From the IMG/VR virus record IMGVR_UViG_2585427789_000018: DNA of 5,080 nucleotides, one strand, 5' to 3'. The notes under the pieces were generated by a model. That model worked only from the letters and a program-made list of their open reading frames with translations, did no database searches and was not told where the DNA came from. The stretch is from a virus (taxonomy: Duplodnaviria; Heunggongvirae; Uroviricota; Caudoviricetes). This document shows, piece by piece, positions 1 through 5,080 of this stretch. The translations under genes were made by a program, and so were the position numbers. Numbering within the stretch: position 1 is the stretch's first letter; the number at the start of each line of letters is the position of its first letter.

Positions 1-137
1 AAATAAAACTCCAGAATCAAAATAATACAGAAACAAAAACAAAAACAGGCATGTGCTCACATTACCGGAAACGGCAGTGACAACTGCGTATCACCCCGGT
101 GAGACGCAGGCAGGCTTTGCCACGGAATATCCTGTGA

Positions 138-506
138 AGTGCAGCCATAACGTTTAACAGTGATTTTGTCGAAACTCTCCAGCGTCGAGAAGGAGAGACT
201 GCATTCCGGGTTGTTGCACTGGCAGAGTTTCCAGCGGACAGTTCCGGTATCGTTCGCTGCGCGACTGGTGCGGGTGCGTGTGCTCGCACCACAAAAAGGA
301 CACGGAAAAGACACGACGAAGCGGCCAGAAGGGAAGCTACGCCACAACCACAGGCTGCTGCGTTTTCCGGTGAGATACATGTACATCTGCACAACGTCAA
401 CACACAGAATCCGCGCGAACTGGCAAAACTGGTTGGTGAGGCCGTCCGCGAAGAGATGCGCAGACAGGCGCGTACAGGCATGAACAGCTTCCGCGACAGG
501 GACTAA
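138..506 (+). pseudogene. 3' fragment of a tail-module gene (probably P2 gpT-like tape-measure C-terminus); no start codon
   Basis: Frame open from the stop at 135-137 to TAA at 504-506, ending 13 nt before the gpU-like start. The translation ends ...PRELAKLVGEAVREEMRRQARTGMNSFRDRD and contains no initiator Met apart from the last few codons. A second frame is open from 26 to 154, so an indel near 138-154 may have broken a longer gene. Assignment to tape measure rests on P2 synteny (T precedes U), not on recognised sequence. Confidence 0.35.
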
Positions 507-519
507 AGGAGACGCAATT

Positions 520-978
520 ATGATGATGATTTTTGGCATGTTTGTGTTTGAGCTGAAAACGCTTCCGCATCAGCAGATCCAGCAGAGCAAAACATGGCGA
601 CATGTGAAAAATGAGCGCATTAACCGCTCTGCGGCCTGGCAGTATATTGGCGCAGGTGACGATCAGATCACGCTGTCCGGTCTGTTGTACCCGGAAATTA
701 CCGGTGGTGAGGTGTCACTGACACTGCTGAACACCCAGGCCTACACCGGATGTCCCTGGCCGCTGATTGATGGCACGGGGCAGATTTACGGAATGTACGT
801 GATTACAGGATTACAGACCACCCGCTCCGAGCTGGATCGTTACGGAAAGGCAAAAAAGATTGAGTTTTCCATCAGCTTTCAGCGGTGTGATGAGGATATG
901 AGAGAGCGGTTTCAGTCTGCTTCTGCGGGCGAACTGCTGAACGCGCTTAAAGACAAAATGCCTGTGGCTGCATTCTGA
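520..978 (+). CDS. Phage tail protein, P2 gpU-like
   Basis: 152-aa ORF starting ATGATGATG (MMMIFGMFVFELKTLP...), with an AGGAG Shine-Dalgarno at 507-511, 8 nt upstream. The N-terminus and size match my recollection of the P2 GpU family. It follows a tail-gene fragment in the same orientation. Confidence 0.8.
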   Translation: MMMIFGMFVFELKTLPHQQIQQSKTWRHVKNERINRSAAWQYIGAGDDQITLSGLLYPEITGGEVSLTLLNTQAYTGCPWPLIDGTGQIYGMYVITGLQTTRSELDRYGKAKKIEFSISFQRCDEDMRERFQSASAGELLNALKDKMPVAAF

Positions 979-987
979 ATAAAAAAA

Positions 988-1012
988 GAGGGAGTGTAAA
1001 AAGCACTCCCTT
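988..1012. terminator. GC-rich hairpin after the gpU-like gene, flanked by A7 upstream and TTA downstream
   Basis: Stem GGGAGTG (990-996) pairs with CACTCCC (1004-1010) around a 7-nt loop. A7 lies at 981-987 and only TTA follows on the plus strand, so the U-tract is better on the minus strand; it may act bidirectionally. Confidence 0.5.
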
Positions 1013-1103
1013 ATGGCCTTCATGGAAAAGAAGCAAAATGTTGTCAATACATTCTGACTATATATAAATCGCCCGATGATGGCAATGGTGATATTCTGGA
1101 AAT

Positions 1104-1127
1104 AAAAAAAGCCCTCATAAAGAGGGC
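1104..1127 (-). terminator. Intrinsic terminator oriented for minus-strand transcription
   Basis: Stem GCCCTC (1111-1116) pairs with GAGGGC (1122-1127) around a 5-nt loop. It is preceded on the plus strand by A7 (1104-1110), which gives a U7 tract after the hairpin on the minus strand. Confidence 0.5.
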
Positions 1128-1171
1128 AACATGCATTGTGTGAAGATTTAATGTTCTATGTTCCGGAAGGG

Positions 1172-1201
1172 ATTATATTAAGCGGGGATTGTCAATTGCA
1201 A
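1172..1201 (-). promoter_or_regulatory. Candidate sigma70 promoter on the minus strand (TTGCAA-N18-TATAAT)
   Basis: On the minus strand the -35 TTGCAA (plus 1196-1201) and -10 TATAAT (plus 1172-1177) are 18 nt apart. The predicted start near 1165 lies about 40-60 nt upstream of the minus-strand terminator at 1104-1127. The sequence is AT-rich, so a chance match is possible. Confidence 0.3.
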
Positions 1202-1223
1202 TATTTTAATTTGTTATTGCAAT
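1195..1223. promoter_or_regulatory. Two copies of the palindrome ATTGCAAT spaced 21 bp (candidate operator pair)
   Basis: ATTGCAAT occurs at 1195-1202 and 1216-1223, two helical turns apart, overlapping the -35 of the candidate minus-strand promoter. Confidence 0.3.
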
Positions 1224-1291
1224 TGCTGAAAATGTTTCTCGTGTTTTGATTGCCATGATTACAATTTTGTTTGTTACTGTATCTTTGCGGC

Positions 1292-1315
1292 AAAAAAAAG
1301 CCCGCACGGGGCGGG
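1292..1315 (-). terminator. Intrinsic terminator oriented for minus-strand transcription
   Basis: Stem CCCGC (1301-1305) pairs with GCGGG (1311-1315) around a 5-nt loop. It is preceded on the plus strand by A8 (1292-1299), which gives a U8 tract on the minus strand. Confidence 0.55.
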
Positions 1316-1377
1316 AAAAGAATGTTTGCATGTATAGAACACTACGGGATTATAAATAATTTCTGCGTTCTGAAAAG

Positions 1378-1396
1378 TCCTCCCTTTTAAGGAGGA
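1378..1396 (+). promoter_or_regulatory. Hairpin pairing an anti-SD-like UCCUCC with the Shine-Dalgarno GGAGGA
   Basis: TCCTCC (1378-1383) and GGAGGA (1391-1396) form a 6-bp stem around a 7-nt loop. The only strong SD upstream of the ATG at 1409 is inside this stem. Confidence 0.35.
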
Positions 1397-1408
1397 GAGA
1401 TCATACCG

Positions 1409-1459
1409 ATGTATTGTAATAACCTTCATCAATTCACGGAAGTGAAAGTCAACAACTGA
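1409..1459 (+). CDS. Hypothetical 16-aa ORF (MYCNNLHQFTEVKVNN)
   Basis: ATG at 1409 and TGA at 1457-1459. The SD AAGGAGGAG (1389-1397) lies 11 nt upstream and is sequestered in the hairpin. Not hydrophobic; coding status unproven. Confidence 0.15.
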   Translation: MYCNNLHQFTEVKVNN

Positions 1460-1468
1460 ACTTATTTT

Positions 1469-1552
1469 ATGTATACAATCCACTCCGCCAGTTTAATTCT
1501 GTTTTCATCTCTGATTATGAGTGGCGGTAATTTACACAGCCCGGAGTTTTAA
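1469..1552 (+). CDS. Hypothetical 27-aa ORF (MYTIHSASLILFSSLIMSGGNLHSPEF)
   Basis: ATG at 1469, 10 nt after the previous stop, with no own SD. Its TAA overlaps the next ATG as TAATG. It has a hydrophobic core. Confidence 0.15.
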   Translation: MYTIHSASLILFSSLIMSGGNLHSPEF

Positions 1553-1632
1553 TGTTGCCCGCTTTTATGATCTTTAAGCACACCATATTAATCGCCTGCA
1601 TATTACATCTGGTGCCATTTAAATACTTCTGA
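1552..1632 (+). CDS. Hypothetical 26-aa hydrophobic peptide (MLPAFMIFKHTILIACILHLVPFKYF)
   Basis: ATG at 1552 with GGAG (1543-1546) 5 nt upstream. The peptide is strongly hydrophobic and consistent with a single transmembrane helix. Its stop at 1630-1632 is in frame with, and immediately precedes, the degenerate gpU' remnant. Confidence 0.2.
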   Translation: MLPAFMIFKHTILIACILHLVPFKYF

Positions 1633-1640
1633 CGCTGGTT

Positions 1641-1760
1641 TGAAAATCTGGAGTTTACCGTCTGCTTTCAGTGGCGTGATGCGGGGGATGAATTTTAGTT
1701 TGTTTCTGCGGGCGAATTACTGAATACGATTAGAGATGAATGGTGAAGGCTGCATTCTGA
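1641..1760 (+). pseudogene. Degenerate second copy of the gpU-like gene 3' end
   Basis: Plus-strand 1651-1760 aligns by eye with 862-978 of the intact gene, sharing blocks TTCTGCGGGCGAA and GGCTGCATTCTGAA plus the A-tract and hairpin. Its frame reads ...ENLEFTVCFQWRDAGDEF (compare KKIEFSISFQRCDEDMRERF) and hits a premature TAG at 1696-1698. Confidence 0.55.
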
Positions 1761-2302
1761 ACAAAAAAACAGGGGCAAATCCCCCTGTTTCCTGCTACGT
1801 CAGCGGGGCGCTGTCTGTTGTTGTACCGCCTGCCGTCAGGGGCGGCAAATTCCGCACGGTGGAGACGTTGCAGGTGCAGGGGCTGGAATTTGAAGAGCAG
1901 GCCCGTGTGATTGAGCAGTTCACGCACAAATACAACGTCCAGCACATTGGTATCGACGTGACCGGCGGTAACGGTGAGGCAGTGTACCAGATAGTGCGGC
2001 GGTTCTGGCCTGCCGCCGTGCCGTACACGTTCACGCTGGCATCCAAACGCGCGCTTGTGCTGAAGATGCTGCAGATTATTCGTGCGGGGCGCTGGGAGTA
2101 TGACCGGGGCGAACGTGAGCTGGTCAGGGCATTCAACGCTGTGCGCAAGGCAAAAACGGCGGGCGGGGCAATAACGTATGAAACAGACCGCACACGCGGC
2201 GTAAACCACGGCGACCTCGCGTGGGCAACCATGCTTGCCGTCATTAACGAGCCGCTGGGCGATGAGGACGGTGCAACAGGAATGCGGGTGATTGAGTTCT
2301 GA
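1736..2302 (+). pseudogene. 5'-truncated large terminase subunit (P2 gpP-like), nuclease-domain fragment
   Basis: The 188-aa ORF contains HIGIDVTGGNGEAVYQIV and NHGDLAWATMLAVINEP near its C-terminus, which fits the RNase H-like nuclease domain of large terminases. It ends TGATG-overlapped with the portal start. Its first ~18 codons come from the gpU' remnant and terminator, so terminase homology begins near 1795; about 400 N-terminal residues (ATPase domain) are missing. Confidence 0.6.
1763..1790. terminator. Hairpin terminator homologous to the one after gpU (A7, hairpin, TTT)
   Basis: Stem CAGGGG (1770-1775) pairs with CCCCTG (1782-1787) around a 6-nt loop, flanked by A7 (1763-1769) and TTT (1788-1790). 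Confidence 0.5.
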
Positions 2303-3351
2303 TGAAAAAACAAAAACGAAAATATTCGCGCCGCGATGACGGCGTGGCGCTGGCAGAGGCACTGCGCCGCCAGCCGTCGTTAAGCGCCTTCTCGTTCGAC
2401 GGCCCTTACGATGCGCACGCACTCGACCTGCTGGATAACGCATACTGCCTGAGTAACGGCAGATACTACGAAACGCCCGTTGACTGGTACGGACTGGCGC
2501 GGGCATCCCGGCAGACCTCGTGGCACCAGTCGGCGCTGTACTTCAAGCGGAATGCCATACTGGGCTGCTTCATTCCGCACCGGCTGCTCTCCCGGCAGGC
2601 GTTCTCCGCCTTTGCGCTGGACTGGTTTGTCTTCGGGAATGCGTTTCTTGAACTGCGCACCAACAGGCTGGGCGGAAAACTGGAACTACGGCACGCGCTG
2701 GCAAAATACGTCCGTCGTGGTGTTGAGCCGGATGTGTACTGGTTTGTGCAGACGGGGGAGCAGGACCACGAGTTCCGTCAGGGGCGCGTCTGCCATGTGC
2801 TGAACCCCGACATCAACCAGGAGATGTACGGAATGCCGGAATATCTCGGTGGCCTGTTGTCTGCCAGTCTGTCGCACTCGGCAGATCGCTTCCGCAAACT
2901 CTACTATGACAACGGTTCACATGCAGGCTGCATCATTTACGTGGGGGCAGCACAGGTTGATCGCGAAAGTATGCAGGCTCTCGAAAGAGCGTTGCAGGGC
3001 GCAAGAGGCGGTGGGGCATTCAAGAACCTGCTACTCCAGGCACCGAACGGCGGGAAGGACGGTGTGCAAATCCTGCCATTCCAGCAGATCACCGCCCGGG
3101 ATGAGTTCATGAACGTCAAGGCGGCCTCCCGTGATGATGTGCTGGCCGCTCACCGTGTACCACCACAACTGATGGGCGCAATGCCCAGCGGGCAGGGTTC
3201 TTTTGGTGATGTGGAGAAGGCGGCCAGAGTGTTTGCGATCAACGAACTGATGCCGGTGATGGAGGCGATGAAGCACGTTAATGACTGGCTGGGCGAAGAG
3301 GTGATCCGTTTTAACCCTTACGCACTGCTGGATACCCCGCCCATATCCTGA
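2302..3351 (+). CDS. Phage portal protein, P2 gpQ-like
   Basis: 349-aa ORF, close to the ~344 aa of P2 Q. It is translationally coupled to the upstream terminase fragment through TGATG at 2300-2304, the expected terminase-then-portal order. Codon usage is consistent and all other frames are closed. Confidence 0.8.
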   Translation: MKKQKRKYSRRDDGVALAEALRRQPSLSAFSFDGPYDAHALDLLDNAYCLSNGRYYETPVDWYGLARASRQTSWHQSALYFKRNAILGCFIPHRLLSRQAFSAFALDWFVFGNAFLELRTNRLGGKLELRHALAKYVRRGVEPDVYWFVQTGEQDHEFRQGRVCHVLNPDINQEMYGMPEYLGGLLSASLSHSADRFRKLYYDNGSHAGCIIYVGAAQVDRESMQALERALQGARGGGAFKNLLLQAPNGGKDGVQILPFQQITARDEFMNVKAASRDDVLAAHRVPPQLMGAMPSGQGSFGDVEKAARVFAINELMPVMEAMKHVNDWLGEEVIRFNPYALLDTPPIS

Positions 3352-3377
3352 CGCGCTCCGCTTGTCTGCTGCTTCTC

Positions 3378-3401
3378 CGGGGCATAAAAATTTATGCCCC
3401 G
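3378..3401. other. Perfect 11-bp inverted repeat (CGGGGCATAAA-AA-TTTATGCCCCG) 27 nt after the portal stop
   Basis: Arms at 3378-3388 and 3391-3401. No T-tract follows on either strand, so it is not a canonical intrinsic terminator; it could be a transcript-end stability hairpin or a protein-binding palindrome. Confidence 0.5.
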
Positions 3402-3485
3402 ACTCACCAGCTCCGGTGTGTCACGCACCAGGCATCTCAGGGATCTACCAGGTTGAATAACCTGTCAGCACACGTCGCATCAAAG

Positions 3486-3512
3486 TGCATCACAGGCATG
3501 TGATGCATCAGC
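3486..3512. repeat. Cluster of TGCATCACA motifs and overlapping palindromes
   Basis: TGCATCACA occurs at 3486-3494, inverted at 3499-3507 and again directly at 3800-3808. The first two form a hairpin (GCATCACA-GGCA-TGTGATGC, 3487-3506), and the palindrome TGATGCATCA lies at 3502-3511. Confidence 0.4.
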
Positions 3513-3720
3513 CCATACTTCACCACACAACCAATAAAACATCGCGTCAGGGGCACAATCAGCAGCATTTCTGGCGATTTCTGAGGATGCTTTCAGACCC
3601 CAAATTGCGGGCTGTTCCCCCGGCACCTGCGCGCAACAAAAACGCGTTTTTTTGTGCATGCACGGATCCCTGACGGATCCAGCTGCCACGCGGGCCGGAA
3701 GGGTAAAAAGTCGTTCAAAA

Positions 3721-3750
3721 AAATTGTGCAAATTTGTGCACTTTTGTGCA
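3721..3750 (+). repeat. Three tandem 10-bp repeats with core TTGTGCA
   Basis: AAATTGTGCA, AATTTGTGCA and CTTTTGTGCA have cores at 3724-3730, 3734-3740 and 3744-3750, at an exact 10-bp period. A fourth core lies at 3652-3658. Confidence 0.5.
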
Positions 3751-3769
3751 GGTAAGCATGCCCATATAT

Positions 3770-3798
3770 TTGACCGTAGCTTGCCTTTGATGTAGTTT
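3770..3798 (+). promoter_or_regulatory. Candidate promoter (TTGACC-N17-TAGTTT) upstream of an inverted repeat and a strong RBS
   Basis: The -35-like TTGACC is at 3770-3775 and the -10-like TAGTTT at 3793-3798. It is followed by the inverted repeat AACCAC-AAAAC-GTGGTT (3811-3827) and the SD GAGGGGG (3839-3845). The -10 is weak. Confidence 0.25.
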
Positions 3799-3850
3799 AT
3801 GCATCACAAAAACCACAAAACGTGGTTATGATTTCTATGAGGGGGTTGAT

Positions 3851-3886
3851 ATGAAAAAAATGCATGATGAATTTGATGGTTTCTAA
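3851..3886 (+). CDS. Hypothetical 11-codon ORF (MKKMHDEFDGF) with a strong RBS
   Basis: ATG at 3851 lies 5 nt after GAGGGGG, and TAA at 3884-3886. It sits 37 bp before the IS186 end. It could be a leader peptide or the decayed start of a gene. Confidence 0.15.
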   Translation: MKKMHDEFDGF

Positions 3887-3922
3887 GCTACGTTGACCTC
3901 TAATGAGGCGGGGATTTGCTCC

Positions 3923-5080
3923 CATAAGCGCTAACTTAAGGGTTGAACCATCTGAAGAATGCGACGCCTCGGTGCCTCGTTAAGACGATGCCTCGCGTTC
4001 TTCAATTGCGTTTTGTAGGCTGTCAGGGATACTGTCCCACGAATGGCCACCTGTAAGCTCCAGATGACCATTTTTGTTATTCTCCACAACGAGTTAGTTC
4101 TTCTTTTCGGATCCGGCACTTCTGGGGGGGAAATCCAGCGATGGCTGGATTATGTCGTCAATTAAAAATGCGGCGAGTAGATTAGCAAATATCCACGCTT
4201 TCGCGAGTTCAGGTTCCTTTGCACGCAAAGCATCCAGGTGCAGCAAACTTTTGAGCCGCTTAAAAGCCAGTTCAATTTGCCATCGCAGACGGTAACAATC
4301 AGCCACTTGCTCTGCTGAATATTCATCTTCCGGTAATGATGTTAGCAATAGCACATGGCCCGCTGCTTCCAGCGTTTCCGCCTGAACTACTCGTCCTTTT
4401 CGACGATTCTCGCTGAGCAGTCGGGTTTTACTGATTAATGCTTTTTCGGGAGGAAGTGATACGGCAATGAGACGTGCCGGAAAGGGAGCTCCGGCTTTTT
4501 TATTACCTGAATTGCCTATCATTACAGTGGTTTCACCGTTCTTACCGCAATCCAGCCCGCGCAGAAAACCCATCATGTCAAAGCGCATTCCTTCTGCAGT
4601 TAACCAGCGCAATCCTCGCCAGTGAACCCGGACGATATAATCAGCTTCTCCAAAAGCAAGTGAGCGGATACATTCGGGACGCGAACCGAATCCCCGGTCA
4701 GCAATGCGTATCTCGTCTGCCGTTTGCGCAAATCGGTCCAGCCGTTCAGCGTCTCTGCTGTCGGTTAGCTCAAAATCAGTGAACTGACAGGTATGAGGAT
4801 CATATCCCATATGTAGTCGCCATTCAGCGCTGCCGCCCCCGGGCGCACTGATTGCTGTTCCATCGACAAGACGCAATCTCTTTCCGCTTGTACAACCCGT
4901 AACTGCGGCGCGTACAGCAAGTGTTTGTGCGGCAAGTATGCCAAACCAGTCGGCGGCATTCCGCAGCCGCTTCAGGAGAGCCACGTCAGATAATGTTGCA
5001 ACGTCATGGAGCTGAGCCCATGCAGTGACTTCACGTAATGACATCCCCCCGGGGCCGTAAGCCAGCCCCAGACGTAGCAG
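3923..5080 (-). mobile_element. IS186 (IS4 family), right-hand ~1.16 kb; the element continues past the window end
   Basis: The terminus at 3923 reads CATAAGCGCTAACTTAAGGGTTG, which matches my recollection of the IS186 terminal inverted repeat. The internal ORF matches IS186 transposase. The flanking target is G-rich (CGGGGATTTGCTCC), as IS186 prefers. Confidence 0.85.
4094..5080 (-). CDS. insL: IS186 transposase (InsL-like, IS4 family), partial; the N-terminal ~54 aa lie beyond the window
   Basis: The minus-strand frame is open from the window edge to the stop at 4094-4096. The translation (...GPGGMSLREVTAWAQLHDVATLSDVALLKRLRNAADWFG...IDDIIQPSLDFPPRSAGSEKKN) matches the IS186 transposase as I remember it. 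Confidence 0.85.
   Translation of the reverse strand: MLRLGLAYGPGGMSLREVTAWAQLHDVATLSDVALLKRLRNAADWFGILAAQTLAVRAAVTGCTSGKRLRLVDGTAISAPGGGSAEWRLHMGYDPHTCQFTDFELTDSRDAERLDRFAQTADEIRIADRGFGSRPECIRSLAFGEADYIVRVHWRGLRWLTAEGMRFDMMGFLRGLDCGKNGETTVMIGNSGNKKAGAPFPARLIAVSLPPEKALISKTRLLSENRRKGRVVQAETLEAAGHVLLLTSLPEDEYSAEQVADCYRLRWQIELAFKRLKSLLHLDALRAKEPELAKAWIFANLLAAFLIDDIIQPSLDFPPRSAGSEKKN

Follow-up and report, generated by a model that had tools for sequence, protein, structure and literature searches.

The window, by which we mean the whole stretch of DNA analysed (5,080 nucleotides), comes from a P2-like (Peduoviridae) prophage of E. coli that has decayed. Strain H1827/12, in which the remnant sits between copA and glsA, shows 100% identity over positions 318-3945, and the full window, including the junction at ~318-321, was matched exactly in AST19 and EC0026B. 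It opens with the ogr region (1-321), followed by what remains of the tape-measure gene, its 3' end (to 506), and by the gpU tail protein gene on the plus strand (520-978; the last gene of the tail operon remnant, with 97% aa identity to the gpU of SCU-176). Next comes an AT-rich non-coding stretch of 820 bp (979-1800), and beyond it the large terminase, represented by its C-terminal third (1802-2299), the portal gene at 2302-3351 and, from ~3920, a copy of IS421. The GC content is 0.33-0.38 in the AT-rich segment, as opposed to 0.55-0.62 in the flanking genes. The original layout is kept in intact relatives, for example SCU-176 and ST131 strains, where the tail operon FI-FII-E-T-U on the plus strand converges with a minus-strand baseplate/tail-fibre operon; the window has lost the minus-strand operon upstream of the terminators described below. 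A scan for plus-oriented terminators between 979 and 1800 returned none, and tail-operon transcripts presumably read through this zone. No site matching the IHF consensus was found within the window, and no tRNA or tmRNA.

The features of interest lie in the left part of the AT-rich stretch (981-1376, referred to as the module). To its right, the sequence 1355-1800 is demonstrably debris. It contains a minus-strand remnant of a decayed tail-fibre assembly gene together with a tail-fibre/assembly junction (1435-1632), of which 1435-1515 encodes 27 residues of the assembly gene (63% identity to residues 138-164 of the strain 135 protein, E = 2e-6) and 1546-1632 shares ~80% identity with this junction as it stands in P2 and many of the ~800 other matching E. 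coli genomes. This is followed by a second, decayed gpU 3' end on the plus strand (1642-1761; repeat families D1, D2 and D4, with 79-93% identity to 854-992). A 12-mer resembling the end of U, CTGCGTTCTGAA (1363-1374, repeat family D6), bounds the module. The tail-fibre assembly gene is decayed in the window as well as in SCU-176-type prophages. The surroundings of the 3' end of the tail-fibre assembly gene were also inspected by eye for invertase crossover sites, an idea that was rejected, as the resemblance was weak and the location wrong.

Three intrinsic terminators for minus-strand transcripts, as claimed in a preliminary description made from the sequence, are present in the module. Terminator 1 (T1, 981-1011) has a stem-loop at 989-1011 with an 8 bp stem and a 7-nt loop, and a U-run at 981-988 (CTTTTTTTAT); terminator 2 (T2, 1104-1127) a stem-loop at 1111-1127 with a 6 bp stem, and a U-run at 1104-1110 (TTTTTTTATT); and terminator 3 (T3, 1293-1315) a stem-loop at 1301-1315 with a 5 bp stem, and a U-run at 1293-1300 (CTTTTTTTTG). 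Each stem contains 5 G-C pairs and is followed by 7-8 T on the minus strand. All three are unidirectional, with the A-tract on the plus strand and no T-tract after the hairpin there. The GC-rich stem-loops, the U-runs, the pairing kept in evolution and the presence of a co-oriented gene upstream (for T3 the tail-fibre assembly gene in strain 135, with T1 and T2 further downstream on the same strand) support T1-T3 as probable functional minus-strand intrinsic terminators under purifying selection.

Two of these hairpins can be related to the flanking genes. The gpU stop codon (976-978) lies 3 nt from the U-run of T1, which would thus act as a back-stop that shields U from minus-strand transcription. 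The prophages of strains 135 and TUM9803 have a 188-aa tail-fibre assembly gene whose TAA stop is located 9 nt ahead of the unit 3 TATAAT, with T3 ~45 nt after this stop codon; because the stop of the assembly gene precedes T3 in these strains, T3 is the terminator of the tail-fibre operon in what seems to be the older arrangement. The right-hand gpU copy keeps the simple form of U end, A7, hairpin and next gene (1748-1800), and T1, with its A7 tract and hairpin after the real gpU stop, is the counterpart of this arrangement (1748-1785). Given the homologous hairpin at the end of U and the position of the assembly-gene stop, T1 and T3 would therefore have ordinary roles. The special features of the locus are T2 and three promoter-like sites.

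These sites all lie on the minus strand, and each matches the sigma-70 consensus in 10 of 12 positions: P1 (1057-1085) consists of TTGCCA (1085-1080), N17 and TATAGT (1062-1057), P2 (1172-1201) of TTGCAA, N18 and TATAAT, and P3 (1349-1376) of TTTTCA, N16 and TATAAT. The first two hexamer pairs had been proposed in this form and were recovered unchanged; for the third, the proposed TATAAT stands, and the -35 element previously called weak is TTTTCA, yet the total still reaches 10/12. The strain 135 version of P3, TTTACA-N17-TATAAT, overlaps the 3'-terminal codons of the tail-fibre assembly gene. An extended motif said to be shared by two of the -10 elements, TATAATCCC, does occur exactly twice in the window, on the minus strand at P2 (1169-1177) and P3 (1346-1354), as compared to 0.01 expected occurrences. 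With hexamers close to TTGACA and TATAAT, a spacing of 16-18 nt and -10 elements that are conserved relative to the spacers, the sites have the properties of sigma-70 promoters, and each of T1-T3 lies 45-55 nt downstream of one of them.

The preliminary description had cautioned that AT-rich DNA yields promoter-like hexamers by chance. The region 979-1400 was compared with 2000 dinucleotide-preserving shuffles, which keep its AT-richness. The shuffled sequences contained a mean of 0.125 minus-strand promoters scoring at least 10/12, with a probability of 0.0005 for three or more. Units consisting of a promoter followed by a terminator occurred at a mean of 0.0045 per shuffle, and two or more in none, as against three observed. 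On the plus strand of 979-1400, no promoter scoring at least 10/12 was found. A chance origin is thus disfavoured, and the observation is real and not an artefact of composition.

Transcription from P1-P3 to the respective terminators would yield RNA 1 of ~70 nt (981-1050; MFE -16.2 kcal/mol, z = -2.8), RNA 2 of ~62 nt (1104-1165) and RNA 3 of ~50 nt (1293-1342), all on the minus strand, in agreement with the transcripts of about 50-70 nt and without a protein-sized ORF that had been anticipated; no conserved ORF is present inside the units. Minus-strand ORFs were rejected as genes, as they pass through the terminators and their frame shifts with the length of the T-run, and RefSeq has no gene annotated under the module match. 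A mini-ORF of 10 codons (MKMF..LLL and stop) has conserved start and stop codons, without a ribosome-binding site.

In the folds of the three predicted RNAs, the terminator hairpin at the 3' end is the sole robust structure. The predicted layout is that of Hfq-type small RNAs, with an own promoter, an intrinsic terminator with a long U-tail and an unstructured, A/U-rich region before it. Unit 2 is the sole fully self-contained unit and the strongest sRNA candidate. Units 1 and 3 borrow terminators that already serve the flanking operons, such that RNA 3 would be a 3'-end RNA sharing the operon terminator. We also considered the RNAs as siblings that arose by tandem duplication; this was rejected, as local alignments of the bodies with one another were no better than those of shuffled sequences (P = 0.18-0.85), and common to the units are only TATAATCCC and the terminator ends. 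The notion of tandem sRNA genes in the preliminary description thus survives in part: candidate RNAs are plausible, above all in unit 2, but, with unrelated bodies and operon roles for T1 and T3, not as equivalent sibling genes.

Possible targets were sought in the SCU-176 prophage together with its flanks (44 kb), where no complementarity exceeding 11 nt was found, 11 nt being the chance level. The only conserved seed-like stretch is 1128-1150 of RNA 2. Cis-antisense RNAs of the OOP or P22 sar type were rejected, since the U-run of RNA 1 begins at 981, beyond the gpU stop codon (976-978), leaving no overlap with coding sequence. Because RNA 1 ends beyond the gpU stop, any antisense overlap would be limited to read-through RNA; conversely, as the tail operon has no plus-oriented terminator, all three RNAs would be perfectly antisense to the 3' tail of such read-through transcripts, in an OOP-like geometry.

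Conservation was assessed in an alignment of 11 sequences, which form five main haplotype groups and all belong to one phage lineage; as a rough neutral yardstick, four-fold degenerate gpU sites differ from the window by 12-22%. Variable columns amount to 4 of 55 in the hairpins, 0 of 18 in the -10 hexamers, 5 of 18 in the -35 hexamers, 17 of 51 in the promoter spacers, 25 of 103 in the RNA bodies and 36 of 109 in the inter-unit spacers. Compared to the combined spacers (53/160, 33%), both the hairpins (Fisher P = 8e-5) and the -10 hexamers (P = 0.002) are less variable, with the reservation that phage mosaicism makes the alignment columns non-independent. Conservation, previously named as the key test, thus exceeds that of the spacers across the 11 sequences for the hairpins and the -10 hexamers.

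None of the haplotypes shows any change in the -10 hexamers, not even within the hypervariable stretch. This is most evident at P2, where the -10 region AATATAATCCC constitutes 11 invariant columns inside the most variable part of the alignment: the TTG of the -35 element is likewise invariant, with 12 of 18 spacer positions and 9 of the first 15 transcribed bases variable. At P1, the -35 element is either TTGCCA or TTGCCT, and the -10 element is unchanged. The stems pair in 99.5% of the alignment cells and 18 of 20 pairs are invariant, a tally of low statistical power. All 6 stem pairs of T2 and all 15 columns of the T3 stem-loop are invariant, and T1 is invariant apart from one compensatory change of G-C to C-G in its stem. 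The covariation check proposed earlier thus gave a limited result, this being the sole covarying pair. The bodies of RNA 1 (7/38 variable) and RNA 3 (7/27 variable) are 82-85% identical in the most divergent haplotype, which is approximately neutral. RNA 2 has a conserved 3' body (1128-1150, 2/23 variable) and 5' 15 nt that exist in two alleles. As the whole block 981-1150 is of uniformly low diversity, the conservation of P1, RNA 1 and T1 is weakly informative. In the variable spacer (1202-1292), 32 of 91 columns vary; the conserved islands 1227-1237 and 1256-1265 within it are not explained by a small-RNA model.

BLAST searches of 5426 complete E. coli genomes found the module in 72, always on the chromosome and once per genome, except for one genome with two copies. 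The set of genomes carrying this gpU allele is identical to these 72. In all of them, and in all haplotypes, the module is free of large indels and shows 1-nt indels only, and the DNA to its right has been swapped in at least three ways. GenBank phage genomes gave no BLAST match to the module, only to a fragment of the tail-fibre gene junction, and exact 19-22-mers in IMG/VR and metagenomes retrieved the same haplotypes only. Among 43 loci with gpU relatives in species-representative genomes of other genera, including Serratia, Salmonella, Enterobacter, Pantoea and Kosakonia, BLAST found no module, and a covariance model of unit 2 yielded self-hits only, with nothing in the gpU-relative loci. 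Most gpU relatives of at least 60% identity share the convergent layout of U and the tail-fibre genes, with gaps of usually 40-240 bp between them; the two gaps that were scanned (L024 and L017) each contain one minus-oriented terminator and no promoter match. Since the module is absent from these relatives and their gaps are simpler, it is to be regarded as a lineage-specific addition to an ancestral gap with one terminator.

Searches of the whole window and of 940-1830 against Rfam 15 with permissive E-values returned sub-threshold matches only, driven by the terminator hairpins; the best of them, to SpF51, reached 22.8 bits as against a threshold of 50. The earlier statement that the units are not recognisable as known sRNAs accordingly holds at the gathering threshold. 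A literature search on this locus, with the exact hairpin sequences included, found nothing.

The closest general concept is that of morons, units of promoter, gene and terminator that have entered phage genomes between conserved genes (Hendrix and colleagues). Like these, the module is a lineage-specific insert of low GC content between conserved late genes, with its own sigma-70-type promoter and terminator, and absent in relatives. It differs in that it contains no protein gene, such that RNA would be its sole payload, at 50-70 nt per unit, and in that two of the three units borrow terminators of the flanking operons. A further comparison is lambda OOP RNA, which has a length of 77 nt. The predicted RNAs resemble it as short phage RNAs with an own promoter (constitutive in OOP) and terminator, converging on the 3' end of an operon in antisense orientation. 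However, OOP overlaps the 3' coding end of cII, whereas RNA 1 ends short of gpU, 3 nt away from its stop codon; moreover, the units show no sequence similarity to OOP, which belongs to another phage family. Prophage small and antisense RNAs as a general kind are already well known. OOP-like RNAs occur in lambdoid prophages, e.g. OOP-BTP1, and in the Salmonella prophage BTP1 the ~786 nt STnc6030 mediates superinfection exclusion by antisense pairing (PMC7067206). STnc6030 and the RNAs considered here have in common that they are non-coding and stem from the structural-gene region of a prophage, with expression in the lysogen known for STnc6030 and predicted for our units; unlike STnc6030, which is antisense to coding sequence, the units are intergenic candidates of 50-70 nt.

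The reading that we prefer, with a probability of roughly 0.5, is that of a terminator stack at a convergent operon junction combined with an AT-rich non-coding moron, most likely yielding two to three small RNAs. Under this reading, 981-1376 is the zone in which the plus-strand tail operon, ending with gpU, converges with what in intact relatives is the minus-strand tail-fibre operon, with T3 ending the latter and T1 serving as the last back-stop before U. Between T3 and T1, the E. coli lineage would have acquired an AT-rich non-coding insert of ~300 bp that carries its own terminator, T2, and sigma-70 promoters, from which a lysogen may produce two to three minus-strand non-coding RNAs of ~50-70 nt. 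Unit 2 (P2 to T2, ~1165 to 1104) would constitute a self-contained RNA-only moron, and unit 1 (P1 to T1) would make use of the U-proximal terminator. The RNAs could also act in trans on host mRNAs or on mRNAs of incoming phages. In the window's own strain, any RNA from the zone would have to come from P1-P3, because both flanking late operons have been deleted. That the promoters fire, and that the RNAs accumulate and have a function, we infer from the sequence.

If transcribed, the units would add unnamed prophage small RNAs to E. coli lineages, ST131 and bloodstream isolates among them, and would provide an example of a moron with RNA-only cargo downstream of the tail-fibre genes, a position that is a cargo hotspot in P2-like phages. 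Terminator runs between convergent phage operons are mostly ordinary, and it is the conserved promoters, P2 above all, that set this locus apart; it has no bearing on any long-standing open question. A more far-reaching version of the preferred reading, which we regard as tentative and rather doubtful, sees the cluster as three unrelated, independently promoted RNAs of 50-70 nt that form an RNA-only moron between convergent operons, were retained even in heavily decayed remnants, belong to no described family and serve as regulators, for instance in trimming or silencing the read-through of the tail operon, in retuning host genes in trans or in the exclusion of related phages.

The preferred reading has to be weighed above all against a purely terminating role, its main rival, in which tandem hairpins would keep transcription of the strong tail-fibre operon from entering the tail genes in antisense, and the hexamers would be by-products of AT-richness that are silent or give rise to spurious transcripts, with no functional RNA. 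Hairpins with a high GC content and U-runs are what is found between convergent operons, including one in each of the scanned relatives. In addition, strains 135 and TUM9803 have T3 ~45 nt past the assembly-gene stop, T1 directly adjoins the end of U and has its homologue of U end, A7 and hairpin at 1748-1800 by the downstream gene, RNA 1 and RNA 3 drift almost neutrally in their bodies, and no targets were found in the SCU-176 prophage and flanks. A simple stack, however, has no need for the conserved promoter match that precedes each hairpin here: three matches of at least 10/12 on one strand, each placed properly before a terminator, have a chance probability of 0.0005 or less, their -10 hexamers vary in none of 18 columns as against 33% in the spacers, and P2 retains its 11-nt invariant island. 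L024 and L017, moreover, suffice with one terminator and no promoter match. We therefore consider the purely terminating role possible but unlikely.

It is very unlikely that the whole segment is a recombination scar, i.e. inert debris of repeated tail-fibre cassette swaps in which nothing is functional now. The right side (1355-1800), with its assembly-gene remnant, junction fragment and second gpU 3' end, is of precisely this nature, and the 12-mer CTGCGTTCTGAA sits at the module boundary. The module itself, by contrast, is intact in 72 of 72 genomes and all haplotypes next to a rearranged right flank, and its hairpins and -10 elements are significantly more conserved than the spacers, with one compensatory change in a stem.

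Finally, a type I toxin-antitoxin-like arrangement, with a hydrophobic peptide encoded on the plus strand (~1150-1292) and RNA 2 as the antisense antitoxin over its 5' untranslated and start region, would accommodate a frame that is open in 4 of 5 haplotypes despite ~20% nucleotide divergence (in strain 135, for example, where the ORF has 44 aa, MFRKGLYWVGVIETIFLIIIVIDENVSCDFVALITILSVTVSLW followed by a stop), the coincidence of the islands 1227-1237 and 1256-1265 with its ENV and LITI motifs, and the antisense position of RNA 2 to the start of the frame and the region just upstream. It is nevertheless most improbable, as a TAA breaks the frame in the haplotype of the window, the start codon and the first ~ten codons are unconserved, 1-nt indels shift the frame, the frame of the C-terminal tail depends on the length of an A-run (7, 8 or 9), a Shine-Dalgarno sequence is missing, variable sites are distributed 13/8/12 over the codon positions with a ratio of synonymous to non-synonymous changes near random expectation, the region has no plus-strand promoter at 10/12 or 9/12 (the best -10 element by eye being TATAAA, without the final T), and searches gave no Pfam, NCBIfam or sequence homologue.

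Two further hairpins, both oriented towards the minus strand and absent from the preliminary description, were observed to the right of the module: a fourth hairpin with a weak U-run (1377-1398), which is located in the decayed tail-fibre assembly sequence, and a strong fifth terminator (1764-1785), consisting of a stem-loop at 1771-1785 and a U-run (z = -3.9).

To the right of the AT-rich non-coding module (981-1376), which lies downstream of gpU (520-978, plus strand) and carries three minus-strand terminators together with promoter-like sites, the window holds remnants of two different gene junctions. On the minus strand, 1435-1632 represents what is left of a tail-fibre assembly gene together with a tail-fibre/assembly gene junction, of which the segment 1546-1632 is ~80% identical to the corresponding junction in phage P2 and SfMu; the same ~80% match was obtained in many of the ~800 other matching E. 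coli genomes. The second remnant (1642-1785) contains a decayed second gpU 3' end, 79-93% identical to 854-992, behind which lie a separate A7 tract and a strong hairpin. This segment is the fossil of a simpler junction, consisting of U, a terminator and the next gene, that was introduced by recombination.

The non-coding zone is directly followed by a fragment of the large terminase gene (1802-2299) that encodes its 166 C-terminal residues, with 80% identity to SCU-176, and is labelled in RefSeq as an 'oxidoreductase' pseudogene. This position of the terminase fragment implies a deletion of 11-12 kb, by which the head, lysis, baseplate and tail-fibre genes were removed from the window prophage.

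At the left end, the ogr region (1-321) joins the 3' end of the tape-measure gene directly, with the junction at ~318-321; compared with the prophage remnant of E. coli strain H1827/12, the window lacks D, FI, FII, E and most of T through deletion. The junction was found only in AST19 and EC0026B-derived genomes. In the intact SCU-176 prophage (locus L002, 3186-5179), the genes flanking ogr encode a Hok/Gef-family toxin and a DUF3800 protein and represent accessory cargo at the opposite end of the late region.

The right end of the window (3920-5080) is occupied by a copy of the IS4-family element IS421. As its orientation is opposite to that of the same element in strain H1827/12, an IS-associated inversion or re-insertion is suggested. 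Between the portal gene and IS421, the non-coding DNA contains three close TTGTGCA repeats and the palindrome GTGCAAATTTGTGCAC (3715-3745); on either strand the palindrome is scored as a terminator-like hairpin, and repeats and palindrome together may constitute an operator-like site.

Within the variable spacer of the module, a short hydrophobic frame on the plus strand (~1150-1292; ~1665-1800 in locus L007) is open in four of five haplotypes, with a length of 44 residues in strain 135, and is interrupted by a TAA in the window haplotype. Substitutions across this frame follow a neutral pattern, and no homologues of it were found. The spacer is hypervariable around two invariant plus-strand islands, TGAAAATGTTT and TGATTACAAT (1227-1237 and 1256-1265). 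The islands lie where a 10-codon mini-ORF (MKMF..LLL*) starts and stops, and in the longer hydrophobic frame they fall on the residues ENV and LITI; none of the models tested accounted for them.

In prophages of several other genera, including Enterobacter, Kosakonia, Serratia, Symbiopectobacterium and Mixta, gpU and the tail-fibre genes are separated by a gap that carries a shared, conserved non-coding element unrelated to the E. coli module. It consists of the palindrome CTGTGCTGCAGCACAG followed by TTAAAAATGAC.GTACTCGATA, and is located at ~3555-3600 in locus L024, with similar elements in loci L017, L020, L025-L027, L029-L031 and L033.

What the first reader, a model, noticed from the sequence alone, without database searches (positions are those of the whole stretch)
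3352..3922. Portal-proximal 570-bp non-coding region packed with palindromes and helically phased repeats: candidate packaging (cos) or regulator-binding array
Between the portal stop and IS186 there is no convincing ORF, but there is a dense cluster of symmetric or repeated elements. These are a perfect 24-bp palindrome (3378-3401); TGCATCACA three times (3486, 3499 inverted, 3800); AAAAACGCGTTTTT (3638-3651); GTGCATGCAC (3654-3663); ACGGATCC twice 11 bp apart (3662-3680); TTGTGCA three times at exact 10-bp phasing (3724-3750) plus a fourth at 3652; and AACCAC-N5-GTGGTT (3811-3827). In P2-type phages the cohesive-end site lies just beyond Q. Phased short repeats next to a portal gene are what terminase small-subunit recognition sites look like in cos or pac regions. 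The array could instead be iterons or repressor operators.
Basis: partly seen in the sequence, partly recalled or inferred. Interest (0 to 1): 0.55.

Follow-up and report, generated by a model that had tools for sequence, protein, structure and literature searches.

The report
Cos packaging site of P2-like prophage
About 170 bp of this stretch is the DNA-packaging (cos) signal of a decayed P2-family prophage; a cos site is expected at this position, but the comparison shows a phased TGCA repeat array, shared across the whole phage family, that probably guides the packaging enzyme.

Summary
The window is a deleted P88-type (P2-family) prophage of E. coli, identical to strain E100341.

1. 3378-3401 is a hairpin directly after portal gene Q. 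It is 11+2+11, not a perfect palindrome.
2. 3402-3584 is a variable spacer.
3. About 3585-3750 is a sharply bounded block present in 1157 of 5426 E. coli genomes. It is the only DNA that P88-like phages share with a portal-less, terminase-less satellite family.
4. 3751-3922 is the leader of the downstream cargo genes. It ends in a terminator hairpin split by IS186.

The block has the layout of the mapped P2, 186 and P4 cos sites. A C-run 19-mer (3609-3629) is followed by a T-run plus TGCA box at +26/28 and three TGCA boxes at about +98, +108 and +118-121.

Best reading: this is the cos site, and the phased boxes are terminase small-subunit (gpM) recognition sites. That role is inferred. The ACGGATCC, GTGCATGCAC and TGCATCACA repeats are not conserved. 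The result is an ordinary feature in kind, but a diverged, undescribed cos type. Virion ends were not mapped.

The parts
2302..3351 (+). Portal gene (gpQ homologue), the upstream landmark
   Evidence: 349-aa ORF. It is 49% identical to P2 gpQ and annotated as phage portal protein.
3378..3401 (+). Hairpin directly after the Q stop codon (11-bp arms, 2 bases between). Same position as P2 tQ and 186 tW, but with no T-run.
   Evidence: -17.6 kcal/mol, z = -4.9. Conserved in P88, 569R5 and an O157 prophage. P2 tQ and 186 tW are annotated at the equivalent place.
3402..3584 (.). Variable Q-to-cos spacer ('type A'), containing the TGCATCACA-N4-TGTGATGCA hairpin at 3486-3507. Function unknown.
   Evidence: P88, 569R5 and O157 prophages carry unrelated sequence here. 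The same type A spacer occurs in an intact prophage of strain 135. Hairpin -14.7 kcal/mol.
3585..3608 (.). Q-side flank of cos, partly conserved
   Evidence: Phage-satellite homology starts about 22-28 nt before the 19-mer. The window carries a diverged version of this flank.
3609..3629 (-). cosN-like C-run element. Minus strand reads CAGGTGCCGGGGGAACAGCCC. Predicted site of the staggered cut, placed to within about 2 nt.
   Evidence: 12-13 of 19 bases match the P2 cohesive end, in the same orientation relative to Q. It shares CGGGGGAAC with the SEN4 sticky end and aligns with the P2-like 19-mer of Klebsiella phage 3LV2017. It is invariant in 76 of 76 scored IMG/VR loci.
3630..3646 (.). G+C-rich / A-run spacer between the 19-mer and the T-run; 19 nt when counted from 3628.
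   Evidence: A 19-nt spacer is seen in P2, P4, 186, SEN4, 3LV2017 and the P88-likes. The sequence itself is not conserved.
3647..3658 (+). T-run plus proximal box (TTTTTTTGTGCA); TGCA at +28
   Evidence: Invariant in alignment A1. It corresponds to TTTTAATGCA inside the 55-bp P2-P4 core. TGCA is at +26 in 96% of P2-type cos loci.
3659..3716 (.). Middle spacer with ACGGATCC x2 (3662-3680) and GGGCCGGAAGGG (3692-3703)
   Evidence: The length is conserved and the sequence only partly. The GGATCC pair is absent from the satellite and from phiT5282H.
3717..3750 (+). A-run plus three TTGTGCA boxes, 10 bp apart (TGCA at +100, +110, +120). Candidate terminase small-subunit array and the end of the cos block.
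   Evidence: Same offsets as P2, P4 and 186 (+98, +108, +120/121). TGCA is at +98 in 75% and +108 in 62% of 73 P2-type cos loci. Conservation collapses after 3750, with 46 different right flanks.
3751..3904 (+). Leader of the DUF4760 cargo module: weak promoter-like sites, hairpin 3811-3827, 11-codon ORF 3851-3886 (MKKMHDEFDGF) with a GAGGGGG ribosome-binding site
   Evidence: Conserved only in the E. coli genomes that match it (about 300 at 95-99% identity; DUF4760 cargo seen in those inspected). Promoter scan no better than chance.
3905..3922 (+). Left half of an intrinsic-terminator hairpin (GAGGCGGGGATTTGCTCCCCGCC-T6 when intact), split by IS186. Target-site duplication GGATTTGCTCC = 3912-3922.
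   Evidence: The intact hairpin has 10 pairs plus a T-run and folds at -20.3 kcal/mol in an O157 prophage, 569R5 and EC0026B. Junctions.
3923..5080 (-). IS186/IS421 (transposase on the minus strand), running off the window
   Evidence: Terminal repeat CATAAGCGCTAACTTAAGGGTTG. Annotated as IS4-like IS421 family transposase.

Best explanation
Window 3585-3750 is the cos (cohesive-end, packaging) site of a P88-type member of the P2 phage family. It survives intact inside a prophage that has lost its head genes, lysis genes and most tail-fibre genes.

Proposed mechanism:
- The phage terminase (gpM small subunit plus gpP large subunit) recognises the block.
- It makes a staggered cut in the C-run element at 3609-3629, the counterpart of the 19-nt P2 cohesive end.
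- Recognition uses the side of the cut away from Q: a T-run/GTGCA box 26-28 bp from the cut, and three GTGCA boxes one helical turn apart at about +100, +110 and +120. These would present repeated contacts on one face of the DNA to an oligomeric gpM.

Shown here:
- position between Q and the cargo hotspot;
- layout and offsets shared with the mapped P2, 186 and P4 cos sites;
- strong conservation with sharp borders;
- sharing with a satellite.

Inferred: the exact cut positions, and that gpM is what binds the boxes.

The other parts of the 571 bp are a post-Q hairpin, a variable spacer, and the transcribed leader and terminator of the neighbouring cargo genes.
For: Context. The element is a P2-like prophage between copA and glsA, in the order gpP' - gpQ - this region - IS186 - DUF4760 cargo - parM - gpA' - repressor - integrase. 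Rousset et al. place the P2 cos between gpQ and gpA, next to a cargo hotspot.

Conservation.
- The block 3607-3750/51 is present in 1157 of 5426 E. coli genomes with the same ends.
- It also occurs in P88, 569R5, phiSM, Enterobacter phiT5282H (75% identity) and, in part, Klebsiella 3LV2017.
- In 74 unique IMG/VR copies, conservation falls from above 90% to about 35% directly after 3750, with 46 different right flanks.

Satellite. An element with integrase, toprim primase, an Icd-like protein, an Ogr/Delta protein and a P2-family capsid gene, but no portal or terminase, carries the block at 77% identity. The block (L008 5979-6145) is the only part of a 741-bp satellite segment that matches the P88-like prophages. 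The satellite is in at least 52 genomes. This mirrors P2 and P4, whose only shared DNA is cos.

Layout. The cohesive ends of P2 and 186 are annotated in their records. Anchoring on the C-run 19-mer gives TGCA at:
- +26, +98, +108 and +120/121 in P2, P4 and 186;
- +26, +34, +98 and +108 in SEN4;
- +35, +98, +108 and +118 in 3LV2017;
- +28, +100, +110 and +120 in all P88-likes, the satellite and the window.

Among 73 unique P2-type cos loci (59 clusters), TGCA occurs at +26 in 96%, +98 in 75% and +108 in 62%, in otherwise unrelated sequence.

Intermediate 19-mers link P2 to the window: 3LV2017 GGCGAGGCGGGGGAGCAAG, SEN4 GGCGAGGCGGGGGAACGAG, window GGTGCCGGGGGAACAGCCC.

The small terminase of a relative carrying the same cos block (phage 500465-2) is only 37% identical to P2 gpM, which fits a changed box (GTGCA instead of ATGCA).
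Against: - No physical ends were mapped, and the SEN4 ends were themselves assigned by analogy with P2.
- The only linear record that ends inside the block, P88_4B11, breaks at 3705|3706, not at the C-run. That record also carries a 5-nt deletion plus a T-to-C change in the left part of the C-run element.
- The block has no significant local alignment to the P2 cos region: score 21 against a shuffle mean of 20. The 12-13/19 match to the P2 19-mer is no better than several chance hits elsewhere in a 37-kb genome. The case therefore rests on layout, offsets and intermediates.
- Binding of gpM to the boxes has not been shown for any P2-family phage in the papers I could read.
- In P2 the third box overlaps the -35 region of the old promoter.
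- This copy sits in a defective prophage, so it has no current role for its own element.
Confidence: 0.8

Rival explanations
1. The block is the cos region, but the cut lies elsewhere in it, for example at the G+C-rich CACGCGGGCCGGAAGGGTA (3687-3705) where the P88_4B11 record begins. The C-run element would then be a recognition element and not the cleavage site.
For: The linear GenBank record LR595891 starts and ends at the equivalent of 3705|3706. The stretch is G+C-rich and flanked by A/T runs. P88_4B11 appears to tolerate a 5-nt deletion in the C-run element.
Against: This stretch varies between relatives: GGAAGTAC in ETEC-2264, GGATGGGC in the satellite. The C-run is invariant. In P2, P4 and 186 the mapped ends are at the C-run, with the boxes at the same offsets. 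The start of an assembled record can be arbitrary.
Confidence: 0.12
2. The phased boxes are a promoter or operator array controlling the adjacent cargo (lysogenic-conversion or defence) genes, bound by a phage or host regulator and not by terminase.
For: The boxes sit exactly at the border of the cargo hotspot. In P2 the third box (TTGAATGCA) overlaps the -35 region upstream of the mapped old-tin transcript starts.
Against: The boxes are the same in front of 46 unrelated right flanks, including cargo on the opposite strand (P88, E2348/69). They keep fixed offsets from the cohesive-end 19-mer in P2, 186, P4 and the satellites. The promoter scan finds nothing above chance.
Confidence: 0.06
3. 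The repeats are iterons of a replication origin, or immunity-repressor operators. These were the reader's alternatives.
For: Short direct repeats at helical phasing are typical of iterons and operators.
Against: The P2 and 186 origins lie inside gene A, and the operators lie between the repressor gene and cox or apl. Here the repressor gene is about 5 kb away. The satellite carries its own separate GGTTACA-type repeat cluster (L008 about 6390-6680) next to its primase and integrase genes, yet keeps the TTGTGCA boxes.
Confidence: 0.02

Closest known systems
cos site of coliphages P2, 186 and satellite P4 (19-nt 5' cohesive ends GGCGAGGCGGGGAAAGCAC / GGCGTGGCGGGGAAAGCAT; 55-bp core of Ziermann & Calendar 1990)
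   Same: - Position just beyond the portal gene, after a post-portal hairpin and before the cargo hotspot.
- A C-run 19-mer in the same orientation.
- A 19-nt spacer, then a T-run plus (A/G)TGCA box.
- Three further TGCA boxes about 10 bp apart at the same offsets.
- Shared between helper phage and satellite.
   Different: - The 19-mer matches at only 12-13 of 19 positions.
- The boxes read TTGTGCA instead of (A/T)ATGCA.
- There is no significant local alignment to the P2 cos region.
- All box offsets are 2 nt larger with the anchor used.
- The Q-to-cos distance is about 257 bp against 167 in P2.
- The cognate gpM is 37% identical, so packaging specificity probably differs.
Predicted cos sites of other Peduoviridae (Salmonella SEN4/5, Klebsiella 3LV2017, Ralstonia phiRSA1, Stenotrophomonas Smp131)
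   Same: SEN4 and 3LV2017 show the same layout with GTGCA-type boxes, and their 19-mers are intermediate between P2 and the window. Published papers assign such sites by analogy with P2.
   Different: Those papers discuss only the 19-mer and the 55-bp core. The distal boxes are not mentioned in the texts I could read.
Lambda cos (cosQ-cosN-cosB, with R sites for gpNu1 and an IHF site)
   Same: It works alike in outline: a nicking site with a flanking array of short repeats for the small terminase subunit, separated by a spacer (from established knowledge of lambda).
   Different: No sequence relationship. Lambda has 12-nt ends and 16-bp R sites. On which end of the packaged DNA the P2-family boxes lie relative to packaging direction was not examined.
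P2 / P4 cos-adjacent defence hotspot (Rousset et al. 2022, PMC9122126)
   Same: The block ends exactly where the variable cargo begins. The cargo here is DUF4760 plus a 280-aa protein.
   Different: The hotspot is the neighbour of the finding, not the finding itself. This cargo pair does not appear in the main text of that paper.

Membership tests
P2-family (Peduoviridae) cos site, broad sense | Lies between the 3' end of portal gene Q and the variable region that precedes replication gene A | tested here: met
   Gene order. P2 and 186 maps. Statement in PMC9122126.
P2-family (Peduoviridae) cos site, broad sense | G+C-rich 19-mer followed by a spacer, a T-run/TGCA box and phased distal TGCA boxes at fixed offsets | tested here: met
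   Offsets are +28, +100, +110 and +120 against +26, +98, +108 and +120/121 in P2, P4 and 186. Family-wide frequencies.
P2-family (Peduoviridae) cos site, broad sense | Carried by satellites that depend on the helper phage's terminase | tested here: met
   A portal-less, terminase-less element carries the block at 77% identity, and the block is the only part of the tested 741-bp satellite segment shared with the phages. Dependence on a helper is inferred from gene content.
P2-family (Peduoviridae) cos site, broad sense | Virion DNA has 5'-protruding cohesive ends generated at this site by terminase | not testable with these tools
   No read data or virion DNA available. The only record ending inside the block (LR595891) breaks at 3705|3706.
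P2/186/P4 cos specificity group (55-bp core) | Near-identity to the 19-nt cohesive end and the 55-bp core sequence | tested here: not met
   12-13 of 19 for the 19-mer. No P2 19-mer with 5 or fewer mismatches at the cos position in P88-like genomes. Local alignment no better than shuffles. P2 and P4 align over the full 55 bp.
Replication iterons / origin | Repeats adjacent to, or inside, the initiator gene, and specific to one replicon | tested here: not met
   The block is separated from gpA by cargo and par genes. The same boxes occur in elements with different replication genes: gpA phages and the toprim-primase satellite.
IS186 insertion hot spot (G-run / A+T core / C-run target with a 10-11 bp duplication; consensus recalled from SaiSree et al. 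2001, not re-read) | Target of the form GGGG-N-CCCC with a duplication of about 11 bp, used repeatedly | tested here: met
   The target is GGGGATTTGCTCCCC and the duplication is GGATTTGCTCC. The site is empty in EC0026B and carries IS186 in either orientation at identical junctions in H1827/12 and E100341.

The most novel reading that the evidence does not exclude
The helically phased TGCA boxes, one at +26 and three at about +98, +108 and +118-121 from the cohesive-end 19-mer, are the recognition array of the P2-family small terminase gpM. This array, equivalent to lambda cosB, has not been defined in the papers I could read.

The array lies mostly outside the 55-bp 'core' that the literature treats as the cos site. 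That would explain why longer flanks raised P4-cosmid transduction more than 1000-fold (PMC9594776).

The array also comes in at least two specificity types, ATGCA in P2/186/P4 and GTGCA in P88-like phages. The types track gpM divergence, and each appears to be used by its own satellites. The P88 type is used by a satellite family, in at least 52 E. coli genomes, that carries its own P2-family capsid gene.
Probability: 0.45. Interest if true: 0.55.

Novelty: new member of a known kind. Interest (0 to 1): 0.38.

Why it matters
A cos site beside the portal gene of a P2-like prophage is expected, so the basic call is unremarkable. The comparison adds three useful things.

- **A defined P88-type cos.** It is a block of about 165 bp with sharp borders, present in about a fifth of complete E. 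coli genomes. It can be used to find the cargo-hotspot boundary and to build cosmids for this phage group.
- **A testable model of terminase recognition.** A conserved TGCA box array at fixed offsets gives a concrete picture of how P2-family terminase recognises DNA. It also suggests why the 55-bp core alone packages poorly.
- **A helper-satellite prediction.** Satellites sharing the P88-type block point to helper-satellite pairs beyond P2 and P4.

Tried and rejected
- **Local alignment to the circularised P2 cos junction,** both orientations: nothing above shuffles.
- **Scan for the P2 19-mer** in P88-like genomes and the window: only matches with 5-6 mismatches, no better than chance when taken alone.
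- **Record starts as evidence for physical ends.** Phage 500465-2 is a prophage prediction that includes host genes, so its start is meaningless. The P88_4B11 ends fall at 3705|3706, but without any terminal repeat or supporting paper.
- **Rfam** at E <= 1 on the window and an intact relative: no relevant hit.
- **Promoter scan:** one 9/12 match, equal to chance. TTGACC-17-TAGTTT (3770-3798), seen by eye, fails the scan criteria.
- **Full-text search for the P88-type 19-mer:** no paper. Ziermann & Calendar 1990 and the Christie & Calendar review are not held, so I could not check whether the distal boxes were described there.
- **Coding potential of 3402-3750:** only overlapping ORFs of 43-83 aa that run through the cos block. 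None is annotated by PGAP in any of the 20 listed records.
- **PADLOC on the cargo proteins:** only a weak Csx27-like match.

Full report
**Where the window comes from.** The 571 bp match nine E. coli chromosomes at 100% identity. The window is identical, with 0 mismatches over 852-5080, to strain E100341. The surrounding annotation shows a P2-family prophage between copA and glsA. Its order is ogr, D, the tail-sheath-to-gpU tail genes, a truncated large-terminase gene, portal gene Q (window 2302-3351; 49% identical to P2 gpQ), the finding, IS186, a DUF4760 gene plus a 280-aa gene, parM and its partner, a truncated gpA, a repressor-like gene and the integrase. Head, lysis and baseplate genes are missing, so the prophage is defective. 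The closest phages are P88-type Peduoviridae: P88, vB_EcoM-569R5, phiSM and PhiR44_2.

**The observation.** All listed repeats are present. The exception is the '24-bp perfect palindrome', which is 11+2+11. Four copies of TTGTGCA in 571 bp is unusual: 21 of 2000 shuffles give any 7-mer four times. No gene is annotated under the stretch in any of the 20 E. coli records listed, and Rfam finds nothing.

**The stretch is four features, not one.** Relatives divide it as follows.

- **Post-Q hairpin (3378-3401).** It follows the Q stop in all P88-likes, where P2 and 186 have tQ and tW. It is stable (-17.6 kcal/mol) but has no T-run.
- **Variable spacer (3402-3584).** P88, 569R5 and O157 prophages carry unrelated DNA here. 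In 569R5 and ETEC-2264 an extra 175-aa gene also sits between Q and the hairpin. The window's version recurs in an intact prophage of strain 135.
- **Conserved block (3607-3750/51).** It is found with the same end points in 1157 of 5426 E. coli genomes. It also occurs in Citrobacter and Enterobacter phages and, in part, in Klebsiella phages. In 74 unique IMG/VR copies, conservation drops from above 90% to about 35% at 3751, with 46 different continuations. This is the border of the cargo hotspot that Rousset et al. describe next to the P2 cos.
- **Cargo leader (3751-3922).** It travels with the DUF4760 cargo. It holds a small hairpin, an 11-codon ORF with a strong ribosome-binding site, and an intrinsic terminator (GAGGCGGGGATTTGCTCCCCGCC-T6; 10 pairs, -20.3 kcal/mol). 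In the window IS186 has split this terminator.

**Why the block is cos.**

- *No direct similarity to P2.* There is no BLAST-level similarity to the P2 cos region, and the P2 19-mer is absent from P88-like genomes.
- *Intermediates.* Klebsiella phage 3LV2017 has a clearly P2-like 19-mer (rc GGCGAGGCGGGGGAGCAAG) where the window has GGGCTGTTCCCCCGGCACC, followed by the same TGCGCGC and the same boxes. Salmonella phage SEN4, whose record starts at the sticky end its authors report (GGCGAGGCGGGGGAACGAG), continues across the junction with the same layout. It shares CGGGGGAAC with the window.
- *Same offsets.* Measured from the end of the 19-mer, TGCA lies at +26, +98, +108 and +120/121 in P2, P4 and 186, whose cohesive ends are experimentally known and annotated in the P2 and 186 records. 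It lies at +28, +100, +110 and +120 in every P88-like phage, the satellite and the window. My rough estimate for four TGCA tetramers falling at prescribed offsets by chance, allowing a common shift, is of the order of 1e-8.
- *Family-wide feature.* In 73 unique P2-type cos loci from IMG/VR (59 clusters), TGCA is at +26 in 96%, +32 in 84%, +98 in 75%, +108 in 62% and +117/121 in 30-44%. The sequence around the boxes is otherwise unrelated.
- *Satellite.* An element with integrase, toprim primase, an Icd-like protein, an Ogr/Delta protein and a P2-family capsid gene, but no portal or terminase, carries the block at 77% identity. It is present in at least 52 genomes. The block, from about 25 nt before the 19-mer to the third box, is the only part of the tested 741-bp satellite segment that matches P88-like prophages. 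P2 and P4 behave the same way: they share only the 55-bp cos core.

- *Not conserved:* the ACGGATCC pair, the palindromic reading of AAAAACGCGTTTTT (only the A-run and T-run persist), GTGCATGCAC (usually GTGCACGCAC), and the 3800 copy of TGCATCACA.

**Mechanism.**

- *Shown:* location, layout, conservation and sharing with a satellite.
- *Inferred from established P2 biology:* terminase (gpM plus gpP) makes staggered nicks 19 nt apart at the G+C-rich element, giving 5' cohesive ends.
- *Inferred from the layout:* the boxes are the small-subunit recognition sites. Three boxes 10 bp apart lie on one face of the helix, and the proximal box is about seven turns from the first distal box. This suits an oligomeric binder, possibly with bending of the G+C-rich middle spacer, as in lambda cosB.

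The small terminase of a relative carrying the same cos block (phage 500465-2) is only 37% identical to P2 gpM. This fits a change from ATGCA to GTGCA. The window's own copy can no longer serve its prophage, but a P88-like phage in the same cell could still recognise it.

**Caveats.**

- Ends were not mapped.
- The linear record of P88_4B11 breaks at 3705|3706 and carries a 5-nt deletion in the left part of the C-run element. I treat the break as an arbitrary or assembly-related start, but it is the main evidence against my placement of the cut.
- With the anchor used, the P88-type offsets are 2 nt larger than in P2. The 19-mer may therefore be 3611-3629 and not 3609-3627.
- I could not read Ziermann & Calendar 1990. 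The open papers I read mention only the 19-mer and the 55-bp core. One of them reports, without explanation, that longer flanks improve P4-cosmid transduction more than 1000-fold.

**Verdict.** This is a real feature, correctly suspected to be cos. In kind it is ordinary: a new member, of a diverged specificity type, of the P2-family cos sites. Interest is modest. It is raised somewhat by the family-wide box array and by the satellites that share the P88-type block.

Noticed in passing
window 3905-3922 and 3923-5080; L001 12546-13930; L016 3046-4430; L017 3046-3090: The terminator hairpin GGCGGGGATTTGCTCCCCGCC is a repeatedly used IS186 target. In otherwise identical prophage remnants the site is empty (EC0026B), carries IS186 with the transposase on + (H1827/12), or carries it on - (E100341 and the window). 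The junctions and the 11-bp duplication GGATTTGCTCC are identical in both orientations. This means either two independent insertions at exactly the same position or an inversion in place.
   Followed up: partly
L008 (NZ_CP104500 4145740-4157884), about 3140-12140; cos block at 5979-6145: A satellite-like element next to hpt encodes integrase, an 889-aa toprim primase, an Icd-like protein, a 60-aa Ogr/Delta protein and its own P2-family major capsid homologue (423 aa with an N-terminal extension of about 130 aa). It has no portal or terminase. It carries the P88-type cos and a separate GGTTACA-type repeat cluster (about 6390-6680). It is present in at least 52 complete E. coli genomes. I did not check whether this type is already classified.
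   Followed up: partly
L004 (P2) 33450-33550; L012 (P4) 11500-11600; L015 (186) right end; IMG/VR loci L141-L220: The distal TGCA boxes at +98, +108 and about +120 lie outside the 55-bp P2-P4 core. They are nevertheless conserved in position across 59 clusters of P2-type cos loci. In P2 the third box overlaps the -35 region of the old-tin promoter.
   Followed up: yes
window 3751-3922 plus L001 13947-15326: The cargo module at the hotspot is a DUF4760 protein plus a 280-aa protein with a weak Csx27-like PADLOC match (E = 1e-5). It is preceded by an 11-codon ORF (MKKMHDEFDGF; H is Y in relatives) and an intrinsic terminator only 12 bp before the DUF4760 start. This looks like an attenuator-type leader. 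The segment matches about 300 E. coli genomes at 95-99% identity, including O157:H7 strains.
   Followed up: partly
window 854-992 versus 1643-1774, and 979-1640: A decayed second copy of the 3' end of the gpU-like tail gene, with its terminator, lies at 1643-1774. It is joined directly to the middle of the large-terminase gene at about 1736. The two copies are separated by a 660-bp A+T-rich segment (37% G+C) with no long ORF. This marks the deletion that removed the head, lysis and baseplate genes.
   Followed up: partly
L007 (LR595891, P88_4B11) 75-100 and both record ends: This plaque-isolated P88-like phage record has a 5-nt deletion and a T-to-C change in the left part of the C-run element (gaaacCTGTCCCCCCGTCACC against gaaacgcgggCTGTTCCCCCGTCACC). 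Its linear record begins 80-100 bp away, inside the cos block. This could be an assembly artefact at the physical ends or a tolerated variant.
   Followed up: no
L002 3401-3925; L019 594-1118: The Q-to-cos interval is itself variable. Some P88-like prophages carry a 175-aa gene of unknown function on the opposite strand between Q and the post-Q hairpin, and the last ~30 bp of Q with its downstream flank recurs before that hairpin.
   Followed up: no

Follow-up and report, generated by a model that had tools for sequence, protein, structure and literature searches.

A conserved micro-ORF and an IS186-split terminator in front of a DUF4760 gene in a degraded P88/P2-like prophage

Small upstream products that are separated from a protein gene by a terminator have been described in several contexts. 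In the antitoxin-toxin pair ToxIN, a terminator stands before the partner gene. Arrest peptides such as TnaC typically end with an invariant run of residues just ahead of the stop codon. The gene mccA is a 7-codon ORF which is followed by an intrinsic terminator ahead of mccB (Zukher et al. 2014, PMC4231749). With respect to genome position, a cos-proximal hotspot between gpA and gpQ has been defined in P2-like prophages (Rousset et al. 2022, PMC9122126).

We analysed a window of 5,080 nucleotides from a virus of the Caudoviricetes (IMG/VR record IMGVR_UViG_2585427789_000018) and describe here the segment from 3770 to 3922. This segment forms the 5′ part of an accessory cassette. The cassette belongs to a degraded P88/P2-like prophage and lies in its cos-proximal hotspot, at the position which is occupied by old and tin in P2. 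The features of the segment and its surroundings are collected in Table 1. All elements named in the original prediction (the promoter hexamers, the inverted repeat, the GAGGGGG, the ATG, the ORF, the second TTGACC and a pair of 8-mers) were found where it had placed them, and several of them are interpreted differently below.

Table 1. Features of the cassette front and its flanks (positions within the window).
Feature	Position	Strand	Remarks
Three TTGTGCA repeats, about 10 bp apart	3724-3750	+	The cos-flanking core that is conserved in P88-like phages ends here
Putative sigma-70 promoter	3770-3798	+	-35 TTGACC (3770-3775), 17-bp spacer, -10 TAGTTT (3793-3798)
Stem-loop AACCAC-AAAAC-GTGGTT	3811-3827	+	Near the 5′ end of the predicted transcript; in the minimum-free-energy fold
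Shine-Dalgarno sequence GAGGGGG of the micro-ORF	3839-3845	+	5 bases before the ATG at 3851
Micro-ORF, 11 codons, MKKMHDEFDGF, stop TAA	3851-3886	+	Conserved family M-x(1-5)-[FYH]-D-E-[FY]-[DE]-G-F
Small hairpin U-GGU-U / A-GCU-A	3877-3890	+	Last codon and stop codon in the loop; RNAalifold
Box GTTGACCTCT, complementary to the Shine-Dalgarno region (anti-SD)	3892-3901	+	Contains the second TTGACC (3893-3898)
Left part of intrinsic terminator	3905-3922	+	5′ arm GAGGCGGGGA, loop TTTGC, first 3 nt of the 3′ arm; severed by IS186
Left copy of the 11-bp target-site duplication GGATTTGCTCC	3912-3922		Right copy after the other IS186 end in AST19 and H1827/12
IS186 (annotated IS4-like element, IS421 family)	3923-5080	-	Transposase on the minus strand; runs about 181 bp past the window end

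The accessory locus and its interruption by IS186

The host prophage in the window is heavily degraded, and the accessory locus and portal gene Q lie on opposite sides of cos. At about position 3751 homology breaks off, both to 1146 E. coli genomes and to P88-like phages. The variable cargo hotspot starts at about 3752, and the content beyond differs from phage to phage. At the equivalent place P2 carries three ATGCA repeats, which lie ahead of the old promoter, and its old-tin transcript begins about 150 bp from cosR, in the inward direction. The locus is located between portal Q/cos and replication gene A and is variable in content among related prophages, as is characteristic of hotspot cargo. 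The original prediction had placed the old/tin accessory site here, across cos from Q, and this agrees both with the P2 map and with the published hotspot (PMC9122126). The cassette itself is conserved among enterobacteria (at least 12 species, 9 named genera) and is also found in intact phages.

The right part of the window is occupied by IS186. Its terminal inverted repeat of 23 bp, CATAAGCGCTAACTTAAGGGTTG (3923-3945), starts 36 bp after the stop codon of the micro-ORF, one less than the 37 bp originally given. In strain AST19, which is identical to the window, the element has a length of 1339 bp and is flanked by GGATTTGCTCC, directly followed by the DUF4760 gene and a gene for a protein of 280 residues. 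The uninterrupted allele has a single copy of GGATTTGCTCC. Strain EC0026B carries the same degraded prophage without IS186, and EC958 is another IS-free lysogen. Other lineages carry IS186 at the identical site, in both orientations.

From the window alone it had been proposed that a cargo or its regulatory leader was split by IS186, with the remainder lying beyond the element, and this proved correct. The other end of the element is located about 181 bp past the window end, and in AST19 the 11-bp duplication and the continuation of the locus are found there. The region could be reconstructed from IS186-free alleles, including that of EC0026B, in which the terminator is whole and the target is present in a single copy. 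The DNA beyond the element is coding, with the DUF4760 gene and the gene for the 280-residue membrane protein. One point had to be revised: IS186 had been considered to lie immediately downstream of the expression signal, but the IS-free alleles place the insertion inside an intrinsic terminator.

The duplication sits within GGGG-ATTTGCT-CCCC, and inverted repeats, duplication and G-run/C-run target are all as in other IS186 insertions. The target consensus of this element was reportedly described by SaiSree et al. in 2001. Insertion inside the terminator hairpin fits a target of the GGGG-N7-CCCC type. The element puts 1.3 kb between the promoter with its micro-gene and DUF4760.

A micro-ORF linked to DUF4760

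The original prediction had considered that the expression signal yields only an 11-codon ORF. This ORF has not been left over by truncation: it is complete, and it is conserved in its own right across relatives. When loci were picked solely by the similarity of their downstream DUF4760 protein, all 12 genome loci were found to carry the micro-ORF, and it is also present in the viral loci with enough upstream sequence, one of which is cut by IS186. The ORFs of these genome and viral loci have 9-15 codons and share D-E-[FY]-D-G-F (DEFEGF in L079 and L080), a presence that is far beyond chance. All relatives have a Shine-Dalgarno sequence of the GGAG-, GAGG- or GGGG-type, 5-9 nt before the ATG.

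The distribution of variable positions is informative. For the last six codons of 31 distinct leaders, none of the six first codon positions is variable, and only one of the six second positions, while all six third positions are. The flanks of the motif, in contrast (12 nt on its 5′ side and the 18 nt that follow the stop codon), vary in every column. Synonymous changes are tolerated and the Shine-Dalgarno sequence is at a functional distance, as expected for a small coding ORF. This comparison indicates that the 11-codon ORF is under purifying selection at the protein level, and it is probably translated. The micro-ORF is annotated in none of the RefSeq and GenBank records inspected, and literature searches for the motif DEFDGF returned nothing relevant. 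A type I toxin of the hok/ldr/ibs kind was considered and rejected, as the peptide of 11 residues is acidic and hydrophilic and not of the hydrophobic membrane-inserting type.

Distant DUF4760 loci show the same arrangement. An upstream micro-ORF of 8-18 codons occurs in all 11 that were examined, and in 10 of these it carries a D/G-G-[F/W/L/V] motif, the exception being MRDGDDGN, which ends with D-G-N. Examples of the distant micropeptides are MVNLILDEFDGF, MREVIDGL, MKDVTGGF, MKLFKDGWDD, MKNVVLMDGWDWN, MGHNKYLDGFDW and MIYYDGWDGND. In three distant loci (L092, L094 and L096) the micro-ORF abuts or overlaps the start of DUF4760 and there is no terminator. Among the loci compared, a micro-ORF is always found in front of the DUF4760 gene, usually with a predicted terminator between them. 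A module that lacks DUF4760 occurs on phage-plasmids of about 47 kb, where the micro-ORF is intact at 80% DNA identity, which counts in favour of the micropeptide reading given below. This module could be a recent remnant; at 20% divergence, the probability of at most one change in 21 nt is about 0.06.

The gene after the terminator codes for the DUF4760 protein and is followed, in E. coli, by the gene for the 280-residue membrane protein. The DUF4760 protein is membrane-anchored and belongs to a family with more than 2,500 clusters at 50% identity. Its invariant residues include Arg45, Arg68, Lys115 and Arg137, and among solved structures it is matched most closely by the EP domain of plant EDS1/PAD4/SAG101. 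A PADLOC search with the cargo proteins gave nothing significant. The DUF4760 protein matched only PDC-S35 (E = 0.014), while the 280-residue protein matched Csx27 (E = 1.1e-5) over a membrane region. Literature searches for DUF4760 returned nothing relevant.

Putative promoter, predicted leader RNA and terminator

The expression signal in front of the micro-ORF had been described as complete-looking. Its hexamers and spacer are present, but only the -35 hexamer is close to the sigma-70 consensus (5 of 6 matches), while the -10 hexamer matches it poorly (3 of 6). A simple sigma-70 consensus scanner left TTGACC-N17-TAGTTT below its threshold and did not call it. The scanner called ATCACA-N18-TATGAT (3803-3832), but this alternative is not conserved in relatives. 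When 39 distinct upstream regions from related cassettes were compared, a site of the form TTGACn-N17-TA(A/G)(T/A)TT (with an N18 variant in the Citrobacter version) was top-scoring in 25 of them, and in 23 of these 25 the top-scoring promoter-like site is located 51-73 nt upstream of the micro-ORF start. As it is top-scoring at the matching place in these regions, we regard the putative promoter as conserved. Transcription would be expected to start near position 3805.

The inverted repeat at 3811-3827, originally called operator-like, is present, but it lies downstream of the promoter and its sequence is not kept. Relatives have stem-loops of other sequence at the same place, e.g. ATGACTA/TAGTCAT, GACGACA/TGTCGTC or TTCACG/CGTGAA. 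Because it is downstream of a conserved promoter and is replaced by unrelated stem-loops in relatives, the repeat is better read as a probable 5′ RNA stem-loop than as an operator.

Two further elements had been noted around the ORF. The second TTGACC exists, but it is not a second promoter: there is no -10 hexamer at a distance of 16-18 bp, and the hexamer is part of a box which is conserved as GTTRACCTC and is complementary to the Shine-Dalgarno region. The inverted 8-mers CGTAGCTT (3775-3782) and AAGCTACG (3885-3892) do bracket the ORF, but such pairs are at chance level, as 44% of shuffles give at least one. The closest IS-free allele, with CGTGGCTT, does not preserve the pair, and the left copy of the pair sits in the promoter spacer, upstream of any transcript.

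In the minimum-free-energy structure the anti-SD box pairs with GGGGGUUGAU at 3841-3850. Of 26 leaders, 21 have a duplex stability of -9 to -12 kcal/mol, compared to -6.5 for shuffles. A test for cognate-specific covariation between the two sides detected none (p = 0.33), and because of this the helix is argued for by conserved complementarity only. The small hairpin around the stop codon does covary: synonymous third positions of the Asp and Gly codons change together with bases after the stop codon (CG to UA swaps; permutation p = 0.001), and 92% of cells are paired. The leader from promoter to terminator has a fold z-score of -2.8. A search of the uninterrupted locus against Rfam 15 gave only sub-threshold, terminator-like hits, the best being SorX with 19.3 bits (gathering threshold 46.6), which covers the terminator hairpin only.

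In the IS-free allele the terminator hairpin is intact (GAGGCGGGGATTTGCTCCCCGCC-T6) and was called as a terminator (GAGGCGGGGATTTGCTCCCCGCCTT-TTTT). Its stem, GAGGCGGGGA-TTTGC-TCCCCGCCTT followed by TTTT, has 10 pairs, of which 7 are G-C. A GC-rich stem-loop followed by a U run is the sequence pattern of a Rho-independent terminator, and it is retained in relatives, where changes in the stem are compensatory, for example in GGCGGAGAGTCTATCTCCGCC and GGCGGGTTGGTTGCCCGCC. The distance from the stop codon to the hairpin is 18-22 nt in ten measured terminator-bearing examples; L095, with about 70 nt, and L033, with 9 nt, depart from this. The terminator is predicted to end the micro-ORF transcript, and its efficiency and a partial read-through are predicted as well. 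An antiterminator alternative was sought in minimum-free-energy and centroid folds of 31 leaders; none was found and the terminator was kept. The helix between the Shine-Dalgarno and anti-SD sequences is the only long-range helix in these folds, and the only possible competitor of the terminator is a pairing of CCUC with GAGG, with just 4 base pairs.

Possible roles of the micropeptide and comparison with known systems

The explanation that we favour, with moderate confidence, is that the micro-ORF is the gene of a micropeptide partner and that the terminator sets a ratio, in a layout like that of mccA: a very short ORF, an intrinsic terminator and a partner gene. The segment would be the front of a mobile two-gene cassette, with promoter, 5′ stem-loop, micro-gene and terminator, followed by DUF4760. 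The micro-gene would be strongly initiated and would encode an acidic peptide of 11 residues. Most transcripts would stop at the terminator, giving a short RNA of about 130 nt from which the peptide is made, and a minority would read through and allow expression of DUF4760. With few read-through transcripts, the terminator would therefore set a high ratio of peptide to protein. The peptide may be more than a leader in cis and act as a partner of DUF4760, in the role of ligand, regulator or antidote. That DUF4760 may use the peptide as a substrate or partner is indirectly supported by the co-occurrence throughout the family and by a motif that changes with the clade. Peptides of 8-12 residues are usually short-lived, and this counts against the reading, as does the weak -10 hexamer.

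The main rival is a leader peptide or attenuator that acts in cis: translation of the micro-ORF would govern passage of the terminator or translation of DUF4760, possibly by sequence-specific nascent-chain arrest at ...DGF-stop, while the released peptide would have no function. We regard this as possible but doubtful. It would account for the terminator which every member of the Enterobacterales clade has between micro-ORF and DUF4760, and for the invariant C-terminal residues just ahead of the stop codon, which are reminiscent of arrest peptides. The spacing between stop codon and hairpin, the conserved box just past the stop codon with its ability to pair with the Shine-Dalgarno region, and the stop codon held in the loop of a covarying hairpin point in the same direction; they would also fit regulation of ORF translation in cis. 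However, the terminator folds with or without the Shine-Dalgarno helix in the minimum-free-energy structures, none of which offers an antiterminator pairing, and a ribosome at the stop codon is estimated to end about 8-10 nt short of the hairpin. MKKMHDEFDGF has no regulatory codon runs, its conserved part being a mixed acidic, aromatic and Gly motif, and with the lack of a competing antiterminator structure this led us to reject an amino-acid-sensing attenuator of the trp/his type. The three loci where the micro-ORF abuts or overlaps DUF4760 keep the same type of motif without a terminator, so that a role purely in terminator attenuation is hard to reconcile with them. Finally, the peptide motif shifts together with the DUF4760 clade; a protein partner would be expected to do so, whereas an arrest motif directed at the ribosome would not.

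The partner-gene reading can be extended, in a version that we consider rather unlikely, to an undescribed phage-borne two-component system for exclusion or abortive infection, in which D-G-aromatic micropeptides restrain the membrane-anchored DUF4760 effector. If so, the terminator would keep the peptide in excess, and loss of its supply or its displacement during infection would free the effector. With 8-18 residues, the peptide would then be smaller than any genetically encoded regulator or antidote known so far.

It is very unlikely that the unit of about 130 nt from promoter to terminator is a base-pairing small RNA or a type III-like antitoxin RNA with an incidental ORF. The unit is compact, with a promoter of its own, a hairpin near the 5′ end and a Rho-independent terminator that has a U tail, its fold z-score is low, and the terminator ahead of a partner gene is also the layout of ToxIN. 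Such an RNA is at odds with variation that is confined to third codon positions and with an amino-acid motif that is kept across unrelated nucleotide contexts and genera, and the unit has no significant Rfam match and no tandem repeats.

Highly improbable is also that the peptide mimics the acidic, Phe-terminated tail of SSB and acts on partners in DNA metabolism, or serves as a decoy or sensor ligand which is read by DUF4760. The resemblance of D-E-F-D-G-F-COOH to the tails of E. coli SSB (...DFDDDIPF) and T7 gp2.5 (...DEDGDF) suggests this. For gp2.5, the terminal Phe is essential according to reference 23 as quoted in PMC9917605. The basic residues named above among the invariant ones of DUF4760 would suit an acidic ligand. 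Against this, there is resemblance alone; distant members end with ...DGWDD, ...DGWDWN or ...DGL and are not Phe-terminal, and DUF4760 has no link to DNA metabolism. That ORF and signals are a chance arrangement in a non-coding spacer of a decaying prophage might be suspected from the heavy degradation and the weak -10 hexamer, but has a negligible probability, being contradicted by the comparative data on the spread of the cassette over species, genera and intact phages.

Micro-ORFs of about 10 codons are invisible to genome annotation, and this case provides a clean comparative proof of selection at the protein level. The micro-ORF is tied to a whole Pfam family, DUF4760, which is found in accessory and defence hotspots of phages. 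Owing to this linkage, DUF4760 becomes experimentally approachable as a pair of peptide and protein, with or without terminator. The terminator hairpin has repeatedly been hit by IS186, which documents a natural on/off polymorphism, and as isogenic empty-site strains exist, the consequence for host and phage is directly testable.

Among the known systems, ToxIN and other type III and abortive-infection loci are similar in having a small upstream product, a ratio-setting terminator and then a protein gene, and type III loci are likewise borne on mobile elements in defence contexts; a role in defence or exclusion may apply to our cassette as well. They differ in that the upstream product is a repeat RNA, while here it is selected as a peptide. 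Attenuators (trp, his, pheA, pyrBI) and arrest leaders (tnaC, ermC) also combine a short ORF, a terminator and a regulated gene, and the arrest peptides share conserved C-terminal residues. Unlike in these systems, codon runs and an antiterminator are missing here, the hairpin is too distant from the stop codon to be occluded directly, and some family members have no terminator at all.

The IS186 insertion resembles the recurrent one that affects lon, a 2001 study of which is cited in PMC3045373. Both are recurrent and independent of orientation, and have a short G-run/C-run target and a duplication of about 10-11 bp. The target here is a terminator hairpin in a prophage cassette, and the outcome is a cargo gene uncoupled from its promoter instead of a loss of lon expression.

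With the old/tin locus of P2 and the P2-like defence hotspot (PMC9122126), the cassette shares the position between cos/portal Q and gene A. As for old/tin, the putative promoter is about 150-180 bp from cos and reads inward, and the content is variable among related prophages. The cargo, in contrast, is unrelated to old or tin and has no significant match to a PADLOC family, and the old promoter region lacks the combination of leader micro-ORF and terminator.

The mcc system differs in several respects: DUF4760 has no similarity to adenylating enzymes of the MccB type, genes for export or immunity are not found here, and the ribosome-induced termination via an upstream antiterminator that was shown for mcc (PMC4231749) is not predicted for our cassette. 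Common to mccA-mccB (PMC4231749) and the cassette are a very short ORF (7 codons in mcc, 8-18 here) with a strong ribosome-binding site and a terminator that follows directly. Next comes a gene whose product deals with the peptide, as DUF4760 may do by analogy. An abundant short transcript and a minor read-through transcript, as described for mcc (PMC4231749), are predicted for the DUF4760 cassette.

Insertion of IS186 into the cos-proximal hotspot

The window represents a degraded P88/Xuanwuvirus-type prophage, from the P2-like family Peduoviridae, that holds a tail gene and the portal gene along with a truncated terminase. The sheath, tube and tape-measure genes, still present in H1827/12, are deleted in this lineage. 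The junction region is matched exactly in three complete E. coli genomes (AST19, AST205 and E100341). Up to position ~3751 the sequence is common to P88-like phages and over 1,100 E. coli genomes; beyond this, homology breaks and gene content differs from phage to phage until parR/parM and the replication genes are reached. This variable region is the gpA-gpQ hotspot close to cos that was described by Rousset et al. 2022 (PMC9122126). In P2, the old-tin mRNA starts ~150 bp from cosR and reads inward. As the old-tin promoter agrees in position and direction with the putative promoter in the window, the original prediction had correctly placed the old/tin locus of P2-type genomes here.

Features of the prophage remnant and of the micro-ORF leader
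Feature	Position	Remarks
Ogr/Delta-type zinc-finger gene	57-314	minus strand; adjoins 3′ end of tape-measure gene
Tape-measure gene, 3′ end	315-505
Tail gene	520-978
Region after the tail gene	1000-1760	AT-rich (~650 bp), then second degenerate tail-gene end, then terminase without N-terminus
Degenerate second copy of tail-gene end	about 1640-1790	includes its terminator
Portal gene	2302-3351
GGGCTGTTCCCCCGGCACC, then TGCGCGC	3607-3635	cos-like
TTGTGCA	3652-3658	single copy
TTGTGCA, three repeats	3724-3750	10 bp apart; end of conserved cos-flanking block
TTGACC (-35-like)	3770-3775
8-mer CGTAGCTT	3775-3782	paired with AAGCTACG
TAGTTT (-10-like)	3793-3798	17 bp spacer to TTGACC
Inverted repeat AACCAC/GTGGTT	3811-3827	5′ stem-loop of predicted fold
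Shine-Dalgarno sequence GAGGGGG	3839-3845
Micro-ORF MKKMHDEFDGF	3851-3886	TAA stop
8-mer AAGCTACG	3885-3892
Second TTGACC	3893-3898
11-bp IS186 target	3912-3922
IS186 terminal repeat	starts 3923

Where the window has its three TTGTGCA repeats, three copies of ATGCA stand directly ahead of the old promoter in P2, and a Xenorhabdus prophage has a mixed version. The repeats may be a site for a packaging or architectural protein common to P2-like cos regions. The cos-like sequence is similar to the 19-mer cohesive end of P2 with its GCGCGC flank (12/19, by eye) and coincides with the start of homology to most other P88-like prophages (query position 256). It is a candidate for the cos cleavage site, but its order relative to the GCGCGC flank is unlike that in P2.

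All elements of the original prediction were found in the window at their stated positions, and its main interpretation, an accessory locus interrupted by IS186, is supported. The uninterrupted region could be reconstructed from the IS-free alleles of EC958 and of EC0026B, which has the same degraded prophage. There the sequence continues as ...TAATGAGGCGGGGATTTGCTCCCCGCCTTTTTTATGGATGAAATAGGATG, and its hairpin and T-run are called as an intrinsic terminator by the scanner. A 165-aa DUF4760 protein (Pfam E = 1.8e-34) starts 21 bases after the T-run and is followed by the gene for a 280-aa membrane protein, so that cargo does lie beyond the insertion site. In AST19, which is identical to the window, the IS186 copy has 1339 bp and extends beyond the window end by about 181 bp (~180 bp had been predicted). 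Its left junction (...GGATTTGCTCC joined to CATAAGCG) and right junction (CGCTTATG joined to GGATTTGCTCCCCGCC...) reveal the anticipated target duplication, which is therefore 11 bp long and lies within GGGG-ATTTGCT-CCCC. The consensus target of IS186 is GGGG(N6-7)CCCC, as reportedly described in 2001 by SaiSree and co-workers, whose paper is cited by title in PMC3045373. As EC0026B carries the identical prophage with an empty site, it forms a naturally isogenic pair with AST19.

IS186 occupies the same site in opposite orientation in H1827/12 and MDR_56; an ST131 strain and a viral contig have it on a different allele, oriented as in the window. The loci with IS186 in the 11-bp target are the window, L001, L019, L022, L081 and L099. 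The two orientations and different alleles imply at least three independent events and make the hairpin a recurrent IS186 target. The window's allele presumably retains the promoter, the micro-ORF and half of the terminator, while transcription would now run antisense into IS186, with DUF4760 and the 280-aa gene shifted 1.3 kb away. With the terminator destroyed, the micro-ORF transcript probably loses its 3′ hairpin as well.

Of the cassette versions, only that of E. coli combines DUF4760 with the 280-aa multi-pass membrane protein (phrog_12528; 6879-7721 of locus L002, beyond the window). PADLOC matches this protein weakly (E = 1.1e-5) to Csx27, an accessory membrane protein of type VI-B CRISPR, and found nothing significant in the cargo.

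A micropeptide family paired with DUF4760

Judged by its conservation, the seemingly orphan 11-codon ORF belongs to a widespread micropeptide family paired with DUF4760. A degenerate pattern search retrieved micro-ORF variants with synonymous differences and unrelated flanks. For an unbiased test, loci were fetched solely by DUF4760 protein similarity. A Shine-Dalgarno sequence, a micro-ORF and a hairpin with T-run precede DUF4760 in all 12 species from the genome collection (from Xenorhabdus, Kluyvera, Enterobacter, Dryocola, Klebsiella, Atlantibacter, Franconibacter and Pantoea) and in the viral loci with enough upstream sequence, the exceptions being one cut by IS186, and L079/L080 with DEFEGF. 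The micro-ORFs have 9-12 codons and end with D-E-[FY]-D-G-F-stop; a GC hairpin with T-run follows ~18 nt past the stop in most loci, and DUF4760 starts 10-25 nt beyond it. In the Franconibacter pulveris locus (L033, about 3902-3949) the stop is lost (TAC) and the micro-ORF is four codons longer (MKKAFDEFDGFYIMK), so that the 15-codon frame stops 9 nt short of the hairpin. Such a natural variant blocks the free C-terminal Phe.

A comparison of 31 distinct leaders shows variation in the last six codons at 6/6 third, 0/6 first and 1/6 second positions (Phe to Tyr), while all columns vary in the 12 nt that precede the motif and in the 18 nt that follow the stop. This pattern is a protein-coding signature. 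The RefSeq/GenBank records inspected have no annotation of the micro-ORF.

A DUF4760 profile search yielded 2,560 cluster representatives. All 11 distant members inspected have an upstream micro-ORF with a Shine-Dalgarno sequence, 10 of them with an acidic Gly-hydrophobic motif. Seven (MVNLILDEFDGF, MRDTDGGL, MREVIDGL, MKDVTGGF, MRDGDDGN, MIFSYALLCARDDFPGL and MGHNKYLDGFDW) are followed by a hairpin and U-rich tail. The stop of MRTEISDPKRRDGVEDPI lies ~45 nt before DUF4760, and no hairpin was identified in this interval; the frames of MKLFKDGWDD, MKNVVLMDGWDWN and MIYYDGWDGND run up to or into the DUF4760 start codon and have no terminator. Neighbours include Abi_2, holins, a CI-like repressor and Bro-N, which are typical accessory-gene contexts.

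Promoter and leader RNA

The putative promoter (TTGACn-N17-TA(A/G)TTT) is conserved in relatives. In these, stem-loops of unrelated sequence replace the AACCAC/GTGGTT repeat at the same place downstream, so that the repeat, previously called operator-like, is better read from such comparisons as an RNA element. The bracketing 8-mers are present, but a pair of this kind also arises in 44% of shuffles, which puts it at chance level, and in the nearest IS-free allele it is broken. Many related cassettes (L027, L029, L030, L049-L064) have a perfect inverted repeat, ATTACC-N5-GGTAAT, which takes up the promoter spacer and reaches into the -10 hexamer (equivalent to 3776-3798). It may be an operator for some regulator; the window's counterpart is degenerate (CTTGCC...ATGTAG).

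The uninterrupted leader has a predicted fold of -39 kcal/mol (z = -2.8), composed of the 5′ stem-loop, a long-range helix in which the Shine-Dalgarno region pairs with a box (GTTGACCTC) past the stop, a small hairpin that encloses the stop codon, and the terminator. The second TTGACC is part of this box, the predicted partner of the Shine-Dalgarno region. In the stop-codon hairpin, synonymous third positions of Asp and Gly covary with bases past the stop (permutation p = 0.001). The Shine-Dalgarno duplex occurs in 21 of 26 leaders (-9 to -12 kcal/mol versus -6.5 for shuffles); cognate-specific covariation was not found among the 26. For the whole structure, 83% of cells are paired, versus 43-61% with partners slid. 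An Rfam search of the uninterrupted locus gave no significant match.

Possible function and comparison with mccA

The main rival to a functional peptide is a micro-ORF that acts in cis as a leader or arrest peptide. It is favoured by the stop-to-hairpin spacing, 18-22 nt in ten measured examples (about 70 nt in locus L095, 9 nt in L033), and by the structures predicted around the Shine-Dalgarno sequence and stop. However, an antiterminator alternative was looked for in the leader folds and not found, the micro-ORF has no regulatory codon runs, and a ribosome at the stop is estimated not to reach the hairpin. That the promoter-to-terminator unit is purely a small RNA is contradicted by the codon-position pattern.

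The complete module of promoter, micro-ORF (MKKRYDEFDGF) and terminator also occurs, with 80% identity to the EC958 version, on phage-plasmids (L005 5000-5170, plasmid pMB17626_3; six PLSDB plasmids of 46-49 kb). It stands by itself, with a small lipoprotein-like ORF on one side and a convergent parA region on the other, and no DUF4760 gene follows in pMB17626_3 or the six PLSDB plasmids. In the literature searched, no earlier description of the micropeptide family with its DUF4760 partner was found, and the one mention of DUF4760 is incidental.

The cassette architecture itself is of a known kind. Its closest precedent is mccA, an ORF of 7 codons separated from mccB by an intrinsic terminator, a layout in which a short transcript is abundant and the read-through transcript a minor product (PMC4231749). 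By analogy we favour a similar logic, in which the micropeptide would be produced in excess and the DUF4760 partner from terminator read-through, because the peptide motif is kept at the amino-acid level across the family and changes along with the DUF4760 clade, and because the micro-ORF persists where the terminator is absent and stays intact in the module of the ~47 kb plasmids, without DUF4760.
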